Positions 1 to 64,000 of a DNA stretch of 64,000 nt are shown here, piece after piece; the first letter of the stretch is position 1, and each line of letters starts with the position of its first letter. Below the pieces are notes generated by a model that worked only from the letters and a program-made list of their open reading frames with translations, had not been told where the DNA came from and did not search any database. The stretch covers positions 20,007 to 84,006 of the forward strand of contig JBOFWE010000068.1 of assembly GCA_051653465.1 (NCBI GenBank), read 5' to 3'. Source of the stretch: Selenomonadaceae bacterium (GTDB lineage Bacteria > Bacillota > Negativicutes > Selenomonadales > Selenomonadaceae). The position numbers were made by a program, and so were the translations under genes.

Positions 1-1442
1 TTCTCGTTTGGGGGCAAAGTTATGGACTGGATGAACTGACGGTGCGAATGGAGTTTCCCCGGTTGGGAGAAGTGCCGTTTGATTCGGAAAGAAAACTTAT
101 GAGTACGGTTCATGCCTTCGGCGATAAGGTCCTGTTAATCACCAAGGGGGCTCCGGATGTTCTTTTATCGCGACTTTCTTTTATTGCGACTTCTGCGGGT
201 GATTTACCGACAACAGAGAAAAAACTCAATGATATCCGCACGGTTATTGGCGATTTTTCAGCTAGTGGATTGCGGGTTTTAGCTGTGGGGTATAAAGAGA
301 TTTATAAGGAAACGGTCATAAATGCTGCTGCCGAAAATGGACTGACTTTTTTAGGACTTGTTTCGATGATGGATCCGCCACGGGTGGAGTCTGCAGCGGC
401 TGTGGCTGCCTGTATAAAAGCTGGCATTAAACCCGTGATGATAACGGGCGATCATAAGATAACCGCCATCGCAATTGCCAGGCAGGTGGGGATTTTTGGC
501 GAAAATGATGAGGCCCTTGCGGGCAGTGAAATTGATCTTATGCAGGATGAAGAACTTGCCCAGCATGTTGAGCATTTATCCGTATATGCAAGGGTATCGC
601 CTGAACACAAACTCAGGATTGTGAAGGCCTGGCAAAAAAAAGGTCAGTTGGTAGCCATGACAGGGGATGGCGTAAATGATGCTCCCGCGCTTAAGCAGGC
701 GGATATTGGGATTGCTATGGGGATAACCGGCACGGAGGTCGCAAAGGATTCAGCAGATATGATTCTTGCTGACGATAATTTTTCTACCATTGTTAAAGCG
801 ATTGCCAATGGACGGGCAATTTATTCAAATATCAATAAATCCATCCGATTTCTTCTTTCGGGAAATGCGGCGGGGATACTATCTGTTTTATATGCCTCCT
901 TCCTGGCGCTGCCTATCCCGTTCGCAGCAGTGCAGCTGTTGTTTATAAATCTTATCACGGATAGCTTGCCTGCTATAGCACTGGGGCTTGAACCGCATCG
1001 AGCAAATGTTATGGAGGAAAAGCCGCGCCCGGCAAATGCTTCGATTATCAACAAGCGTTTTGCCAAGGGGACTTTGGGGGAAGGCCTGCTGATCGGTACC
1101 TGTACAATGGCCGCATTTCATATCGGTTTACAAAGTGGCGACGTAAAGGCGGCAAGTACGATGGCGTTTGCTGTTTTATGTTTAGCCAGATTACTGCATT
1201 CTTTTAATTGCCGGTCCCGAGAATCGTTGTTATCTATAGGGATTTTCAAAAACATATATGTATGGATTGCTGTTATTGCCGGATATGCTTTGCTGGAAAT
1301 GGTTTTGCGGTATGGTCCACTCGCGGCAGCCTTTGAAGTCGTTCCTTTAACGCAGGCTCAATACAGGGTGCTCTACACCGCGGCTTGCATGCCACTAGTG
1401 ATTATTCAAGGGTATAGGTTCTTCTTTATAAAAAAATGTTGA
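1..1442 (+). CDS. P-type cation-transporting ATPase (Ca2+/P2-like), C-terminal part; 5' end is outside the window
   Basis: Frame is open from the window edge. Hinge motifs MTGDGVNDAPALKQADIGIAMG and VAKDSADMILADDNF, followed by several hydrophobic helices. Confidence 0.85.
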   Translation, partial: LVWGQSYGLDELTVRMEFPRLGEVPFDSERKLMSTVHAFGDKVLLITKGAPDVLLSRLSFIATSAGDLPTTEKKLNDIRTVIGDFSASGLRVLAVGYKEIYKETVINAAAENGLTFLGLVSMMDPPRVESAAAVAACIKAGIKPVMITGDHKITAIAIARQVGIFGENDEALAGSEIDLMQDEELAQHVEHLSVYARVSPEHKLRIVKAWQKKGQLVAMTGDGVNDAPALKQADIGIAMGITGTEVAKDSADMILADDNFSTIVKAIANGRAIYSNINKSIRFLLSGNAAGILSVLYASFLALPIPFAAVQLLFINLITDSLPAIALGLEPHRANVMEEKPRPANASIINKRFAKGTLGEGLLIGTCTMAAFHIGLQSGDVKAASTMAFAVLCLARLLHSFNCRSRESLLSIGIFKNIYVWIAVIAGYALLEMVLRYGPLAAAFEVVPLTQAQYRVLYTAACMPLVIIQGYRFFFIKKC

Positions 1443-1493
1443 TTTTTGGATCTTTTGTGATTGTAAATCGCTTGGGGAAAGGATGTCGTTTGG

Positions 1494-3302
1494 ATGAAAG
1501 GCGCTTGTGATCGTTCCATCAGAAATGATATACGCCGATTGTTTATACTTACGATTATGACGTGCCTATTGACAGTATGCGCCATTGTATTTTACTATTG
1601 GCGAATTTCGCTTAATGAGATGATTGTCCAGGTACAATCGGAGCTAAGTAAATCCATTCAAACAGAAATAGAAGCATTTATTGCCATTCCCATGGAGATC
1701 AATGAAAATAATCGCTATGTGCTGGAAAATGGTATTATTAATCCATATAGTCCAGAAGATCTGGCAAAGTTTTTTGGCGGCGTGATGAGCCGGGCGGATG
1801 AAACGATTTACAGCTTTAGCTTTGGTCTGCGCGATGGTTCTTACTATGGTGTGCGGCGCAATAAGGTTAACCAGCTGGAATTTATGAAAAGCGATGCTTC
1901 TACGAATGGCCGGTCTGTTTATTTTTCCCTGGATGGGAAAAGTACGGTGCGAGCAGTGACTGAGATTATGGGTTCATTTGATGTGCGTACACGGCAGTGG
2001 TATATTGCGGCGGTAGAACAAAATCATCCGATTTTTTCACCGGTGTATAAGCATTTTGTTGTCAATGACCTGGCAATTACGGCAGCATCCCCGGTTTATG
2101 GCCCGGATGGACAATTCTTGGGCGTTTTGGGAACCCACAGCATGCTGGCAAAAATGAATGAAGAACTGAAGGCAATTGTCCAAAAAAAAGGGAGTTTAGC
2201 ATATATTGTTGAGCGCGAATCGGGAAATCTGATTGCCAATACGGAGGAGCAGGCTAACTTTGCTTTTTCCGGGAGTCTGGGTGTAGATCGGGTACAAATT
2301 GCAGAGATAAAGAATCGCTTAATTCGTGAGGGTTATCAGCGTTACCTGAGTAATGGTGAAAGTGCTTTTGATGAAGACGGTGTATATGTCAATACAGTCT
2401 CTTTTCGTCAGCAAGGGCTTGACTGGCTGATTATTACCGCTGTACCAGAACCAGAATCGGTGCAGGCAATTCGCAAAAGCCTTATGATATCGATTGTGCT
2501 CTCGTTGCTCCTGGTACTGGTTGAAGGGTATATTTGGAAACGGAAAGTAGATCATTGCCTGCAGCCTGTTTCGGAACTGGTTCAGATTACCGAAAAGTTT
2601 GCTGCCGGTGATTTTTCCGTTCGGGCTGAAGTTGTCAGGAATAATGAGATCGGCAAATTGGCGGATGCGTTTAATCGCATGGCAACAGATCTCGAGCGTT
2701 TAATCAATGATCTCGAGCAGCAGGTACAGGAACGTACCCAGGCTCTGGAGGAAAAAAATACGGCTTTGTTGAAAATAAAAGCAGATTTAGAAACCGCCTT
2801 AGAGGTCGATTTTTTGACAGGTCTATATAATCGGAAATTTTTGATTGAAAAAATGGAGACCGAGATTGCTGCTTGTCAGCAAGCCGGAGCCTTTGGCGTG
2901 ATTATGGCTGATATTGATTATTTTAAAAAAATCAACGATGGTTTTGGTCATGACTGCGGCGATACGGTGCTAAAAAAACTTGCTGAGATAATGAAAACTG
3001 CCGCTGGCAATATTGCTTATGCCGGTCGCTGGGGCGGCGAAGAGTTTCTGATATTTGTGCCGCGGGTAATAGAAGACAGCACGATCGAGTTGGCAGAAAA
3101 AATCCGTCAGGCCGTAGAGGCGTGTTCTTTTCCCTGCATTAAGGGCTGTTTGTCAGTAACGCTGACGATGGGGGTTGCTGTATATAACGGACAAGAAAAT
3201 TTGGATGATCTTGTAAAAAAAGCGGATATTGCTGTATATTATGGAAAAAAAACAGGGCGCAATCGTGTATCCCTGTTTGACGAAAGCATGCGGGATCAAT
3301 AG
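1494..3302 (+). CDS. Diguanylate cyclase with Cache-like sensor, HAMP and GGDEF domains
   Basis: TM helix, large extracytoplasmic region, second TM, HAMP-like segment (EIGKLADAFNRM), coiled coil. GGDEF domain with DIDYFKKINDGFGHDCGD and RWGGEEFLIF. Confidence 0.85.
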   Translation: MKGACDRSIRNDIRRLFILTIMTCLLTVCAIVFYYWRISLNEMIVQVQSELSKSIQTEIEAFIAIPMEINENNRYVLENGIINPYSPEDLAKFFGGVMSRADETIYSFSFGLRDGSYYGVRRNKVNQLEFMKSDASTNGRSVYFSLDGKSTVRAVTEIMGSFDVRTRQWYIAAVEQNHPIFSPVYKHFVVNDLAITAASPVYGPDGQFLGVLGTHSMLAKMNEELKAIVQKKGSLAYIVERESGNLIANTEEQANFAFSGSLGVDRVQIAEIKNRLIREGYQRYLSNGESAFDEDGVYVNTVSFRQQGLDWLIITAVPEPESVQAIRKSLMISIVLSLLLVLVEGYIWKRKVDHCLQPVSELVQITEKFAAGDFSVRAEVVRNNEIGKLADAFNRMATDLERLINDLEQQVQERTQALEEKNTALLKIKADLETALEVDFLTGLYNRKFLIEKMETEIAACQQAGAFGVIMADIDYFKKINDGFGHDCGDTVLKKLAEIMKTAAGNIAYAGRWGGEEFLIFVPRVIEDSTIELAEKIRQAVEACSFPCIKGCLSVTLTMGVAVYNGQENLDDLVKKADIAVYYGKKTGRNRVSLFDESMRDQ

Positions 3303-3548
3303 AGAAAATGAGATCAATAAATTCGAATGAACACCACAAATGGATAAATGTATGAATTTTAATCCATCGGAGCGTTATCCGATGGATTAAATTCTGCTTT
3401 TGTGATAAAATTTGTAAAAAAGAGGGTTTTGGTTGAAAGTATGGAAGGATAATAAAGTGGAAGCTTGAAGGTCCGTTATTATTCCGTGGAACATCAAACA
3501 AACTGGTAAAATGAAAATTTTATAACGCAGCAAAGGAGAATCAGTAGG

Positions 3549-4106
3549 ATGATTGATGAAATACTGCAGTATAATAAGGCGTTTGTTGAAAAAAAGGGCT
3601 ATGAAACCTACATAACAAGCAAATACCCAAACAAAAAAATTGCTATTGTATCCTGTATGGATACAAGACTTACGGAGCTGCTGCCGGCAGCGTTAGGAAT
3701 GAAAAATGGTGATGCTAAGATGATTAAGAATGCCGGGGGGATTATTTCGCATCCGTTTGGCAGTGCGATGCGAAGCCTGTTGATTGGGATCTATGAGCTT
3801 GATGTACAGGAAATTCTGGTCATCGGCCACACGGATTGCGGTGCGCGTTGCATTGACAGTCAAAAAATGATTGAAAAAATGGAAGCTCGCGGAATTTCGC
3901 AGGTGAATATCGATATGATAAAATACTACGGTATCGATTTTAATGCCTGGCTTGGTGGGTTTAAGGAGCTGGATTTTTCTATCCAAAAAACCGTAGAGCT
4001 GATAAAAAAACATCCATTGGTACCAGATGATATGAAAGTATATGGACTGATCATGGATTCGGTGACCGGTGAGCTGCGAAAACTTGAGCTGGCTGAAACA
4101 GTCTGA
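3549..4106 (+). CDS. Beta-class carbonic anhydrase
   Basis: Zinc-ligand motifs CMDTRL and GHTDCG. RBS aaaggag upstream. Confidence 0.8.
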   Translation: MIDEILQYNKAFVEKKGYETYITSKYPNKKIAIVSCMDTRLTELLPAALGMKNGDAKMIKNAGGIISHPFGSAMRSLLIGIYELDVQEILVIGHTDCGARCIDSQKMIEKMEARGISQVNIDMIKYYGIDFNAWLGGFKELDFSIQKTVELIKKHPLVPDDMKVYGLIMDSVTGELRKLELAETV

Positions 4107-4156
4107 GGATTTTGCGGCGACATATATGGTGGGGAAGGCTTTAGGAGGCGCAGTAG

Positions 4157-5143
4157 ATGCATAAGAATAAACTGGTGGTAATTGGTGTAGGACATGTTGG
4201 TTCCTGTGTTTTGGCAGATGCCATGAAAACAGGGCTGTTTGCTGAAATTGGTGTAATCGATATTCTGGAAAATGTTGCTTATGGTGAGGCCTTGGATCAG
4301 GCGCAGGCAACAGCACTGCCGTATATGAATAATGTTACAGTAAAAAGTGGTGGCTATGAGCAATGTGCGGATGCTGATGTCATTATTATTGCTGCCGGAC
4401 CGAGCATTGTCCCTGACCCGGCAGACCCGAAAGGTGAACCGGACCGGACCTTGCTGACCAAGACCAATTGTCAGGTAATCCGGCAGGTCATGGGAGGCAT
4501 TGTGCAGCAGACAACAAGTGCGATTATTATTTTAATAACAAATCCGCTTGACACGATGGTATATATTGCTGAAAATGAATTTAACTATCCTGCCGGCCGT
4601 GTTTTTGGTACGGGTACGATGCTTGATTCGGCCCGATTGCGCAAGTTGATTGCCGACACATATCAGGTCGATCCTAAGTCGGTTACAGGATTTATGATGG
4701 GGGAACATGGAAGTACGGCATTTCCTGTACTGAGTCATGCCGGCGTGAGTGGGATTTCACTGCATGAGCTCGACGGCTATATAAAAGGGTCGCCTGCTAT
4801 GCATGATCCTGAGACAGTCAAGTCGCTTGTCGTCAGTTCGGCCTATGAGGTGTTCAATGGCAAAGGCTGGACCAATGCCGGTGTAGCGCAGGCTGCCATT
4901 ACTATGGCAAAAGCTGTTTTGCTCGATGAATGCAGTGTGTATCCGGCGTCTGCTACCTTGCGGGGGCAGTATGGGCATGATGGGGATGTGGCTTTGAGTA
5001 TGCCCTGTATTATTGGACGGGAAGGCATTATGAAACAGCTGCCAGTGAGTCTTAATGCGTGGGAATCACAAAAACTTGAAGACTCGATTGCCTTTATACA
5101 GGAAGCGATGAAAGATGCAAAAACCGGTCCGAAAGAGAACTGA
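4157..5143 (+). CDS. L-lactate/malate (2-hydroxyacid) dehydrogenase family protein
   Basis: Rossmann motif GVGHVGS, plus DSARL and GEHG motifs. Unusually long Pro-rich loop (AAGPSIVPDPADPKGEPDRT) where LDHs carry the substrate loop, so substrate is not assigned. Confidence 0.75.
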   Translation: MHKNKLVVIGVGHVGSCVLADAMKTGLFAEIGVIDILENVAYGEALDQAQATALPYMNNVTVKSGGYEQCADADVIIIAAGPSIVPDPADPKGEPDRTLLTKTNCQVIRQVMGGIVQQTTSAIIILITNPLDTMVYIAENEFNYPAGRVFGTGTMLDSARLRKLIADTYQVDPKSVTGFMMGEHGSTAFPVLSHAGVSGISLHELDGYIKGSPAMHDPETVKSLVVSSAYEVFNGKGWTNAGVAQAAITMAKAVLLDECSVYPASATLRGQYGHDGDVALSMPCIIGREGIMKQLPVSLNAWESQKLEDSIAFIQEAMKDAKTGPKEN

Positions 5144-5284
5144 TCGGAAGTTTCATCGAAAATAGCAAAGTGCGTTTTAGGTGATGCTTGTTTGCTCGTC
5201 CGGATTATATCCGGGCGAGCTTTTTTGCTGCTTACAGGATTTTTTATGGCAAAATTTGACTTTCAAGCCAAGGGAATGTAAGCT

Positions 5285-6634
5285 GTGAAGGAAAAGTTTT
5301 GCCCGTCAGCGGAAACGGTTTATGGATACCTGCTTTTAGAGCTGAGGGGAAACAGAGAGGGATGTTTTTGTTTGCAATATAAAGAGGAGACTTGGCTCGA
5401 GGGGATCGAGCCTGACTATATGGAAGAGTTTGTCTGTACAGGAACCTTCTGTCCGGATACCTGCTGTCAGGGCTGGGAAATCGTCATTGATGAACAGACC
5501 TGTGAACGTTATCGTAAGGTGCATGACCCGGAATTTAAGGAGATGCTGTCGCGGGCCATTGTTCATCGACAGGAGGACACAGAAAACGGGTTGCAGGATG
5601 TGGCCTGTATCCGGATGGGAAAAGGCAAGCGCTGTCTGTTTTTGTGCAATGATGGCTTGTGTATGATTCAGCGACAGACAGAGGAAGTGAATTTATCTGA
5701 GACCTGTCGTACGTACCCGCGGGTAATCTATATCTGGAATGAGGCCTATGTGGAGCGGTCCTTATGTGTATCTTGTCCGGAGGTTGCACGGCTGGTGCTT
5801 AGCCGGCAGAAGCCGCTTCAGCTGGTGACGAAAAAGATCGCGGCGACAGAGCTTGAGGGCCTGCGGATTACGGATAAGGGACAGCGGCTGCATTCGCACT
5901 GTCTGCCACTGCGCCGGCTTTTGATACGGATTCTGCAGGATCGAAAGCAGGCTTTGCCGGTCCGCCTGCGGCAGGCCAATGCTTTCTTCTGGCAGGCAGG
6001 TGCCGTGTCGGGGCATCATGGGGAAAGACGCTTTTTGCAGCTGGCAGCAGAGTATGAAGCGCAGCTGTTTGAGTCTCCGGGGGCTGAGGCACCGGGAACC
6101 GGTGAATTGACGGATGAACTCGCCCGCCGCCAGCTGATAGCAATTGGGCGCCTGCTTTTTCAGCGCAGGCAAAATCCTGCCTTGCGGGCAGTGTTTCGTG
6201 AAAATCTTGACCGGGCAATTAAGCGCTGGCAATTGGCGGCAGACGGGAGCCCATCTGAACAGGGGCTGCTTCAATATAAGGAGGACCGCGAGCTTTATCA
6301 GCTGTTTTTTTTACCCCAATATGCCTCGATGTGGGAGAATTATTTCGTGAATGAAGTGTTTAAGAATATTTTTATTACAGAAGAAAAGGAAGAATTTTAC
6401 CGGCAATGGGTGTATCTGTTGCTGCAGTTCTTTATTGCCCGGGCGCAGGTTATGGCCGCTCTGGCAGCCGCGCCTGGGGAACTGCCGGAATCCATGGTGA
6501 TTGAGATTGTGCGCCTCAATGCGCGTGAAGTCGGTCATGACAGTATGTACTTGCAGCAGGGGCTGGAATTGTTTGCGGTAAATGCTGCCGAGGAGGAGAG
6601 TCTGCAGGAATTTTGTCATTTACTGCTGCAATAA
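5285..6634 (+). CDS. Cysteine-cluster protein, FliB (flagellin lysine-N-methylase)-like / YkgJ-type
   Basis: Motif FCPDTCCQGWEIVIDEQTCERYRK (CxxxCC-W-I-ID) and later Cys pairs. Start is uncertain: GTG 5285 or ATG 5420. Confidence 0.45.
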   Translation: MKEKFCPSAETVYGYLLLELRGNREGCFCLQYKEETWLEGIEPDYMEEFVCTGTFCPDTCCQGWEIVIDEQTCERYRKVHDPEFKEMLSRAIVHRQEDTENGLQDVACIRMGKGKRCLFLCNDGLCMIQRQTEEVNLSETCRTYPRVIYIWNEAYVERSLCVSCPEVARLVLSRQKPLQLVTKKIAATELEGLRITDKGQRLHSHCLPLRRLLIRILQDRKQALPVRLRQANAFFWQAGAVSGHHGERRFLQLAAEYEAQLFESPGAEAPGTGELTDELARRQLIAIGRLLFQRRQNPALRAVFRENLDRAIKRWQLAADGSPSEQGLLQYKEDRELYQLFFLPQYASMWENYFVNEVFKNIFITEEKEEFYRQWVYLLLQFFIARAQVMAALAAAPGELPESMVIEIVRLNAREVGHDSMYLQQGLELFAVNAAEEESLQEFCHLLLQ

Positions 6635-6791
6635 GCTTCGCTGTTAGGAAAAATTCTTCCTGAAGTTTTACTTGACCTGGAGCATACTCCATATGGTAAA
6701 AAGAAGACGAAGGAAAATCGTGCTTTCAGTGAATTTTCAACTTGAACGATTAAATTGAAGGTATAGTGAGTGGAAACAGGAGGCGATACAT

Positions 6792-7916
6792 ATGCTGACA
6801 GGAATATTTTTATTGGCTTTGCTGGGAGGCAGTGTCTTGTATTATCGACAAAATCCAGCATGGAAAAATAAACCATCCGGCGAGCGGCTTAAAAAGATAC
6901 AGGAATCACCCCATTATATAGTCGGGAAGTTTCAATCGCCGGTGCCGGTGCAAACCATGGCTGAAGGTAGCAGTGGGCGTGCGCTGCGGAAATTTTTGTT
7001 TGAGGCCAGCCCGCGGCGTGTCCCCGGGGAACCCTTGCCGGTGGTAAAGACCGATCTGAAAAATCTTTCCCTTGCCGATGACCTTGTAATCTGGCTGGGG
7101 CACTCTTCTTTTTATCTGCAGCTGGGTGGACGGCGGATTCTTATTGATCCGGTGCTGAGCAGTTATGCGGCGCCGTTTTCCTTTCTGAATAAAGCTTTTG
7201 CTGCCAGCTATATCTACACGGCGGAGGATATGCCACCGATTGATTTGCTGGTTGTATCACATGATCATTGGGATCATCTGGATTATCCGACGGTTACTGC
7301 CCTGCGCAAGCAGGTAAAGGCCGTTGTCTGTCCGCTCGGCGTGGGCCAGTATTTCGAGCAATGGGGCTATTCCTCTGATGTAGTGAAGGAGGCTGACTGG
7401 TTCTCTGAGGTGTCAATCGGAAAAGATTTTTTTGTGCATGTATTGCCGACGCAGCATTTTTCCGGACGAATGCTAAAGCGCAACCAGACGCTATGGGGGG
7501 CGTTTGCTTTTGTGACGCCGGAGCGGCGCGTGTTTTACAGTGGGGATGGCGGCTACGGACCACATTTTAAGGAAATCGGGCAACAGTTTAATGGTTTTGA
7601 TCTGGCGATTATGGAAAACGGGCAATATAATTCGGACTGGGCTGCTATTCATATGATGCCGGAGGAATCTTCGCAGGCGGCAGTGGATCTTGGTGCCAGG
7701 ACCGTGCTGCCCGCGCACAGCGGGAAATTTGCCCTGAGCTTTCATGACTGGGATGACCCGTATAAGAGGATCGTTGCCGCTAGTCAGGACAAGCCCTACG
7801 AACTTTTGACCCCGGAAATGGGAGCCATTGTACGGCCTTTCGGCAGGTCACAAGATTTTTCTGCCTGGTGGGAAATGGAAAGCCTGGCCGGGGAAGTGGC
7901 AAAAGATATTTCGTAA
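6792..7916 (+). CDS. MBL-fold metallo-hydrolase with N-terminal membrane anchor
   Basis: HxHxDH motif SHDHWDH. N-terminal hydrophobic helix. RBS aggagg upstream. Confidence 0.7.
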   Translation: MLTGIFLLALLGGSVLYYRQNPAWKNKPSGERLKKIQESPHYIVGKFQSPVPVQTMAEGSSGRALRKFLFEASPRRVPGEPLPVVKTDLKNLSLADDLVIWLGHSSFYLQLGGRRILIDPVLSSYAAPFSFLNKAFAASYIYTAEDMPPIDLLVVSHDHWDHLDYPTVTALRKQVKAVVCPLGVGQYFEQWGYSSDVVKEADWFSEVSIGKDFFVHVLPTQHFSGRMLKRNQTLWGAFAFVTPERRVFYSGDGGYGPHFKEIGQQFNGFDLAIMENGQYNSDWAAIHMMPEESSQAAVDLGARTVLPAHSGKFALSFHDWDDPYKRIVAASQDKPYELLTPEMGAIVRPFGRSQDFSAWWEMESLAGEVAKDIS

Positions 7917-8078
7917 GAGCTGGAATCGTATTTTTTTAATTGCCCGAATTAAGGCTGTGGCAATTAAAATTGTAATAGTATTGTAATAATATAAAAAATG
8001 GAAATATTGGCAAAACCTATAGACATTATTGTTTCCTTGGAATACAATAATGTCAGAAAAAGAAAAGGAGCTGATATT

Positions 8079-8888
8079 TTGCAACGGAAAGAATTTCAGG
8101 AAAAATCTTTTGATGGAACCATACTGCGGGTCGTAAAGGCCGTGCCAGAGAACAGTACAGGCGTTGTGGTTGTCGTGCACGGACTGGCAGAACATCTGGG
8201 ACGGTATGAGGAACTGGCGGCGGTGCTCAATGAAAGCCAGCTGGCGGTATATCGGTTTGATCATCGCGGGCATGGCAAATCCGAAGGGCCGAGAGCGTAT
8301 TACCGGGATTTTAATGAAATTATTGAAGATGTGAATGTTGTCTTTGAATTGGCCCGGAAGGAAAATCCGGGATTGCCTGTGTTTGTGCTTGGGCACAGCA
8401 TGGGCGGGTTTGCTGCTGCCTGCTTTGGTACGAAATATCCGGACAAAGCGGCCGGAATCATTCTGTCCGGGGCACTTACCCGTGACAACCGCGAACTTTT
8501 ACAAGGCGTAGCCCCGGAGCTTTCGGTAACACAATACCTGCCAAACAGTCTGGGGAATCTGATCTGTACAGATCAGGCTGTGGTCAAGGCGTATATGGAG
8601 GATCCGCTCGTGCTGATGGAAGTCAGTGTCGGTCTGTTCCGGGCCTTACTGGCAGGAATTGAATGGCTCAAAGAGCATAAACGGCAGTTTACGGCTCCGG
8701 CACTGCTGCTTCATGGCTGCGAGGATCAGCTCGTATCTGAGCAGGATTCGCGTGAGCTCTTCGGGGATATAGCTTCAACAGATAAGGAGCTAAAAATTTA
8801 TGCAAAGCTCTATCATGAAATACTGAACGAACCACGCCACCCTGAAATTATGGCCGAGATCGTTTCGTGGATAAATAAACACCTTTAA
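8079..8888 (+). CDS. Alpha/beta hydrolase (monoacylglycerol-lipase/lysophospholipase-like)
   Basis: GHSMGG nucleophile elbow, VVVHGLAEH oxyanion region, C-terminal LYHEILNE His. The ORF opens at 7998, but TTG 8079 sits 8 nt after aaaggag. Confidence 0.8.
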   Translation: MQRKEFQEKSFDGTILRVVKAVPENSTGVVVVVHGLAEHLGRYEELAAVLNESQLAVYRFDHRGHGKSEGPRAYYRDFNEIIEDVNVVFELARKENPGLPVFVLGHSMGGFAAACFGTKYPDKAAGIILSGALTRDNRELLQGVAPELSVTQYLPNSLGNLICTDQAVVKAYMEDPLVLMEVSVGLFRALLAGIEWLKEHKRQFTAPALLLHGCEDQLVSEQDSRELFGDIASTDKELKIYAKLYHEILNEPRHPEIMAEIVSWINKHL

Positions 8889-8902
8889 AAATGGATAGAG
8901 GA

Positions 8903-8949
8903 AAAAGCATCCTGTTTATTTGTCTGGAGCAATAGCAGGATGCTTTTTT
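8903..8949 (+). terminator. Rho-independent terminator after the hydrolase gene
   Basis: aaaaagcatcctg...caggatgcttttttt stem followed by a T-run. Confidence 0.75.
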
Positions 8950-8982
8950 TGCAGGGAGCTGGTATTGTTGAAACTGGAATGG

Positions 8983-9483
8983 ATGGCCAAGCATCGTCTT
9001 TTTGTGGAAAAAATCATTAAGTATGGAAATGCCTATGCAGCGATGTATAACAAGCAGTTGAACTATCATACCGATATATTGTTTTCGGCGGCGCAGATTC
9101 AGGTTATAGAATATGTGCTGGAAAATGAAAATCAAAAAATGATTGAAATTGCCAGACGGCTGGGAATTACCCGGGGGGCTTTTTCAAAAAATGTCAAAAA
9201 GCTGATGGATAAGGGGCTGTTGGAAAAATTCCAACAGCCGGGCAATCAAAAAGATATTTATCTGCGGGTAACACCTGCCGGCGAGGTGGTGTATGAGCAG
9301 TATTCAAAATATATATACGAATCGTGTTTTAAGGAAATGTTTGAGCAGGCCGAGCAAATCCCGCCGCATTATACGAAACTGCTGACCGATATGTTTGATT
9401 ATTTTGCCGAGCGGATTATTCTGCTGGAAGAAGATATGAAAGCAGCCGATACTACAGCAGGAAAGGTTTTGGGAAAAGACTGA
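8983..9483 (+). CDS. MarR family transcriptional regulator
   Basis: Winged-helix region EIARRLGITRGAFSKNVKKLMDKGLLEK. The start is placed after the upstream terminator (ORF opens at 8920). Confidence 0.7.
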   Translation: MAKHRLFVEKIIKYGNAYAAMYNKQLNYHTDILFSAAQIQVIEYVLENENQKMIEIARRLGITRGAFSKNVKKLMDKGLLEKFQQPGNQKDIYLRVTPAGEVVYEQYSKYIYESCFKEMFEQAEQIPPHYTKLLTDMFDYFAERIILLEEDMKAADTTAGKVLGKD

Positions 9484-9621
9484 TTTGCCGTCGCTATTGC
9501 CGTTACAGCAGCGGTGGCGTTTATTCTGTGTAAGGGGTCAGGTTGTTAAGACTTGTTCTTATAGAGAATTATGGTATAATTCCAATAAACATTTAAGCTG
9601 AAAATTGGAGATGAATGAGAG

Positions 9622-10008
9622 ATGACATTTAAGAAGAAAGTCAAATATGAAAATATGTATAACTGGGCGGGGGCAGATCAGGGCAGCTGCTTTTACTGCA
9701 AGGAGGATAAAGATCTGGCCTTTAGTTTTTTTGCCGGCGTGCAGCGAGGCATCTGCCCGGATTGCCTGGCGGAGTTTGCCATCGGCAATGTCGGTGCCGA
9801 CCGGCATGTTATCGAACATTTGCTCAAGGAAGCGGAGCTCAAAAATAGAGAAGCTGTTATCGCCTGGTTTCAAGAGCACGGGGTTACCTTATCCGATCCG
9901 GAGATGGATGAAGAGTCCGGAACAATAAGCTATATTGCTGTCGATGAGGGAGAAAGTGAAGCCGAAATCCTGATCGGAGAAGACGGCAAGGTGGAAATTT
10001 CGTATTAA
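9622..10008 (+). CDS. Hypothetical small acidic protein with CxxC...CxxC pair
   Basis: ORF with RBS ggag upstream. CFYC...CPDC suggests a zinc ribbon. No family recognised. Confidence 0.45.
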   Translation: MTFKKKVKYENMYNWAGADQGSCFYCKEDKDLAFSFFAGVQRGICPDCLAEFAIGNVGADRHVIEHLLKEAELKNREAVIAWFQEHGVTLSDPEMDEESGTISYIAVDEGESEAEILIGEDGKVEISY

Positions 10009-10098
10009 GTTTTGTGAAAACTATTCTTTTTCTAGTGCGCCGGTGGTATTGGTTTATTGGTTGGGCAGAATTCATAAGGACTTGGGGATATGATATAG

Positions 10099-11373
10099 GT
10101 GAAGTTAAAAAAATACCGATTGACTTTTTTTGCCTGGGTGGTATTGGCCGGGGTGCTTTTGCTGCGGATTGGTACTTCCATGACCGTACCGTTTATTGCG
10201 ATTTATTTGCATTTTAAAGCAGGGGTTTCCTTGCCGGTAACGGGGATGATTATTGGGATTTCTTACTTAAGTTATAGTTTGGGTGGCTTTTGGGGTGGTT
10301 TTTTATCGGATCGCTATGGGCGACGAAAAATTCTGGAGCTCTCACTTTTTTGTTATGGGATCGTATTTTATGGGTTTGGTTTGTCGACGGGAAATCCGGC
10401 AATAGAGCAAACCTCTTTGGTTTTTGTATTTTTACTTTTAAATATGTCTGCCGGATTTTTCCGGATTTGGTCAGATACCCTTACGCAAGCTATACTGGGC
10501 GATGTCGTTACCTCGGCGGAGGAAAGGATCACGGCGTTTAATTTTTATTACATGTTTGTCAATATCGGTGCGGCAATTGGTCCGGTTTTAGGTACCTGGA
10601 TTGGCACCTCGGGGACGAATGTCGGTTTCTACTATACTGGCGGGCTTTGCTGGCTCTATCTGCTGCTGTTCATCTTTTTTGCAAGCAAGGCAGCACCGGG
10701 GCTGCCATCAGGCATCAATAATGGCAGTCGGCATATTTCACTGAAACTGGCCTTTTCAACTATAATCAGTGACAAGGTTTTGCGGTTTTATATTTTAGGT
10801 GGCATTATAGCGTATTTTTCCTATGTTCAGCAGGAGGCCATATTAGGAACCATACTGATGCAACGCTTTGGCGATACACATATTTTTGCCATGGTTTTAT
10901 TTGTAAATGCAGTGGTGGCAATTTTGCTGCAGATGCCATTGGTTGGATATTTGCTGAAAAAGCATGTTCCTTTGGTCATTATGCGAAATGGGTGTATTTT
11001 TTTTGTTGCTGGACTTTTAGGAATGGGGTTTGCTGGAAGTTCCCTGCCAACTTATATTATTAGTCAGATTCTTTTCACCGTAGGGGAGATCTTGGTTTTA
11101 TCAATCAGTGGTATCTTTATTGACAGTATCGCACCGAAAGATTTAAAAGGGGCCTATTTTGGCGCGATGAGTTTTTGTAATCTGGGTAAATGTGCTGGCC
11201 CGGTTGTTGGCGGCAGTTTGCTGCAGGATTTTGATGGTGGTTTAGTTTTAGCATTTTTTGGAGTGTTCTCCTTGTTGGCAATGATTTTTTATCATAAAAG
11301 TCTGCTCTTTTATGATAAACGTGGACTGTGCCGCCGGGGTGAGATATCTTCAGAAAATGCAGCAGGATTATGA
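10099..11373 (+). CDS. MFS transporter
   Basis: About 12 hydrophobic helices. MFS loop motif LSDRYGRRKIL between TM2 and TM3. Confidence 0.8.
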   Translation: MKLKKYRLTFFAWVVLAGVLLLRIGTSMTVPFIAIYLHFKAGVSLPVTGMIIGISYLSYSLGGFWGGFLSDRYGRRKILELSLFCYGIVFYGFGLSTGNPAIEQTSLVFVFLLLNMSAGFFRIWSDTLTQAILGDVVTSAEERITAFNFYYMFVNIGAAIGPVLGTWIGTSGTNVGFYYTGGLCWLYLLLFIFFASKAAPGLPSGINNGSRHISLKLAFSTIISDKVLRFYILGGIIAYFSYVQQEAILGTILMQRFGDTHIFAMVLFVNAVVAILLQMPLVGYLLKKHVPLVIMRNGCIFFVAGLLGMGFAGSSLPTYIISQILFTVGEILVLSISGIFIDSIAPKDLKGAYFGAMSFCNLGKCAGPVVGGSLLQDFDGGLVLAFFGVFSLLAMIFYHKSLLFYDKRGLCRRGEISSENAAGL

Positions 11374-11393
11374 GTGGGAAAGGCGGCAGGGAA

Positions 11394-11924
11394 ATGGATA
11401 GTAGAGAAAAACTTGCAGCAGCGCTGGAGCAGCTGCTGCAATACAAAAGCATAGATGCGGTGTCGGTAATTGAAATTTCCAGTGCCGCGGGTGTTTCACG
11501 CAAGACCTTTTATCGCTGCTTTAGGGATAAATACGATCTTGTCACCTGGTATTTTGCGCGCTTTTATGAGGCGAGTTTTGGTCGGATAAAAGAGGCGGTT
11601 GCCTGGGAGACGGCGATGCTGGCGCATCTCGACTTTTATAAGGCAAAGCACCGGGTGCTGAAAAATGCCTATACAACCCATGATATCAACGGGTTACGGC
11701 AGTTTGACGTTTCCATCACCCGGCGGACCTATGAGATTTATTTGCGCCAGCACGGTGCAGATCTCGCCGATGAGGAATTGCAATTTGCCATTGAATTTGC
11801 AGCTCGCGGCGGTACGGATATGGTGATTGAATGGCTGCTTTCCGGGATGAAGCTGCCGCCGCAGCGACTGGTGAAGCTTCTCAAACAGACTCTTCCCCCT
11901 AAGTTGCTGCAGTATATCGGATGA
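11394..11924 (+). CDS. TetR/AcrR family transcriptional regulator (DhaS-like)
   Basis: N-terminal HTH ISSAAGVSRKTFYRCFRDKYDLV. ORF opens at 11370 and overlaps the MFS stop. Confidence 0.8.
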   Translation: MDSREKLAAALEQLLQYKSIDAVSVIEISSAAGVSRKTFYRCFRDKYDLVTWYFARFYEASFGRIKEAVAWETAMLAHLDFYKAKHRVLKNAYTTHDINGLRQFDVSITRRTYEIYLRQHGADLADEELQFAIEFAARGGTDMVIEWLLSGMKLPPQRLVKLLKQTLPPKLLQYIG

Positions 11925-12004
11925 TTGTCTTGTCACAAAACAACTTTTTTGTAACTTTACTTTTTCTTGTCTATCCTTTAGACTTTAAACAGATTGATTT
12001 TGTA

Positions 12005-12255
12005 ATGTGATGAAGAGAACGAGTAGCTTTGATTTGATTATACAGAGAACAGCCGGGGGGTGGAAGGCTGCTAATCGGTCAGGGTGAATACATCTTGGAG
12101 CAGCTGCCTGAATTTTAAGTAGGGTTTGCCGGGTGCGCCCGATAACGCGCAAAAGTGCAATAGCACTTGTTAAGAGAGGCTTTGTGAAAAGTCTTTAATC
12201 CAGAGGTGGTACCGCATACTTGCCCTCTGCTCATTTTGAGCAGAGGGCTTTTTAA
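12005..12255 (+). promoter_or_regulatory. T-box leader, tyrosine specifier (UAC), with terminator
   Basis: AGAGA/AGTA elements (gaagagaacgagtag). Specifier loop ggtgaaTACa. T-box sequence aatccagaggtggtaccgc. Terminator gccctctgctcattttgagcagagggcttttt directly before tyrS. Confidence 0.85.
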
Positions 12256-12273
12256 TTTGGAGGAGGAAGAAAG

Positions 12274-13500
12274 ATGAAGATTTATGAAGAGCTGGTAAAG
12301 CGCGGGCTAGTCGCCCAGGTCACAAATGAGGCAGAGGTAAGGGACATCGTCGACAACGGCCGGGCTGTTTTTTATATTGGTTTTGATCCGACTGCAGATT
12401 CCCTGCATGTTGGTCATTTTATGGCACTATCTCTGATGAAGCGGCTGCAGCTGGCCGGCAATCGTCCGGTGGTTTTGCTTGGTGGGGGGACCGGATATGT
12501 TGGCGATCCTTCGGGACGTACGGATTTGAGAGCAGTACTCACGCCGGAGGTCATTGCCCAAAACTGTGAGTGCTTTAAAAAGCAGATTGAACAGTTTATT
12601 GATTTTGGTGAAGACAAAGCCTTGCTGGTAAATAATGTGCAGTGGCTTAAGGAGCTGAATTATATAGATCTGCTGCGCGAGGTCGGCGGTTGTTTTTCTG
12701 TAAATACCATGCTGCGTGCTGAATGCTATAAGCAGCGAATGGAAAAAGGATTGTCTTTTCTGGAATTCAATTACATGGTGATGCAGTCCTATGATTTTTA
12801 CCATTTGTTTAAAACCTATGGCTGTAATCTGCAGCTTGGCGGTGATGATCAGTGGTCTAATATGCTTGGCGGGGCGGATCTGATTCGCCGTAAGCTGGGG
12901 GAAAGTGCGCAGGCGATGACGATTACTCTGTTGATGAATTCAGAAGGGCGCAAAATGGGAAAAACTGCCAATGGCGCTGTCTGGCTTGATCCGAAAAAAA
13001 CAAGCCCGTTTGAGTTTTTCCAGTACTGGCGAAATATAGCCGATGCAGATGTCATAAAATGCCTTCGCCTGCTGACCTTTTTACCACTTGAGGAAATCGA
13101 AGCGATGGCCCAGTGGCAGGGCAGTGAACTCAATCACGCCAAAGAAATTCTCGCCTATGACCTGACAAAACAGGTACATGGTAAGGCGGAGGCTGAAAAA
13201 GCACGGCTGGCTGCGCAGCAGTTGTTTGGTGGCAGTGCAGACGACGCTGCCATGCCAATTTATAAGCTTTCGGCAAAGCAGCTGCTGGCAGGTAGCCTCG
13301 GGATTCTTGATCTATTGGTTTTCTGTCAGCTGGCAGGATCAAAAAGTGAGGCTCGGCGCCTGGTTGAACAGGGGGGCGTCTTTGTCGATGGCAGTCGCAT
13401 GGAGGATGCTGCTAGGCAATGGACGAGACAAGAGCTGGCAATTGGGATAAAAATCCGCAAAGGCAAGAAGACTTTTTGCCGGGTTGTAGTCGAAGGATAA
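12274..13500 (+). CDS. tyrS: Tyrosine--tRNA ligase
   Basis: HIGH motif (HVGH), KMSKS motif (KMGKT), C-terminal S4-like domain. Preceded by the Tyr T-box. Confidence 0.95.
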   Translation: MKIYEELVKRGLVAQVTNEAEVRDIVDNGRAVFYIGFDPTADSLHVGHFMALSLMKRLQLAGNRPVVLLGGGTGYVGDPSGRTDLRAVLTPEVIAQNCECFKKQIEQFIDFGEDKALLVNNVQWLKELNYIDLLREVGGCFSVNTMLRAECYKQRMEKGLSFLEFNYMVMQSYDFYHLFKTYGCNLQLGGDDQWSNMLGGADLIRRKLGESAQAMTITLLMNSEGRKMGKTANGAVWLDPKKTSPFEFFQYWRNIADADVIKCLRLLTFLPLEEIEAMAQWQGSELNHAKEILAYDLTKQVHGKAEAEKARLAAQQLFGGSADDAAMPIYKLSAKQLLAGSLGILDLLVFCQLAGSKSEARRLVEQGGVFVDGSRMEDAARQWTRQELAIGIKIRKGKKTFCRVVVEG

Positions 13501-13516
13501 CTATGCTGTGATCGGG

Positions 13517-13559
13517 AAACCCCGGAGATTTTTGGCTGAAAATCTTCGGGGGTTTTTTT
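13517..13559 (+). terminator. Rho-independent terminator after tyrS
   Basis: aaaccccggagatt...aatcttcgggggttttttt. Confidence 0.85.
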
Positions 13560-13592
13560 ATAAATAATTTGGCGGGAATTTTCAGATAGTTG

Positions 13593-13621
13593 TTGACAAA
13601 GCCTAAGGGGTAGGATATAGT
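13593..13621 (+). promoter_or_regulatory. Sigma-A type promoter for the GntR/aga locus
   Basis: TTGACA, 17 nt spacer, TATAGT. Confidence 0.6.
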
Positions 13622-13632
13622 ATGGATAAAAG

Positions 13633-13646
13633 GTGGTACGTACCAC
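13633..13646. promoter_or_regulatory. Perfect 14-bp palindrome, candidate GntR/HutC-type operator
   Basis: GTGGTACGTACCAC lies immediately downstream of the -10. It resembles NagR/HutC-subfamily GT..AC dyads. Confidence 0.55.
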
Positions 13647-13666
13647 TTAAGAGGAGGCGATAAAAC

Positions 13667-14392
13667 ATGCAGAAAATCAATAAAGACAGTAAACTTCCGT
13701 TGTACTGCCAGCTGATGCAGGTCATTATAGCTGAGATTGATACTTGCCTGGAAGTCGATGCGAAGCTGCCGTCAGAACGAGATTTCTGCACGAAATATGG
13801 ATTGAGTCGATCTACTGTCAGACAAGCTTTTTTAGAACTGGAACAGGAGGGATACATTTATAAGATTCATGGCAAAGGAACTTTTGTGTCGCCCAAAAAA
13901 CTCAATCAGGAGCTGTTGAAATTCTATAGTTTTACCACGGAAATGAAAAAACTTGGTAAAAAACCGGAATCCAAAGTGCTGAGCTTTGACCGCATTGTAT
14001 GTGACTGGAATCTGGCCCAAAAGATGAAGCTTGAACCGGGAACGGAAGTATATCGATTTTTGCGGCTGCGCCTGGCCGATCAAAAGCCGGTAATGCTTGA
14101 AACGAGCTATGTGCCGCAAAAAAGGTTTGAAGGACTGACGCGGGAAATGCTGGAAGAAAGTGCCATGTATGATCTGTTCAGCCACACGTATGGGGTGGAA
14201 TTCACGTATGCAGAGGAAAAATTTCAGGCGGTTGGAACCGATGACAAGACAGCAAAGTATTTAAATGTAGAAAAATCACTACCCAGTTTGAAAATTGAGA
14301 GATTTACGTATGAGCGCGACCAGATCATCGAATATACGATGAGCATGGCAAGGGGCGATCAACTCATTTACTCAGTTAAGTTGAACAAATAG
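13667..14392 (+). CDS. GntR family (HutC/UTRA subfamily) transcriptional regulator
   Basis: N-terminal wHTH (LPSERDFCTKYGLSRSTVRQAFLELEQEGYI) plus a UTRA-like C-terminal domain. Heads the amino-sugar operon. Confidence 0.85.
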   Translation: MQKINKDSKLPLYCQLMQVIIAEIDTCLEVDAKLPSERDFCTKYGLSRSTVRQAFLELEQEGYIYKIHGKGTFVSPKKLNQELLKFYSFTTEMKKLGKKPESKVLSFDRIVCDWNLAQKMKLEPGTEVYRFLRLRLADQKPVMLETSYVPQKRFEGLTREMLEESAMYDLFSHTYGVEFTYAEEKFQAVGTDDKTAKYLNVEKSLPSLKIERFTYERDQIIEYTMSMARGDQLIYSVKLNK

Positions 14393-14411
14393 GTAAAATG
14401 TTTTTTATCAG

Positions 14412-14428
14412 TGTACTGGTACGTACAT
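14412..14428. promoter_or_regulatory. Second, imperfect copy of the GGTACGTAC dyad upstream of agaS
   Basis: tgtacTGGTACGTACAt shares the core of the 13633 palindrome. Confidence 0.4.
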
Positions 14429-14450
14429 CATTACCACTAGGAGGGATAAA

Positions 14451-15632
14451 ATGAATCCTTGGGATTTATCGGAAACGGAACTCATAGCCAAAGGGGCTGC
14501 GCACACGGCAAGGGAGATTTGCCAGCAGCCGGAGGCCTGGCTGGAAACACTGGAGCTTTTGCAGCAGCAACAGGGAGAAATTAAAGCATTTGTTGAGCCG
14601 TTGTTAAAAAAACAGGATCTGCGCATTATCTTTACTGGGGCCGGGACGTCTGCCTATGCGGGTGATATTATTGCCCCGTATCTTAGAGAAAAAACACAGC
14701 GGGATATCCTGTCGGTTGCTACAACCGATATCGTGGCGGCTCCATTGCAATTTTTGCTCAAGCATAAGCCAACCTTGCTTGTGTCGTTTGCCCGCAGTGG
14801 GGACAGCCCCGAAAGTATCGGTGCCTTTGATTTTGCGGAGCAGATTATCGATGAAGTATATCAGATTGTGATTACCTGTAATCCGAAGGGTGCCTTGGCC
14901 CAGCGTGCAGCTGAAAAAAAGGAACATACGCTGAACATTTATACGCCGCCGCAGACAAATGATCTTGGTTTTGCGATGACGAGCAGCTTTACGTCAATGC
15001 TGCTGAGCGGACTTATGCTCTTTGATATGAAAAATTTTGCTGCGAACCGTGCTTTGGTAGAGCGGATTGTCGACTGCACCAGCAAGCTGCTGGCTGAAGG
15101 GCAGGATGTCGCTGCGATTGGCAGAGCCGGTTTTGAACGCCTGGTATTTCTGGGGACAGGATCATTACAGGCGCTGGCAAAAGAAACCTGCCTTAAGGTA
15201 CTCGAGCTTACTGCCGGAAAAAAGGTCGCCGTAGCTGAAAGCATTGTGGGCTTTCGCCATGGTCCAAAGTCGATTGTAAATGATAAAACCTTAGTGGTAA
15301 TGCTGTTTTCCGCGGATTCCCATACACATGCTTACGAAATGGATTTTCTCCGCGAACTCAATCATGATGAAGGCTCGTTTAAGGTGATGGCTGTTTGCCC
15401 GGCGCCGGATGAAGAGATAAGCGCTTTGGCTGATTATATGATGGTGCTTGATCCGCAGGCCAAAGACAGCTGGGGACAGGATGCCTATCTTGCTATGGGT
15501 TATGTGGTCTTTGATCATATCCTTGCTTTAGCGGCTTCCATGGCAGAAGGGGTGGCACCGGATACCCCGTGCCCGAGCGGCAGTGTAAACCGCGTGGTTA
15601 AAGGGGTCGTAATCTACCCATTAGAAGCATAG
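14451..15632 (+). CDS. agaS: SIS-domain sugar isomerase/deaminase, AgaS-like (galactosamine-6-P)
   Basis: Two SIS-type repeats (IFTGAGTSAY; FLGTGSLQALAKE). Operon context with aga-type PTS and nagA. Confidence 0.75.
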   Translation: MNPWDLSETELIAKGAAHTAREICQQPEAWLETLELLQQQQGEIKAFVEPLLKKQDLRIIFTGAGTSAYAGDIIAPYLREKTQRDILSVATTDIVAAPLQFLLKHKPTLLVSFARSGDSPESIGAFDFAEQIIDEVYQIVITCNPKGALAQRAAEKKEHTLNIYTPPQTNDLGFAMTSSFTSMLLSGLMLFDMKNFAANRALVERIVDCTSKLLAEGQDVAAIGRAGFERLVFLGTGSLQALAKETCLKVLELTAGKKVAVAESIVGFRHGPKSIVNDKTLVVMLFSADSHTHAYEMDFLRELNHDEGSFKVMAVCPAPDEEISALADYMMVLDPQAKDSWGQDAYLAMGYVVFDHILALAASMAEGVAPDTPCPSGSVNRVVKGVVIYPLEA

Positions 15633-15662
15633 AAATACCAATACTTAAAGGGGGCTTTTCGT

Positions 15663-16139
15663 ATGCCGGATATTTTACTTACCAGAGTGGACAATCGTCT
15701 GATTCATGGACAGGTGGGGATGACCTGGGCCAATCACCTCGGGGCAAACCTCATCATTGTTGCCAATGATGAGGTTGCTGAGGATGAAGTGCAACAGAAT
15801 CTGATGGACATGGCGGTATCAAGTGCGGCGGAAACCAGGTATTTTACGTTGCAGGAAACAATTGAGAAAATCCATTTTGCCGGGGACTGGCAGCATATCT
15901 TTCTTGTTGTGAAGACGCCACAGGATGCACTGAAACTCATCGAAAATGATGTGCCGATTACAGTGCTTAATATCGGTAATATGCACTTCAAGGAAGGGAA
16001 AAAGCAGGTGAGCAGCACGATTTCTGTCGATGAGTCAGATCGTCAGACTTTCCGCCGCTTACTTGATTTGGGAGTAAAGATTGAATTAAGAAAGGTTCCG
16101 GACGATCCGCTATTGCCGGTGGAAAAAATTTTCGAGTAA
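15663..16139 (+). CDS. PTS mannose/sorbose/GalNAc family EIIB
   Basis: N-terminal LTRVDNRLIHGQV phosphorylation-site motif. Confidence 0.85.
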   Translation: MPDILLTRVDNRLIHGQVGMTWANHLGANLIIVANDEVAEDEVQQNLMDMAVSSAAETRYFTLQETIEKIHFAGDWQHIFLVVKTPQDALKLIENDVPITVLNIGNMHFKEGKKQVSSTISVDESDRQTFRRLLDLGVKIELRKVPDDPLLPVEKIFE

Positions 16140-16201
16140 GTACCGCAGGCGGCAAGGTAGTTTGATGAAATAACAAAGTTAAATCAGAGGAGGAGTTATT
16201 C

Positions 16202-16987
16202 ATGGATGTAACTTTTATACAGATATTGATGGTAACACTGTGGGCGTTTGTCATCGGTATCGATCAGTTTAACGGCTTATTCCACATTCATCGCCCGTTG
16301 GTAACCGGGCTTGTAGTTGGCTGGATCTTAGGTGATATGCAGACTGGTTTGATTACCGGGGCTACGCTCGAACTTGTAGCGATGGGCATGGTTCCGCTTG
16401 CCGGAGCACAGCCGCCGAATATGGTCATCGGCGGGGTAATCGGAGTTTCCTTTGCGATTATATCAAAACTGCCGCCAGAAGCAGCGGTAGCGATTGCCAT
16501 TCCGTTTGCGATTGCGGCGCAGGGCTGTGTAACTTTGATTTTTACAGCATTTTCACCATTGATGCATAAAGCTGACCGGTGGGCGGATGAAGGCAATACC
16601 GGCGCCTTGGCGATGATCAATTATGCTGGAATGTTTACGCATGGTGCGTTCTTTGCTCTGGTTACTTTTTTGCCGATTTATTTTGGCGCTGCTTCGGCAC
16701 AATCCATTGTGGAAGCAGTCCCGGCCTGGATTCTTGGCGGACTTGGTGTTGCGGGCGGGATGATGCCGGCAATCGGCTTTGCCATGCTGCTCAAGATCAT
16801 GTTGAAAAAAGAGTATATTGCTTTTTTGCTGGTCGGATTTATCCTGGTTACCTATTTCAAGATTTCCATTTTGGGCCTGGCGGTTCTTGGAGCCTGCGTG
16901 GCGCTGTATGATTTTTATGCACATGGTTCGGATGACAATGGCGGCAACCGTATAAAACAGGGGGTGCGTACAAATGGCGGAATCTAA
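16202..16987 (+). CDS. PTS mannose family EIIC
   Basis: Polytopic membrane protein in the IIB-IIC-IID order. Confidence 0.85.
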   Translation: MDVTFIQILMVTLWAFVIGIDQFNGLFHIHRPLVTGLVVGWILGDMQTGLITGATLELVAMGMVPLAGAQPPNMVIGGVIGVSFAIISKLPPEAAVAIAIPFAIAAQGCVTLIFTAFSPLMHKADRWADEGNTGALAMINYAGMFTHGAFFALVTFLPIYFGAASAQSIVEAVPAWILGGLGVAGGMMPAIGFAMLLKIMLKKEYIAFLLVGFILVTYFKISILGLAVLGACVALYDFYAHGSDDNGGNRIKQGVRTNGGI

Positions 16988-17819
16988 TGCAGCAGTAAGA
17001 GAAAATCCGGAATATCAGGATCAGTCGGTCAATAAAGTAGTCACCTCGTCAGATCTTGTAACGATGGTGTGGCGGTCCCTGTTTCTGCAGGCGTCCTTTA
17101 ACTACGAACGCATGCAAGCCTGCGGCTGGCTGTACGGCATTCTTCCGGTGTTAAAGAAAATTCATACCAACAAGGAAGATTTAAGCAAATCCTTAAAGAT
17201 GCATCTGGAGTTTTTCAATACACATCCATTTCTTGTGAATTTCATCATGGGATTGGTTGTGGCCATGGAGGAAAGCAAAAAGGATCAAAATACGATTCGG
17301 GCGATCAAGGTAGCTACTATGGGGCCGCTGGGCGGAATTGGCGATGCCCTCTGCTGGCTGACCCTGCTGCCTATTACAGCTGGCCTGGGGGCATCAATGG
17401 CCATGGGGCCGGATCCAAATCCAGCTGGGCCGATCATCTTTCTTGTATTGTTCAATATCGCACATTTCAGCCTGCGTTTCGGACTTATGCGCTATGGCTA
17501 TTATACAGGTGTGAAGGCCATCGCCACGATGAAAGAACAGACCAAAAAGATTTCACATGCAGCCTCGATTATTGGTCTTACCGTTGTTGGTGGACTGATC
17601 GCATCCATGATCAAATTAAAACTTGCCTGGGTTATTGTTGTCGGTCAGGCAAGTATAGCTCTGCAGGAAAAAGTATTTGATGCGATTATGCCTAATATGC
17701 TGCCGTTTGCCTACACTTTGTTGATGTACTATTTGCTCAAGAAAAGCTATTCCCCGGTTAAATTGATTTTGTTTACGATTGTCTTTGGGATCGCCGGTAA
17801 GGGAATCGGTATTTTCTAA
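16974..17819 (+). CDS. PTS mannose family EIID
   Basis: FNYERMQACGW and FNTHP motifs typical of IID. Overlaps the IIC stop. Confidence 0.85.
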   Translation: MAESNAAVRENPEYQDQSVNKVVTSSDLVTMVWRSLFLQASFNYERMQACGWLYGILPVLKKIHTNKEDLSKSLKMHLEFFNTHPFLVNFIMGLVVAMEESKKDQNTIRAIKVATMGPLGGIGDALCWLTLLPITAGLGASMAMGPDPNPAGPIIFLVLFNIAHFSLRFGLMRYGYYTGVKAIATMKEQTKKISHAASIIGLTVVGGLIASMIKLKLAWVIVVGQASIALQEKVFDAIMPNMLPFAYTLLMYYLLKKSYSPVKLILFTIVFGIAGKGIGIF

Positions 17820-17880
17820 CAGATAAAAGGCCGGGACCGGCGCTAAAGCCGGTCCTTCCCTTTAAGAGAGGTGACTATTC

Positions 17881-18299
17881 ATGATAAGTGTTATTATTAC
17901 CGGCCATGGAGAATTTGCAACGGGACTTCTGTCGGCATTGCAGCTGGTTGCCGGCGAGCAAAGCCGGGTCACGGCGGTTAACTTTCCTGAGGGGGCTGGC
18001 AGTGAGGACTTACAACGTGCGTTAAGTGAGGCGGCAGCACAGCTTGGGGATAGTGAAATTGTCTTTTTAGCCGATATAGCCGGTGGATCCCCTTATAATC
18101 AGGCGGTAATGCTGTCAAAAAAATTGAAACAGGAGTGCCGGGTATTCAGCGGGACCAATATGCCGCTGCTTCTGTCGGTGATTTTTGACCGGGAGGGGCT
18201 ATTGGCGGATCTGTGCTTGCGCTGGCTGGGCGCTGGCGTTCAGCCGGCAATATTCCGGGAGAAGAAGAAAATAGACAAGAGCATGCAGGCAGGTGGGAT

Positions 18300-18303
<4 letters not shown>
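17881..18303 (+). CDS. PTS mannose family EIIA
   Basis: MISVIITGHGEFATGLL with the phosphorylatable His. GGSPYN motif. Confidence 0.8.
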
Positions 18304-20316
<2,013 letters not shown>

Positions 20317-20317
<1 letters not shown>

Positions 20318-21264
20318 TGGAGGGGATTTTCGTGATACTGGTTGTAAATCTGAATGTTTCACTGGATAAACACTATGAATTGGATGCTTTTGTGCCCCAT
20401 ACGGTTATGCGAGTAGCTGGAGTAGATAATACTCCGGGGGGGAAGGGGCTGCATGTTGCCGGCGTTTTAAAGGAACTGGGGGCCGAAGTGCTTGTCACGG
20501 GGATGATTGGCGGTAGTACGGGGGAATTTATCGAGCGAAAGCTTAAGGAAAAAGAGATCCCTTTTGACTTCCAGTCGATTTCCGGCGAAACCCGCAGTTG
20601 TCTGGCGTTTACGGATAAAGCTGGTGGACAGACGGAGGTCTTGGAACCTGGCCCGGTTGTTAGCGAGGCGGAATATTTGGCTTTTATTGAGCGCTATAAG
20701 CAGCTTCTGCCAGCGGCAGAGATTATTATCTGCTCGGGCAGTGTGCCGCAAAATGTTCCGGATACGGTCTATGCCAGCTTGATTGATATCGCCAGAGGTT
20801 ATGGGAAAAAAGTTTTGCTTGATACCAGCGGGCGACTGCTGATCGAAGGGGTTAAGCAAAAGCCGGCGTTCATAAAACCAAATTTTGAGGAATTACAGGC
20901 GTTCTGCGGGACTGCCATCGATTCAGCCCGTGATGCAGCACTACAGATAAAGTCGCTATTGGCAACGGGGATAGGAATTGTTGCCGTTTCCCTTGGGGCC
21001 CAAGGAGCCCTGGTAGGATGTGACGAGCAGATTTTTGAGATCCAGGTACCGAAAATAAAAGCAGAGAATGCTGTTGGTTCTGGCGATGCATTTGTTGGTG
21101 GTATTGCATTTGGCTTAGCCAAAAACTGGAGTCTGCCGGATACACTGCGACTGGCCGGAGCCTGTGGAACAGCCAATGCTCTTGAAAAAGAAAGCGGCTT
21201 TGTAAGGGCTGAAGTCGTTGAGCGTCTCCTGGAACAGGTGAAAGTAAGGCAGTTGACAGCCTAA
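20317..21264 (+). CDS. PfkB-family sugar-phosphate kinase (tagatose-6-P / 1-phosphofructokinase type)
   Basis: NLNVSLDK N-terminus, GGKG, C-terminal GSGDAFVGG anion hole. Start is ATG 20317 (TGATG overlap) or GTG 20332. Confidence 0.8.
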
Positions 21265-21475
21265 ATGAACCGTTGTAGTAAAACGAGGCGCAAAAAATGA
21301 GCCGCTATAAAGTGTAGTTGTCTATCCTGCGAGGTCGCTTTGAGGCGGCCTCGTTTTTTATCGGAGAATTTTATGAATTGAAGCACAGCGCAGGCAATAT
21401 TTTGAAAGGATTTTTCCTATTGATGACGAAATGAATGATTGATACCAGAAATGTAAGATTGGCAGGTGTATCCGC

Positions 21476-22285
21476 ATGAATTTACAAAAAAAATCTGCTG
21501 CTGGTGATCCGTGCAGTAAGGAAAGACAAACAGAAATTACAGAATGTTCCATATTTTCACAAAGAAAAAGATTTTTAACAACCCGGACGGAAATCATGAA
21601 TTCGTGGGAGCGCTGTGATAAGGCAGGGGTGAAGAAACATAGCAAAGGAAAACCGCCACAGCTGGAATTGCCTGATTTTGAGGCAATGATAAATACCCAT
21701 TGCAGCCTGATCACAACTGCCAGACCGTTCATGAAAAGTCTCTACCGAATGGTTGCCGGCTCGGGCTTCGTTGTGGTACTGGCTGATAAGCGTGGTTACA
21801 TTATGGAGGTCCTGGGCGATGCGGATATGCTGCAAAAGCCGCTGACCAAATATTTTCATCATGGTGCTTCCTGGGAAGAAACGGTTGCTGGGACAAATGC
21901 CATCGGCACGGTACTGGTATTGCAGCAGCCGTTTCAGGTTACGGGGCCGGAGCATTATTGTCAGATACATCATGGACTCACCTGCGCAGCGGCTCCAATT
22001 TTCGCTGCTGATGGGAGTTTTTTGGGGGTAATAGACCTATCGGGGCATAACGTAGCGCAGGAACCGTTGGCCTTGGCGATGGTTGAGGTGACAGCAAAGG
22101 CAATCATGACACAGCTGTCGGCGGAAAAAACGCATGAAATTCCGCTCAAAAAACATTTCAGCTTGTTTCGTGATAAGCCGTTACCTGGCAAGTGTTTTCC
22201 GAGAGCATCTTTTTCAGAGGAATGCGCCTTTACGGTTAAAATAAGCGAGCAGAATTTTGGCCTAGATGTTGAAAAATGCTGTTAA
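21476..22285 (+). CDS. GAF-domain protein resembling only the N-terminal sensor part of AcoR-type sigma-54 activators (possibly truncated)
   Basis: SWERC... N-terminal signature and GAF-like core (VVLADKRGYIMEVLGD...GTNAIGT...CAAAPIF...GVIDLSG). No AAA+ or HTH part follows. Weak RBS; start uncertain (21476 or 21596). Confidence 0.5.
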   Translation: MNLQKKSAAGDPCSKERQTEITECSIFSQRKRFLTTRTEIMNSWERCDKAGVKKHSKGKPPQLELPDFEAMINTHCSLITTARPFMKSLYRMVAGSGFVVVLADKRGYIMEVLGDADMLQKPLTKYFHHGASWEETVAGTNAIGTVLVLQQPFQVTGPEHYCQIHHGLTCAAAPIFAADGSFLGVIDLSGHNVAQEPLALAMVEVTAKAIMTQLSAEKTHEIPLKKHFSLFRDKPLPGKCFPRASFSEECAFTVKISEQNFGLDVEKCC

Positions 22286-22421
22286 AGGAATAAGCATAAC
22301 ATTAAAAATAGCGTGCGCAAAACAGAGAATAAAGCTATCTTTATCGGAGTCGGCAATTTATTTACAGTAAAAGGGAAAATAAACCTTTACTTTTAAAACT
22401 AAAGTATTATAATAACTAATA

Positions 22422-22440
22422 GATAATGATTATTGATTAT
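22422..22440. promoter_or_regulatory. Fur-family (Fur/PerR)-like box in the encapsulin operon promoter
   Basis: GATAATGATTATTGATTAT reads as three GATAAT-like hexamers, just downstream of a tattataat -10-like element. Confidence 0.4.
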
Positions 22441-22458
22441 ATAAAAGGGGGATTCGTT

Positions 22459-22833
22459 ATGCCGAACTTTGCAAATCCGTTTCAGGGAAATGTCAATCGA
22501 AAACTTACAAATGAAGAATTAATTCAGGCTGTCCGGCTTGATATTGCCGGGGAACTTGAGGCAATCTACCTTTATGATGCCCATGTGCAGGCAACGGATA
22601 ATGAGATTGCCAAAAAAGTTATTGCTGATATTCGCGATGAGGAAAAAGCCCATGTGGGAGAGCTAATGGCTTTGTTGCGAATTCTTGATCCGGAGGAAGC
22701 CCGTCATTTTGCTGAGGGTGAAAGTGAAGTCAGAGAAATGATTGAAAATCTAGGCATAGAAGTGCCGGAGCTGCAGCATGAAGCAAACGAAACGTTGCCG
22801 CTGCCAACCGTCGGCAGTTTGATTAATAAGTGA
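22459..22833 (+). CDS. Encapsulated ferritin (EncFtn) cargo protein with C-terminal encapsulin targeting peptide
   Basis: Ferritin-like E...ExxH pattern (GELEAIYLYDAH; DEEKAHVGEL). C-terminal TVGSLINK targeting-peptide-like tail. RBS aaaggggg. ORF opens at 22426. Confidence 0.85.
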   Translation: MPNFANPFQGNVNRKLTNEELIQAVRLDIAGELEAIYLYDAHVQATDNEIAKKVIADIRDEEKAHVGELMALLRILDPEEARHFAEGESEVREMIENLGIEVPELQHEANETLPLPTVGSLINK

Positions 22834-22845
22834 GGAGGAATTACT

Positions 22846-23661
22846 ATGGATTATCTTGCAAGAGAAACAGCTCCATTTGCCGAGGCGTTTTGGGGAAAAA
22901 TTGATGGAATGGTCATCGAGACTGCCAGTCGCGTTTTACGTGCCCGGCGATTTATTTCCTTGTTTGGACCGCTTGGTATAGGGGTTGATCATATAACCGT
23001 TGATAAAGTTGATGATTTAACACAGATGAGTGAAGACGGTGTTATGGTGACAAGCGGACGAAGATATTTGGAACTGCCTACGTTGTATGAGGATTTTGAA
23101 TTACTGGGCAAAGATATAGAAACTGCTAAAAAAGCAGGGTATCCGCTCGACTTGGGGAAGGTGGCAGCTGCCGCCGAGAATTGTGCGGTCAAAGAAGATA
23201 AATTGATCTTCTTTGGGCATAAGGACTTTCAGATTGAAGGCCTTTTTACCGCCAAGGGAAGCAATAAAATCAAGCGGATGGATTGGGCGACAGGAGAAAA
23301 TGCTTTTGCTAATATTGCCGAAGGTATTACCTTGTTGGCAAAAGCTGGCATTTATGGACCGTATGCCTTAGCACTCAGTCAGGATCTTTATCTGCAGCTC
23401 CAGCGTCTCCAGGCAGGGACCGGGTTGCTGGAAATAGAACGGGTTGAAAAACTGCTGGGCGGGCATATTTATCCGGTGCCGGCTTTGGGAAAAGAAAAAG
23501 CTGTGTTGGTAGCTGTTGATGCCAGAAATCTTGATTTGGTTATCGGGCAGGATTTGGCGGCAGCCTATCTTGAACAGGTGGAATTTAACCATCGGTTCCG
23601 CATCCTCGAAACGTTGCGGCTGCGCATTAAACGCCCACAGGCGATTGTTGTCTTTGAATAA
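22846..23661 (+). CDS. Family 1 encapsulin shell protein (linocin M18-like)
   Basis: N-terminus MDYLARETAPFAEAFWGKIDGMV... and a length of about 270 aa are typical of HK97-fold family-1 encapsulins. Lies directly downstream of the cargo gene. Confidence 0.9.
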   Translation: MDYLARETAPFAEAFWGKIDGMVIETASRVLRARRFISLFGPLGIGVDHITVDKVDDLTQMSEDGVMVTSGRRYLELPTLYEDFELLGKDIETAKKAGYPLDLGKVAAAAENCAVKEDKLIFFGHKDFQIEGLFTAKGSNKIKRMDWATGENAFANIAEGITLLAKAGIYGPYALALSQDLYLQLQRLQAGTGLLEIERVEKLLGGHIYPVPALGKEKAVLVAVDARNLDLVIGQDLAAAYLEQVEFNHRFRILETLRLRIKRPQAIVVFE

Positions 23662-23668
23662 AGTGATA

Positions 23669-23703
23669 GGATCTCTCTGATTTTTCAGGGAGATCCGCTT
23701 TTT
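23669..23703 (+). terminator. Terminator after the encapsulin operon
   Basis: ggatctctctga tttt tcagggagatcc gcttttt. Confidence 0.8.
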
Positions 23704-23743
23704 GAAATCTGGCAATGCCTAATATGAGAAAAGAAGGTGCGCT

Positions 23744-24490
23744 ATGAAACTAGTGCTGATCAGACATGGAGAAAGTGACTGGAATCGGAAGAACCTGTTT
23801 ACCGGTTGGACGGATGTAGAGCTTACGGAAAAGGGGGAGGACGAGGGACGTACAGCCGGCCGTATGCTCAAGGAAAACGGTTTTGATTTTGATCTTTGTT
23901 ATACCTCGTATCTCAAGCGTGCCATCCATACGCTGCAGTTCGTTTTGCAGCAGATGGATCGTGACTGGCTGCCGGTAGTAAAGGACTGGAAACTCAATGA
24001 GCGTCACTATGGAGCTTTGCAGGGGCTCAATAAGGCGGAGACGGCAGCAAAATATGGGGAAGATCAGGTCCTGATCTGGCGTCGTTCTTTTGATGTCCGG
24101 CCGCCACTGCTTGAAGAATCGGATGATCGCAATCCAAAGCTTGCCCCGCAGTATCGTGAAATAGAAAAAGATAAGCTGCCGCTGGGGGAAAGTCTCGCCG
24201 ATACGATTGAACGGGTATTGCCGTATTATGAACAGGTGATTTTGCCGCAGATGCAGCAGGGAAAGCGGATCTTAATTGCGGCACATGGCAATTCTCTGCG
24301 GGCGTTGGTCATGAAGCTCGAGGGACTATCAGAGGAAGAGATTATGGGAATAAATATTCCGACCGGGGTGCCGCTTGTCTATGAGCTTGATGAGGCCGGT
24401 GCTGTTACTAAAAAATATTATTTAGGTGATGAAGAAGCGGTAAAGGCCGCAATGGCAAAGGTGGCGTCTCAGGGGAAAGCGGAAAAATGA
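23744..24490 (+). CDS. gpmA: 2,3-bisphosphoglycerate-dependent phosphoglycerate mutase
   Basis: [15 protein letters not shown] and [10 protein letters not shown] motifs. Confidence 0.9.
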
Positions 24491-24493
24491 GGC

Positions 24494-24529
24494 AAAAAAA
24501 GAAGACCTCCTCAAGGGGGTCTTCTTTTT
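24494..24529. terminator. Bidirectional terminator between gpmA and the HAD gene
   Basis: aaaaaaagaagacc...ggtcttcttttt, with A/T runs on both sides. Confidence 0.8.
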
Positions 24530-24537
24530 GCCGGAGA

Positions 24538-25314
24538 TCATGGGGTAGGAATATCGCCGACACCGTTTAATACCAGGCGTGGGCGGAATGGATACTGGCC
24601 GATTTCTTCGCGGCTCGTGACACCTGACAGGACAAGAATCGGGTCCATGCCGCTTTCGATGCCGGCAATGATGTCGGTATCCATGCGGTCGCCGATCATG
24701 GCAGTTTCAGCCGAGTGAATGCCTAGAATCTGCAGTCCGGTGCGCATCATCAGTGGATTTGGTTTGCCTATGTAATAGGCATTTTTACCGGTTGTGAGTT
24801 CAATGGGGGCAATCAGCGCCCGGCAGGCAGGGGTAATGCCTTCTTCGGTCGGGCAGGTGAGATCGGTATTAGTGGCGATAAGTTTGGCTCCGTTAAGCAC
24901 GAGTGTAGTAGCCTTGCAAATTAAACTGTAATTATAGCTGATCGTTTCACCGATGATGACGTAATCGGGATTTACGTCGTTAAAGGTGATGTTCGCGTCA
25001 TGCAGAGCGTTGAAAAGACCAGGTTCACCGACAACATATGCACTGCAGCCAGGGCTCTGATGGCTCAAAAATTTTGCGGTTGCCAGGGCACTGGTGTAAA
25101 AGTGGCTTTCATCGACTTCAAGTCCCATGCGGGCCAGTTTGAGCTGAAGTTCCCGCGGTGTTTTTGAGCTGTTGTTAGTGAGAAATAAAAATTCTTTGTT
25201 TTCGCGATAAAGCCAGTCAACGAATTCCTTTACACCGGGAATTAACTGATCTCCCTTATAAATTACTCCGTCCATATCGCATATAAAGCCTTTTTTTGAT
25301 CGCAATGCTTCCAT
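24538..25314 (-). CDS. HAD-IIA family sugar-phosphatase (NagD-like)
   Basis: FICDMDGVIY, FLTNNSS, GKP and GDRMDTDI motifs. Confidence 0.8.
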   Translation of the reverse strand: MEALRSKKGFICDMDGVIYKGDQLIPGVKEFVDWLYRENKEFLFLTNNSSKTPRELQLKLARMGLEVDESHFYTSALATAKFLSHQSPGCSAYVVGEPGLFNALHDANITFNDVNPDYVIIGETISYNYSLICKATTLVLNGAKLIATNTDLTCPTEEGITPACRALIAPIELTTGKNAYYIGKPNPLMMRTGLQILGIHSAETAMIGDRMDTDIIAGIESGMDPILVLSGVTSREEIGQYPFRPRLVLNGVGDIPTP

Positions 25315-25675
25315 AAAAATGCCCTCCTCATATCTTTTCCTAATGGCCGGCGACGGCCGGCAAATAAAGTGGATACTTTATAAGTATAATCCGCTCTATT
25401 AACTTTATTCTTGAACTGGAAAGCTTTTTCCTTTTTGAAAAATAAAAATATAAAGTCTGTCAGTGTTTTTCTGGATTTTTATGGTGACAATTGACAGTTT
25501 TTATCAGAAAAGCCTTTCCATAAAGAACTTTTTAAAATATAATACATAGTAGAAGAGAATCAGAATCAATTGTTTCTTTTTGTTGAAAATCAGAAAATCG
25601 ACTGCAATTTGAAGTTGAGACGCCATGCTGTCAGGCGTGTTGCAGCTGGAAAAATAGTAAATGGGGTGTTCTCAG

Positions 25676-27466
25676 ATGAAAGGTACTGTTGTGGCGACTT
25701 GGCTTGAAACCTCGCGTAAGGTTTGGGGCCGGGAATTCGTTGAAGGCGTGATGAGTGAGCTTGGCTGGCCAGTGGATAAGATTTTCCTGCCGCTGGAAGA
25801 TGTTGATGACCATAAAATAAAACAGATGATTGAGGCGATTTCGCGGCGGACCTCAATCAATACAACGGAAGTCTGGCAGGTTATCGGCAAGGATAATCTG
25901 AAGACATTTGCCAATACATATCCATCGCTGTTCAGCAATAAAAATTTATATACTTTTTTGGCTTCGCTATATGATGTGCACGTTGAAGTTGTCAAGCGCA
26001 TCCCGGGAGCAAAGCCGCCAGAGGTTATTTTAACGCCGCTGTCCGATTACGATGCCGTTTTCAGCTATCGTTCGCAGCGAGGGATGTTTGATTATTTTCG
26101 CGGGCTGTTACAGGGGGCAGCCGAGCATTTTAAGGAAGAAATTAAGATAGAAACCCTGGAAAAAACGGCAGATTCTCTGAAGCTGAAGCTGCATTTTAGC
26201 AAACCTATTACCCGCACGAGTACATACCGGCTGAATCGTATGCTCGGTTTTGCCGGCAGTGTTTCACTGAAGATAGGGATTGTCAGTGCCGTTTTGAGTG
26301 GGATATTGCTTGGTGGTGTTACCCTGGCGGGCGGGGAGGCACCGCTTTGGCTGGCTTTAGCGACTGGCTTGACAGCCTATATCGGCAGCAGCGTTTTATT
26401 GCGCCCGCTGGCTGCTCTGCGCAGTGAGGTCGAGGGCCTTACCCAATATCGCTATTTTGATGCGCTGCAGATTCAGTCTCAAGATGAATTTGAGAGCATT
26501 GGCCAGTTGCTCGCGCAGTATAAAAGCCGCGTCAAAGCTGAGTTTACTGGATTTAAAACCACTGGCGATGAAATGAACCAATATGGCAAGAATTTTGATG
26601 AACTGGCAGAAAACATGGGGCAGGCTTCTGATGAAATTGCCAATATCATGAATGAGGTCTCCAATGCGACGACGCACGGGGCCGAAAATACCTCGGAAGC
26701 TGTGTCTATTTTAAATGGTAATATTGCCGCCTTGCAGTCCGTGGTAAATGATCAGATGCGCAACAATGAAAATCTGCTCGATGCAGTCGATAATATCAAT
26801 TTGGGTTTTGGTAATGTCAGCCAGTCGAGTGACAAACTCAATCACAGCATGGACAAATTTGCAGTGGTTAAAGAATCAGTGGAAAGCCTGAAGGGTCAGG
26901 CTGAAAAAATTATTGAAATCACGCAGTTGGTGACAAATATCGCCGGACAGACAAATTTATTGGCGTTAAATGCGGCAATTGAAGCCGCAAGGGCCGGGGA
27001 ACACGGCCGTGGATTTGCCATCGTTGCGGAAGAGGTTCGCCAGCTGGCTGAGCAGTCCCATTCACATGCTGAGGTCATTTCCTCTGATATTGTGGCGATA
27101 ACAAAGACGATTAACGCGGTAGTGGCCTCTGTCAGCGAGGAATACGATATCTTATCGAATGAAAGCAAACAACTACTGCATGTGGTTAATGATAATACGC
27201 AGTATGTTGATAATATCCGTGGCGTATCAGAAAATATTGCTGACATGATTCGCAAGCTGAAGGCTGAAATGGCCGGCATGGATGGTGTTTATGGAAAGAT
27301 TGAAGGCATTGCGGCGGTTTCTGAAGAAAATTCAGCAGCTACGCAGGAAGTCAATGCAGCCGTGCATACTTATAATGAAAAACTGCAGGATATGATGGAT
27401 AAAATTCGTGAATTTAAGAAAATAACGCAAAATTTCTGCAGCGATATCGATCGCTACAAGGTTTAA
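25676..27466 (+). CDS. Methyl-accepting chemotaxis protein with N-terminal H-NOX (heme NO/O2-binding) domain
   Basis: MKGTVVATW..., proximal His in YDVHVEV, YxSxR motif (YRSQR), two TM helices. MA domain with [38 protein letters not shown] opens at 25661. Confidence 0.85.
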
Positions 27467-27546
27467 TCAAAAACAGCTTCCAACCGTTTTATCTTGGTTA
27501 GAAGCTGTTTTTTTACAAGCAAATCGTAAGGCTGAGAGGTGAGGAT

Positions 27547-28284
27547 ATGGAGGGGATGTTTTTTCAATATATGGGACTGGTGGTTGTTACGTTGCTTACC
27601 TCTGTGATTACCTTGTTTACGGGCTTTGGTGTCGGTACCATCATGATGCCGGTTATGGCACTGTTTTTTGATATAAAAGCGGCTATTTTTATGGCGGCGA
27701 TTGTGCATTTCTTTAATAATATAGTACGCCTTTTTCTCTATCGGCAGGATATCAATTGGCAGATTATCCGCCGCTTTGGGGTTGTCAGTTTGCTGGGAGC
27801 CTTTATCGGTTCGTTTTCCCAAATATATATTGACAGCACCCAGCTTAAACCGGCAGTAGGGTTGTTTTTGGTTTTCTATGCATTGGTGTCGCTGCTGGCG
27901 GGCAAAATCAAGTTTTCTTTGCCGCGCCGCATTGACATAATCGGAGGATTTTTATCCGGGCTGGTCGGCGGGCTGATCGGCAATCAGGGGGCAATTCGCT
28001 CTTTGTATCTGCTGGGATACGGACTGCAAAAACAGGAACTGATTGTTTCGGCGGCACTGATTGCGGTTATTATCGATGTGACGAGAATTCCTGTATATGC
28101 CTATGCAAATAGCGGCTATCTCTATCAGCATGGTAATGTATTGACAGTTGTTGTTGTGGCAGCGATTTTGGGGACTTTAGTGGGGAGTCGTCTGCTGCCC
28201 AAGGTTTCCTATAGCATTTTCAAACGGATTATTTTGCTGGGGGTATTGCTTTTGGGACTCTTGATGCTACTGGGAGTTGCCTAA
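27547..28284 (+). CDS. TauE/SafE (DUF81) family anion exporter-like membrane protein
   Basis: About 7-8 TM helices with an internal repeat and Gly-rich helices (GGFLSGLVGGLIG). Confidence 0.65.
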   Translation: MEGMFFQYMGLVVVTLLTSVITLFTGFGVGTIMMPVMALFFDIKAAIFMAAIVHFFNNIVRLFLYRQDINWQIIRRFGVVSLLGAFIGSFSQIYIDSTQLKPAVGLFLVFYALVSLLAGKIKFSLPRRIDIIGGFLSGLVGGLIGNQGAIRSLYLLGYGLQKQELIVSAALIAVIIDVTRIPVYAYANSGYLYQHGNVLTVVVVAAILGTLVGSRLLPKVSYSIFKRIILLGVLLLGLLMLLGVA

Positions 28285-28318
28285 TTTTTCCATACACGGC
28301 AACTATACAAGGCTTGTT

Positions 28319-28708
28319 TTAATTATGAAGGGAAGCGGTTTTTCCTCGCTGATCGAGATAGATGAGTTTTTCGCTGCCAGGGCGATGCACTTCTCCCCAC
28401 TGGCACATCAGTTTTAATATGGGCAGCAGGGTCGTTCCTTTCTCTGACAAAGAGTATTCTACTTTGGGTGGTATTTGTGCATATTCCTTGCGATGGATAA
28501 GCTGTGACTGCTGCAGTTCCTTGAGCTGCTGACTGAGCATTTTATGCGTGATACCGGCAAGCTTTTGCTTTAACTGCCCATAGCGTAAGGTTTCATACTC
28601 AAACAGCAGGTAAAGAATCAGCCATTTCCATTTTCCACCTAAAATTGACAGGGTATAGGCTACTGCGCAATCCAGATCAGGATCTTTTGATGTTTTTATA
28701 GTAATCAC
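28319..28708 (-). CDS. HxlR family transcriptional regulator
   Basis: LSILGGKWKWLILYLL...RYGQLKQKLAGITHKMLSQQLKELQ winged-helix signature. Divergent from the nitroreductase gene. Confidence 0.8.
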   Translation of the reverse strand: MITIKTSKDPDLDCAVAYTLSILGGKWKWLILYLLFEYETLRYGQLKQKLAGITHKMLSQQLKELQQSQLIHRKEYAQIPPKVEYSLSEKGTTLLPILKLMCQWGEVHRPGSEKLIYLDQRGKTASLHN

Positions 28709-28864
28709 TCTCCTAAAAGATAGTATCTACCTAAAAAGTGCATACTTTTATATTGGAAGAATAGCACATATAATAAAATAAAACAATCATACCGGCGAAA
28801 GGCAACAGCTATATGCTAGCTGTTTTGCTGGCGGCTGGCTAAATAATGAGGAGGACTGAGGATT

Positions 28865-29395
28865 GTGGAAGTATATCAGGCAATAATGAAACGGCGCAGC
28901 ATCAGAAAATATGAGGATAAGCCTGTGACGAGGGACATTATAGAACGCCTTTTGCGGGCGGCAATGCAGGCTCCATCGGCGGCAAATCAGCGTCCATGGG
29001 AATTTATCATTGTGCAGGATCGCGAGGGGCTGGAAAAACTTTCCCTGGCCCATCCTTATGCAGGCCCGGTAAAAACAGCGGCCGCAGCAATTCTTGTACT
29101 GGGAAAGAAAGAAGGAATGCTGTTTCCGCAGTATTGGCAGCAGGATCTGGCAGCAGCTACTCAGAATATCCTGTTGGCGGCGGTGGAAGAAGGGCTGGGA
29201 GCTGTATGGACAGGAATTGCTCCCGAGGAAGACAGGATGGCATATATTAAAAAGATGTTTGATTTGCCGGACGGCGTTATGCCGTTTGCTTTACTGGCCC
29301 TGGGGTTTTCGACAGGAAATGTGGAACATGATCGTTTTGATGAAGCGCGAATTCATTACGAAAAATATAAAGTAGATGAGGCGATTTCTAAATGA
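28865..29395 (+). CDS. Nitroreductase family protein
   Basis: RRSIRKYEDKPV N-terminal motif, APSAANQRPWEF. GTG start after ggaggactgagg. Confidence 0.8.
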   Translation: MEVYQAIMKRRSIRKYEDKPVTRDIIERLLRAAMQAPSAANQRPWEFIIVQDREGLEKLSLAHPYAGPVKTAAAAILVLGKKEGMLFPQYWQQDLAAATQNILLAAVEEGLGAVWTGIAPEEDRMAYIKKMFDLPDGVMPFALLALGFSTGNVEHDRFDEARIHYEKYKVDEAISK

Positions 29396-30021
29396 AGGTA
29401 GTAGCATTTAATGGCAGTCCGCATAAAGAGGGAAATACCTATCAGGCAATAAAACTTGTAGCGGCCCAGCTTGAACAGGCAGGGATTGAAGTGGAAATTG
29501 TTCATGTGGGTAACAAAGTTGTCCGCGGGTGTACAGCCTGTGGTGGTTGTACACGAAATGGCGGCGGAGCCTGTGTGATAACGACGGACCCGGTCAATGA
29601 ATGGATCGAAAAGATGAAAACGACTGATGCCATAATTTTAGGTTCACCGGTTCACTATGCCGGGATTGCCGGAACGATGAAGTCCTTTTTGGATCGGGCT
29701 TTTTATGTAGCTAGTGCCGGCTTCCTACGGCACAAAGTCGGAGCTGCGGTTGTTGCCGTGCGGCGCTCAGGCGGAGTTACGACTTTTGATCAGCTAAATC
29801 ACTATATAACGTATGCAGAAATGATAATGCCGGGGACGAATTACTGGAATGTTATTCATGGGACCGCTCCGGGGGAAGCCTTGCAGGATGAAGAGGGGCA
29901 GCAGATTATGCGAGTGCTTGGAAGCAATATGGCCTGGCTGATGAAAATTGTTGCGGCCGGAAGACAGAGTATAGAAGAACCGGACCGGGAAAAAAAGATA
30001 TTCACAAATTTCATTCGCTGA
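29392..30021 (+). CDS. NADPH-dependent FMN reductase / flavodoxin-like flavoprotein
   Basis: MKVVAFNGSPHKEGNT flavodoxin-like N-terminus. Cys cluster CTACGGC. Start overlaps the upstream stop (ATGA). Confidence 0.7.
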   Translation: MKVVAFNGSPHKEGNTYQAIKLVAAQLEQAGIEVEIVHVGNKVVRGCTACGGCTRNGGGACVITTDPVNEWIEKMKTTDAIILGSPVHYAGIAGTMKSFLDRAFYVASAGFLRHKVGAAVVAVRRSGGVTTFDQLNHYITYAEMIMPGTNYWNVIHGTAPGEALQDEEGQQIMRVLGSNMAWLMKIVAAGRQSIEEPDREKKIFTNFIR

Positions 30022-30136
30022 AAATCCTAAGATTTTCAGGGGGGGAAGCCGGAGACCCTCAAAGCAGACTGCTTTGGGGGTTTTTTAGTTTGTGCTTTAA
30101 TTAAAGGCTTGCGCTTTATTTACTAAATGTAAAATG

Positions 30137-30165
30137 TTGACAATATAGGTATTTGGTGCTAGTAT
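30137..30165 (+). promoter_or_regulatory. Sigma-A type promoter in front of the cobalamin riboswitch
   Basis: TTGACA, 17 nt spacer, TAGTAT. Confidence 0.5.
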
Positions 30166-30199
30166 AAGAAAAACTTTGGTTGGGAACAATTCCATATGG

Positions 30200-30360
30200 A
30201 AGGATCAGGTGTCCGCAGGGACTTAATAGGGAAGATTGGTGTAATGCCAACGCGGTCCCGCCACTGTAGCAGGAAGCAGTTTTTAATGTATGCCACTGAA
30301 AAATATTTTGGGAAGGCTTAAAGCTGTGATGAACTGAAGCCAGGAGAACTGCCTGATCGA
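30200..30360 (+). promoter_or_regulatory. Cobalamin (B12) riboswitch aptamer
   Basis: P1 GATCAGG...CCTGATC. Core aatagggaagattggtgtaatgccaacgcggtcccgccactgt. B12-box gccactg...gggaaggc...aagccaggagaactgcc. Confidence 0.85.
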
Positions 30361-30420
30361 CAATCACTGTTAGACCTGCGAGCGATGGGGAGGGGATTAT
30401 GTTCATTTTATATATTGATA

Positions 30421-30464
30421 GATGAGCCTTTTCTTGGTGTAGGAGGGCTCATCTTTTGTTTTTT
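30421..30464 (+). terminator. Intrinsic terminator (expression platform) after the B12 aptamer
   Basis: GATGAGCC...GGCTCATC stem followed by TTTTGTTTTTT. Confidence 0.8.
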
Positions 30465-30621
30465 ACATAATAGCAGCATAGTTGCATGCAACAGCGATAA
30501 GACTGACCATATTTCTATGAACCAGCAGAGGCATAGAATCTTCCCATATGATGTAACAAGAGCTGGGTATATGGATAAGGCCTGCCAAGCGGACATGTAA
30601 TGATTTTTAGGAGGTACATAT

Positions 30622-32346
30622 ATGCAAGGGATGCAATGGTTTCACGATTTGAATATGAGAGTTAAAATCATCGGGATGATTGGTGCAATGGGTTTTTTTA
30701 TGGTCTGTGTAGGGGTGGTTGGTTTTTATGTTTCACATAATCTGAGTGTTTATCTGGATGATATGTATGAAAATCAGCTTTTACCAGTACAGTGGTTAAA
30801 TGAAGCACGAGTGCAAAATCGTGCTGGAGAAGCAGCTGTTTTGGAACTGCTTCATCAAGGAACGGGCAAGGAACGTGAGCAAAAGCTCCAGGCCGAGGTC
30901 GAAACATTTAGTAAAAATGCCGCTCAGAACCTGGATTCATTTCAAAAAACCGCAACTGCCGGACGACAGCAAGAAGTTGTACAGGATTTGACCCGGGAAC
31001 TGGGACAGTATGAAGAGGGACGGAAAAAGGTGCTGACGCTGGTTGCTGAGGGCAAACGCCCGGAGGCCTATGCGTATTACACGCAGTCCGTAGTGCCCCA
31101 TCTGGACAAGGCCAATGAGACTTTAAACAAGCTGGCAGCAGCAAGCAGCAAGCAGGCAGAGGAAAAAGCAACACAGGGCAAGGCGTATGCGCAGACGGCA
31201 GCGATGCTGATCACAGGGGCAACATTACTGCTTTTACTGTTGTCGCTTGCTTTTGGCTGGAAGTTTGCCAGTCTGATTGTTGTGCGGCTGGAAAATGTAG
31301 TCAAAACCTTGCAGGGGGCGGCTGATGGAGATCTGACGCAGCAAGTTAAGGTTACTGCGTCAGATGAAATCGGAAAATTAGGGAATGCACTAAACGGTAC
31401 GATTGCCCATTTACGACGTTTAGTGGAGCATATAGCGGAGTCTTCCAAGGAACTTACGGCATCGTCTGAGGAGCTATCCTCTGGTACGGAGCAGTCCGCA
31501 CAGGCCAATGCCAGTGTAGCAGATAAACTGGCCAGACTGGCCTCGGGTGCAGAAAAACAGGTGCGTACAATTGATGAGACCACCGAAGCGGTGGAACAGA
31601 TGTCAGCCGGAATTCAGGAAATTGCTGCTGATACAGAAGCTGTGACGGAAATGACGGATAAGACAGCAACGGCCGCGCAAAATGGCGAAGGCGCTGTAGA
31701 TCAGGCGGTTGCACAAATGGAAAAAATTGAAACAACAGTAACTGAATCAGCGGAACTGGTGACAAAGCTTGGGGAACGATCCGATGAGATTGGCCGTATT
31801 GTCGATACGATTTCCGGAATTGCCGGACAGACGAATTTGTTGGCCCTGAATGCGGCGATTGAGGCTGCCCGGGCCGGCGAGCAGGGACGAGGTTTTTCGG
31901 TTGTTGCTGAAGAAGTCCGCAGTTTAGCTGAACAGTCCCAGGAAGCAGCCAAACAGATTGCTGAGCTGATTCATAACATTCAGGCTGATACGGGCCGGGC
32001 GGTTGTCGCCATGAAGACCGGCAGCGCGGAGGTTGAACGCGGAACTAAAATTGTAAATGGTGCCGGTCAGACCTTCAAGGATATTATGGAATTAATTCTT
32101 GAAGTTTCGGGGCAGATTCGAAATATATCGGCAACGATTCAGCAGATTGCTGGCGGCAGTCAGAAGATCGTATTGTCGGTTGAGCAAATTGATGAAATAA
32201 GCAAGGAAGCGTCTGCACATATGCAGACGGTTTCAGCAGCCAGCGAGGAGCAGTCAGCTTCGATGGAAGAAATTGCGGCCTCTACCGAAAATTTAACCAA
32301 GATGGCCGAAACACTTGAAACGGCGGCTCTTGAGTTTAAACTATAG
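30622..32346 (+). CDS. Methyl-accepting chemotaxis protein (4-helix-bundle sensor, HAMP, MA domain)
   Basis: TM, helical sensor, TM, HAMP ([13 protein letters not shown]). [38 protein letters not shown] aggagg. Confidence 0.9.
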
Positions 32347-32640
32347 TATGAAGCGAAGTTGCTTTTGCTGATTGTAAAAATTTAATAAGGTCTTTGGCAC
32401 AGAGGGTTGTGGAAGATCCTTCCGGAGGCTGGTTAATGAAAAAAGCTGTCAGTTGAAGGGGTCACCTTTGGCTGGCAGCTTTTCTTTGTGCTCGACGGCA
32501 AGCTTTTCTGGTGATTTAGGAAAAAAGGCTGAATTGGTACGGAAGGAATATACTTTACAGCGGCGAATTCTTTATCTATAGCAGGTGTGTGTCGGCTAGT
32601 ATACTACATGCGTTTGATTCAAAGGAGAGAAGGAGATCCG

Positions 32641-33042
32641 GTGCGTCTTTGGCATTACAAGTTGATTCCGGTATTGCCGCGCCAACAGTTGTTAGGGCAA
32701 CACCGGGAATGTTGTGCGCTTCGCGGCAACGGCTGGGGCCGCAAACATGCGACGGTGGATTATGTATTTCGGCACAGTCCCTGGACTTTATGGCTTTACC
32801 ACAAAATGATTTTGGCGGAGATGTGCCGCCGGGGCTATCGTTACGAGGCGAAGTGGGAAGATCCTTTTTATCGCGGGCTGCATTGTCTGCCTTGGACGGA
32901 GATCGCCAGGACGGCTGTTGATGTCGAAGGGCCTTATGCTGAACATGATGAGGCATATCTGCACGAATGTCTGGAAAACCTCCGGGGCAAAGGGATTCGT
33001 GTTATGCCGGAGCTGCTACGTCAAGGCGACGACATTGATTGA
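32641..33042 (+). CDS. Pyrimidine-dimer DNA glycosylase-like protein (TIGR02328-type, DenV-related)
   Basis: N-terminus VRLWHYKLIPVLPRQQLLGQHRE matches the MRLWH..LLP..QLlgQhrE signature as I remember it. GTG 32641 lies 6 nt after aaggag. ORF opens at 32587. Confidence 0.6.
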   Translation: MRLWHYKLIPVLPRQQLLGQHRECCALRGNGWGRKHATVDYVFRHSPWTLWLYHKMILAEMCRRGYRYEAKWEDPFYRGLHCLPWTEIARTAVDVEGPYAEHDEAYLHECLENLRGKGIRVMPELLRQGDDID

Positions 33043-33071
33043 ATGTATTAAAGAGACTAGAGGTGGCTGAT

Positions 33072-33605
33072 TTGAAGAAAGAAAATAGCGGATATGAAGC
33101 AGAAGCTGCCTGGCCGGGAGGCTTTTTTGCAGAGCTTAGCCAGCGTGCTTTTTGGGCAGATGATGAACGTGATCTGGCAGATGCCTGTCAGGCGGAACCT
33201 GACGGCGTCTGGGAAGAATATATAGCATCTGAGATGCCAGATGGTAGTGGGGATTCCGAGGGGGACGAAGGTTTTGTTTCTACGTTAACGGGGCTGATCC
33301 AGCAAGAATGGAAAGGCACAAAGCGGGCATTGTGCAGCCGGGCCTTGCTGTCAGAAAGTGTTTTTTACAAGATTCAGTCGGGACGGCGCAGTCCAGAGCG
33401 CGATGCGGTTATAGCCCTTGCTTTGGCAATGGGACTGGAACCGGAACAGGCAAGGTCGTTGCTAAGTTATCTTGGCTATGGGCTCAGTGAGTACATTAAA
33501 CGCGATTACGTTATTTTGCGTTGCCTTGAACAGCAGATTGACCCGGCTAAGGTAAATGCCGTTTTTGCTGAATGTGGCCTTCGCCAATTGACGGTAAGCG
33601 GTTAA
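33072..33605 (+). CDS. Hypothetical protein with C-terminal XRE-like HTH module
   Basis: SESVFYKIQSGRRSPERDAVIALALAMGLEPEQARSLLSYLGYGL pattern. Start is ambiguous (TTG 33039 or TTG 33072 after gaggtgg). Confidence 0.45.
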   Translation: MKKENSGYEAEAAWPGGFFAELSQRAFWADDERDLADACQAEPDGVWEEYIASEMPDGSGDSEGDEGFVSTLTGLIQQEWKGTKRALCSRALLSESVFYKIQSGRRSPERDAVIALALAMGLEPEQARSLLSYLGYGLSEYIKRDYVILRCLEQQIDPAKVNAVFAECGLRQLTVSG

Positions 33606-33683
33606 TCCCGGATGATTTTGGCGGATATGTATTTTGCCAGCAGCCGTAAAGCTGCTGGCAAAATAAAATAAAATCAGCATTAG

Positions 33684-33712
33684 TTGACAAAATAAGTTTT
33701 TCATGATATTAT
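33684..33712 (+). promoter_or_regulatory. Promoter of the cold-shock gene, followed by a long 5' UTR
   Basis: TTGACA, 17 nt spacer, TATTAT. About 125 nt of leader before the csp ATG. Confidence 0.55.
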
Positions 33713-33841
33713 AAACAAGTATTCAGATGTACCAATTGAACTCACATATTTTTGTAAGTTATTGTTTACGCGATGGTTTACAAAAATATGTGATTTTTTA
33801 TTTCGTACTAAAGATATAATACTAATTAGGAGGTACCTAAC

Positions 33842-34054
33842 ATGAATAAAGGTACAGTAAAATGGTTTAACGCAGACAAAGGCTTTGGCTTCATCACAAA
33901 TGCAGAAGGCGGCGAAGATTTGTTCGTACATTTCTCGGCAATCGTTTCCGAGGGTTTCAAAACTCTTAACGAAGGCCAGGAAGTTACTTTCGATATCGAA
34001 GCAGATCCGAAAAATTCCAGCAAATTAAGAGCAGCTAACGTTCAGGCGTTATAA
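33842..34054 (+). CDS. Cold-shock protein, CspA family
   Basis: [18 protein letters not shown] and [12 protein letters not shown] motifs. Confidence 0.95.
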
Positions 34055-34065
34055 TCTCTTTAAAA

Positions 34066-34105
34066 AGCCACCGTCGAATACATGTATTCAACGGTGGCTT
34101 TTTTG
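34066..34105 (+). terminator. Terminator after csp
   Basis: agccaccgt...acggtggct followed by tttttt. Confidence 0.85.
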
Positions 34106-34108
34106 TGC

Positions 34109-34150
34109 AAAAAAATAGCCTGACCTGGAATAGGACTTCAAGGTCAGGCT
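34109..34150 (-). terminator. Strong minus-strand terminator ending the copy-1 RNA transcript
   Basis: Minus sense: agcctgacct...aggtcaggct followed by ATTTTTTT. Confidence 0.8.
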
Positions 34151-34240
34151 GTCCAGCATGATCTTCGTGATTTTGGTTTAAAACCACCCGGCTATTCGAA
34201 ACACCAAAGAAGTGATCCAAATGGTCAACATAGTCTATCT

Positions 34241-34419
34241 CAACAAAATCACACGCTGTAACTGTAGAACTATCATCACCAGCGTATAGACATCGTGTCT
34301 ATTGAAGATGTGACAGCAGCTTTACCTGCGGATAGTTCGTTAGAGGAAGTCATTCGGACTGCCTCCGGAAAGGTTTTGATGCCATGGCGGGCATCGGCGA
34401 ATAACCTCATCTATGTTTG
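34241..34419 (-). ncRNA. Unclassified structured RNA element, copy 1 (orphan, no downstream CDS)
   Basis: Extended -10 tgtTATAAT (34429-34421) and TTGATT -35. Conserved 5' ATAGATGAGG. Helices GAGGTTATTCG/CGAATGACTTC, GAACTATC/GATAGTTC, CGCTG/CAGCG. Conserved CTACAGTTACAGCGTGTGATTTTG 3' end. Confidence 0.6.
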
Positions 34420-34487
34420 AATTATAACATGAGGCGGAAGATAAATCAATGGAATAATCGGAAAATTCTGCTGATTTTATTCGAGGG

Positions 34488-35027
34488 TCACTTGCTTTTT
34501 GATTTTTTATTTGTTTGCTGGTGATGTGGGACTGGTGTAGTTTTTTTTGCTTTTTTCGGCAACACGGCTGTCGGCTCATCCTCTGCGAAAAAATGATCAG
34601 TCCAATTATCCTCGTCCGGTATTTCGGCGTGATACATGATTTTATTTGTGAGGTGAACTGCATCCGAGACTTTAACCCCCAACTCCTTGGCAATGCGCCC
34701 CCAGCCCTTATGCTGGTTTTGGCGCAGCTCCATGATCTGTTCAAGACTTTGCCCGCTCAGGTCGGACAGACCGTAGGCAATGGCGATCTCGCCGTTATTC
34801 AGATCTTCTTGCTGGAATTTCAAAATTTCAGGAGACGGATCCTTGATTAAAAGTAGTTCCTGCAGTGAGTTTGCAAGACGCTGGGCTTCAGGGGAAAGGT
34901 CTGAAATATTCTGGGGAGAAATGGGGCCTGCATTGGCTGGGGATTTATGCATATGAGCTGCATGAACTGAGGCTGAAAAAGAGAAACAGGTCGAAAGGAT
35001 GAGACTGCATACGATGAGCTTTTTCAT
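34488..35027 (-). CDS. Secreted hypothetical protein with Lys-rich C-terminus
   Basis: Signal peptide MKKLIVCSLILSTCFSFSASVHA. RBS gaggtg. No family recognised. Confidence 0.55.
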   Translation of the reverse strand: MKKLIVCSLILSTCFSFSASVHAAHMHKSPANAGPISPQNISDLSPEAQRLANSLQELLLIKDPSPEILKFQQEDLNNGEIAIAYGLSDLSGQSLEQIMELRQNQHKGWGRIAKELGVKVSDAVHLTNKIMYHAEIPDEDNWTDHFFAEDEPTAVLPKKAKKTTPVPHHQQTNKKSKSK

Positions 35028-35200
35028 ATAATCACCTCGTCATATATAATAATTTGCTATGCTGTCAGCATAGCATGAAATGGCTGGTGCTGACAAGGTC
35101 TTAGCTGTGCCGGCTGGACAGACGGCGTGAGGAACGGTATTATATAGATAAGATATTTGGGATGTGAAATGTATAACGAAATCAAAAAGGGAGGACAATT

Positions 35201-35620
35201 ATGATGAAGGCGTTTTTCCGGCGTATGGGAGTGCTTTTTTTGGCCTCGGTTTCGGGACTGCTTTTAGGTTGTGGGGAAGCCAGTGACAACGAAGCTGCGG
35301 GTGCTGAGGAACCGCTAATTGTACAAGAGATTTCTGCTGAGGAGGCAATGCAGGTTTGGCAGGAGAAGACAGCAGTTTTTATTGACGTGCGGACACCAGA
35401 GGAGTATAAAGCCGGGCATGTGCCGGGAGCTGTTTTAATCCCGCTGGCGGAACTTGAACAACGACTGGCGGAAATTCCCCGTGAACCACTTGTTTTGCTG
35501 ATTTGTCGCAGCGGTAACCGCAGCGGACAGGCAAATTTGATTTTGCAGCAGCATGGATACCGCAATACCCGCAGTGTCAGTGGTGGAATGAATGCCTGGC
35601 GGGGGGCGATTGAAACTTGA
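35201..35620 (+). CDS. Rhodanese-domain lipoprotein (sulfurtransferase-like)
   Basis: Lipobox LLLGC. Active-site loop CRSGNRS. RBS aagggagg. Confidence 0.8.
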   Translation: MMKAFFRRMGVLFLASVSGLLLGCGEASDNEAAGAEEPLIVQEISAEEAMQVWQEKTAVFIDVRTPEEYKAGHVPGAVLIPLAELEQRLAEIPREPLVLLICRSGNRSGQANLILQQHGYRNTRSVSGGMNAWRGAIET

Positions 35621-35666
35621 GATTGACAAAAAACAGCATGGACGATGCGTCCATGCTGTTTGACGG

Positions 35667-36029
35667 TCAGTTGTGCTGACAGGTGTGCTCGTGTTCGCTG
35701 CAGCTTGTGCCGGAATCGGTAAGAGTCCCTTGGAGCCAGGCTTTGGCAACGGCGGTTACCTCGCCACTGCAGCCGCGTAATACCTCAATGCCCGCTGTGT
35801 GCAGTACATTGACTGCACCTTGCCCCATGTTGCCGGCAAGCATTAAAGTTACGCCCATATTGGCTAGAACACCGGCGATATTTGACTTACAGCCGCAGCC
35901 AGCGGGTGATTCAACGATTTCCTGTGAAATAATTTCGTTGCTGTCATTTACTGTGAAGACGGTAAAATATTCACAGTGTCCGAAATGTCCGTCGATCATA
36001 TTCTGACGGGATGGTAAAGCGATTTTCAT
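35667..36029 (-). CDS. NifB/NifX-family (dinitrogenase FeMo-cofactor-binding fold) protein
   Basis: MKIALPS...DGHFGHCEYFTVF N-terminus typical of the family. Divergent from the DUF134 gene. Confidence 0.75.
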   Translation of the reverse strand: MKIALPSRQNMIDGHFGHCEYFTVFTVNDSNEIISQEIVESPAGCGCKSNIAGVLANMGVTLMLAGNMGQGAVNVLHTAGIEVLRGCSGEVTAVAKAWLQGTLTDSGTSCSEHEHTCQHN

Positions 36030-36065
36030 AAAATGACCTCCCTGATGTTTGCCATATATTTATGG

Positions 36066-36101
36066 CATATGCTATTTATTATACTTGATAAATAGCATAT
36101 G
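36066..36101. promoter_or_regulatory. Perfect 14-bp inverted repeat (8-nt spacer) in the divergent NifX-like/DUF134 promoter region
   Basis: CATATGCTATTTAT tatacttg ATAAATAGCATATG. A second small palindrome gccatatatttatggc abuts it. Confidence 0.5.
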
Positions 36102-36128
36102 TCAATAATAAAAGAAAGGTAGTGTATT

Positions 36129-36485
36129 ATGCCAAGACCCATAAAGTGCCGCCGGGTATGCTGTTTGCCGGCCTGCAACCGGTTTGGCCCGATTCAGCCG
36201 CGGGCTGATGAGCCGCAATATATCCAAATGACAATTGATGAATATGAAACGATTCGCCTGATCGATTTAGAGGAACTTAATCAAGAAGAGTGTGCTGCCA
36301 GAATGAATGTGGCCAGGACGACCGTGCAGGCAATTTATAATGGAGCGCGTAAAAAACTGGCCGAATCTTTGGTCCGGGGGAAGATGCTTCGCATTGAGGG
36401 CGGCGAATATAAGCTTTGTGAAGGACAAAACCATGCTTGTGGTAAGGAAAAATGCAATCGGCGAAATTTTACTGAAATCGTATAG
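36129..36485 (+). CDS. DUF134 (UPF0251) predicted DNA-binding protein
   Basis: [10 protein letters not shown]...P..NRFGP N-terminus. Sigma-70 region-4-like HTH ([25 protein letters not shown]). Confidence 0.75.
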
Positions 36486-36508
36486 CCGGAAAAAGGGGGG
36501 CCGTCTGA

Positions 36509-37270
36509 ATGAATGTACGCAGCAGAAGACAGGCAGTATTGGAAGATTTGAAAGAAACGGGTGTTGTCAATATCAACGAACTTGCTGCCCGGCTGAGTGT
36601 TTCGTCGATGACGATTCGCCGTGATCTGCGGCGGCTGGCCGAACAGGGGCTGGTTACCTTGGTGCGGGAGGGGGCAATTTTAAATTCGGGAGCAGCTTCT
36701 CTGTATAATTTGACTCTGCGGGAGAAAAAAGAACAGACAGAGAAGGGCCGGATTGGGCGTTACTGTGCGGATTTAATCAAGGAAGGAAATGCGGTTTTTA
36801 TTGATTGCGGGTCGACGGCAAAAGCCATTGCCGAGGCAATTACGACGAAAAAAAATATTGTGGTACTGACAAATTCATTGCCGGTAATGAATATTTTAGG
36901 CAATAATAAAAATATTCGCCTGATTTCTGTGCCAGGAGTCTATGTTGAGGCGAATCAAGGTTTTTGGGGTGAGCTGGCATCTGAGTTTTTGCGCCGGTTT
37001 AAACTGGATATTGTCTTCATTGGGGCCTGGGCTATTGATGTGGAAAGTGGGATCATGACACCGGACGTCAGTGCTGCGCAGACGGAGTCGGTGTTATTAA
37101 AACAAGGCCGGAAGACGGTCGTGGTGATTGATCATACTAAGCTAGGAACGTCAGCCCTTATTCAAATTGGCGAATTTGACGATATTGACTTGATTGTAAC
37201 GGATCGTAACGCGGATGAAAAGATCCTTGCGGAAATCCGCAGCAAAGGAGTAGAAATTTCGCTTGTATAA
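36509..37270 (+). CDS. DeoR/GlpR family transcriptional regulator
   Basis: N-terminal HTH (INELAARLSVSSMTIRRDLRRL) plus a DeoR C-terminal sugar-phosphate sensor domain. Confidence 0.85.
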   Translation: MNVRSRRQAVLEDLKETGVVNINELAARLSVSSMTIRRDLRRLAEQGLVTLVREGAILNSGAASLYNLTLREKKEQTEKGRIGRYCADLIKEGNAVFIDCGSTAKAIAEAITTKKNIVVLTNSLPVMNILGNNKNIRLISVPGVYVEANQGFWGELASEFLRRFKLDIVFIGAWAIDVESGIMTPDVSAAQTESVLLKQGRKTVVVIDHTKLGTSALIQIGEFDDIDLIVTDRNADEKILAEIRSKGVEISLV

Positions 37271-37466
37271 AAAGAAGTTTTGATAACAACAGACAGAATA
37301 TTCTGTTTGTTGTTATTTTTTTGTGAAAAAACAGCTCGCAATCTGACTTGTAACAAATATGAGGATTTTTATACAAAGGTAAGACTTTATTTGCTGTGAA
37401 GCGCTTGTAAAGTATAGCTTCTCCGGGTAGTATAGCAAGTAGAGAGGCTGCTTGGGAGGGGTGCAT

Positions 37467-37841
37467 ATGGATTTTCTGTTGCTTTCAGATGGCATTGCCG
37501 CTACGGAGATGCTGCGACTGATGCAGGGGCATTTTTCATCGCCGGAAATCAAAGCGATCAGCTTGGCCAAGGGCGAGCGCGCGTTCCTTTTACCATATTT
37601 GAAAAATATGTCGGCACAAGGTCTTATTTTTTGTGATGGTTTTGATGGGCAGGCCTTTAAACTGTGCTGCCAGACAGCGAAACAACTTGAGCTGCAGCAT
37701 CATTTTTTATTTGTTAGTCAGATTCGGTTTTTAAGTCTGTTTAAGCTTTATGGACTCAAAGAGGTGCTGGATTTTACAGCAGCGCGCTCTTTGCTGGAAA
37801 ACCCAGGCAGCGAAACAAATGTGAAATTTTATGAAATATGA
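37467..37841 (+). CDS. Hypothetical protein with degenerate PTS EIIA(Man)-like fold
   Basis: MDFLLLSDGIAATEMLRLMQG aligns by eye with the MISVIITGHGEFATGLL of the EIIA at 17881, but has Asp where the phospho-His sits. RBS gggagggg. Confidence 0.35.
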   Translation: MDFLLLSDGIAATEMLRLMQGHFSSPEIKAISLAKGERAFLLPYLKNMSAQGLIFCDGFDGQAFKLCCQTAKQLELQHHFLFVSQIRFLSLFKLYGLKEVLDFTAARSLLENPGSETNVKFYEI

Positions 37842-37850
37842 GGTACGATT

Positions 37851-38648
37851 ATGAAAAAAGCGGTATTTTTTGATATCGATGGAACACTGCTTGATGGCAG
37901 CCGCGGCATGTTTGCTATGACGGAGACCACGCGCCGGGCGATCCGCCAATTACAGAAAAACGGGGATTTTGTATTTCTAGCTTCCGGACGGCCGTATGCT
38001 TTTATTTATCAGGATTTATTGGACTTTGGTTTTGATGGATTTATTTTGATGAATGGAGCCTGCATTAAGATAGGGGAAAAGGTCATTTATCGCCAGACGC
38101 TGCCGGTAGATTTTGTCAGATCGGTCTGTGCGGTTTGCCATGAACATCAGATTGAATATCTTCTGGAAGGGGAAGATGAGGTATACCTCGATGCAAATTT
38201 TCAGCGATTATCAGACTTTTATGAGTCATTTCAAATGCCGCAGACGAGACTGCGGCGTGAATTTCCCTTTGATCAGATTGTGCAGCGGACCTTTAAAATG
38301 GAGTTTGGTTTGAAAAGTGAAGAGCAATTGGCTATCTGTCATGCTTTTGTGGGTGAGGATATTGATTATATGCGCGATCCCCGCCTTAAACGGCATTTTG
38401 AGCTTTATTCAAAAAAAGCTACAAAAGCGACGGCAATTTTAAAGACGTTAGAATATCTAGGGATTGCACTGGAAAACAGCTATGCTTTTGGCGATGGTAA
38501 AAATGATATGGAAATGCTCGGAACGGTTAAACATAGTTTTGCCATGGGGAATGCGGCCGCCGAAGTACAGGCAATAGCGGCGCATGTTGTTCCGGCAGTA
38601 CAGCACGATGGAGTTGCCAGCGGCATTGCGCAGTATATTCTTGCCTGA
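37851..38648 (+). CDS. Cof-type HAD-IIB phosphatase
   Basis: VFFDIDGTLL, SGRP and GDGKNDMEML motifs. Confidence 0.85.
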   Translation: MKKAVFFDIDGTLLDGSRGMFAMTETTRRAIRQLQKNGDFVFLASGRPYAFIYQDLLDFGFDGFILMNGACIKIGEKVIYRQTLPVDFVRSVCAVCHEHQIEYLLEGEDEVYLDANFQRLSDFYESFQMPQTRLRREFPFDQIVQRTFKMEFGLKSEEQLAICHAFVGEDIDYMRDPRLKRHFELYSKKATKATAILKTLEYLGIALENSYAFGDGKNDMEMLGTVKHSFAMGNAAAEVQAIAAHVVPAVQHDGVASGIAQYILA

Positions 38649-38811
38649 AGGGAAAAATAGACCGCAGCCGGATATACAAAATATATCCGGCTGCGGTCTA
38701 TTTAGATAGGAAATATTTACTTGAAATTACAGAAAATATAGAATAATATAAATATAGAATGGCGTGAATTATATGCTGCTGACGATAATAGTAGAGGGGA
38801 CGTGACGTCGG

Positions 38812-41244
38812 ATGGAAAAGAGTACAAATGAAAAGACATTACGGTCAATAGCAGAACTTGGAGCAGAGCAGTTACGTTTTTATTGTGACGAGGATTGTCT
38901 GGCTTTTTCGACAACGGCGACAGTTCCTCCTTTAGACGGCATGATCGGCCAGGACAGGGCGGTAAAAGCAGTTGAGTTTGGACTTAATACAAAAAAACTC
39001 GGTTACAATATTTTTATTTCCGGAATGGTCGGAACGGGAAAATTCACGTATGCCAAGCAGGTTGTTCGGCGCATGGCTAAACAGCAGACCGTACCACAGG
39101 ACTGGTGTTATGTAAATAATTTTGATGAAAGTGGGCAGCCGGTAGCTATTAGTCTGCCACCCGGCATGGGCCGGCTGTTTCGTCAGGACATGAAGGAACT
39201 GATTGAGAATTTACGCAGTGAAGTGCCGAAGGCATTTAGCAGTGATGATTATGAACAGGAACGGGCCTTTATTCTAAAAGACTTTCAGGATAAAAGAGCG
39301 GTCTTGCGGGATAATTTTAATGAAAAAGCAGCAGCATTTTCCATAATGCCTAAGTGGTCAAGCACTGGTTTTATGATGCTGCCGCTACTTGATGGCAAAC
39401 CCGTTTCCGAAGAGGATTTTAACAAGCTCGATGAAGTGCAAAAAGAAAAAATTCAGGCAAGTCTTCAGGCGGTACATGATTTGGCCATTATTGCATCAAG
39501 GCAGGAGCAGGAATTTGAACGGGAAACCAAGGGGAAAATTGCTGAACTGGACCAGAAAGTGGCTCTGTTTGCCGTAGGGCATCTGATTGAGGAGATGCAG
39601 GAGAAGTATGGCGATCATAATGGTGTAACTGAATATCTGAGTGCTGTAAAATGGGATGTTGTAAAAAACATCAATGATTTCAAGCAGCAGGCTCCAGCAG
39701 AGGAGGAAAGTCCACTGGCCCTGTTTGAAAAGCCGGTGAAGGAAGCCATGCGAGGGCGTTATGCTGTCAATTTGCTGGTCGATAATCATCATTGTGAGGG
39801 GGCGCCGGTGGTCATTGAGATCAATCCAACCTACTATAATTTATGCGGACGGGTGGAATACTCGAGTAGGATGGGGGTTGTCAGCACCGATTTTACGATG
39901 ATTAAGCCGGGAGGGTTCCATCTGGCCAATGGCGGGTACTTAATAGTGAATGCCGTAGATGTCCTAACGCATCCCGGGGTATGGGAGGCCGTAAAGAGGA
40001 CGCTTAAGACGAAAAAACTCTATATTGAAAGCCTGGGCGAGCAGTATGGGCTTATTGCTATGGCTTCATTAAAACCACAGGCAATTCCTATCGAGGTCAA
40101 AGTCATTATGCTGGGGAGCTCTTATCTTTACCACATTCTTTATCAGTACGATGAGGATTTTAGAAAATTGTTTAAAATTCATGCAGATTTTGATGTACAG
40201 CTGGACAATAATCGGCAGAATATCGAAAAACTCGCAGGTTTTGTGAGCACAACAATAAAAAAAGAAAGCCTGAAGGAGTTTACGCGGGCAGCGGTTGCCC
40301 GGGTGGTAGAATATACGGCCCGTTTGAGTGGGAGTCAGAATAAGTTTACGGCCAGATTTAATCAGATTGTCGAGATTGTCTGTGAAGCCGATTCCTGGGC
40401 AGAGGCACAGGGGGCTGAAATTACCGATGAGTGCCATGTCCTGCAGGCAATAGCAGAAAAAAGATACCGGGCGAATAAATATGAGGAACGGATTCAGGAA
40501 ATGTTCCGCGAGGGAATGTATCTGATTGATATCGCTGGAACCGAGATTGGCCAGGTTAACGGGCTTGCTGTGCTGGGAATTGGCGAATATGCTTTTGGGA
40601 AGCCCTCACGCATAACCGCCAACACGTATCTTGGCCGCGAAGGAATTATTAATATCGAGCGCGAAACAAAAATGAGTGGAGCCTCGCACAGCAAGGGTAT
40701 ACTGATTCTCAGCAGTTATCTCGGTCAAAAATATGCGCAGGAAATACCGCTTTCTCTTACTGCCAGCCTGACGTTTGAACAGCTGTATGAAGGCGTCGAT
40801 GGGGATAGTGCTTCAAGTGCGGAGCTGTATGCGATTTTATCGAGCCTTGCCGATCTGCCTTTGCGTCAGGATTTAGCTGTTACCGGTTCGGTAAATCAAA
40901 AGGGCGAAATTCAGCCAATTGGTGGTGTTACAGAAAAAATTGAGGGCTTTTTTGAGGTATGCCGAATCAAAGGCTTTACTGGCAAGCAGGGGGTTTTAAT
41001 TCCGCAGCAAAACATAAAAGATCTTGAACTCAATGAAGAAGTTATTGAGGCTGTAAAAAACAATGAATTTCATATTTATGCCATTAAGAACATTGATGAA
41101 GGACTGGAACTTTTGACATCGACGCCAGCTGGGACCGTGGAAGTTGCCGATTCGGTGCATGGACGGGTTTTTGCTAAGCTGAAGCTATATTATGCTGCCT
41201 ATGGCAAAGCCAAGCAGGGGAAAAAAGAAGACGAGGATAACTGA
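38812..41244 (+). CDS. Lon-related ATP-dependent protease (COG1067-type: AAA+ plus Lon S16 protease domain)
   Basis: Walker A GMVGTGKF. C-terminal Lon protease motifs GVDGDSASSAE (Ser) and GGVTEKIEGF (Lys). Confidence 0.8.
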   Translation: MEKSTNEKTLRSIAELGAEQLRFYCDEDCLAFSTTATVPPLDGMIGQDRAVKAVEFGLNTKKLGYNIFISGMVGTGKFTYAKQVVRRMAKQQTVPQDWCYVNNFDESGQPVAISLPPGMGRLFRQDMKELIENLRSEVPKAFSSDDYEQERAFILKDFQDKRAVLRDNFNEKAAAFSIMPKWSSTGFMMLPLLDGKPVSEEDFNKLDEVQKEKIQASLQAVHDLAIIASRQEQEFERETKGKIAELDQKVALFAVGHLIEEMQEKYGDHNGVTEYLSAVKWDVVKNINDFKQQAPAEEESPLALFEKPVKEAMRGRYAVNLLVDNHHCEGAPVVIEINPTYYNLCGRVEYSSRMGVVSTDFTMIKPGGFHLANGGYLIVNAVDVLTHPGVWEAVKRTLKTKKLYIESLGEQYGLIAMASLKPQAIPIEVKVIMLGSSYLYHILYQYDEDFRKLFKIHADFDVQLDNNRQNIEKLAGFVSTTIKKESLKEFTRAAVARVVEYTARLSGSQNKFTARFNQIVEIVCEADSWAEAQGAEITDECHVLQAIAEKRYRANKYEERIQEMFREGMYLIDIAGTEIGQVNGLAVLGIGEYAFGKPSRITANTYLGREGIINIERETKMSGASHSKGILILSSYLGQKYAQEIPLSLTASLTFEQLYEGVDGDSASSAELYAILSSLADLPLRQDLAVTGSVNQKGEIQPIGGVTEKIEGFFEVCRIKGFTGKQGVLIPQQNIKDLELNEEVIEAVKNNEFHIYAIKNIDEGLELLTSTPAGTVEVADSVHGRVFAKLKLYYAAYGKAKQGKKEDEDN

Positions 41245-41333
41245 TTCTTGTGGTCTGCTGAGGGCAAAGTCTTTTCTGCCCTTGACAGACCACGTTTTTT
41301 TGGATAACATAATACCGGTTAGGCTAGATAATA

Positions 41334-41921
41334 GTGGGGATGATGATGATCAACAACAAAACAGAAACTCGCGGCTTGATTTTAAATACGGCAGCGGTTC
41401 TTTTTCGCAATAAAGGCTATCATGCTACAGGCCTCAATGAAATTATCCGCGAAAGTGGTGCTCCTAAAGGCTGTCTATACTATCATTTCCCGCAGGGGAA
41501 AGAACAATTGGCCCAGGAAGCAATAAAAGTAGTGGGGCTTGAAATTCAGGCAAAAATGGAAAAGGTGTTTCAGGTATATGATGAGCCGGTCGAAGCTATT
41601 CAGGAATTTATTCGGCAATCGACGGAAAGCATTTTTACCCGGGCTGAGGATCGGCGGTTTTCTGTCAGTCTGCTGGCCCTAGAGACCATGAATATGAATG
41701 AAAATTTGCGGCAAACCTGCAGTGAAGTGTTTGCAGACTGGGAAGAGGTCGTTTATAATAAACTGTGCAGTGGCGGTTTTTCACCAGAGAGGGCGCGCAG
41801 CTGCAGTGAAATGGTTATTGCCATGATTGAGGGCGCGATGACCTTATCGCTGACCAAACGCCAGCCGGAAGCACTGCTTTCGTTTGCAGATTGGGCCGGA
41901 AGGCTGCTGCGCCAACAGTGA
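41334..41921 (+). CDS. TetR/AcrR family transcriptional regulator
   Basis: HTH FRNKGYHATGLNEIIRESGAPKGCLYYHF. Start is ambiguous among GTG 41334 and ATG 41340-41346. Confidence 0.8.
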   Translation: MGMMMINNKTETRGLILNTAAVLFRNKGYHATGLNEIIRESGAPKGCLYYHFPQGKEQLAQEAIKVVGLEIQAKMEKVFQVYDEPVEAIQEFIRQSTESIFTRAEDRRFSVSLLALETMNMNENLRQTCSEVFADWEEVVYNKLCSGGFSPERARSCSEMVIAMIEGAMTLSLTKRQPEALLSFADWAGRLLRQQ

Positions 41922-42007
41922 TGTCATAATTGCAGCACAGATAAAGAAACCGTCCTGCGGTTGGGGGGACTCGGCTTGGGGGCGGCGTATTTTATTGAGA
42001 TTTATCT

Positions 42008-42021
42008 ATAGACTGGTCTAT
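42008..42021. promoter_or_regulatory. Palindrome ATAGACTGGTCTAT, candidate TetR operator ahead of the radical-SAM cluster
   Basis: 6-2-6 inverted repeat nested in an outer TTTATCT...AGATAAA repeat (42001-42037), about 40 nt upstream of the first radical-SAM gene. Confidence 0.35.
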
Positions 42022-42063
42022 TTATAAAACAGATAAAACCTAGGAGTAGGAGACGATCGATTG

Positions 42064-43179
42064 ATGAGCGAATTACAGGCGGCGGAAAAAGCCGCTGCAG
42101 GCATCCGGCTTTCTTTAGCAGAGGCCAGGGAGCTATATGAAACGGCGGATTTATTGGATCTGGCTGTCTGGGCCAGACTGGCAAAAGAACGTAAAAGCGG
42201 ACGTGACGTATATTATAATGTTAACCGCCAGATCAATCTGAGCAATATTTGTACAGCAGGATGTCCGTTATGTGCATTTTCCTGTACCGGTGAAGCGCGG
42301 CAGGCTTTTGTCCTCGAACCGGAGGATGTGCGCCGGTTGATTGAGCAGACAGCAGCAACAACAAAAGGGTTGAGCGAAATTCATATGGTCAGTGCCTTGC
42401 ACCCGGAGAAGGATTTTTCTTATTATGTGGAGATTGTCCGGCTGGTCAAGGAGCTGTTGCCGCAAGTACATTTAAAAGCCTTTACCCCGGTTGAAATTGT
42501 ACATTTTTCTGAGATCAGCGGACTTACGATTGAGCAGGTGCTTCGTACTTTGCAGGCGGCTGGTTTGGATTCTTTGCCTGGGGGCGGAGCGGAAATTCTT
42601 GATGATGAGGTCAGAAAAGTTATCTGTCCGCACAAGGCAACTACGGCCCAGTGGATAGAGACAATGAAGACTGCCCATAAGCTGGGGATTTTGACAAATG
42701 CGACTATGATGTATGGGCATGTGGAAAGCATTGACCAGCGGCTGCAGCATCTTTTTACTTTGCGTGATATTCAGGATGAAACGGGTGGCTTCCAGGCATA
42801 TGTGGCATTCCCCTTTCACCCGGATAATACGAAATTGTCTCATTTGCCGCGGACTGGTTCGTGGGAAGACCTGCGAATGATTGCCTTATCACGGCTGATT
42901 TTAGATAATTTTGATCATATCAAGGCATTTTGGATTATGCTGACGCAGCCTGTTGCCCAGCTCGCCTTGGCATTTGGGGCGGATGATCTTGATGGCACCG
43001 TAGAAGAAGAGAAAATCATTCACGCAGCCGGAGCAAAGACAAAGACGAGGATCAGCAAAGAAGATATTGAGGCGATGATCTGTGAGAGCGGATATACACC
43101 AGTTCAGCGTGATACGTTTTACCGTCCGGTAGAAGCTGGCGAATGGATGCGAAGGGAGGCCGAGGCAAATGTTAAGTGA
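42064..43179 (+). CDS. Radical SAM enzyme, CofH/MqnE/MqnC family (MqnE-like paralogue 1)
   Basis: NLSNICTAGCPLCAF (CxxxCxxC), SLPGGGAEIL and GFQAYVAFPFHP motifs. Confidence 0.7.
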   Translation: MSELQAAEKAAAGIRLSLAEARELYETADLLDLAVWARLAKERKSGRDVYYNVNRQINLSNICTAGCPLCAFSCTGEARQAFVLEPEDVRRLIEQTAATTKGLSEIHMVSALHPEKDFSYYVEIVRLVKELLPQVHLKAFTPVEIVHFSEISGLTIEQVLRTLQAAGLDSLPGGGAEILDDEVRKVICPHKATTAQWIETMKTAHKLGILTNATMMYGHVESIDQRLQHLFTLRDIQDETGGFQAYVAFPFHPDNTKLSHLPRTGSWEDLRMIALSRLILDNFDHIKAFWIMLTQPVAQLALAFGADDLDGTVEEEKIIHAAGAKTKTRISKEDIEAMICESGYTPVQRDTFYRPVEAGEWMRREAEANVK

Positions 43180-44191
43180 AAAAGAGGGACTGGAACTTTT
43201 GCAGCAGGAGGATATCCTCACGCTCGGACAGGCGGCAAATGAGCTGCGCCAAAAAATGCATCCGGGACGAGAGGTAACTTTTATTGTCGATCGCAACATT
43301 AATTACAGCAATGTTTGCGTCAATGAATGCCGCTTTTGTGCCTTTTTCCGCCCGCAGGGTCATAAAGACGCCTATGTCCTGCCACTGCCGGTTATTCTTG
43401 ATAAAATACAGGAAACCGTTGATGCTGGTGGGACGCAGGTTATGATTCAAGGGGGGCTTCATCCGGAGCTTGATCTGGATTACTATCTGTCAATGCTCAG
43501 AGCGATAAAAAAACGCTTTGTTATCAGCATTCACTCCTTTACGGCAACTGAAATCCTGTATTTTGCCCGACAGGCAGGCCGGTCCGTCCGCGACACCCTG
43601 CTGCTATTGCAAGATGCGGGTCTTGATTCTTTGCCGGGCGGCGGAGCAGAAATTCTTGTCGATCGTGTACGCAAACAGGTGAGCCCGAAGAAAATCATGA
43701 CGGATGACTGGCTGTATGTCATGGAATGTGCCCATAGTATTGGCATGGAAACAACGGCAACGATGGTGATTGGTCTTGGAGAAACGTTGGCGGAGCGAAT
43801 TGAGCATATGGAACGCATTCGTTCCCTGCAGGAAAAAACGGGCGGCTTCAGAGCCTTTATTACCTGGAGTTACCAGCCGGGAAATACACAGCTGGGGGGA
43901 CAAACCACATCTTCCTGGGATTATTTAAGAACTTTGGCACTTTCCCGCCTGTATATGGAAAACGTACAGCATATTCAGGGGTCCTGGGTTACCCAGGGCG
44001 AGCGGATTGGTCAGTTGACTTTGGCGTTTGGCGCCGATGATCTTGGCAGCATTATGCTGGAGGAAAATGTTGTCAGGGCTGCCGGGACGTCTTATGAGAT
44101 GTCGATTGATAAAATGGTACAGACAATTGAAGGCAGCGGCTTTCAGGCTGCTCAGCGAGATACAAAATACAAGGTGATCCGGAGGTTTTAA
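43169..44191 (+). CDS. Radical SAM enzyme, MqnC-like (cyclic dehypoxanthinyl-futalosine synthase type)
   Basis: DRNINYSNVCVNECRFCAFFR, SLPGGGAEIL and GFRAFITWSYQPGNT motifs. Overlaps the upstream gene. Confidence 0.7.
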   Translation: MLSEKEGLELLQQEDILTLGQAANELRQKMHPGREVTFIVDRNINYSNVCVNECRFCAFFRPQGHKDAYVLPLPVILDKIQETVDAGGTQVMIQGGLHPELDLDYYLSMLRAIKKRFVISIHSFTATEILYFARQAGRSVRDTLLLLQDAGLDSLPGGGAEILVDRVRKQVSPKKIMTDDWLYVMECAHSIGMETTATMVIGLGETLAERIEHMERIRSLQEKTGGFRAFITWSYQPGNTQLGGQTTSSWDYLRTLALSRLYMENVQHIQGSWVTQGERIGQLTLAFGADDLGSIMLEENVVRAAGTSYEMSIDKMVQTIEGSGFQAAQRDTKYKVIRRF

Positions 44192-44192
44192 T

Positions 44193-45044
44193 ATGACTAC
44201 AATAGAAAAAAAGGAAACACAGGCTATTCCCAAGGCCGCATTTGCCGTTATTGGCGGATCGGGAACCTTATCGAGTGATTTTCCGCTAGGGGCGCAAGCA
44301 GAAGATGTTACAATACTGGCCGATGGGTTGTTTTTTTCGACTCCGTATGGACAGAGCCCGGCCTTTCGCCTGTTTGAAGTGGCTGGTGAAAAAGTTTTGA
44401 CCTGTAAAATGCATGGCTGGCGTAGCGGAACAAGCCGGGCGGATGGTTCGAAACAGATTTTCTGGGTATTTCGCGAAGCTGGTGTCAAACGCATTTTTGC
44501 TGAAGGTGGCGTAGGGACGGTTAATCCGCTATTGGATATCCGTGATTTTCTGATACCGGATGATTATCTTGATCTTTCAGTACGGAAGGATGTTGGCCTT
44601 GACAGCCCCTACCTGCTGGTTATGCGTGATTCTCTTTGCCCGCAGATGCGTCAGGAGCTTATCGCGCAGACACGCAAGTTTTTCTCCGGCAGGATTTTTA
44701 CGCGCGGCATTTATGCCAATACGGATGGACGCCATTTTGAAAGTCCGGCTGAAATTGCCATGCTGAAGGGTCAGGCTGATATTGTTGGGCAGAGCATTTG
44801 CCCCGAGGTGTATCTTGCCCGTGAGATCGGGGCCTGCTATGCGGGATTGTACTACACGGTCAATTATGGTGAAGGCTTGGTGAAAAAATGGTCGCATCAG
44901 GATCTGGAAGATATTTTCTATAATGATGCCCCTATGATCAGCCGGATTATTTTGGCTGCCATCCGTAATCTTGCTGCTGCGGATAAAAACTGCGAGTGTG
45001 AGGATTTGCGCAAGGCTACCTTGCTAAAAGAAGTATATAAATAA
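44193..45044 (+). CDS. MTAP-family purine nucleoside phosphorylase-like protein
   Basis: FAVIGGSG N-terminus and IVGQSICPEVYLAREIG motif, as in MTA/6-oxopurine phosphorylases. Confidence 0.65.
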   Translation: MTTIEKKETQAIPKAAFAVIGGSGTLSSDFPLGAQAEDVTILADGLFFSTPYGQSPAFRLFEVAGEKVLTCKMHGWRSGTSRADGSKQIFWVFREAGVKRIFAEGGVGTVNPLLDIRDFLIPDDYLDLSVRKDVGLDSPYLLVMRDSLCPQMRQELIAQTRKFFSGRIFTRGIYANTDGRHFESPAEIAMLKGQADIVGQSICPEVYLAREIGACYAGLYYTVNYGEGLVKKWSHQDLEDIFYNDAPMISRIILAAIRNLAAADKNCECEDLRKATLLKEVYK

Positions 45045-45094
45045 ATAGGACGACTCTGGTCTTAAAACTGTACATAAGAAAGGTGCACGTATTC

Positions 45095-46177
45095 ATGAGT
45101 TTTCTCGATATTATTGAAAAAAAAGTTCGCAGCGGGCAGCGCTTGACCCGCGAAGACGGACTGGCTCTTTATGCGTCGGATGATCTGGCGCGCATCGGTG
45201 CTTTAGCTGATTTCGTTCGCGAAAAAATCAGTGGCCCCTATGTATATTACAATGTAAATTGTCATGTAAACCTGACAAATATCTGTGCCGCACGCTGTAA
45301 ATTTTGTGCTTTTGGCTGCGATGAAGACAGCCAACAGGCCTATGAGATGAGTGAGCAGCAGGTAAGGGAAAAGGTGACCCGAGCCTTGCAGGATCCGGAT
45401 CTAAGTGGACTTCATATTGTCAGCGGACTGCATCCGCATTGGTCGTTTGATCAGTATCTGCGTATTATCAAAATGCTCAAACGCGAATTCCCGGCCTTGC
45501 ATTTAAAGGGTTTTACCGGGGTGGAAATCAATCATTTTGTTAAGATTTCAGGAAAGTCTGTTCGCGAGGTCTTACAGGCTTTAATTGATGCCGGTGTAGA
45601 GGCTATTGCCGGTGGTGGAGCAGAAATATTATCGCCGCGCATTCGAGAACAGCTTTGCCCGAATAAAGCCAGTGCAGCGGATTGGCTGGAGGTTGCACGC
45701 ACTGCACATGAGCTTGGCTTAAAGACGAATGCCAGTATGTTGTACGGACATATCGAGACTACGGAGGAACGGATTGACCATTTGCTGACACTGCGGGATT
45801 TACAGGATGAAACCGGTGGGTTTCAGACCTTTATCTGTTTTCCTTTCCATCCGGGGAATACGGAATTGGGGAAAACTGTATCGCGGACATCGGTTTGGGA
45901 TGATCTTAAGACCATGGCGATATCGCGTCTAATGCTTGACAATATAAAAAATATCAAGGCATACTGGGTTATGCTGACGTTGCCGGTAGCTCAGCTGGCC
46001 CTGGGATTTGGTGCGAATGATATTGATGGCACGATTCAGGAAGAGAAAATCATGCATGCAGCTGGAGCAAAATCAAGTGTGTCTTTGAGCAAGGAGTCTC
46101 TAGTGGCGACAATCAAAGAGACTGGACGAGTTCCCGTAGAGTGTGACTGTAATTTCAACATCATCCGGACACTCTGA
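45095..46177 (+). CDS. Radical SAM enzyme, CofH/MqnE/MqnC family (MqnE-like paralogue 2)
   Basis: NLTNICAARCKFCAF, AIAGGGAEIL and GFQTFICFPFHPGNT motifs. Clearly paralogous to 42064..43179. ORF opens at GTG 45083. Confidence 0.7.
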   Translation: MSFLDIIEKKVRSGQRLTREDGLALYASDDLARIGALADFVREKISGPYVYYNVNCHVNLTNICAARCKFCAFGCDEDSQQAYEMSEQQVREKVTRALQDPDLSGLHIVSGLHPHWSFDQYLRIIKMLKREFPALHLKGFTGVEINHFVKISGKSVREVLQALIDAGVEAIAGGGAEILSPRIREQLCPNKASAADWLEVARTAHELGLKTNASMLYGHIETTEERIDHLLTLRDLQDETGGFQTFICFPFHPGNTELGKTVSRTSVWDDLKTMAISRLMLDNIKNIKAYWVMLTLPVAQLALGFGANDIDGTIQEEKIMHAAGAKSSVSLSKESLVATIKETGRVPVECDCNFNIIRTL

Positions 46178-46218
46178 TCGGTAAACTACGGGGCGGTAGC
46201 CCAGAAGGGAATAATAAT

Positions 46219-46410
46219 ATGGATGCAACAAAACGCAGTGATATAGCCATTGGGGCTCAGGTGCTTGTCGTGCAAAAACAGGACCAGCGGACCGGTAAAC
46301 TGACGGCTGGGGTTGTGAAACGACTGCTGACCAATTCACCGAATCATCCCCGCGGGATAAAGGTGATGCTTGAGAGCGGAATTGTCGGCCGAGTGCAAGA
46401 GATAAAATAA
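46219..46410 (+). CDS. YwbE family small protein
   Basis: GAQVLVVQKQDQRTGKLTAGVVKRLLTNSPNHPRGIKV pattern. Confidence 0.75.
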   Translation: MDATKRSDIAIGAQVLVVQKQDQRTGKLTAGVVKRLLTNSPNHPRGIKVMLESGIVGRVQEIK

Positions 46411-46636
46411 AGCGGCGATTAAGAGACTGCTATATACTGCTGCAATACAGAAACGTCCGCTTTTTGCGGGCGTTTTTATTTAGGGAAAACGCCTGTTATT
46501 TTTTTACTGCCAACAGGATATAGTGCGATTTGAATAGAATTATTTACAGTGAAACATATATGGGATTGGGGCAGAGAAATTATCTGCCGGGGACGTGGAT
46601 ATATGTCAAAATATAGAGCAAGAGAGTGTGTTTTTT

Positions 46637-49600
46637 ATGCGAAATTCTATTCGCCAACAATTGCCGCTGCTTATATCTTCTTTGATTTTACTGGCGTTGA
46701 CGATAACGATCGTTGGCAGCTACTTGCTAATTTCTGATGCCTATAAGGAAAAAATGAAGGAAAGCAACTCACTGATGGCAGCAAGTGTAGCGGCCAATAT
46801 TGAGCAGACCATGCAAAATGCCTATGCCGCTATTGAGTTTACAGCAGAATATCCAGGCATAATGGAGCTTGATCCGGACTCCCAGCAGAGCCTGATGCGG
46901 GAGGTTGCCGGACGTTTCCCGGCATTTCAGCTCGTAGCTATAAATAACCTTAAGGGAGATCAGCTGGCAAGGTCAAGCGGCCCCTTGGGAAACAGGGGGG
47001 AACGCTTTTGGTTTAAAAAGTTTATGGTCGAGCGTGAACCCTACATATCAAAAACCTATTATTCTCTGACATCTGGGAATCCAATTATTACGATTGTCCA
47101 TGGAATTTATAAAAATGGTCAGCTGGTCGGAGTTGTTGAAGGCGATATTGCAGTAAAGGAACTGCAACTGCTACTGGAGACTTTTAACACAAGGGCGGGA
47201 AGCTACGCCTATTTGCTGGGCGGCGAAGGAGAAGTGATTGCCCATCCAGAGTATGATAAAGGAAGTGACTTGTATAATTACAGGACGCTGAAGAAAAAGG
47301 CATTGCTATATGATAAAGATGGTAAAATGATCAGAGACCGAAAAAACAATGAGGTGACGGCTGAAAGTGATGTAGAGGTTTCAGCCTCGCTGCAGCGGAT
47401 TATTGACCAGGCTATGGCTGGAGTGACTGGCACGGGCGAGTACACCGATCTTGATGGTGAGGAAAATATTTGTGCGTATCAAAGCATCAATGTACCGGGA
47501 AAATCCGCTCCGTGGAATGTCATTGTCGTGCAGAAAAAGTATGCGGCTATGATGTTTATGGATAAGATTCTGGCCTACAATATTCTTGTGGGACTGGTTG
47601 TGATCATAGCCGCGGCTTTTCTGGCAGTGGCCTTTTCGCGAAAGGTGACAAAGCCCTTGCTGGATTTACTGGAAACAACAAACATGATCAAAAAGGGAAA
47701 TCTTGCGGTGCGTCTCAATACGAACTTTTCCAATGAATTCCGGCTGGTATTTACAAATTTTAATGAAATGATCGCTGAACTGCATCAGCATCGGGAGAAA
47801 TTGGAGGACCTTGTCGATAAGCGTACCGGAGAACTGGTAGCAGCAAATCAGGAAATGCTGGCAATGAATGAAACCCTGGAGGATACCAACCGGCGACTTT
47901 ATAATGAAAATGCAGCGCGGAGAAAAACACAGGAGGAACTTTTACTCAGCGAACGGCAATACAGTGCTATTACGAGTCTGATTATTCAGCAGCCGGATGA
48001 TCCGGAACGCCTGTTGGGAACTATATTCAACACGGCGCGTTCTTTAGTGGAAGCTGCAGCCGGTTTTATTGCATTGGTTGACGAAAAAGATAAATTGGTC
48101 GATGTTGTTCATGTTTGTGGTGGCCTTTATCAGGATGGGGAACGCATATCACTTGAGCAGGGGATGTTTGAAATTGTCTACCGCTCCAAGCAGCGCTTGT
48201 ATGTGGAAGATTATAAGCAGTTTGCGCAACGGATTGTCCGTGAGAGTCTGGAACGGGTCAGCAGTGTGATTATGATGCCGCTGGCGTATCAAGAAGAGGT
48301 TGTAGGTGTCTTTTGCCTGGCCTGGCTGGATCAGACGCATCTGGTAAATGAGGAACAACTTGATGCTTTGCAAAAATTCTCTGATCTGGCATCTGTCGCC
48401 CTTCATAATGCGAAAACCCGGGTTCGGATACAGGAATTGGCATATCGTGATGCCCTGACAGGGTTGCCTAATTGGGCAAGTCTCAGCATGAAGCTGGAGG
48501 AGGTCTTTACCTCAGGGACAGCTTCATGCCAGAAAGGGTGTCTGTTCTTTATTGATATGGATAATTTAAAGGAAGTCAATGACACGTATGGACATACCTC
48601 AGGCAACGATGTCATCAAAGCTGCCGCCAGCAATATCACAGTCGCTGTCGGGGCGGATGCCTTTATTGCCCGGCTCGGTGGCGATGAGTTCAGTGTTCTT
48701 GTATGTGATGTATATGATCGTAAACGGATTGCGGAAATTGCCCAACGCTTGTTGTTTAGGCTAAATCGCGACTATATGGTGGGCGAAAAGCTGGTTCGTT
48801 TGTCGGCAAGTATTGGGGTTGCGCTTTATCCGGAAAATGGCGAATCAGCGGAAGAATTACTTAAAAATGCTGATAATGCCATGTATGCGGCCAAAACTGC
48901 TGGGAAAAATTGTTGGCGCTTTTATACCGATCAGATGCAGGCAGCGGCCCAGGAGAAAATGGCCCTAATCAGCAGTCTGCATCATGTATTGGCAAAACAG
49001 GAGCTTAGTATTGTTTATCAGCCGATTGTTGAAATTTCTACCCGGCGGATTGTCAGCTTTGAGGCATTGCTGCGTTGGCAAAGCGCAGAATATGGAAACA
49101 TATCACCGGCCCGGTTTATTCCGCTGGCGGAAGAATGTGGTCTGATTTTGCCGATTGGGCGCTGGGTATTAGCTGAAGCGGCGCGATTCGCCCGCAGGCT
49201 GAGTGCCGTTGGCCGGGATAATGTTCGCATCGCCGTCAATATTTCGCCGCCCCAGCTTATGGAAGAGGATTTTGTTGATTATGTTGCCATCTGTATCGCT
49301 TCTACCGGTATACGGGCCGAACAGCTGGATCTTGAGATCACGGAAGGGGTTTTGATTGAAGCGATGGAGGAGAATGTGGCAAAACTTCGTCGCTTGCAGG
49401 AGATGGGAATCATGCTGTCGCTGGATGACTTTGGCACGGGCTATTCCTCACTCACGTATTTAAAGAGCTTACCGGTCGGGATATTGAAGATTGACAAGTC
49501 ATTTATTGATCGCATTTGTGATGATCAAATGCAGCTTGAACTGGTAGGGGCGATTATAAGCTTAGGTCATACGATGCAGCTCGAGGTTGTTGCCGAGGGC

Positions 49601-49726
49601 GTGGAAACGGCAGAACAGCTAGCCCTTTTGCAGGCACTTGACTGTGACCGTATGCAAGGCTATTTTTATAGTAAACCCGTAAGGGAAAATGAGGCCGTGG
49701 CGTTGCTCGATTCCGGAGAAGGCTGA
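46637..49726 (+). CDS. Multidomain c-di-GMP signalling protein: Cache-like sensor, HAMP, GAF, GGDEF, EAL
   Basis: TM, extracytoplasmic domain, TM, HAMP, coiled coil, GAF-like region. GGDEF (RLGGDEFSVLV). EAL (FEALLRW, DDFGTGYSSL, KIDKSFI). ORF opens at 46595. Confidence 0.85.
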   Translation: MRNSIRQQLPLLISSLILLALTITIVGSYLLISDAYKEKMKESNSLMAASVAANIEQTMQNAYAAIEFTAEYPGIMELDPDSQQSLMREVAGRFPAFQLVAINNLKGDQLARSSGPLGNRGERFWFKKFMVEREPYISKTYYSLTSGNPIITIVHGIYKNGQLVGVVEGDIAVKELQLLLETFNTRAGSYAYLLGGEGEVIAHPEYDKGSDLYNYRTLKKKALLYDKDGKMIRDRKNNEVTAESDVEVSASLQRIIDQAMAGVTGTGEYTDLDGEENICAYQSINVPGKSAPWNVIVVQKKYAAMMFMDKILAYNILVGLVVIIAAAFLAVAFSRKVTKPLLDLLETTNMIKKGNLAVRLNTNFSNEFRLVFTNFNEMIAELHQHREKLEDLVDKRTGELVAANQEMLAMNETLEDTNRRLYNENAARRKTQEELLLSERQYSAITSLIIQQPDDPERLLGTIFNTARSLVEAAAGFIALVDEKDKLVDVVHVCGGLYQDGERISLEQGMFEIVYRSKQRLYVEDYKQFAQRIVRESLERVSSVIMMPLAYQEEVVGVFCLAWLDQTHLVNEEQLDALQKFSDLASVALHNAKTRVRIQELAYRDALTGLPNWASLSMKLEEVFTSGTASCQKGCLFFIDMDNLKEVNDTYGHTSGNDVIKAAASNITVAVGADAFIARLGGDEFSVLVCDVYDRKRIAEIAQRLLFRLNRDYMVGEKLVRLSASIGVALYPENGESAEELLKNADNAMYAAKTAGKNCWRFYTDQMQAAAQEKMALISSLHHVLAKQELSIVYQPIVEISTRRIVSFEALLRWQSAEYGNISPARFIPLAEECGLILPIGRWVLAEAARFARRLSAVGRDNVRIAVNISPPQLMEEDFVDYVAICIASTGIRAEQLDLEITEGVLIEAMEENVAKLRRLQEMGIMLSLDDFGTGYSSLTYLKSLPVGILKIDKSFIDRICDDQMQLELVGAIISLGHTMQLEVVAEGVETAEQLALLQALDCDRMQGYFYSKPVRENEAVALLDSGEG

Positions 49727-49796
49727 TGAGATGTGTTGCCAGCCAGAGGGAGTTGGAATATAATATAGCAAAGAGAATGCGCAGAAAAGAGGGACG

Positions 49797-50231
49797 ATGA
49801 TGAAAGAGCATATTATGCTGGCTTATGATGGGTCACCCTGCAGTCGCAGAGCATTGGAAAAAGCACTGGAAATGCAGCAGGATTTAGCGGGAACACTGGA
49901 TATTGTAACGGTGATTCCATCCCTTGGTACACAGTTTATACAGGATAGCTATCCCTTGGATATACCTGCAATGTCACCTGATCAGAAAGCTGCCGTGGTG
50001 GAAAAACTTGATCAGCTGAAGGCAGAATGTGCCGGAGGCGGGCATGAGGTCAGTACGTATGTTTTGGAGGGCGATGTCGTGTCACGGTTGCTTACGCATG
50101 CCAGTGAACAGGCGGCGGATTTAATTCTTGTCGGCACAAGAGGTCGTGGCGGGTTTGAAGGACTGTTGCTGGGCAGTGTGGCCTTGAAGCTTGTCACACA
50201 TGCGAAAATACCGGTAGTTGTGATCAAATAA
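49797..50231 (+). CDS. Universal stress protein (UspA family)
   Basis: C-terminal LVGTRGRGGFEGLLLGSVALKLVTHAKIPVVVIK. Confidence 0.85.
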   Translation: MMKEHIMLAYDGSPCSRRALEKALEMQQDLAGTLDIVTVIPSLGTQFIQDSYPLDIPAMSPDQKAAVVEKLDQLKAECAGGGHEVSTYVLEGDVVSRLLTHASEQAADLILVGTRGRGGFEGLLLGSVALKLVTHAKIPVVVIK

Positions 50232-50540
50232 GCCATATGAGAAAAAACGTTTCATATAGACTATAAAGTATAGAACTGTTTCTGATTCGCCTGGACGAAA
50301 AACGTTTAGGCGAATTTTTTTAGCAGAAAGGGGTGTGGATAAGCCTAAGAATCTCTACGGGAACCTTGCAAAAAAGTGATTCAGAATAGATAGTTGCTAA
50401 AAACTATTTTTCGAGAAGGTAGAATAATATATATAACGTTTTTTAAAAATATAGTATAATATAGACAGGCTATACCTATGCGGATAACCAAAATATCTCA
50501 AACAAAAACGATTCTACTTTATTAGTTGGGGTGGAGAATT

Positions 50541-51605
50541 TTGAGATTAATTAATATAGAACAAGTAACAGATGATATGTGTTTGGCGAAGCCGATATAT
50601 CAGCGCGATGGGTCAAACATTTTATTGAATACAGGCTGTAGTAATTTAACTTTTTATAAGGACAAATTAAGTGATTTAGGAGTACATTATATTTATGTGG
50701 AGGATGAGTACTCCGCGGGTATTGAAATTAATGATGTAATTACCGATATAACAAGAATTAACAGCAAACGGATTGTCTGTGATGTTTTGGATAGCATAAC
50801 AAAGGGGCGGGATATCAATATTCAGCAGGTAAAAAATGCTGTGGAAAATATGATTGAGGAGATTCTGCAAAATAGCAACGTACTGATAGGATTGTCTGAT
50901 GTCAGGACCAATGATGAATATACCTTTTCCCATTCGGTCAACGTGGCTGTATTGGCTCTGGTACTGGGCAATGCGCTTGGTTATGACAAAAGCCAGTTAC
51001 AAAAATTGGGCGTGGGGGCTTTACTGCATGACATTGGCAAGGCCAAAATACCCAATGAAATTCTCAATAAACCAGGCCGGCTGACGCGGGAAGAATGCCG
51101 AGTGATAAAGGAACATTCACAGCTCGGCTTTGATGCAGTGAAAAATGACTGGGAACTGAGCCCGCTGTCACGGACGATTATTCTGTCTCATCATGAAAAG
51201 GTCGATGGTTCAGGCTATCCAAGGGCGGTAAAAGGCGATGAAATCCATGAATTTGCTAAAATTGTGGCGATTTGTGATGTATTTGATGCCTTAACGGCCG
51301 ATCGTTGCTATAGCCCTAAATGGCCTGTATACCAGGCAATTGAATATCTGCAGGCCTATGCTGGTACACAGTTTGATGAGATGCTTTCGGAAAAATTTAT
51401 TGAACACATTGCGGCCTATCCTAATGGTGCTTTTGTGAAACTCAGTGATTTGCGACGAGGCATTGTGTTTGCTCAGAATCTGAGCAAACCGACAAGACCG
51501 GTTATCAGGATTCTCGAAGAAAACAAGAAGAAGCTAAAAGCCGATGACTGCTATCTGGTGGATTTAATGAATGAGATTGATGTTGTCATTGCCGAATCAG
51601 AATAA
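50541..51605 (+). CDS. HD-GYP domain c-di-GMP phosphodiesterase-type protein
   Basis: HDIGK and HHEKVDGSGYP motifs. TTG 50541 after ggtggag (ORF opens at 50526). Confidence 0.85.
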   Translation: MRLINIEQVTDDMCLAKPIYQRDGSNILLNTGCSNLTFYKDKLSDLGVHYIYVEDEYSAGIEINDVITDITRINSKRIVCDVLDSITKGRDINIQQVKNAVENMIEEILQNSNVLIGLSDVRTNDEYTFSHSVNVAVLALVLGNALGYDKSQLQKLGVGALLHDIGKAKIPNEILNKPGRLTREECRVIKEHSQLGFDAVKNDWELSPLSRTIILSHHEKVDGSGYPRAVKGDEIHEFAKIVAICDVFDALTADRCYSPKWPVYQAIEYLQAYAGTQFDEMLSEKFIEHIAAYPNGAFVKLSDLRRGIVFAQNLSKPTRPVIRILEENKKKLKADDCYLVDLMNEIDVVIAESE

Positions 51606-51703
51606 TGGGTCGGCGAGTACACTTTTAGCTAAAATATGTGGAGCAGATAATTCTCTTTGGAAGTTTACAGTAAAAGCGATCGATAAAGAGGAGGAAGATA
51701 AAT

Positions 51704-51982
51704 ATGTCAATTCTTGATCTTATTGAAAGCAGCCGGCAAAATCGCAGGCAGGCGCAGCAGCGACAGGCAGTAAAATATTTTGCTGTTGGTGCTGCGGCGG
51801 GGATTTTCTTAGGGGCCGCAGCAGCGGCTTTGCTGGTACCCAAAAATGGGCAGGAAAACAGAGAAGAATTTTCACGCAAGGCAAGGGAAATTGTGGAAAA
51901 AGCAAAAGCAGCGGTTGAAGAAAAAACAGCCAAGCATAAACCGGAAAATGGCAGCGCAGAGGATATGGATGCGGTCTGCTAA
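51704..51982 (+). CDS. YtxH-domain protein
   Basis: Gly/Ala-rich helix GAAAGIFLGAAAAALLVPKNGQENREE followed by a charged helix. Confidence 0.65.
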   Translation: MSILDLIESSRQNRRQAQQRQAVKYFAVGAAAGIFLGAAAAALLVPKNGQENREEFSRKAREIVEKAKAAVEEKTAKHKPENGSAEDMDAVC

Positions 51983-52029
51983 GCAAGGCCGGTTGGTATT
52001 GCTACAGGTCAATGGAGGAGTTGAAGCCA

Positions 52030-52395
52030 ATGTATATATCTTTTGCCGAGGCTGGTTTGTTTGTTTTATTTGTGCTGGCTGTAATTATTGGTGTTTACAT
52101 GATTGTTGTGCTGCATAAAGCAGCAAAAACTTTAAACCAGGTGCAGGGGATTTTGACACAGCAAGAACCACAGCTTACAAAAACGATGACTGTGCTGCCG
52201 CTCCTGCTGGAAAATATCAATGAGATAGTTCTGGAACTAAAGTCAATCACAGGCGTTGCGGCAGAGCTTGAAACGGCTGTAGCGAGCCAATTTCTGAGCA
52301 CAGTTGAGAACTTGCAGCAGAGCCTGCAGGCTTTTGGCAGCCTTACCGGAATCTTTTTCGATATGATTAAGGCCATTTTTGGCAAAAAGGATTAA
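52030..52395 (+). CDS. DUF948-like membrane-anchored protein
   Basis: Single N-terminal TM helix then a helical region. Usual partner of YtxH genes. ORF opens at 52012. Confidence 0.5.
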   Translation: MYISFAEAGLFVLFVLAVIIGVYMIVVLHKAAKTLNQVQGILTQQEPQLTKTMTVLPLLLENINEIVLELKSITGVAAELETAVASQFLSTVENLQQSLQAFGSLTGIFFDMIKAIFGKKD

Positions 52396-52539
52396 AAAAA
52401 GGCCGGCAGCATCTGCGCTGACGGCTTTCTTATTGCAATTATATTCTTTTTTGTGCTCCGGTGATGGCTGGTTATAGCTGTTGAAATATTTACGGGGACT
52501 ACTGTTATATTGCCCAATAAACGAAAAGGGAGTGGTATT

Positions 52540-53019
52540 ATGCAGGAGATTGAAGCAAAGATCCAGGATTTGCAGCAGGAGGAACAGGAACTTACTTTTT
52601 CGGTGTTTAATAGTGAAGTTGCCTGGGCATTAGGCTGCTTCATAGTTAAGCGTGCCCGGGAAAAGGCAAAAAAACCGGTGGCGGTCGGGATTAGTATGAA
52701 CCATCACGATTTGTTTTATTATGCGTTTGATGGGACTACGCCGGATAATGATGCCTGGATCAGGCGGAAACAAAACAGCATATATCGGTTTTTCAAAAGC
52801 ACCTACCAGTTGGCATTGTATATGGAACTGAAACAAGATACGATTTTTAACCGTTATGCGGTGGCGTCTACCGAATATGCCCAGTTTGGCGGGGGATTTC
52901 CCATTCGGGTGGGGCCGCTCGGCGTTGTTGGGGCGATCGCTGTCTCGGGCATGTCGGACATGGAAGATCATCAATTTATAACAGAATGCGTGCGGGAGTT
53001 TTTAGCAGGGCAGGTGTAG
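52540..53019 (+). CDS. UPF0303 / heme-degrading (GlcG-like) domain protein
   Basis: About 160 aa with the FGGGFPI motif. ORF opens at 52510. Confidence 0.65.
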   Translation: MQEIEAKIQDLQQEEQELTFSVFNSEVAWALGCFIVKRAREKAKKPVAVGISMNHHDLFYYAFDGTTPDNDAWIRRKQNSIYRFFKSTYQLALYMELKQDTIFNRYAVASTEYAQFGGGFPIRVGPLGVVGAIAVSGMSDMEDHQFITECVREFLAGQV

Positions 53020-53023
53020 AGCA

Positions 53024-53458
53024 TTACGGCAGGGTACAGCCCGTAAATTCATAGGCAAAACCATAGGGCTCTGCCTTTGCCAGCCCTTTTATGCGAATGG
53101 TTTGATTTTTTTTCAGGTTTAATAGGCTGTTTTTTTGAGATTCGCTGAAAAAGAAGCGAAAGTGAATTTTGCTAGAGGAATCATTGAGGGTCACATCCTG
53201 GAACATGTGAATTACATAAGGATAATCATTGTCATCTGATTTGCCGATGTAATCGATGGTACCGGTAACAGACAATACTTTCCCGTCGAATTTTTCTTTT
53301 GCCTGTAGCCCGTTGGAAAAAATCTCTTTTGCCAGTTCCTTGCATGAAATATTCATGGTGCTTGGTTTTGATTCAATATCGGCTGGGGTATTGGCGGAAC
53401 AACTTGTCAGAAAGAGAATGGGCAGCATAATAAGCAAAATTCGGCAAATGTGCAGCAT
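53024..53458 (-). CDS. Lipoprotein, OB-fold-like, function unknown
   Basis: Lipobox LFLTSC. ATG 53458 lies 8 nt after AGGAGG (ORF opens at 53479). Confidence 0.6.
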   Translation of the reverse strand: MLHICRILLIMLPILFLTSCSANTPADIESKPSTMNISCKELAKEIFSNGLQAKEKFDGKVLSVTGTIDYIGKSDDNDYPYVIHMFQDVTLNDSSSKIHFRFFFSESQKNSLLNLKKNQTIRIKGLAKAEPYGFAYEFTGCTLP

Positions 53459-53486
53459 GAAAATGACCTCCTGTCGCAAATATGAA

Positions 53487-53520
53487 ATGCCCTGCAGAAG
53501 ACGTCTCTTCTACAGGGCAT
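53487..53520 (-). terminator. Hairpin (attenuator/terminator-like) between RNA copy 2 and the lipoprotein gene
   Basis: Minus sense: atgccctgtagaagagacgtcttctgcagggcat followed by TTCATATTT. Confidence 0.5.
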
Positions 53521-53554
53521 CCAGCAATCTTTCCGACTTTGTCAGCACGGGCTG

Positions 53555-53718
53555 CAACAAAATCATACGCTATCACTGTAGAACTATCATCATTAGCGAA
53601 TTAGATAAAAAATCTAACAAAGATATGATAAAAGATAGTTCGTGGAAGAGGAAGCTGTCCGAGGGCCTCCTGAAAGGGGTTGATGTCTGGCGACATCAGG
53701 GAACAACTTCATCTATAT
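53555..53718 (-). ncRNA. Unclassified structured RNA element, copy 2 (leader of the lipoprotein gene)
   Basis: Extended -10 tgcTATATT (53731-53723) and TTGTAA -35. 5' ATAGATGAAG. Helices GAAGTTGTTC/GGACAGCTTC, GAACTATC/GATAGTTC, CGCTA/TAGCG. 3' CTACAGTGATAGCGTATGATTTTG. Confidence 0.6.
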
Positions 53719-53812
53719 TTGTAATATAGCATACTCGGTGCGCAGTTACAATATTAAATCAGAAAATTCTGCTATTTATACCATGAAAAAACTAAGCGTC
53801 TGTTAGCTGGGA

Positions 53813-54031
53813 TTAAAATCGATGGGAGATAAAAAAACGATAAAGCATAATCAGATAGGAACAGAGAAAAACGATCCAGAGGAATAGGGTATGATCAGAG
53901 AAGAAATCTGAAAAATATGTTCCCAATAAAATACCAAAGGAAACAAGCGCGGTCTTAAAAAAAGCATAGTCCCACATTGTGAACTTTCGTACAGCCCGCA
54001 TGGCGCGTTCTAAAAAGTTTTTTACAGACAA
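53813..54031 (-). CDS. Small two-helix membrane protein
   Basis: TTG start 9 nt after AAAGGAGG. Two hydrophobic helices. Confidence 0.5.
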   Translation of the reverse strand: MSVKNFLERAMRAVRKFTMWDYAFFKTALVSFGILLGTYFSDFFSDHTLFLWIVFLCSYLIMLYRFFISHRF

Positions 54032-54257
54032 AAGACGAAGCCTCCTTTGATCCGGATAACTGCCGGAGTTACTAATACTCTTTACTTTATGCGTACACTA
54101 TAACATATTTGAAAATAAAGCACAATAAATATTCAGAAATTTCCATTTATTTATTGCGGGCAGCAGAGGAAAAGTATAGAATAAACGTAATAAGATAACT
54201 TTATGGCAAAATATTAGCAAGTAAAAAAAGAAGTGGAAAATAAGGGAGGTTTTTGTA

Positions 54258-55184
54258 ATGAAAAATACCAGCTTTTTTCCGGTGTTATTATTTGTGGTAG
54301 TATTTTCCATAGGCCTTGAGGCAACTTACATGCGCTTTGGCGAGATAGGCAATGAACAGGCTGGCTGGATCGCTGTCGTCGCTGTTATGGCAGCGGCTGT
54401 TGCGGCATCGGTCAGGATTGCCAATCAGTGGGATCGGGTAATTGTTCTTCGGCTGGGGAAATTTCATCAATTGAAGGGGCCGGGGATATTTTTTATAATT
54501 CCTGTTATTGACATGGCCGCTTACTGGATCGATACGCGTGTTATTACTGATGCCTTTAATGCCGAAAAAACGCTTACAAAAGATACGGTACCTGTTGATG
54601 TTGATGCCGTACTCTTCTGGCGGGTCCTTGATCCGAAGAAAGTTGCTCTGGATGTAGCAGATTATCGCAGTGCTATTGGCTGGGCCTCACAAACGGCCCT
54701 GCGCGATGTCATCGGCAAAACGATGCTCTCCAATATGCTGGAAGGGCGGGAACAGATCAGTGATGAACTGCGTAAAATCATTGATGAACGCACGGAGCCG
54801 TGGGGGATTAATGTCATATCCGTGGAAATCAAAGATGTCCGTATTCCGCCAGCGCTTGAAGACGCTATGTCAATGCAGGCACAGGCGGAACGTGAGCGGC
54901 AGGCCCGGGTGATTCTGGGGGATTCTGAACGGCAGGTGGCTGAAAAATTTGGTGAAGCGGCCAAAACCTATACCAATGACCCGGTAGCACTTCACTTGCG
55001 GGCAATGAATATGCTGTATGAGGGCCTTAAGGATAATGCGACCATTGTCATTGTTCCAAGTTCAGTTATCGACACTATGCAGCTTGGTAGCGTAGCCGGC
55101 TTAAGTGCCCTGACAATGGGGATCGGACAGGGCGCGGGGAAAAAAGAAGAAAAGCAGCCAGCGGATAAGGATACTAGCCAATAG
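54258..55184 (+). CDS. SPFH/Band 7 (stomatin-like) membrane protein
   Basis: N-terminal TM helices plus SPFH core (VILRLGKF...GPGIFFIIP...TKDTVPVDVDAVLFWRV) and a coiled-coil AQAERERQAR. Confidence 0.85.
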   Translation: MKNTSFFPVLLFVVVFSIGLEATYMRFGEIGNEQAGWIAVVAVMAAAVAASVRIANQWDRVIVLRLGKFHQLKGPGIFFIIPVIDMAAYWIDTRVITDAFNAEKTLTKDTVPVDVDAVLFWRVLDPKKVALDVADYRSAIGWASQTALRDVIGKTMLSNMLEGREQISDELRKIIDERTEPWGINVISVEIKDVRIPPALEDAMSMQAQAERERQARVILGDSERQVAEKFGEAAKTYTNDPVALHLRAMNMLYEGLKDNATIVIVPSSVIDTMQLGSVAGLSALTMGIGQGAGKKEEKQPADKDTSQ

Positions 55185-55272
55185 CTGATGCTAGCTTACA
55201 TTAAGGAGCAGGAAAAACTCTCTGGTTGGCGAAGAATCCATATATAAGCTCTTAAAGATGAGGAGGGATATT

Positions 55273-55458
55273 ATGTCTGATCTGTATAATATTGACGACA
55301 TTCCGGCTTGTTGCTTATCTTGTAAAAACAAAAGCTGTTTCCCGGGGCAAAATATCAGCAAAAGAAAATATGCCTATGCCATTGAGGAAGATGAAGAAAC
55401 CGGAGAAGAAACATGTCCGTATTATCTGGGCAGTGAGCATTTTCACGAATACGATTGA
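55273..55458 (+). CDS. Small acidic Cys-containing hypothetical protein
   Basis: ATG after gaggaggg. CCLSC...C...C pattern. No family recognised. Confidence 0.4.
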   Translation: MSDLYNIDDIPACCLSCKNKSCFPGQNISKRKYAYAIEEDEETGEETCPYYLGSEHFHEYD

Positions 55459-55538
55459 GCGTATGATATTGTAAAAAATGGTTGCAAAAATAAATTTGAT
55501 ATGATAATATAATACATGTGCTTAAGCGCACATCGTAT

Positions 55539-55615
55539 GGGGTTATAGCTCAGTTGGTTAGAGTGCTTCGTTGACATCGAAGAGGTCACAGATTCGAGTT
55601 CTGTTAGCCCCACCA
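55539..55615 (+). tRNA. tRNA-Val (anticodon GAC) with encoded CCA
   Basis: Cloverleaf read by eye: acceptor GGGGTTA/TAGCCCC, D-arm agctcagttggttagagt, anticodon stem cttcg/cgaag with loop ttGACat, T-arm cacagattcgagttctgt. Own promoter TTGCAA-17-TAATAT at 55482-55510. Confidence 0.9.
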
Positions 55616-55648
55616 GTTCAATAATAAACACTTTGAGGGTGTTACTTT

Positions 55649-55690
55649 AGAGGTCATGATTTTAAAGAGTCATGACCTCTTTTATTTTTT
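55649..55690 (+). terminator. Terminator after tRNA-Val
   Basis: agaggtcatga...tcatgacctct followed by tttatttttt. Confidence 0.85.
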
Positions 55691-55823
55691 AACTCCATAA
55701 GGTGATCTAATACTTATAGATATTTAAAAACAGCTTTCATTTTGAGGAGTTTAAAATATCTTAGATAAGGAAATGTTAATATTTATATATGAAGTTTAAA
55801 TTAAACCAAAGGAGTGGAAATTA

Positions 55824-56471
55824 ATGTTTTTAAGAAATAAAATTTTAAGGGTGATTTTTTTAAGCAGCTGCTGCCTAATGTTGTTTTGTAGCATAGCTTA
55901 TGCTGGGGCTATAGAAGATGAGCATTATAGTGGGTCAACATATCATAATGACTATTTAGGTTTTTATATACAATTTCCGTCGGATTGGCATCTTCTAAAT
56001 GAATCACAAAATAAAGACCTTATCAAAAGAGGTATTGAATTATATAGTGGAAATGACGTTAATTTGAAAAATGCATTAACTGCATCGGAAGATAATGATA
56101 AGATTTTGGTACACTTTATAAAATATCCATTAGGTGCACCTTATAATATATCAGCAGTAGTTGAGGCTGTAAATGTGGAGAATTATCCGTATCTGCAAAA
56201 TGGCGAGAATTTTTTAGAAGCCAAAAAAATTTTTTTATTAAATACACCTATGACGATTGAATTTGAAAAGGACATTCATAATGAGGAAATAGATGGAATA
56301 AAGTGTACTGCAATGGTAACAAAACGTAAAATAGGAAAAATTGTAATTAAGCAAAAAACATATGTAATTTTTATGAAAGAATATGCTGTAGAATATATCT
56401 TTACTTATACGTTGCCAAAGCAAGAAAAAGAGGTAGATGATATTTTTAAGTCGTTGCGTTTTAATAAGTAG
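55824..56471 (+). CDS. Secreted hypothetical protein (AT-rich islet)
   Basis: Signal peptide ...LFCSIAYA. RBS aaaggag. Lys/Asn/Ile-rich composition. No family recognised. Confidence 0.55.
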   Translation: MFLRNKILRVIFLSSCCLMLFCSIAYAGAIEDEHYSGSTYHNDYLGFYIQFPSDWHLLNESQNKDLIKRGIELYSGNDVNLKNALTASEDNDKILVHFIKYPLGAPYNISAVVEAVNVENYPYLQNGENFLEAKKIFLLNTPMTIEFEKDIHNEEIDGIKCTAMVTKRKIGKIVIKQKTYVIFMKEYAVEYIFTYTLPKQEKEVDDIFKSLRFNK

Positions 56472-56521
56472 ATAGGGTTGATAAATGACATATTTATGGC
56501 AGTTTATATAGGAGTACTGTT

Positions 56522-57922
56522 TTGAATATTAAAGATTTTAAAGATAAAATTTCAAAAGGATTAGGCAGTGCTATATTATTTCTGAAAAATAATCCGGAGC
56601 AAGCACATAAATATAGTACGAGTATTCTTTGGGCTTGTTGCCATGATACAAGATATGATTCTCAATGTGAATCGGGAAGAAGCTTTTACCTTTATGAGGC
56701 GATTTGCCTGTCAAACAGAAAAGAGCAGCTTGAAGATAAATTATTGGAAAAACTTCTTCGTGCCAAGCGATATGAAGATGTTGAACAGCTTTTTGCAATA
56801 GCTGAAAGAATGCATGATAATGGGAATATTCGCGCAAGAAAAGTTATGTATGATAGATTTAAGGAATATTCAAGTAGGATACAAAAAATCAAAGTGTTTA
56901 GTTTTACTAGGAATAGAAATATATTGGAATGCGCAACAGCCGGAGCCATAAATATTATATCTATGGATAAGTTTGAAGGTTTGGAATTTGTCTTAGATAC
57001 CATGGGCAGTATAATGATATCTAAAAAGATAAAGGAATTATTCGATGCAGACTGGGTTTTAGCGTATGCCAAAAATGAATTGGGCGAAAAAAATCTGAAT
57101 GAGTTTTTAAAAGATAAATCCTCTGTAAATGAAAATATTAAAGTTCTATTTCAAGAATATAAAGCTAATCAACAAAGCCGATATGAGTATCAGCAAAATA
57201 AAAAAGCAGTAGTACCTAATTTTGAAAATATAATCTCCATGGTAGAGAGATATTGCTTTGAAGACAAGATGAGATTAGGAAGACGAAATATATTGTGCAG
57301 AATGGGTAAAAAGGCTGATGCTAAAGAACTTATCAAGGTAGCACGCGAGCTTGAAAATACAGTGGATGAATCGAAACAAATAGCTTTGCTGCATGTATTT
57401 AGGGAAGCGGAATATCCTCTCCCGATTGATTTTTTACTAAAGCTAGCATGTAATTCCAATAAGATGCTGGTAGGTACTGTGGCTGAAGCGTTAAAAAACA
57501 CTAAAGATCATAGAATACATGATCTAGCAATACGATTAATGAAAGACGGAGAACTTTGTATTTATGGACTAGGATTATTGAGGAAAAATTTCCAGCAAGA
57601 TTATGAGCTTATTTTAGAATTATTAAGAAAAGCAAAAGATCAGTGTAAGACAGAGTCGGATGAATATGAATTTCATAGTTTTACAATGGAAATAAGAGCT
57701 GTTTTTGAGTGCAACAAAAGTGTTGAAAGTGCGGATATTCTAGAATTTTTATATCAAAACACGACATGTTCATATTGCAGACAGAAAATAGTTCAAATAA
57801 TGTGTGATAATGATATTTTGTCCCGGCATGTTGCCGAAGAATGTCTGTATGATTGCGAGGATGAAACTCGAGCTATAGCCGTGGGCTATTTTAAAACGAA
57901 AGAGGCCTTTGTAAAAAAATAA
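56522..57922 (+). CDS. Hypothetical helical-repeat-like protein (AT-rich islet)
   Basis: TTG start after aggag. 466 aa, alpha-helical/repeat-like composition. No catalytic motif recognised. Confidence 0.55.
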   Translation: MNIKDFKDKISKGLGSAILFLKNNPEQAHKYSTSILWACCHDTRYDSQCESGRSFYLYEAICLSNRKEQLEDKLLEKLLRAKRYEDVEQLFAIAERMHDNGNIRARKVMYDRFKEYSSRIQKIKVFSFTRNRNILECATAGAINIISMDKFEGLEFVLDTMGSIMISKKIKELFDADWVLAYAKNELGEKNLNEFLKDKSSVNENIKVLFQEYKANQQSRYEYQQNKKAVVPNFENIISMVERYCFEDKMRLGRRNILCRMGKKADAKELIKVARELENTVDESKQIALLHVFREAEYPLPIDFLLKLACNSNKMLVGTVAEALKNTKDHRIHDLAIRLMKDGELCIYGLGLLRKNFQQDYELILELLRKAKDQCKTESDEYEFHSFTMEIRAVFECNKSVESADILEFLYQNTTCSYCRQKIVQIMCDNDILSRHVAEECLYDCEDETRAIAVGYFKTKEAFVKK

Positions 57923-58059
57923 AGCAGAAAGTATGATAAATCTTAGGCTGCTTTTTAAGGCGTTGTCTCGTTATACTCGTTATTTTATAAAAATAAGCCA
58001 GCAGGCTGAGGAATTGTTCCTTAGCCGCTGGCTTTTTGCTGTTTTTCGCGCTGGTCAGA

Positions 58060-58311
58060 TTACGATGGACCCGGCGGAACGTTGTCTTTTTCGGTCAGCT
58101 TTTCGACAGCCTGACGCAGTTGACGGATCTCATCAATCAATTCCTTATGGAAGTGAGAGCGCTCTTCCTGGCGCTGATAAAAGGGGCATTTGCCGCGATG
58201 CAGGAGAAGAAATATCAATCCGATAAAAAACAGGAGAAACATGGGCATCAAGAACATCATGAAGGGCATACCTGGACCATAACCTGGGGATCCCCACCAC
58301 ATATACATCAT
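58060..58311 (-). CDS. Small membrane protein with Met/Gly/Pro-rich N-terminus and C-terminal coiled coil
   Basis: MMYMWWGSPGYGPGMPFMMF..., one TM helix, then ELIDEIRQLRQAVEKL. RBS gggaaagg. Confidence 0.5.
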   Translation of the reverse strand: MMYMWWGSPGYGPGMPFMMFLMPMFLLFFIGLIFLLLHRGKCPFYQRQEERSHFHKELIDEIRQLRQAVEKLTEKDNVPPGPS

Positions 58312-58464
58312 CCTTTCCCTATTTTTTCGAGAGAATACACATTCTCTAGGTATTAAATTTCGGCAGGCGGGCGGCTATTCCTGCTGCAAAAGCAGCGGCA
58401 AAGGTTTCTAGGGAAAGTTTATTTATTCTAGATGATGGAAGAGGTAAATGAAACTGCCATGACA

Positions 58465-60321
58465 CTATTCACCAAGTAAAATACGGTGAATATCAAGGCC
58501 GTAACGGTGAATAAAGCTCTGCTTGACTTGCTGCAGGGTTTCCCCGGCAGTTGTCCCCTGGGCCATAAGCTGGCGGCGGGCAAGTTCGCCCGCAATTACA
58601 TCGAGAAATAGCTCGGCGAGCAGTAAGCGGGCATCGTCGCGGAAATGCCCTTGGCCGTTTACGTAGAGGCGGACGGTCGGAGCTTCGGTGTTTATAAGAA
58701 TCAATCGTTCTGCCGGAGCATAAATGGCGCGGTCAATGTCATTTCCCAGGCTGCGCAGCTCATAGCCAGCAAATAAAGGGGGATTAATGCTTTCGTCATA
58801 AGTGGATTTTGCCTTTTTGTCATGGGGATGATGAAAGCCAGCCCCGCCTGAATTTTTGACGATGGCAATTTTACAGTCTGCGGAGTAATTGCCAGCCGTA
58901 GCTGTTATGTGCCCGTTGATATTCAGCATGTGCCCTTGCGCAAGCCATTTAAAAGATCCTTTCGCATCAAGGTCGGAAAATTCGATTGTCTCGGGCTGAG
59001 GCGCAAGACTTATTTCGGGTGGAAGGTCATATGTCAGCTGAATCCCGCCTTTTTCACGCTGCAGATGCAGTACATCCGCGTGCAGGGTGATGTGAAAATG
59101 GTGATGTAGCTGACGGTAATATACGGGCATACTGAAGCGAAGACATGGCGGCAGGCTGATGCCGAGGTCTTCGGCAGCGGCCTGGTTCATTTTTTTCAGG
59201 ATCGTTTCGATCATTGTTTTGGTGCGCCTTGATGTGGAGGCGTGGTCGATATGACTCAGGCGCAGGCGTTCGCGTTCAATGGCGGGGCGGATCAGCTCAC
59301 TGACAGCAGCAGCGAATTTTTGGACAAAGGGATGTTTGGTGTTTAGCCCCTCGCGCTCATCGCTGATGATAGCCTGCCCGGCTCCGAGCATATCGAGTAA
59401 GGCGGGGCAACTGACGTGCCCGAAAAGATATTCCGTTCCCAACTGGTTTTCAAATTGAAAAAACTGGCAGTCAAGGACTGCGGTTCCCGATAAGATCAAC
59501 AGTCCGCTGGAACGCTCATCGCCCTTTAAAATCAGCTTTTCCTGAACGGATTTTTTCAATGTCAGCCAAAAGGGATAAAGCTGTTCCTGGTAGCGAAAGG
59601 TTTCCATGGCGTCGGGACCGAGTAAAACCATGGAATCTGGTTCTTGATAAGCTAAAATAACAGGGGCTTTTCTTGCATCTGAAGTTTGCTTGCTGGAAAA
59701 TTCCAGGCGTCGCCGACGTTGTATATCTCGCAGGTATACGTTGTTGGTTATAGCCTCTGCCAGAGACTGACTGAAAGGGAGGCTGACTTGTGGGTTTGTA
59801 ATCACGATAGTGACGGTGGTACCATTGCCGCCAGCGGGAATCTGCAGACGCCGATAATCTTCGGCAGAAGCTGACCGTTCGCCGCTGCCATCATCGTAGA
59901 CATATCGACCGTTCTCCAAACGAAAAAGATCGATTCGGCTGAAACGGCCATTGGCAATTGATTCGATCCAGCCGTATCCGAGTCCATAAACCGCTTGCTT
60001 TAACCCGCGACCGAAATACCCGCGGCCAATTGCTTGGCCATGAGCCAGCAGACTGTGCGAACCACCGTAGGATAGAATCCGGCGCAGATTGGGCAAGGAC
60101 ATTCCCTCGGCGCAATCGCTGACTGCAAGAATGCTGTTGATTTTATGGCGTTCATAATAAATGCGGATTACAGGGTCTATCGGTGTGTGAACACTTTCCA
60201 GGCGGCTGTAGCTGTCATCGTCATTGGTAATCAGCTCGACCAATGCTTTTTCGATGGAAGCAAAACGGCGGGAATCGATGTCTATAACCCGTTGGTCAAC
60301 CGGTAAATTTGCAACAGCCAT
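58465..60321 (-). CDS. GHKL-superfamily (HATPase_c_3-like) ATPase with a large uncharacterised C-terminal region
   Basis: N-box ALVELITNDDDSY, G1-box VSDCAEGMS, G2-box GRGYFGRGLKQAV. ATG 60321 lies 6 nt after AGGGGGA (ORF opens at 60399). Confidence 0.65.
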   Translation of the reverse strand: MAVANLPVDQRVIDIDSRRFASIEKALVELITNDDDSYSRLESVHTPIDPVIRIYYERHKINSILAVSDCAEGMSLPNLRRILSYGGSHSLLAHGQAIGRGYFGRGLKQAVYGLGYGWIESIANGRFSRIDLFRLENGRYVYDDGSGERSASAEDYRRLQIPAGGNGTTVTIVITNPQVSLPFSQSLAEAITNNVYLRDIQRRRRLEFSSKQTSDARKAPVILAYQEPDSMVLLGPDAMETFRYQEQLYPFWLTLKKSVQEKLILKGDERSSGLLILSGTAVLDCQFFQFENQLGTEYLFGHVSCPALLDMLGAGQAIISDEREGLNTKHPFVQKFAAAVSELIRPAIERERLRLSHIDHASTSRRTKTMIETILKKMNQAAAEDLGISLPPCLRFSMPVYYRQLHHHFHITLHADVLHLQREKGGIQLTYDLPPEISLAPQPETIEFSDLDAKGSFKWLAQGHMLNINGHITATAGNYSADCKIAIVKNSGGAGFHHPHDKKAKSTYDESINPPLFAGYELRSLGNDIDRAIYAPAERLILINTEAPTVRLYVNGQGHFRDDARLLLAELFLDVIAGELARRQLMAQGTTAGETLQQVKQSFIHRYGLDIHRILLGE

Positions 60322-60420
60322 GATCATTCCCCCTGCGATAAAATCTATCGGTAAAAATTTTAAAGAGGCTGGCACAGTATTAAATGGTGCCAGGGGCAAA
60401 AATTCTGTAACTTAATAAAT

Positions 60421-60450
60421 AAGCTGCAAAAGAATATTCTTTTGCAGCTT
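60421..60450 (-). terminator. Perfect 15+15 palindromic hairpin between RNA copy 3 and the GHKL gene (attenuator-like)
   Basis: aagctgcaaaagaat|attcttttgcagctt, followed on the minus strand by ATTTATT. Confidence 0.45.
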
Positions 60451-60488
60451 ATCCAGTATTACCCTTATGGTTTTTGTAGATGAGAATC

Positions 60489-60651
60489 GGAAAAACCATG
60501 CGCTATAACTGTGAGACTGTCGTCGCTAGCGCTTTACCCATATCAGAGCAAAAAGGATGTGACCGCTGACAGCCCTGGCAGAAGAAACTGTTCAAACTGC
60601 CTCAGGTAAGAGTTAGAGGACTTTACTGCTGGTGAACAGCTTCATCTATAA
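60489..60651 (-). ncRNA. Unclassified structured RNA element, copy 3 (leader of the GHKL ATPase gene)
   Basis: Extended -10 tgaTATAAT (60664-60656) and TTGATG -35. 5' ATAGATGAAG. Helices GAAGCTGTTCA/TGAACAGTTTC, GGCTGTC/GACAGTC, GCGCTA/TAGCGC. 3' CACAGTTATAGCGCATGGTTTTT. Confidence 0.6.
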
Positions 60652-60731
60652 GGAAATTATATCATAGGGGCAGTTTTTCATCAATGAAATTCTAAATTTT
60701 CTGTTAATTTTAGGGAGATGGTCACAAAATA

Positions 60732-61076
60732 TCAGCTGCTGCCGCGACGGCCAAAAGCACCGGGGGGATGACCGGTTTTCTCGGGACGGTCATGCTGCGG
60801 ACGTTTTTGTGTGGAAGTATCCTTGGCTGGCAGCGAAAACTTTTCTTCATCGCCGGCGACATAACCGGTTTCATCGAGGGGAACAGTGAAGGAGGAGTGT
60901 TCGTTTTTGGAAAATTTTCGTTCAGACAGAAAAATTGGGCATGATAGCCAGGCTGTTTTTGCACTGCGATCGACTTTTGTCAGTTGAAGATTAAGACCGC
61001 AAAAGCCACAGGTGCGATCTGTAAGATCGCCTATGGTTGATGTTAGCAGGGGCTTCGCCTTCTTGGTTGTCTTCAT
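60732..61076 (-). CDS. Hypothetical protein with a short Cys motif and a disordered basic tail
   Basis: Strong RBS AGGAGGGA. CGFCG...C. No family recognised. Confidence 0.5.
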   Translation of the reverse strand: MKTTKKAKPLLTSTIGDLTDRTCGFCGLNLQLTKVDRSAKTAWLSCPIFLSERKFSKNEHSSFTVPLDETGYVAGDEEKFSLPAKDTSTQKRPQHDRPEKTGHPPGAFGRRGSS

Positions 61077-61188
61077 AAAATCCCTCCTGTAAGTTTGTTC
61101 AGGTATAGAATATCATATTTCACAAATTATAACCATAATATTCTGAAAATGTATTGATGTTTCGCCAAGACTGGAAAATGAGTCGTGC

Positions 61189-62022
61189 TTAAACAACGGT
61201 CAGGCGAAGTCTGGCCGTCAGTTCTTCTGGTTGCAGGCAAAACAGGTTGTCCAGAAGATGTATTTTAAACGATCCCGGCCCGGCGGCTTTCGCAGCGGCA
61301 AGTTCTCCGCTTATTGCCATCAATGACAAAGCGGAGATCGCCGCGATCAACGGGGCGCCCCCAGCAAGAAATGCGCCGGCCAGAGCATTGATCATACAGC
61401 CGGTGCCGGTGATTGCCGACAACATTTCACAGCCGTTAGCCAGCAGGTATATATTCTGGCCGTCGCTTATAATATCCGTCTTCCCGGTAACGGCGATGAT
61501 GGATCCGGTCCTTTGCGATAAATTTTTTAAAAATGAAAAAACTTCGACGGCGTTTTGGTCAGTAAGCATATCCGACGGGCTGGCATCAATTCCTTCGGCG
61601 GAAGTACTCAGCCCGCCAAAGGCCTTTAATTCTGAAATATTTCCCTTGACAATAGCTGGTTTGCAGGTTGCGATGAATTCTCTGGCAAAAGCAAGGCGGA
61701 GCGTGCTGCAGGCAACGCCGACCAGGTCAATTGTGATCGGAAGCCCTTTTTGCTGCGCGACTTTGCCGGCTATGTTCATTGCCTGCATTCGGGTTTCACT
61801 GATATTTCCAAGGTTGAGGACCAGAGCCTTAGCCGCTGTTGTGATATCGGCAACTTCCGCTGGATGCTCGGCCATAATGGGTTTAGCCCCGACGGTCAGA
61901 ATCACATTAGCGCAATCGTTTATTGATATATGGTTTGTCAGGCAATGAATCAAAGGGGTGTGGTTTTTTACCTGGTGGCGAACAGCTGCTATTTTATCGG
62001 TGAAGGTGGTTTTATTTATCAT
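61189..62022 (-). CDS. thiM: Hydroxyethylthiazole kinase
   Basis: PLIHCLTNHISINDCANVILTVGAKPIMA signature. TPP-riboswitch operon. Confidence 0.9.
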   Translation of the reverse strand: MINKTTFTDKIAAVRHQVKNHTPLIHCLTNHISINDCANVILTVGAKPIMAEHPAEVADITTAAKALVLNLGNISETRMQAMNIAGKVAQQKGLPITIDLVGVACSTLRLAFAREFIATCKPAIVKGNISELKAFGGLSTSAEGIDASPSDMLTDQNAVEVFSFLKNLSQRTGSIIAVTGKTDIISDGQNIYLLANGCEMLSAITGTGCMINALAGAFLAGGAPLIAAISALSLMAISGELAAAKAAGPGSFKIHLLDNLFCLQPEELTARLRLTVV

Positions 62023-62536
62023 ATGTTTTTGCTCCCAGCTTTTTTTGAATGGCGGATAGATTTCCTGATTTTTTCAGTGACAGGAGGAAAAAATAGGCGA
62101 TGGTTCCGCCGATGAGGGTGCCGGAGATGAACAATGGCACATAAAAAAACCAGGTCAGGTTTGTTTTTCCGTATAACAGTGTCATTACGGGATAAGAGAC
62201 AATTGCGCCAATAATGCCGGTGCCGATGATTTCGCCAAGCACTCCAAAGAGAAGCTTTCCCCGGGAAAGGCGGTACAGCATTCCGGACAAGACGGCTCCG
62301 AACACAGCCCCGGTCAGGGCAAGCGGTGGAATCCCCATTAGGACCATGCGAATGATGCCAATCAGGCTGGCGCAGAGCAGGGCATACCAGGGACCGAGCA
62401 GAACGGCGCAGACAATATTAATGAAATGCGCCATCGGGCACATGCCTTCAATGCGCAGCAGGGGAGAGATCACAACTCCTAAAGCGACGAGCATCGATAA
62501 GGTCGCCAGTCGCAATACATCGGTTTTTTTCTTCAT
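62012..62536 (-). CDS. thiW: Thiamine-precursor ECF transporter S component ThiW
   Basis: About 175-aa, 5-6 TM protein directly behind a TPP riboswitch and upstream of thiM. ATG 62536 after GAGGTG (ORF opens at 62545). Confidence 0.8.
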   Translation of the reverse strand: MKKKTDVLRLATLSMLVALGVVISPLLRIEGMCPMAHFINIVCAVLLGPWYALLCASLIGIIRMVLMGIPPLALTGAVFGAVLSGMLYRLSRGKLLFGVLGEIIGTGIIGAIVSYPVMTLLYGKTNLTWFFYVPLFISGTLIGGTIAYFFLLSLKKSGNLSAIQKKLGAKTYDK

Positions 62537-62593
62537 AGATAACACCTCGCGATATTTAATTTGCTGAGCGAGCTGGTATAGCAGTTTTGGATA

Positions 62594-62623
62594 ATAAAAA
62601 AGGATATGCCGGCGGCATACCCC
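62594..62623 (-). terminator. Riboswitch expression-platform terminator
   Basis: Minus sense: gggtatgccgccggcatatcc followed by TTTTTT. Confidence 0.65.
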
Positions 62624-62656
62624 TGTAAATTTACAGTAATAATACTATAAACATAA

Positions 62657-62736
62657 TTCCTACGGTGGCATTATCCACATCAGGTATATGGGTCAAAGTT
62701 CGGTTACTTTTTCTCAGCCTGCTATACAAGCTCCCC
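62657..62736 (-). promoter_or_regulatory. TPP (THI-box) riboswitch
   Basis: Minus sense: ggggagc...gctgagaaa...acccatatacctgatgtggataatgccaccgtaggaa. A TGgTACAAT promoter lies upstream. Confidence 0.9.
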
Positions 62737-62934
62737 GCAATATGAAACTTTCCATATTGTACCACAGCTGTTAGGAAACTGCAAATACCTATGTGGCCGG
62801 CAGACTGCGCGTAAAAGCAGGAGTTTGGGCGCAGAATAGGGAAGTTATAGCTTGTGAAAGTAAATCAGATTATGCGACCTGGCAAATGCGTGAAGCAGTT
62901 TTTCGGCCAGGAAGGTGAAGTGAAGGTGAACATA

Positions 62935-64000
62935 ATGAAGGAAACACATTTGCGACAGGATCGGCAGACCGTCAAGGTGGGGCTGATCAAAGTTGTGCAG
63001 GATTTATTTCCGGGAGAACATTTAAAAACGGCATACTCAATCAATGAAGGTGTATTTTGCAAATTGGCTGGATCGGCTTTGTCAACGCGTGAAGTCGGGC
63101 AGATCAGCTTAAAGCTTCAGGAATGGGTGGAACAGAATAATCCTATAGAATTTGTAAAAAAAGATAATGGTTACTATCGATATAAGATCGGGGGAAGTTT
63201 CGTCAATGTGCTATACCCGGCCAATACATATTCATCGATGGTGGAACCGTTTAAAATAATCCCTTATGGCGCTGGATTTATTGTTGATTTTGGTGATTTG
63301 GCACAAAACGGGCCAGCACCCATCATTCCACCGGATAAGCTATCATTAACCTATGACAAAACGCAGCGCTGGCTGAAAAATATCAATATTGAACTTGTTG
63401 CGGATGTGAATGCTTACGTCGATGACGGCAAGGGTCTGGAGATTGTCTGCATGGCTGAGGCTTTGCAGGAAAAGGAATTGTCTGATATTGCTGATATGAT
63501 TTTGGCACAGCATCGTTCCCTGCGGGTACTTTTAATATCGGGGCCGTCTTCCTCCGGGAAAACTTCTTTTGCCCAGCGCATATCGACGCAGCTGCGCGTC
63601 AACGGTTTGCGGCCGGTGCCGCTCTCTCTCGATGATTACTTCGTCAATCGGACAGAAACTCCGCTCGATGAAAATGGGAAATACGATTTTGAGAGCCTTG
63701 AGGCCATTGATCTTGCCTTGCTACAGCGACAGATTTTACAGCTGATTAATGGCGAAAGAGTAGAAACTCCTATTTTTGATTTTTTATCGGGCAATCGGTC
63801 CCAGCAGACGCGTCCGCTGCAGATTGGCCCCTCTGAGATTCTTGTCATTGAAGGGCTCCATGCGTTGAATCCGAATCTGCTGCCGCATATAAATCGCGGT
63901 ACATTCTTTAAGATTTATATAAATGCTTTGTTTGAATTAAATGCGGATTATATGAACCGTATCCCGACCAGCGAAGTTCGTCTGATTCGTCGGCTTGTTC
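62935..64000 (+). CDS. Uridine/nucleoside kinase-like P-loop protein with N-terminal TGS-like extension; 3' end is outside the window
   Basis: I translated this frame by hand; it is open to the window end. P-loop LLISGPSSSGKTSFAQRI, DDYF, IEGLHALNP. Start is ATG 62935 or ATG 62872. Confidence 0.7.
   Translation, partial: MKETHLRQDRQTVKVGLIKVVQDLFPGEHLKTAYSINEGVFCKLAGSALSTREVGQISLKLQEWVEQNNPIEFVKKDNGYYRYKIGGSFVNVLYPANTYSSMVEPFKIIPYGAGFIVDFGDLAQNGPAPIIPPDKLSLTYDKTQRWLKNINIELVADVNAYVDDGKGLEIVCMAEALQEKELSDIADMILAQHRSLRVLLISGPSSSGKTSFAQRISTQLRVNGLRPVPLSLDDYFVNRTETPLDENGKYDFESLEAIDLALLQRQILQLINGERVETPIFDFLSGNRSQQTRPLQIGPSEILVIEGLHALNPNLLPHINRGTFFKIYINALFELNADYMNRIPTSEVRLIRRLV

Follow-up and report, generated by a model that had tools for sequence, protein, structure and literature searches.

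An uncatalogued family of structured RNAs in Negativicutes and its predicted free-standing gene in a Selenomonadaceae genome

A stretch of 64,000 nt from a Selenomonadaceae bacterium (GenBank assembly GCA_051653465.1, contig JBOFWE010000068.1, positions 20,007 to 84,006 of the forward strand; referred to below as the window) carries three copies of a structured RNA element on its minus strand. Copy 1, situated between a gene for a secreted protein and a convergent csp gene, appears to be an independent gene for a structured non-coding RNA (ncRNA) of about 308 nt, extending from promoter to terminator and belonging to an uncatalogued Negativicutes RNA family; we assign this reading a probability of roughly 0.7. 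The RNA is probably made as a discrete transcript that would act in trans, and its promoter architecture suggests that this transcript is abundant. In the proposed scheme the RNA's own promoter, in which a -35 hexamer and an extended -10 hexamer are preceded by an UP-like box, would drive transcription. The product would fold into three domains, P1 forming a three-way junction and P2 a long hairpin followed by P3, and a pseudoknot probably ties the internal loops of P2 and P3. Termination would take place at the intrinsic terminator of the unit, and the csp terminator beyond it would serve as a backup.

Results

The copy 1 transcription unit

The secreted-protein gene upstream of copy 1, encoding a 179-aa protein with a signal peptide, ends on the minus strand with TGA at 34488-34490, in agreement with the preliminary description of the locus. 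The promoter proposed there was also found exactly as claimed, its two hexamers being separated by a 17-nt spacer, and TG at -15/-14 adds an extended -10 element, TGTTATAAT (Table 1). The transcription start would accordingly be placed near 34414-34416. Further upstream lies an A/T-rich box whose core is identical in copy 2.

At the other end of the unit the reported hairpin AGCCUGACCU...AGGUCAGGCU, followed by U7, folds at -21.2 kcal/mol (z = -4.55) and is invariant in four lineages, namely this genome, the sister species G038 and two metagenome contigs. Immediately behind it lies the csp terminator, which belongs to the convergent gene and, being symmetrical, could serve as a backup for termination on the minus strand. 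Both hairpins had been missed by a simple terminator scan on account of its loop and mismatch rules, the loop of the copy 1 hairpin being 14 nt long and interrupted.

Between the copy 1 promoter and csp no credible coding sequence was found, as had been stated before: the only open reading frames there are of 61 and 44 aa, neither with a Pfam match. The 61-aa frame (TTG start) crosses both the copy 1 and the csp terminators, and the 44-aa frame sits inside the copy 1 fold, where a 2-nt indel breaks it in the paralogues. A search for tRNA or tmRNA at the copy 1 site found none. The anatomy of the locus thus conforms to the suggested free-standing transcript of about 300 nt, since copy 1 has the attributes of a free-standing ncRNA gene: its own promoter (as judged by sequence), its own terminator and a unit devoid of CDS. 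In a synteny comparison the neighbouring rhodanese gene was not conserved in related genera.

Table 1 Features of the copy 1 locus and of its paralogues (window coordinates unless a locus is named)
Feature	Position	Strand	Remarks
Upstream box AGCAGAATTTTCCGATT	34456..34472	-	A/T-rich; at about -45 to -60; resembles UP element
Copy 1 promoter	34421..34449	-	sigma-70-type, TTGATT (34444-34449)-17-TATAAT (34421-34426) + TG (extended -10, 34421-34429); promoter scan, 10/12
P1 domain	34341..34413	-	long closing helix P1; inner hairpins P1a (34378-34395) and P1b (34362-34373)
P2 domain	34267..34338	-	long hairpin with internal loops
Candidate pseudoknot	34253..34285	-	P2 loop ACGCUG (34280-34285) with P3 loop CAGCGU (34253-34258); 6 pairs
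P3 domain	34151..34266	-	P3a, P3b and 68-nt inner hairpin (34176-34243)
P3a closing helix	~34253-34263 with 34152-34159	-	all members, differing sequences
P3b helix GTGATTTTG/CAAAATCAC	34244-34252 with 34167-34175	-	all members, differing sequences
Copy 1 intrinsic terminator	34109..34150	-	G+C-rich 10-bp stem, inner 3-bp extension, then U7
csp terminator	34062..34104	+	convergent gene; -23.6 kcal/mol; 4 nt from copy 1 terminator
Copy 2 paralogue	53475..53773	-	box, promoter, fold, terminator
Copy 3 paralogue	60409..60700	-	promoter, fold, terminator; upstream of GHKL ATPase gene
Fourth copy	L065:88-442 (genome G000, contig C271)	-	found with model R2; divergent

Secondary structure and covariation

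The 311-nt copy 1 stretch folds at -103.8 kcal/mol (z = -4.97 versus shuffled sequences). Among 13 family members 95.8% of the cells are paired, versus 35-44% in slid controls, and compensatory changes are present in 26 of the 44 core pairs; the many G-U pairs in the fold fix its strand. Helix P1 begins 3-4 nt past the inferred start in every member, and double changes affect 7 of 15 pairs of helix 1 and 4 of 5 pairs of helix 2 within the P1 domain, as well as 13 of the 19 pairs of helices 4, 6 and 7 in the P2 domain. A 12-nt insert in P2 (34319-34330), which forms a mini-hairpin, is private to copy 1.

The 3' part of the molecule has to be read differently from the preliminary description, in which the transcript was said to run on past the conserved fold for about 90 nt into the terminator. 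This segment is no spacer; it is the P3 domain and part of the fold. Every member has, 3' of the core, P3a, a conserved loop (G)AUAGCG and P3b, after which a linker rich in A leads to the second strand of P3a, on the 3' side, and the gap between P3a and the terminator is constant at 2-4 nt. The complementarity noticed there between GTGATTTTG and CAAAATCAC is real, the two strands being 68 nt apart, with the correction that CAAAATCAC is located at 34167-34175, 2 nt off the 34169-34177 given before. Its interpretation as a sign of alternative structures is not supported, since the two strands form the constitutive helix P3b, which is present and covarying in every member; in copy 3, for instance, it reads UGGUUUUU/AAAAACCA. 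With 14-15 nt, the insert enclosed by P3b is short in copies 2 and 3, as against 68 nt in copy 1 and 61-77 nt in the distant members. When a model (R3) made of the 3' domains of the non-window members only was applied, copies 2 and 3 scored 48 and 45.6 bits and the copy 1 tail 3.5 bits (E = 0.39); the copy 1 tail is not recognised by R3, so its homology is read from geometry, and it is likewise by geometry only that the 68-nt insert is suggested to be ancestral.

Of the unpaired motifs of the family, the two most conserved, CGCUA (P2 internal loop) and UAGCG (P3 loop), are mutually complementary, which argues for a structural role rather than for a seed. In the candidate pseudoknot formed by them 97.9% of the cells are paired across eight sequence types, against 4-50% in slid controls. 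Copy 1 has CGCUG/CAGCG in place of the CGCUA/UAGCG of the others, a compensatory double change, and copy 3 lengthens the helix through another double change. The support is modest, as the covariation score was reached by 20 of 500 shuffles, and the CGCUA/UAGCG pairing is not evident in the fourth copy; the P2-P3 loop pairing is treated here as a candidate pseudoknot.

Paralogues in the genome

The cores of copies 2 and 3 (53554-53718 and 60487-60651), identified by BLAST and a covariance model (R1), lie on the same strand as copy 1 and are 57-72% identical to its core. Both copies have a promoter of the form TTGnnn-17-TGnTATAAT and their own strong terminator, and their helices are kept through compensatory changes. 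The ribosome binding site of a gene for a tRNA_anti-like lipoprotein is found about 25 nt past the copy 2 terminator and the gap is free of promoters, leaving no room for one, so at least one paralogue is in practice also a leader. At the P2/P3 boundary the conserved UUCUACAG (53576-53583) is perfectly complementary over 8 nt to the 5' arm of the copy 2 terminator, CUGUAGAA (53508-53515); this complementarity is confined to copy 2 and might provide an antiterminator controlling the lipoprotein gene. Downstream of copy 3, the sister species G038 lacks about 40 nt (window 60354-60393) of the stretch separating the terminator from the GHKL ATPase start, and with them a second hairpin, CUGGCAC...GUGCCAG.

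The fourth copy, with an orthologue in the sister species (L067:1440-1805), resembles the homologues from other families. It is preceded by a TTGCGC-17-TGGTATATT promoter and a AGAAATTTTC box, ends in a GCCCCUCGGAAG... terminator and sits 93 nt after a gene for a 391-aa membrane protein. A same-strand gene lies 39-93 nt upstream of each of the four copies in the genome, three of which are located within 26 kb on the same strand.

The combination of the box with an extended -10 promoter occurs at 10 sites in the genome, where about 1.2 are expected. Seven of these are other sites, including C189:8043-8090, C431:426-473 and C326:4048-4132. A role of the box as the site of a specific regulator is uncertain, as it is also present at these seven unrelated promoters; it looks like an UP element, and such an assignment, which fits the box, would mean strong expression.

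Distribution of the family

When about 200 Selenomonadaceae genomes were searched by BLAST and the first model, the RNA was found only in the sister species G038, in addition to a few metagenome contigs. The genus-limited family that this suggested was overturned by a class-level search, which gave full-length matches in other Negativicutes families (L060, L061, L062 and L063), and the model was rebuilt to include the class-level matches (R2). BLAST with a distant member brought in one further family, confirmed at 83.7 bits. The RNA family is thus represented by four paralogues in this Selenomonadaceae genus and by single copies in at least five other Negativicutes families, a distribution to be read as a lower bound, since the genome searches sampled the class and a limited number of candidates was scored per genome. 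Pattern scans of genome, metagenome and viral contig collections returned near-identical relatives or nothing, and the phage and plasmid collections were free of matches. One match of 26.7 bits, in genome G085, was discarded as spurious because it lies inside an ORF of more than 1000 aa.

A further class-level match, L064:1501-1690 (genome G232), is devoid of the P1 domain. This variant of about 187 nt combines P2 and the terminator typical of the family with a short P3 region; in place of P1 there is a small hairpin, and a promoter is not clearly visible.

The distant homologues share the promoter layout, the upstream box and a total length of 299-316 nt. Boxes GCAGAATTTTC, AGAAATTTTC and ACAGAATTTTT occupy the equivalent place in the homologues from other families, and the terminators are of the CCCGCAAAAGAG...CUUUUGCGGGUUAUUU type. 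The genes downstream of the homologues are unrelated to one another and either convergent or distant, at 95 to about 800 nt, and for some distant members the upstream gene is divergent or far away. Judging from these layouts, standing alone is the norm of the family.

Conservation of copy 1

In the alignment of the four lineages the copy 1 transcript differs at 1-2 of 308 positions, whereas divergence in the flanks amounts to 9.5-11.2% (P <= 2e-12); across three related lineages the 133 nt of its tail and terminator are without any difference. The conserved block starts at the promoter and continues invariant across csp and the csp leader (33664-34106), which means that hitch-hiking or a recent recombination tract could in principle be its source. 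In the unlinked fourth copy 2 of 305 nt differ, while the neighbouring gene diverges by 6.6%, and there the conserved island is bounded by the transcript.

The csp gene with its long leader (33664-34106) shows 4-5 differences in 443-444 nt among the four lineages, which differ by about 10% elsewhere. At 31.8 bits, the 3' half of this region matches the Rfam cspA thermoregulator below the gathering score of 78.

A deletion of about 500 nt in the sister species (window 34615-35112; compare L036:3806-3824) has removed the signal peptide and most of the body of the secreted-protein gene; a 3' remnant of about 40 codons persists ahead of copy 1, and the box, the promoter, the RNA and the terminator are intact. 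Since the upstream gene is mostly gone and the RNA unit is preserved, copy 1 does not depend on that gene. The related loci were also inspected for a decayed gene behind copy 1, the situation that according to the preliminary description would make it a relic leader; none was seen and the tail is invariant.

Comparison with known RNAs

The family is absent from Rfam. Searches of Rfam 15 gave no gathering-level match to the copy 1 fold (the best for the core was no better than E = 1.8), only chance-level matches to copies 2 and 3 and nothing at E <= 0.1 for seven distant loci, and no description of the motif was found in a literature search. Elsewhere in the window, matches to the cobalamin, T-box and TPP riboswitches or leaders above the Rfam thresholds are located at 30190-30370, 12001-12230 and 62640-62747.

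In each of the five carrier genomes tested, 6S RNA (RF00013) and RNase P RNA (RF00010) map to loci other than those of the present family. Copy 1 is like these RNAs in being a structured RNA of housekeeping type with a strong promoter, and differs from them in fold and locus. The raiA motif RNA (RF03072, membership threshold at least 101.3 bits) was detected at other loci in three of the five carrier genomes tested, above the family threshold in two; in G228 and G251 it lies at loci distinct from those of the copy 1-type RNA, and in the genus studied here (G000 and G038) it gave no match.

Discussion

The closest parallel in gene organization is the raiA motif RNA, which has been described as a highly structured, free-standing gene, 200-300 nt long and equipped with a promoter and a terminator of its own, found in varied gene contexts in Bacillota including Negativicutes, containing pseudoknots, of unknown biochemical function and devoid of a riboswitch-style expression platform (PMC10861870). 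The copy 1 RNA is likewise free-standing, structured, bounded by a promoter and a terminator and found in varied contexts; in contrast to raiA, which is single-copy, its family has four paralogues here, and neither sequence nor structure matches.

Two other kinds of small RNA invite comparison. The Listeria SAM riboswitches SreA and SreB and EutX/Rli55, with its B12 riboswitch, belong to known ligand-binding classes with ligand-dependent termination. They share with copy 1 a structured 5' domain, an intrinsic terminator, an RNA product that is discrete (for copy 1, by prediction) and the lack of a CDS behind it; unlike them, the copy 1 family gave no match to an aptamer class and no conserved antiterminator, and its members normally stand alone. 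Qrr1-5, the csRNAs and LhrC1-5 are multicopy sRNAs of about 80-110 nt with a conserved single-stranded seed. Several paralogues per genome, a shared promoter design and individual terminators are common to them and to the present family, which differs in conserving about 240-310 nt of helices, junctions and pseudoknot.

The conserved parts of the RNA are helices, junctions and mutually pairing loops, and for this reason we tentatively propose that it works as a folded RNA binding a protein or another macromolecule, and not through a seed. By analogy its mode of action would most likely resemble that of raiA, 6S or Y RNA, mediated by the conserved loops, rather than that of an antisense seed or a cis-leader. 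A more speculative and rather doubtful extension is that these large, pseudoknotted and strongly expressed RNAs constitute a new class with its own biochemical task, acting as a ribonucleoprotein scaffold, a ribozyme or a trans-acting sensor. The class would have expanded to four paralogues in this genus, and neighbouring genes would have recruited copies 2 and 3 for use as leaders.

The main competitor is a riboswitch or attenuator sensing a ligand or factor, with the terminator as its expression platform; on this view copy 1 would represent a stand-alone RNA ended by a riboswitch, and the genes behind copies 2 and 3 would be under the control of these copies. The fold is indeed aptamer-like in being large, covarying and candidate-pseudoknotted with invariant loop nucleotides, a terminator directly follows it in every member, and copy 2, with its terminator 25 nt from a ribosome binding site and a promoter-free gap, has the CUGUAGAA/UUCUACAG complementarity, which is not common to the other members. 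We nevertheless consider this reading unlikely. Riboswitches are expected in the 5' UTRs of genes of one functional class, whereas here the genes behind the RNA are unrelated and usually 95 to about 800 nt away: across the family there is none (convergent csp), an OB-fold lipoprotein, a GHKL ATPase, a tRNA-binding protein, a sugar-kinase-like ORF and a convergent helicase-like ORF. No antiterminator common to the copies was found, folds of truncated transcripts giving differing and non-conserved alternatives for each copy; P3a abuts the terminator at a constant gap of 2-4 nt, and Rfam offers no aptamer match. The earlier view of the fold as mainly a cis-leader that only exceptionally stands alone, in the manner of riboswitch-terminated sRNAs, is for these reasons not supported, since the wider family normally stands alone, and a trans-acting structured RNA is the most likely interpretation in comparison with a riboswitch.

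Much less probable is that copy 1 is mainly a 3'-UTR or terminator module of the secreted-protein gene, with any small RNA being processed from that mRNA. Between the stop codon (34488) and the RNA there is no terminator, so read-through from upstream must enter the unit, and the presence of a same-strand gene shortly ahead of all four copies would suit such an arrangement; it is contradicted by the near-consensus promoter of the RNA itself with P1 directly after the inferred start, by the survival of promoter, RNA and terminator in the sister species, where about 500 nt of the upstream gene are gone, and by those distant members whose upstream gene is divergent or far. It is also very improbable that copy 1 is what remains of a leader whose gene was lost, or an inert duplicate whose conservation comes from linkage to csp or from a recent recombination tract. 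The invariant block does continue unbroken into csp and the 3' domain of copy 1 is not scored by the model of the other members, but the block begins exactly at the RNA promoter, copy 1 keeps all helices and carries a compensatory double change in the candidate pseudoknot, no ORF remnant was found, the tail is identical over 133 nt in three lineages, and the unlinked fourth copy shows the same transcript-bounded conservation. A small protein as the product is scarcely credible. Open frames of 44 and 25 aa exist in the fold and one of 17 aa, the hydrophobic MLTIWITSLVFRIAGWF, in the tail, and in copy 1 GGAGG (in P1b) lies 8 nt before an ATG; yet a 2-nt indel and missing start codons destroy the frames in copies 2 and 3 and the distant homologues, the substitutions track base-pairing and not codon positions, and there is no Pfam match.

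Few large and well-structured bacterial RNAs lack an assigned function, and such RNAs have on repeated occasions opened up new biochemistry. For the annotation of this genome the analysis means that copy 1 is not junk left by gene loss and that membership of the family extends beyond what could be supposed from the three window copies. The four diverged paralogues in one genus represent natural variants for structure-function work on this RNA.

Follow-up and report, generated by a model that had tools for sequence, protein, structure and literature searches.

What does a GHKL-type ATPase do when it carries no recognizable effector domain and has no conserved partner gene? A gene on the minus strand of a 64,000-nucleotide stretch of Selenomonadaceae DNA (the window) raises this question. 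Only a few kinds of ATP-driven clamp make up the GHL ATPases (gyrase B/topo VI-B, Hsp90, MutL, and MORC), and every one has proved mechanistically important. Links between bacterial relatives, for example Tiamat and GHKL-Shedu, and immunity were made only recently. The first-pass annotation described the gene as an orphan with a C-terminal region of about 450 aa that matched nothing and suggested, as an inference, a role in defense or stress. With a probability of about 0.5, we conclude that it encodes a predicted catalytically competent GHL-type (GHKL plus transducer) clamp ATPase of an uncharacterized family and that it is accessory and horizontally acquired.

Gene limits and ATPase motifs

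According to the ORF list of the window, the longest minus-strand reading frame spans 58465-60399 and opens with TTG. The gene had been placed at 58465-60321, and these limits are right because the ATG at 60321 is preceded by a GGGGG Shine-Dalgarno-like run and the product that begins there (MAVANLPVDQRV...) agrees with the N-termini of all homologues in the alignment. The ORF is real and intact and has all Bergerat motifs (Table 1). The N-box, G1, and G2 motifs noted earlier are present in the translation at residues 29-38 (ELITNDDDSY), 69-75 (DCAEGMS), and 99-111 (GRGYFGRGLKQAV). Among 25 family members, E29, N33, D36, D69, G73, G99, G101, G104, G106, and K108 are invariant. All four GHKL motifs, namely I (ExxxNxxD), II (DxxxG), III (GxxGxG), and IV (a T-containing strand), were found, with E29/N33/D36, D69/G73, G99-G106, and T168 invariant or nearly so.

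HATPase_c_3 was the sole Pfam match of the 618-aa protein (22.5 bits, E = 1.3e-4, residues 22-117). This score lies below the gathering score of 25 bits, which many homologues exceed, and relatives match with E values of up to 1.9e-11. Searches of Pfam (E ≤ 1), NCBIfam, and PADLOC returned no family beyond HATPase_c_3. The original placement in the HATPase_c_3/MORC-Hsp90-like branch is borne out by the Pfam match, by a profile alignment to MORC3/MORC4 that spans motifs II-III, and by Foldseek. The protein also lacks, as had been said, any histidine-kinase, MutL C-terminal, or Toprim part.

Table 1. Features of the ATPase locus, in window coordinates.
Feature	Position	Strand	Evidence
Complete GHKL/GHL-type ATPase gene, 618 aa + stop (stop codon 58465-58467)	58465..60321	-	ORF list, translation, full-length homologues, dN/dS
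N-terminal arm, residues 1-21 (LPVDQRVIDIDSRRFAS)	60259..60321	-	nearly invariant; low confidence in monomer model
Bergerat-fold ATP-binding domain, residues ~22-210 (motif I E29/N33/D36; II D69-G73; III G99-K108; IV around T168)	59692..60258	-	HATPase_c_3, invariant columns, Foldseek, profile alignment
Transducer (S5-fold-like) domain, residues ~211-385	59167..59691	-	AlphaFold2 model, Foldseek
Hinge + Ig-like beta-sandwich, residues 386-490 (sandwich 394-490)	58852..59166	-	alignment, C-terminal model
Disordered linker (491-518) + C-terminal domain (519-618)	58468..58851	-	secondary structure, conserved columns
83-aa small membrane protein, downstream	58060..58311	-	translation
18-bp hairpin, then UUUAUU	60414..60453	-	RNA fold, -26.3 kcal/mol
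Structured RNA, conserved core, copy 3 of 3 in window	60492..60649	-	alignments, base pairing, covariance model
RNA promoter TTGATG-17-TATAAT, extended -10 TG	60656..60684	-	promoter scan, 10/12 matches
Other structured RNA copies in window	53559-53716 and 34245-34414	-	alignments

Domain architecture

We modeled the ATPase as a monomer using AlphaFold2 (pLDDT 75, pTM 0.51) and compared the model with known structures using Foldseek. The C-terminal region that had matched nothing proved to hold a transducer, an Ig-like domain, and a conserved C-terminal domain. With a probability of 1.0 and across ~400 columns, the model matched the N+M domains of Hsp90/GRP94/TRAP1, the ATPase modules of MORC3/4 and SMCHD1, and topo VI-B. 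The GHL hallmark, an S5-like transducer straight after the GHKL domain, is present by Foldseek in this model of pLDDT 75. Because its C-terminal part consists, in the AlphaFold2 model, of the transducer, an Ig-like sandwich, and a small beta/two-helix domain, we describe the protein as a GHL-type clamp ATPase without a recognizable effector domain.

In the N-terminal arm, P7, Q10-S17, R19, and F20 are invariant columns of the family alignment, and residues 1-18 have pLDDT < 50 in the monomer model. By analogy with GyrB, MutL, and Hsp90, the arm may be a strand-swap strap for ATP-dependent dimerization. The transducer terminates in two long helices (331-356 and 365-385) and includes an invariant loop, ISDEREGLNxK (319-329), which is a candidate gamma-phosphate sensor. 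Nearly all other family members have a 16-residue Gly/Pro-rich hinge (PGPGSGKYGPxxTGRPAV) that is missing in the 618-aa copy. The Ig-like domain was modeled at pLDDT 85-97 in a C-terminal model, for which Foldseek gave generic Ig/FN3 matches only (E ~1e-4).

The C-terminal domain is modeled as three short strands and a two-helix hairpin. It contains a highly conserved block (RLILINTEAPTVRLYVxGQGHFxDxARLLLAELxLDVI), with invariant columns at 517-581, and residues 519-618 gave no match in structure or sequence searches. Going by the models, this domain is probably a constitutive dimer interface. The conserved arm and the C-terminal helical hairpin suggest constitutive C-terminal dimerization combined with ATP-driven N-terminal dimerization. 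The net charge is acidic: the family median pI is 5.7, and a crude per-domain count gives about -6 for the transducer and acidic values for all domains.

Family, distribution, and selection

The label "orphan" was wrong, as hundreds of full-length homologues exist in a large and highly conserved family. We found >480 of them (~633 aa, 47-59% identity to the 618-aa ATPase) in Bacillota, Actinomycetota, Pseudomonadota, Campylobacterota, and Desulfobacterota, and the wider superfamily comprises ~980 clusters. The family is large and strongly conserved but unstudied; as a lone gene, it is scattered patchily over the bacterial phyla. It is accessory, not core: ~175 of 185,579 species carry it, as do 2 of 58 related genera and 5 of the 151 genomes of the class Negativicutes.

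Comparison with the sister species gives a dN/dS of 0.14, which indicates purifying selection on the gene, and the 618-aa copy keeps 189 of the 205 strongly conserved columns. It was probably acquired horizontally; in the tree, it lies among Propionibacteriaceae sequences, apart from other Negativicutes. Inheritance inside genera looks vertical in the same tree. In databases, family members are annotated only as "ATP-binding protein."

In a sister clade of the ATPase, an uncharacterized gene encoding ~220 aa always precedes the ATPase gene (8/8 loci), forming a two-gene module. The N-terminal half of this partner is possibly winged-helix-like, judging from its sequence. An HMM search for the partner in all loci of the tight family and in the whole genome did not find it, and its fusion into the ATPase was rejected by profile-profile comparison. 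The sister module sometimes adjoins toxin-antitoxin or nuclease genes: its neighbors are HNH/McrA-like, NucS-like, and SIR2 genes in Priestia and Fic + PDDEXK or PIN-MazE + SNF2 elsewhere.

Genomic context

The AT-rich islet, the tRNA-Val (55539-55615), and the small ORF downstream that had been read as a possible defense setting are all present in the window. The gene itself, however, sits outside the variable islet, within a block whose synteny is shared by the sister species, and we rejected tRNA adjacency as an integration signal, with a tRNA within 10 kb at only 7 of 60 family loci. The 83-aa membrane protein is genus-specific and not part of the ATPase family context; of all the loci, only those in this genus's two genomes have it. 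The gene was correctly described as a single one downstream of a repeated structured RNA.

All-against-all ORF clustering of 83 loci revealed no conserved partner gene. The most frequent neighbor cluster occurred at no more than 8 of the 83 loci, and the recurring clusters were housekeeping genes of syntenic relatives. The 70 immediate neighbors matched 105 Pfam families, none of which was found in more than 2 of the 70; these are ordinary metabolic, transport, and signaling genes, and no defense or mobile families stood out among them. We detected no copies on 72,556 plasmids, in 50,697 phages, or on IMG/VR contigs. PADLOC gave no family match for the 618-aa ATPase and 10 distant relatives, one of which touched TmtA over the GHKL motif only (E = 0.09). 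Upstream of 66 homologues, no LexA boxes, CIRCE, or similar motifs were held in common.

The proposed defense role, although it may still hold, is therefore unsupported: the gene is accessory and has no conserved neighbor and no match in PADLOC, plasmids, phages, or viral contigs. The first-pass annotation had held that consistent core-genome contexts, away from mobile or defense islands, would speak against defense. The homologues indeed occupy ordinary chromosomal positions with no island association, but their contexts are variable and the gene is accessory.

Proposed mechanism and competing roles

If it works as Hsp90, MutL, MORC, and topo VI-B do, the ATPase would act as a homodimer held by its C-terminal domain. 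ATP binding would cause the N-terminal domains to dimerize through the arm, closing the clamp round a macromolecular substrate that would be gripped by the transducer and Ig domains, and ATP hydrolysis would reopen it. E29 would be the general base, and a basic residue of the ISDEREGLNxK loop would sense the phosphate. Because the protein lacks a nuclease or any other effector domain and its gene has no linked partner, the output would be the clamp action itself, remodeling or sequestering the target.

For the role of this clamp, we rank a conflict or defense-type function first, at somewhat less than even odds. The patchy distribution and the fixed two-gene module of the sister clade point toward conflict, as does the occasional position of that module beside toxin-antitoxin or nuclease genes. 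Against defense stand the lack of an effector domain, the vertical-looking inheritance within genera, and the mean column identity of 67% in the family alignment, which appears unusually high for an arms-race gene.

A doubtful, though plausible, alternative is an Hsp90-like accessory chaperone or remodeler that clamps protein clients in stress, as a niche-specific addition to HtpG. The PDB matches from Foldseek are mostly Hsp90, GRP94, or TRAP1 N+M domains, and the ATPase is acidic like Hsp90. The very high conservation and vertical-looking inheritance that tell against defense would suit a chaperone, and the N-box (ELITNSDDS) presumably resembles the Hsp90 type. Usp, Hsp33, PspA, or Band_7 genes lie near some loci, but Band_7, PspA, and Usp were rejected as recurrent stress neighbors: Band_7 neighbors the gene in no genus but this one and Raineyella, and PspA does so in a single species. 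The Pfam HSP90 model did not match the ATPase, the Hsp90 C-terminal dimerization domain is missing, the G2 box (GxxGxGxK) is MORC-like, the nearest solved relatives by sequence are MORC3/4, and the gene is very rare for such a role. A canonical HtpG (426 bits) is encoded on another contig of the genome, which counts against replacement of Hsp90.

We consider it unlikely that the protein clamps DNA in the manner of topo VI-B or MORC to serve compaction, topology, repair, or restriction, alone or with an unlinked nuclease or partner. The best full-length PDB match is M. mazei topo VI-B, MORC3/4 are the top PDB matches at the sequence level, and the ~220-aa partner in the sister clade may have a winged-helix-like half. 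However, a Top6A/Spo11 gene (PF04406) is absent from the genome (96.9% complete), no nuclease, helicase, or methylase is linked at the 83 loci, and the MORC S5 motif is missing (GLLILSGTAVL, without Arg). The acidic net charge of every domain and of the family counts against a DNA substrate.

Upstream structured RNA

The "leader" that precedes the ATPase gene proved to be a genuine structured RNA and has a promoter and a probable terminator of its own. The RNA has 24 base pairs with compensatory changes, and Rfam, at gathering and E-value thresholds, gave nothing credible for it. A plain DNA search of the genome returned only the query RNA; a covariance model was needed to detect copies. In a promoter scan of the region ahead of the ATPase gene, the RNA promoter was the sole strong candidate. 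A hairpin ~90 nt ahead of the ATPase start codon is probably the intrinsic terminator of the RNA, and copies 1 and 2 end in equivalent hairpins. The RNA forms a longer unit (~300 nt) in other genera. It appears to be a non-coding RNA of Negativicutes in its own right, and in this genus the ATPase is probably transcribed by read-through from the upstream RNA gene.

That the ATPase and the RNA act as a ribonucleoprotein, or that the RNA regulates the ATPase as a riboswitch-type leader, is very improbable: in both species of this genus the two lie side by side with one promoter between them, but the RNA is within 10 kb of the gene at none of ~85 other loci, including genomes that have both. Their co-occurrence in the class is above expectation (both in 3, the RNA in 6, and the gene in 5 of 151 genomes; Fisher p = 3e-4 by genome, and 0.025 by genus, a weak statistic confounded by kinship), and a Sporomusaceae carrier of the gene also has two RNA copies. 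Nevertheless, the RNA is absent from four other Negativicutes and five Clostridia carriers of the gene and occurs without it in three genomes. Neither of the other two RNA copies in the window precedes an ATPase gene (one is followed by a lipoprotein gene, the other by none), and in other genera the RNA has its own terminator with no gene directly after it.

Significance

The family is unusual in combining ~980 clusters, 47-59% identity across phyla, a transducer, an Ig-like domain, and a new C-terminal domain with no effector. Its substrate, once found, would give the superfamily a new functional branch; an accessory chaperone would likewise be new for bacteria. A natural experimental handle lies in the difference between the stand-alone clade and its sister clade, in which a partner is obligatory, and cultured carriers include Marinobacter, Stutzerimonas, Arthrobacter, Acetobacterium, and Priestia. 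Speculatively, and rather improbably as a whole, the family and its sister clade may be an unrecognized class of bacterial GHL clamp ATPases with the clamp, not a nuclease, as output, using ATP to capture or remodel a conserved cellular or invading macromolecule. They would then form a new conflict or stress system made up of one gene (two in the sister clade), with a giant-virus structural counterpart and perhaps, in Negativicutes, functional coupling to a new structured RNA.

Comparison with known GHKL and GHL systems

Membership in Tiamat, Shedu/paraMORC3, MORC sensu stricto, Hsp90, and topo VI was rejected in each case, as a defining feature is missing. MutL was rejected because neither DNA_mis_repair nor MutL_C matched in Pfam at E ≤ 1, and CapK/CapS because CapK is an HTH-STAS-GHKL anti-sigma-type kinase of another architecture (PMC13373217).

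Prokaryotic MORC and paraMORC systems are defined by conserved linkage to an SF-II helicase, methylase, or endonuclease, or by fusion to a nuclease or TIR domain (Iyer, Abhiman & Aravind 2008; PMC2292703). The ATPase resembles them in its N-terminal GHKL domain with four motifs followed by an S5-like transducer, in its sporadic distribution with lateral transfer, and, for MORC, in its GxxGxGxK-type G2 box and sequence-level PDB matches. In contrast, its gene has no such linked helicase, methylase, or endonuclease, and the S5 motif GhXhhpXXRhl is replaced by G273-LLILSGTAVL, which lacks the Arg of the motif in a register set by eye. Where paraMORC3-5 carry a fused RE-fold, TIR, or other effector, the ATPase has the Ig-like and distinct C-terminal domains.

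VcSduA (GHKL-Shedu/paraMORC3) ends in a DUF4263 PD-(D/E)xK nuclease (PMC12137116). Like GHKL-Shedu, the ATPase is encoded by a single gene and joins an N-terminal GHKL ATPase to a clamp-like middle domain; unlike GHKL-Shedu/Shedu type I-D, it has no DUF4263 nuclease by Pfam, PADLOC, or fold search. In Tiamat (TmtA), TPR-like repeats, "Fold B," and a metalloprotease-like fold (DUF3684) replace S5, and the protein ends in a PD-(D/E)xK nuclease (DUF3883) (bioRxiv 10.64898/2026.09.30.754977). Both are stand-alone, single-gene GHL-type ATPases without a conserved partner and are rare and patchy in prokaryotes, but the 618-aa ATPase has a transducer and no nuclease and did not match Pfam DUF3684/DUF3883 or PADLOC TmtA (E ≤ 1).

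Hsp90, HtpG, GRP94, and TRAP1 share the GHKL and middle-domain fold over ~410 columns (E = 1e-9 to 1e-10), as well as acidity and, putatively, a dimeric clamp architecture. They differ in the Pfam HSP90 match, which the ATPase lacks, in the C-terminal part, and in that the ATPase gene is accessory.

Top6B carries a C-terminal Ig-like domain. M. mazei topo VI-B (PDB 9o0g_B) was the best PDB match and the only full-length one (E = 2.2e-12, 657 columns), with the same order of strap, GHKL domain, small helical insert, transducer with long helices, and Ig-like domain. Identity is 11%, however, and the TM-score only 0.34; the ATPase has no Topo VI-B Pfam match, is acidic, and has an extra conserved C-terminal domain.

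Searches of phage and viral collections found no sequence-level relatives. Many phage rIIA proteins (BFVD) match the GHKL and transducer part (~1e-9), but they are longer and membrane-associated. The best structural match anywhere was the uncharacterized 702-aa Hokovirus HKV1 protein A0A1V0SGC9 (E = 3.9e-24, TM 0.44, 726 columns); as with rIIA, its identity to the ATPase is ≤15%.

The window gene encodes a GHL-type ATPase

The ORF listing contains a single long ORF on the minus strand, which opens at a TTG codon. Within it, a GGGGG run precedes an in-frame ATG, and the N-terminus translated from that ATG (MAVANLPVDQRV...) corresponds to that of every homologue in the alignment. The 618-aa gene proposed in the first-pass annotation is therefore correct, and the three Bergerat motifs quoted there lie in the translation at residues 29-38, 69-75, and 99-111. 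HATPase_c_3 was the sole Pfam match (22.5 bits, E = 1.3e-4, residues 22-117), slightly below the gathering score; NCBIfam and PADLOC returned no match for the protein.

We built an AlphaFold2 model from the family alignment (mean pLDDT 75, pTM 0.51). Foldseek matches in the PDB at probability 1.0 were M. mazei topo VI-B, full length (E = 2.2e-12, 657 columns), the N and M domains of Hsp90, GRP94, TRAP1, and HtpG (~410 columns, E = 1e-9 to 1e-10), and the MORC3/MORC4 ATPase modules and SMCHD1. These matches identify residues ~211-385 of the model as a predicted transducer (S5-like) domain, the defining feature of the GHL subgroup. The structural class named at first reading was right: with its HATPase_c_3 match and its GHKL and transducer matches, the ATPase belongs to the GHKL superfamily and, within it, to the GHL subgroup. 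By sequence, the nearest solved structures were MORC3/4 (E ~0.1, motifs II-III only).

The C-terminal 450 residues had been described as unrecognizable. This holds for the last domain, which had no match in a fold search with a second model of residues 378-618, and not for the transducer or for the Ig-like sandwich, which was modeled at pLDDT 85-97 and matched only generic Ig/FN3 domains (E ~1e-4). A 16-residue Gly/Pro-rich hinge at the transducer-Ig junction, present in nearly all other members, is missing from the window copy.

The full-length model had its strongest structural match, by a wide margin, in an uncharacterized 702-aa protein of Hokovirus HKV1 (A0A1V0SGC9; E = 3.9e-24, 726 columns, TM 0.44), the top viral predicted structure in BFVD. 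Many phage rIIA proteins came next in the viral search (~1e-9), covering the GHKL plus transducer part.

Features of the ATPase, its surroundings, and the sister-clade partner genes (nucleotide positions in the window unless a locus is named)
Feature	Position	Strand	Source or remark
Long ORF, TTG start	58465-60399	minus	ORF listing
ATPase gene, ATG at 60321	58465-60321	minus	618 aa
Structured RNA, three copies	60492-60649, 53559-53716, 34245-34414	minus	alignment
Terminal hairpin, RNA copy 3	60414-60453		-26 kcal/mol, then UUUAUU
114-aa ORF, candidate gene	60732-61076	minus	between thiM and RNA promoter
TPP riboswitch	62640-62747	minus	68 bits; upstream of thiW-thiM
AT-rich islet	55687-57898		two genes, next to tRNA-Val
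Sister-species segment at islet site	L004:12423-15810		3.4 kb
Disordered N-terminal arm	residues 1-18		AlphaFold2 model
Bergerat domain	after N-terminal arm		AlphaFold2 model
Mixed alpha/beta domain	two long helices at end, residues 331-356 and 365-385		AlphaFold2 model
Beta-sandwich	residues 394-487		AlphaFold2 model
Disordered loop	residues 491-508		AlphaFold2 model
Three short strands, then two-helix hairpin	hairpin, residues 562-615		AlphaFold2 model
Partner genes, sister-clade loci	L096:5342-5998; L097:5306-5983; L098:5322-5993; L100:5301-5990; L102:5318-6001; L103:5356-5994; L122:5001-5669; L123:5001-5672		own contigs

The ATPase belongs to a sparsely distributed, conserved family

The gene had been called an orphan, a description that did not survive a search of 5.8 billion proteins, which gave >480 matches. 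The best 120 were ~633 aa long with 100% query coverage and 51-59% identity, annotated as "ATP-binding protein" at most. With each species represented by one genome, 175 of 185,579 species proved to be carriers, including Negativicutes, Clostridia, Syntrophomonadaceae, Propionibacteriaceae, Raineyella, Arthrobacter, Marinobacter, Pseudomonas, Stutzerimonas, Nitrosomonas, Sulfurovum, and Desulfobulbaceae. Mean column identity among 25 aligned members was 67%, with invariant residues spread over the full length.

We also searched 1.84 billion cluster representatives with a profile, which yielded 980 clusters at E <= 1e-3 (199 at E <= 1e-30). The tight family accounts for one to three 50% clusters among them, and the others consist of proteins of 620-790 aa, many matching across nearly the full length. 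In ten distant relatives, HATPase_c_3 was again the sole family, and PADLOC matched none.

Closer to home, 2 of 58 related genera carry the gene, as do 5 of 151 genomes drawn from the class as a whole. The window copy and its sister-species orthologue (93% nucleotide identity, dN/dS 0.14) share a long stem branch in the family tree (0.88 changes per site; median end branch, 0.11), and their neighbors are Propionibacteriaceae and Raineyella sequences, not other Negativicutes. Of 205 columns conserved at >= 92% in other members, the window copy retains 189. Tree placement, stem branch, retained columns, and dN/dS together indicate lateral acquisition of the gene, followed by divergence and, at present, purifying selection.

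In some loci labeled as different phyla, the genes flanking the ATPase gene follow an almost identical order: L007 and L020 (Acholeplasmataceae) match L006, L008, and L009 (Acidaminococcales) across Usp, permease, and hydrogenase genes, and L022 (Solirubrobacterales) matches L026, L032, and L038 (Clostridia) across DinB, Nramp, and GGDEF genes. This suggests mis-binned MAG contigs, not inter-phylum transfer of large blocks.

A sister clade carries a candidate partner gene

We looked up sister-clade relatives (27-40% identical, same full-length architecture) on their own contigs. In all eight loci, a 213-230-aa gene lies directly upstream and abuts or overlaps the ATPase start. The recorded hosts are Acidobacteria, Chloroflexi, Priestia, and Nitrospiraceae; the remaining four loci lie on metagenome contigs. 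The partner proteins are mutually homologous (29-39% identity), form a family of ~109 clusters, and have no relative in Pfam, PADLOC, or the PDB; the gene often follows a small ORF of 70-80 aa. Partner and ATPase form a candidate two-gene module. Conflict-type genes lie beside some modules: HNH/McrA-like, NucS-like, and SIR2 (in Priestia), Fic with a PDDEXK nuclease, PIN-MazE with an SNF2 helicase, and ParE.

The partner was not found in any tight-family locus or in the window's whole genome, and comparison showed no fusion into the ATPase. A 720-790-aa subgroup also lacks it (one locus examined).

The window gene lies in a conserved block beside a variable site

Clustering of the ORFs called in 83 loci gave no neighbor family that recurred in more than eight. 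Those that did recur are housekeeping genes of syntenic relatives (Usp with an amino-acid permease, [FeFe]-hydrogenase, a LytTR two-component pair, and DinB, Nramp, and a GGDEF-HD-GYP protein). The 70 immediate neighbors (~40 independent loci) contained 105 Pfam families, each in two neighbors at most, and no integrase, transposase, or defense family was prominent among them. A tRNA lay within 10 kb in just 7 of 60 loci, and 72,556 plasmids, 50,697 phage genomes, and IMG/VR held no match to the ATPase. The suggested defense-island setting was thus not borne out.

Within the window, the sister species keeps the same gene order at 93% identity to either side of the AT-rich islet, which is the sole exception and is replaced there by different sequence. 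The islet site is a variable insertion hotspot at the tRNA-Val gene. The ATPase gene adjoins this spot but lies in a conserved block with thiM and thiW. The thiW-thiM pair forms an ordinary thiamine-salvage operon, which lies immediately upstream of the studied region. The downstream 83-aa membrane protein and the upstream 114-aa ORF are specific to this genus; the latter has a CxxC motif, a basic tail, and no Pfam match.

The upstream RNA looks like an independent non-coding RNA

The three RNA copies align well, with 24 base pairs showing compensatory changes across copies and sister-species orthologues, and have no Rfam match. Every copy has its own promoter and ends in a hairpin. Apart from the copy 3 promoter (TTGATG-17-TATAAT, extended -10), no strong promoter lies upstream of the ATPase gene; the hairpin of copy 3 lies ~90 nt before the ATG. 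Among 151 genomes of the class, a covariance model detected the RNA in six. Outside this genus, the RNA forms a ~300-nt unit that has a terminator of its own and is not directly followed by a gene. Of the "repeated RNA leader" first described, the repeated structured RNA stands and the leader role is the less likely reading, as this arrangement makes the RNA look like an independent non-coding RNA. For the same reason, expression of the ATPase gene probably relies on read-through of the terminator, in this genus alone.

Candidate roles

The protein has an intact GHKL domain, a predicted transducer, an Ig-like domain, a conserved C-terminal domain, and a signature of purifying selection. From established knowledge of GHL ATPases (Tiamat preprint bioRxiv 10.64898/2026.09.30.754977; PMC2292703), the C-terminal domain would hold together a homodimer, ATP would drive closure through the invariant N-terminal arm, gamma-phosphate sensing may fall to a basic residue in the invariant ISDEREGLNxK loop, and the substrate would be held within the lumen.

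A conflict or defense role is our tentative reading, at a probability of roughly 0.4. Searches of Pfam, PADLOC, NCBIfam, folds, and the 83 loci found no effector domain or linked partner for the window ATPase. An Hsp90-like stress function is unlikely, though the nearest rival; a canonical HtpG is present in the genome. A DNA-related function with an unlinked partner is more doubtful still: Top6A was not found in the genome, and the acidity of the family (median pI 5.7, transducer net charge ~-6) leans away from naked DNA as substrate. A function linked to the RNA is very improbable: the ATPase gene occurs in three of the six RNA-positive genomes, more than expected (Fisher p = 3e-4 by genome, 0.025 by genus), and one Sporomusaceae carrier has two RNA copies, but both are unlinked, the RNA is never <=10 kb from the gene outside this genus, four other Negativicutes carriers and five Clostridia carriers do not have it, and three RNA-positive genomes lack the gene. 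The association is weak.

Comparison with known systems

Membership in Hsp90, MutL, and topo VI was rejected because the defining feature of each failed, and CapK/CapS because their architecture differs. Unlike MORC proteins, the window ATPase fails the MORC S5 motif; unlike paraMORC restriction systems, it has no operon partners or fused nucleases. It also differs from Tiamat, with its DUF3684 and DUF3883, and from GHKL-Shedu, with its DUF4263, in having none of these domains. Set against these systems, it is an uncharacterized, well-conserved stand-alone GHL clamp ATPase.

What the first reader, a model, noticed from the sequence alone, without database searches (positions are those of the whole stretch)
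60322..60665. Unrecognised structured RNA family present three times in this window; copy 3 forms the leader of a GHKL ATPase gene
**What is seen.**
- Three minus-strand loci (about 34241-34419, 53555-53718 and 60489-60651) share the same architecture.
- Each starts about 7 nt after an extended -10 promoter with a -35 element 17 nt upstream: tgtTATAAT/TTGATT, tgcTATATT/TTGTAA and tgaTATAAT/TTGATG.
- Each opens with ATAGATGARG and ends with (C)ACAGTKAYAGCGYRTGRTTTT.

**Helices kept by compensatory change.**
- P-a: GAGGTTATTCG/CGAATGACTTC, GAAGTTGTTC/GGACAGCTTC, GAAGCTGTTCA/TGAACAGTTTC.
- P-b: GAACTATC/GATAGTTC (copies 1 and 2) versus GGCTGTC/GACAGTC (copy 3).
- P-c: CGCTG/CAGCG, CGCTA/TAGCG, GCGCTA/TAGCGC.
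- All non-Watson-Crick pairs are G-U only when read on the minus strand. They would be A-C on the plus strand, which fixes the orientation.
- The 5' arm of P-c lies between the two arms of P-b. The two are therefore either a pseudoknot or mutually exclusive, as in riboswitch aptamers and expression platforms.

**Context of copy 3.** The element is followed by a perfect 30-nt palindromic hairpin (60421-60450) and then the RBS and ATG of the GHKL ATPase.

**Novelty.** I cannot match the conserved blocks to any class whose consensus I can recall. It is clearly not TPP, cobalamin or T-box, all of which occur elsewhere in this window.
Basis: seen in the sequence. Interest (0 to 1): 0.8.

Follow-up and report, generated by a model that had tools for sequence, protein, structure and literature searches.

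The report
Three-copy structured small RNA gene family
Three paralogous genes in an uncultured Selenomonadaceae bacterium encode a folded small RNA of about 235-305 nt, each with its own promoter and terminator; it matches no catalogued RNA family and looks more like a small-RNA gene family limited to this lineage than a riboswitch.

Summary
Three minus-strand loci (cores 34241-34414, 53555-53716, 60488-60649) share a ~165-175 nt element. A covariance model scores them 138-209 bits; the next best window hit is 13.7 bits. No Rfam 15 family matches.

94.5% of pair cells are standard pairs, against 38-48% when partners are slid, and 15 pairs change on both sides. About 40 G-U cells fix the minus strand.

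Each copy is a full transcription unit:
- a shared upstream box (CAGAAWWTTYNGA);
- a -35 and an extended -10;
- the core;
- a homologous 3' module of two further helices;
- an intrinsic terminator.

Copy 1 has no downstream gene on its strand. It differs at 1 of 310 positions from a sister lineage whose flanking genes are 77-93% identical.

Homologues of the downstream ATPase in other bacteria lack the RNA. No antiterminator is detectable. The three downstream contexts are unrelated.

My reading is therefore a set of small-RNA genes. Leaky terminators probably also feed the downstream genes of copies 2 and 3. A riboswitch-like leader is not excluded.

The family was found only in this lineage. 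Function is unknown. Interest is moderate to low.

The parts
34456..34470 (-). Copy 1 upstream box CAGAATTTTCCGATT (about -43 to -57)
   Evidence: Exact pattern hits occur only at the three promoters: 3 found, 0.15 expected. The box is invariant in orthologues while neighbouring promoter spacer positions vary.
34421..34449 (-). Copy 1 promoter: TTGATT, 17 nt, TG-n-TATAAT
   Evidence: Promoter scan, 10 of 12 matches with TG. The hexamers are conserved and the spacer is variable in orthologues.
34241..34414 (-). Copy 1 conserved core: P1 three-way junction, P2 domain, P-c 3' arm
   Evidence: R1 scores 208.9 bits. 173 of 174 positions are identical to sister lineage L011.
34109..34240 (-). Copy 1 3' module. 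P-d is GUGAUUUUG (34244-34252) paired with CAAAAUCAC (34167-34175), enclosing a ~70 nt insert. The terminator stem is 34117-34150, followed by U7.
   Evidence: Folds. 136 of 136 positions are identical to L011. The terminator is shared with the convergent csp gene at 33842-34054 on the plus strand.
53757..53771 (-). Copy 2 upstream box CAGAATTTTCTGATT
   Evidence: Conserved in L029 while flanking sequence diverges.
53723..53751 (-). Copy 2 promoter: TTGTAA, 17 nt, TG-n-TATATT
53555..53716 (-). Copy 2 conserved core
   Evidence: R1 scores 139.4 bits. 95.1% identical to L029, against 86-92% for flanking genes.
53477..53554 (-). Copy 2 3' module. P-d pairs 53552-53564 with 53535-53545. Then the spacer with GCUGGAU, the terminator stem 53487-53521 and the tail UUCAUAUUU.
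   Evidence: Folds. The change in L029 turns a U-G pair into U-A in P-d.
53024..53458 (-). Gene after copy 2: a 144-aa lipoprotein with a tRNA_anti-like OB fold. Its RBS starts about 10 nt after the terminator tail.
   Evidence: Pfam PF12869, E 1.1e-8. Sequence. Homologues occur only in this lineage.
60689..60703 (-). Copy 3 upstream box CAGAAAATTTAGAAT
60656..60684 (-). Copy 3 promoter: TTGATG, 17 nt, TG-n-TATAAT
   Evidence: top-ranked site in 52-62 kb.
60488..60649 (-). Copy 3 conserved core
   Evidence: R1 scores 138.0 bits. 97.6% identical to MAG OY782746.1 (L001), against 93-96% for flanking genes.
60411..60487 (-). Copy 3 3' module. P-d is AUGGUUUUU (60491-60499) paired with AAAAACCAU (60467-60475). 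Then the spacer with ACUGGAU, the terminator hairpin 60419-60454 (containing the perfect palindrome 60421-60450) and the tail UUAUUUAUU.
   Evidence: Folds; sequence.
60322..60410 (-). Variable spacer between the copy 3 terminator and the ATPase start codon. It holds a second hairpin and a box-like ACAGAATTTTTG. About 45 nt are missing in the MAG orthologue.
   Evidence: 47.8% column identity because of the indel.
58465..60321 (-). Gene after copy 3: a 618-aa GHKL-type (HATPase_c_3) ATP-binding protein
   Evidence: No PADLOC or NCBIfam match.

Best explanation
The three loci are paralogous genes for a structured small RNA. The transcripts run about 305 nt (copy 1), 239 nt (copy 2) and 236 nt (copy 3).

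**Shown by sequence and computation**
- Each copy has a sigma-70-type promoter with an extended -10, preceded by a shared upstream box. This implies common regulation.
- The RNA starts at or next to ATAGAUG.
- It folds into a 5' three-way junction (P1, P1a, P1b) and a second domain (P-b, P2b, P2c).
- An internal loop of the second domain (CGCUR) pairs with YAGCG further 3'. This is the P-c pseudoknot.
- A homologous 3' module follows. P-e (CAGU with RCUG) encloses P-d (UGRUUUU with AAAAYCA), and an intrinsic terminator comes directly after.

**Inferred**
- The RNA itself is the functional product and acts in trans. Its compact fold lacks an obvious single-stranded seed, so binding a protein or another macromolecule seems more likely than simple base pairing.
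- The terminators of copies 2 and 3 have interrupted U-tracts, and the next genes have no recognisable promoter. Read-through from the RNA promoter probably also supplies their mRNA.
- Serving as a leader is then a consequence of where the cassette landed, not its primary role.
For: **Family and structure**
- Three copies score 138-209 bits with nothing else above 13.7 bits.
- 94.5% of pair cells are standard pairs against 38-48% for slid partners. 15 pairs change on both sides, and 0 of 500 shuffles reach the observed values.
- Fold z-scores are -4.8, -7.6 and -5.0.

**Transcription unit boundaries**
- In orthologues the box, -35, -10 and everything from ATAGATG to the terminator U-run are conserved. 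The promoter spacer and upstream DNA diverge.
- Copy 1 is 309 of 310 identical to L011, where flanking genes are 77-93% identical and its own promoter region 83%.
- Copies 2 and 3 are 95.1% and 97.6% identical, against 86-96% for flanking genes.

**Orphan copy**
- Copy 1 runs into the terminator of a convergent cold-shock gene. No gene follows on its strand.

**Shared elements**
- The upstream box is found exactly only at the three promoters.
- The 3' module folds the same way in all copies and in two orthologue variants.

**Against a dedicated leader**
- ATPase homologues elsewhere lack the RNA.
- No antiterminator signal was found.
Against: - No transcript data exist. The promoters, start sites and terminators are predictions.
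- The RNA is unusually compact and pseudoknotted for a base-pairing sRNA. I found no conserved accessible seed and no target.
- Two of three copies sit directly upstream of same-strand genes that lack visible promoters. Minus-strand genes are the minority in this window. This is what a cis-regulatory leader would look like.
- Only three independent sequences exist, so covariation statistics are weak. P-c and the alternative 3' hairpin cannot be separated: column 162 covaries with both partners.
Confidence: 0.5

Rival explanations
1. The element is a cis-acting conditional terminator: a riboswitch, or a leader that binds a protein. The conserved core binds a small molecule (for example a second messenger) or a protein. 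This controls read-through of the terminator into the downstream gene. Copy 1 would be an orphan that acts as a decoy or a trans-acting by-product.
For: - The core is complex and conserved, with a three-way junction, a loop-loop pseudoknot and invariant unpaired nucleotides.
- Copies 2 and 3 lie on the same strand directly upstream of genes with no recognisable promoter. The lipoprotein RBS begins about 10 nt after the terminator tail. In the MAG only about 47 nt separate the terminator from the ATPase ATG.
- The terminator U-tracts of copies 2 and 3 are interrupted.
- Heterogeneous downstream genes and orphan copies are known for second-messenger riboswitches (my own knowledge).
Against: - Copy 1 has no gene to control, yet it is the most conserved copy and has the strongest terminator.
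- Complementarity to the terminator 5' arm is no better than in shuffles, and the best sites are not at homologous positions in all copies.
- The downstream genes share no function.
- The RNA is absent upstream of ATPase homologues in other taxa.
- The family was detected in only one lineage across 185,579 species genomes and the JGI metagenomes, with the patterns used.
Confidence: 0.25
2. The element is a processive antitermination RNA, like put of phage HK022 or the EAR element. The promoter-proximal structured RNA would modify the RNA polymerase that made it, so that the polymerase ignores the downstream terminator and later ones.
For: The layout promoter, structured RNA, terminator, genes matches copies 2 and 3.
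Against: - There is no Rfam match to EAR or any related model.
- For copy 1, read-through would only produce antisense csp RNA.
- The downstream units are single short genes, not long operons with internal terminators.
Confidence: 0.05
3. The loci are small-protein or type I toxin mRNAs rather than non-coding RNAs. Candidates are an ORF starting at the conserved AUG (M-K/R-L-F...) and the hydrophobic 17-aa ORF in the copy 1 tail.
For: - The conserved ATGARGYTRTTC reads as Met-Lys/Arg-Leu-Phe, with synonymous Leu codons (TTA, TTG, CTG).
- Copy 1 has the ORF MLTIWITSLVFRIAGWF at 34178-34231.
Against: - After four codons the three 5' ORFs diverge completely and stop after 44, 32 and 10 codons. 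There is no Shine-Dalgarno sequence.
- The same variable nucleotides are compensated on the other arm of helix P1.
- The 17-aa ORF lies in an insert found only in copy 1. That insert folds as an extension of P-d.
Confidence: 0.05
4. The copies are selfish or neutral repeats, for example a miniature mobile element or a duplicated promoter fragment, with no RNA function.
For: There are three dispersed copies within 26 kb. Copy 3 borders a strain-variable region next to a tRNA gene.
Against: - There are no terminal inverted repeats or target duplications.
- The paralogues are only 73% identical yet keep their helices through compensatory changes.
- Orthologues show purifying selection that begins exactly at the predicted transcription start.
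- No similarity to phage or plasmid collections, and no hit in the viral contigs.
Confidence: 0.03

Closest known systems
Multicopy paralogous sRNA families driven by one regulator (Qrr1-5 of Vibrio, csRNA1-5 of Streptococcus under CiaR, LhrC1-5 of Listeria under LisR)
   Same: Several dispersed paralogues per genome. Each has its own promoter carrying a shared upstream motif and its own intrinsic terminator. The conserved RNA core contrasts with divergent flanks.
   Different: Those RNAs are 90-150 nt long and have clear single-stranded seed motifs. Here the RNA is 236-305 nt, compact and pseudoknotted, with no evident seed. No regulator or target is known. There is no sequence or Rfam relationship.
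Riboswitch-derived or orphan riboswitch RNAs (SreA/SreB SAM riboswitches acting in trans; c-di-GMP-I riboswitches upstream of diverse genes and as orphans)
   Same: A structured 5' element followed by a terminator. Downstream genes are heterogeneous, and one copy has no gene to control.
   Different: No match to any riboswitch model. No terminator/antiterminator alternative is detectable. The 3' module is conserved as part of the RNA itself. The distribution is limited to one lineage.
Structured bacterial ncRNAs of Bacillota with unknown or only partly known function (for example the raiA motif RNA)
   Same: A size of a few hundred nucleotides, multi-stem junctions with a pseudoknot, own promoter and terminator, and strong conservation (raiA context from PMC10861870; the rest from my own knowledge).
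   Different: Those classes span many genera and are in Rfam. This one gives no cmscan hit and was found only in one Selenomonadaceae lineage.
Processive antitermination RNAs (HK022 put, EAR)
   Same: A promoter-proximal structured RNA placed ahead of terminators.
   Different: No model match. The context is short single genes, and one copy has nothing downstream.

Membership tests
Any Rfam 15 family (including TPP, cobalamin, T-box, c-di-GMP-I/II, raiA, EAR) | cmscan score at or above the family's gathering threshold | tested here: not met
   The whole window at gathering score gives only cobalamin, T-box, TPP and a tRNA, all elsewhere. At E<=10 the three loci give only noise such as miRNA and snoRNA models, plus a hairpin hit on the palindrome.
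Riboswitch (cis-acting ligand-sensing leader) | Conserved structured aptamer with covariation | tested here: met
   94.5% of pair cells are paired and 15 pairs change on both sides. Only three independent sequences are available.
Riboswitch (cis-acting ligand-sensing leader) | Located in the 5' UTR of genes with a coherent function | tested here: not met
   Copy 1 has no same-strand downstream gene. Copy 2 precedes an OB-fold lipoprotein and copy 3 a GHKL-type ATPase. ATPase homologues elsewhere lack the RNA.
Riboswitch (cis-acting ligand-sensing leader) | Expression platform with mutually exclusive terminator and antiterminator (or RBS-sequestering) structures overlapping the aptamer | tested here: inconclusive
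   RNAduplex of the terminator 5' arm against the upstream RNA is no better than in shuffles: 106, 61 and 45 of 200 shuffles do at least as well. P-c and a 3' hairpin are alternatives, but neither touches the terminator.
Riboswitch (cis-acting ligand-sensing leader) | Direct, specific ligand binding | not testable with these tools
   Needs in-line probing or ITC.
Independently transcribed bacterial sRNA gene | Own promoter | tested here: met
   Extended -10 promoters with 9-10 of 12 matches at all copies. The hexamers and box are conserved in orthologues while the spacers diverge. This is a prediction; no transcript data exist.
Independently transcribed bacterial sRNA gene | Own intrinsic terminator and no protein-coding capacity | tested here: met
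   Stable hairpins (-20.5 to -26.2 kcal/mol) followed by U-rich tails. The ORFs in the three copies are unrelated and of different lengths.
Independently transcribed bacterial sRNA gene | Trans target or partner (seed complementarity, or a protein partner) | not tested
   No conserved single-stranded seed is evident. The whole genome was not available for target prediction.
Multicopy co-regulated sRNA family (Qrr, csRNA or LhrC type) | Two or more paralogues sharing a promoter-associated regulator motif | tested here: met
   CAGAAWWTTYNGA occurs only at the three promoters: 3 found, 0.15 expected. The regulator is unidentified.

The most novel reading that the evidence does not exclude
The core is a new class of ligand- or protein-responsive RNA. 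It would gate leaky intrinsic terminators and spread within a genome as a portable promoter-sensor-terminator cassette. One orphan copy would have become a trans-acting or decoy RNA. In short, a previously unseen riboswitch-like or antitermination module, limited to one genus.
Probability: 0.2. Interest if true: 0.65.

Novelty: new member of a known kind. Interest (0 to 1): 0.35.

Why it matters
- It adds an un-catalogued structured RNA family to the Negativicutes, a group in which almost no regulatory RNAs have been studied.
- Conservation of the orphan copy is extreme: 1 change in 310 nt against roughly 8% background divergence. Together with the three-way junction, the pseudoknot and the shared promoter box, this points to a co-regulated RNA of real physiological importance in this lineage.
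- If the core proves to sense a ligand or a protein and to gate its terminator, it would be a new regulatory RNA class.
- As things stand it is a well-defined candidate for Rfam and for transcriptomic follow-up, not a surprise for the field.

Tried and rejected
**Known families**
- Rfam at gathering score and at E<=10 gave nothing.

**Searches for distant homologues**
- Strict two-block pattern on 185,579 species genomes: only the near-identical MAG OY782746.1.
- Looser 3'-block pattern on JGI metagenomes: 24 loci, of which only 4 are real, and all 4 are close orthologues.
- Viral contigs: 0 hits. Phage and plasmid blastn: no match.

**Synteny routes**
- Homologues of the 179-aa neighbour at 38-40% identity lie in different contexts with no RNA in the surrounding ~20-kb loci.
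- ATPase homologues have no RNA upstream.
- The lipoprotein has no homologues outside the lineage.

**Other tests**
- Fourth copy: a filters-off model search of the window and about 5 kb beyond its right end found none.
- Antiterminator: an 8-bp match in copy 2 (UUCUACAG with CUGUAGAA) looked promising. It is not conserved in the other copies, and duplex energies are no better than in shuffles.
- Coding reading of the conserved 5' AUG: rejected, because the ORFs diverge and the nucleotides are compensated in helix P1.
- Contigs that end at copy 3 looked like a repeat or island boundary. They break inside the 30-nt palindrome, which is an assembly artefact.
- Defence-system assignment of the ATPase: no PADLOC or NCBIfam hit.
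- Literature searches found no described sRNA of this kind in Negativicutes. The gltD, ldh2, ilvD, potE and SLH motifs have other gene contexts.

Full report

Yes. Reading the minus strand at the three loci and aligning them (73% mean column identity) confirms three copies of one element.

- All three open with ATAGATGARG and close with ACAGTKAYAGCGYRTGRTTTT.
- Each block occurs exactly three times in the 64-kb window.
- I built covariance model R1 from the copies plus close orthologues. It scores them 208.9, 139.4 and 138.0 bits.
- With all filters off the next best hit in the window is 13.7 bits. There are therefore three copies and no degenerate fourth.
- The 30-nt perfect palindrome at 60421-60450 is real, as are the RBS and ATG at 60321.
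- The downstream protein is a plausible GHKL-type ATPase. Its own Pfam score is just below threshold, but most of its homologues carry PF13589.

**2. Is it a known RNA?**

No family of Rfam 15 matches.

- At gathering thresholds the window contains a cobalamin riboswitch, a T-box, a TPP riboswitch and a tRNA, none at these loci.
- Permissive scans of each locus returned only noise.
- Literature searches on Negativicutes ncRNAs turned up motifs tied to other genes (gltD, ldh2, ilvD, potE, SLH) and nothing resembling this element.

**3. Structure**

RNAalifold on the copies and explicit pair counts on a seven-sequence alignment support the following model. The alignment holds three paralogues and four orthologue variants (A5).

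P1a is degenerate in copy 3.
- P-b, P2b and P2c form a second domain.
- The CGCUR segment inside that domain pairs with YAGCG downstream.

The counts are as follows:

| Measure | Result |
|---|---|
| Pair cells that are standard pairs | 94.5% |
| Same, with 3' partners slid by 1-3 columns | 38-48% |
| Pairs that change on both sides | 15 |
| Shuffles reaching the observed values | 0 of 500 |
| G-U or U-G cells | about 40 of 346 |

Two caveats apply. Only three sequences are truly independent. An alternative weak 3' hairpin shares its one covarying column with P-c, so the two cannot be separated.

**4.

*Upstream.* A 13-15 nt box (CAGAAWWTTYNGA) sits just 5' of each -35. It occurs exactly only at these three promoters: 3 found, 0.15 expected.

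*Downstream.* The conserved tail UGRUUUU pairs in every copy with a downstream AAAAYCA segment. I call this helix P-d.
- Copy 1: GUGAUUUUG with CAAAAUCAC, around a ~70-nt insert.
- Copy 2: GAUUUUGUUGCAG with CUGACAAAGUC.
- Copy 3: AUGGUUUUU with AAAAACCAU. Relative to copy 1 this is an A-U to G-C compensation.

The invariant CAGU pairs with a conserved RCUG in a spacer (RCUGGAY). I call this P-e. A strong hairpin with a U-rich tail follows immediately. The predicted RNAs are about 305, 239 and 236 nt long.

**5. Evolutionary evidence for these boundaries**

The exact cold-shock protein next to copy 1 occurs on many contigs. These include a sister lineage about 91% identical at the DNA level.

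In alignments of that lineage, the box, the -35, the -10 and everything from ATAGATG to the terminator U-run are invariant. The promoter spacer and the sequence upstream of the box are riddled with substitutions.

| Copy 1 region, window vs L011 | Identity |
|---|---|
| RNA core | 173 of 174 |
| 3' module and terminator | 136 of 136 |
| Its own promoter region | 83% |
| Adjacent 179-aa gene | 77% |
| Other neighbouring genes | 90-93% |

Copies 2 and 3 show the same trend, less strongly. Their cores are 95.1% and 97.6% identical, against 86-96% for flanking genes. The few substitutions are mostly pair-preserving:
- A-U to G-U in P2b;
- U-G to U-A in P-d of L029;
- G-U to G-C in P-b of L001.

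**6. Leader or free-standing RNA?**

*For free-standing.*
- Copy 1 is convergent with the cold-shock gene and ends at a shared terminator. Nothing follows on its strand.
- Copy 1 is the best conserved copy and has the best terminator (U7).
- The three downstream contexts are unrelated.
- The ATPase family is widespread at only 52-59% identity (Negativicutes, Raineyella, Peptococcaceae). This suggests a horizontally moving solitary gene.
- The three homologous loci I fetched carry no such RNA.
- The best pairing between each RNA and the 5' arm of its terminator is no better than for shuffled RNA: 106, 61 and 45 of 200 shuffles do at least as well. There is therefore no recognisable antiterminator.

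*For a cis component.*
- The lipoprotein RBS begins about 10 nt after the copy 2 terminator tail.
- In the MAG orthologue only about 47 nt separate the copy 3 terminator from the ATPase ATG.
- I see no promoter for either gene.
- The U-tracts of these two terminators are interrupted (UUCAUAUUU and UUAUUUAUU).
- Read-through from the RNA promoter is therefore the likeliest source of those mRNAs.

**7. Distribution**

- The organism is an uncultured Selenomonadaceae bacterium; the closest genome is MAG OY782746.1.
- A strict two-block pattern found only that MAG among 185,579 species genomes.
- A looser 3'-block pattern found only close orthologues of copies 1 and 2 in JGI metagenomes.
- Nothing was found in viral, phage or plasmid collections.
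- Within the reach of these pattern searches the family is confined to one genus-level lineage. A model search of whole genomes could not be run here.

**8. Verdict**

The finding is a real, un-catalogued family of structured RNAs. The most economical reading is three paralogous, co-regulated sRNA genes whose RNA is the product. Leaky termination incidentally, or secondarily, drives the downstream genes of two copies (confidence about 0.5).

A riboswitch-like or protein-dependent conditional terminator remains possible (about 0.25) and would be the more novel outcome. Antitermination, coding and selfish-repeat readings are unlikely.

Function is unknown, and no target, ligand or regulator can be named from the sequence. 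I rate the novelty as a new member of a known kind. Interest is moderate to low until transcript data or wider homologues are available.

Noticed in passing
window 34178-34231 (-): A 17-codon hydrophobic ORF (MLTIWITSLVFRIAGWF) with a weak GAGA upstream lies in the insert that only copy 1 carries inside helix P-d. It is 100% conserved at the nucleotide level in the sister lineage, so coding and structural constraint cannot be told apart. It could be a type I toxin-like peptide or simply a stem extension.
   Followed up: partly
window-wide; e.g. 37294-37305, 21446-21460, 38730-38744, 61131-61145, 60396-60407: Sequences resembling the promoter box (CAGAAWWTTYNGATT, up to 2 mismatches) are enriched: 26 found against 7.7 expected, and 0 of 100 shuffles reach that count. 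They include a perfect palindrome CAGAATATTCTG in the intergenic region after the DeoR-type gene, and a box-like ACAGAATTTTTG just upstream of the ATPase gene. This may be the site of a global regulator. The half-match to the CodY consensus is from memory only.
   Followed up: partly
window 60350-60394 (-) vs L001 1380-1390: A ~45-nt segment between the copy 3 terminator and the ATPase gene is absent from the MAG orthologue. It forms a second hairpin (CUGGCAC...GUGCCAG) followed by a U-rich run.
   Followed up: no
window 55539-58460 vs L001: The region between tRNA 55539-55612 and the ATPase gene holds ORFs of 215, 466 and 97 aa with no family assignment. It does not align with the MAG (27-37% column identity). 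This suggests a strain-variable island next to the tRNA gene, with RNA copy 3 and the ATPase at its far edge.
   Followed up: no
window 58465-60321 (-); L042-L044: The 618-aa HATPase_c_3 protein has hundreds of full-length homologues at only 52-59% identity in Negativicutes, Actinomycetota (Raineyella), Peptococcaceae and others. In the three homologous loci fetched it is flanked by unrelated genes each time. It matches no PADLOC or NCBIfam model. It is a widespread, uncharacterised GHKL protein.
   Followed up: partly
L045 1-30; L046 6820-6848 (= window 60421-60450): Logan contigs carrying either side of copy 3 all end inside the 30-nt perfect palindrome. This is an assembly artefact that could be mistaken for a mobile-element boundary.
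   Followed up: yes
window 53564-53590 (-): In copy 2 only, UUCUACAG in the conserved core is perfectly complementary to CUGUAGAA in the 5' arm of its terminator. This 8-bp potential antiterminator is not conserved in copies 1 and 3 and is not significant against shuffles.
   Followed up: yes
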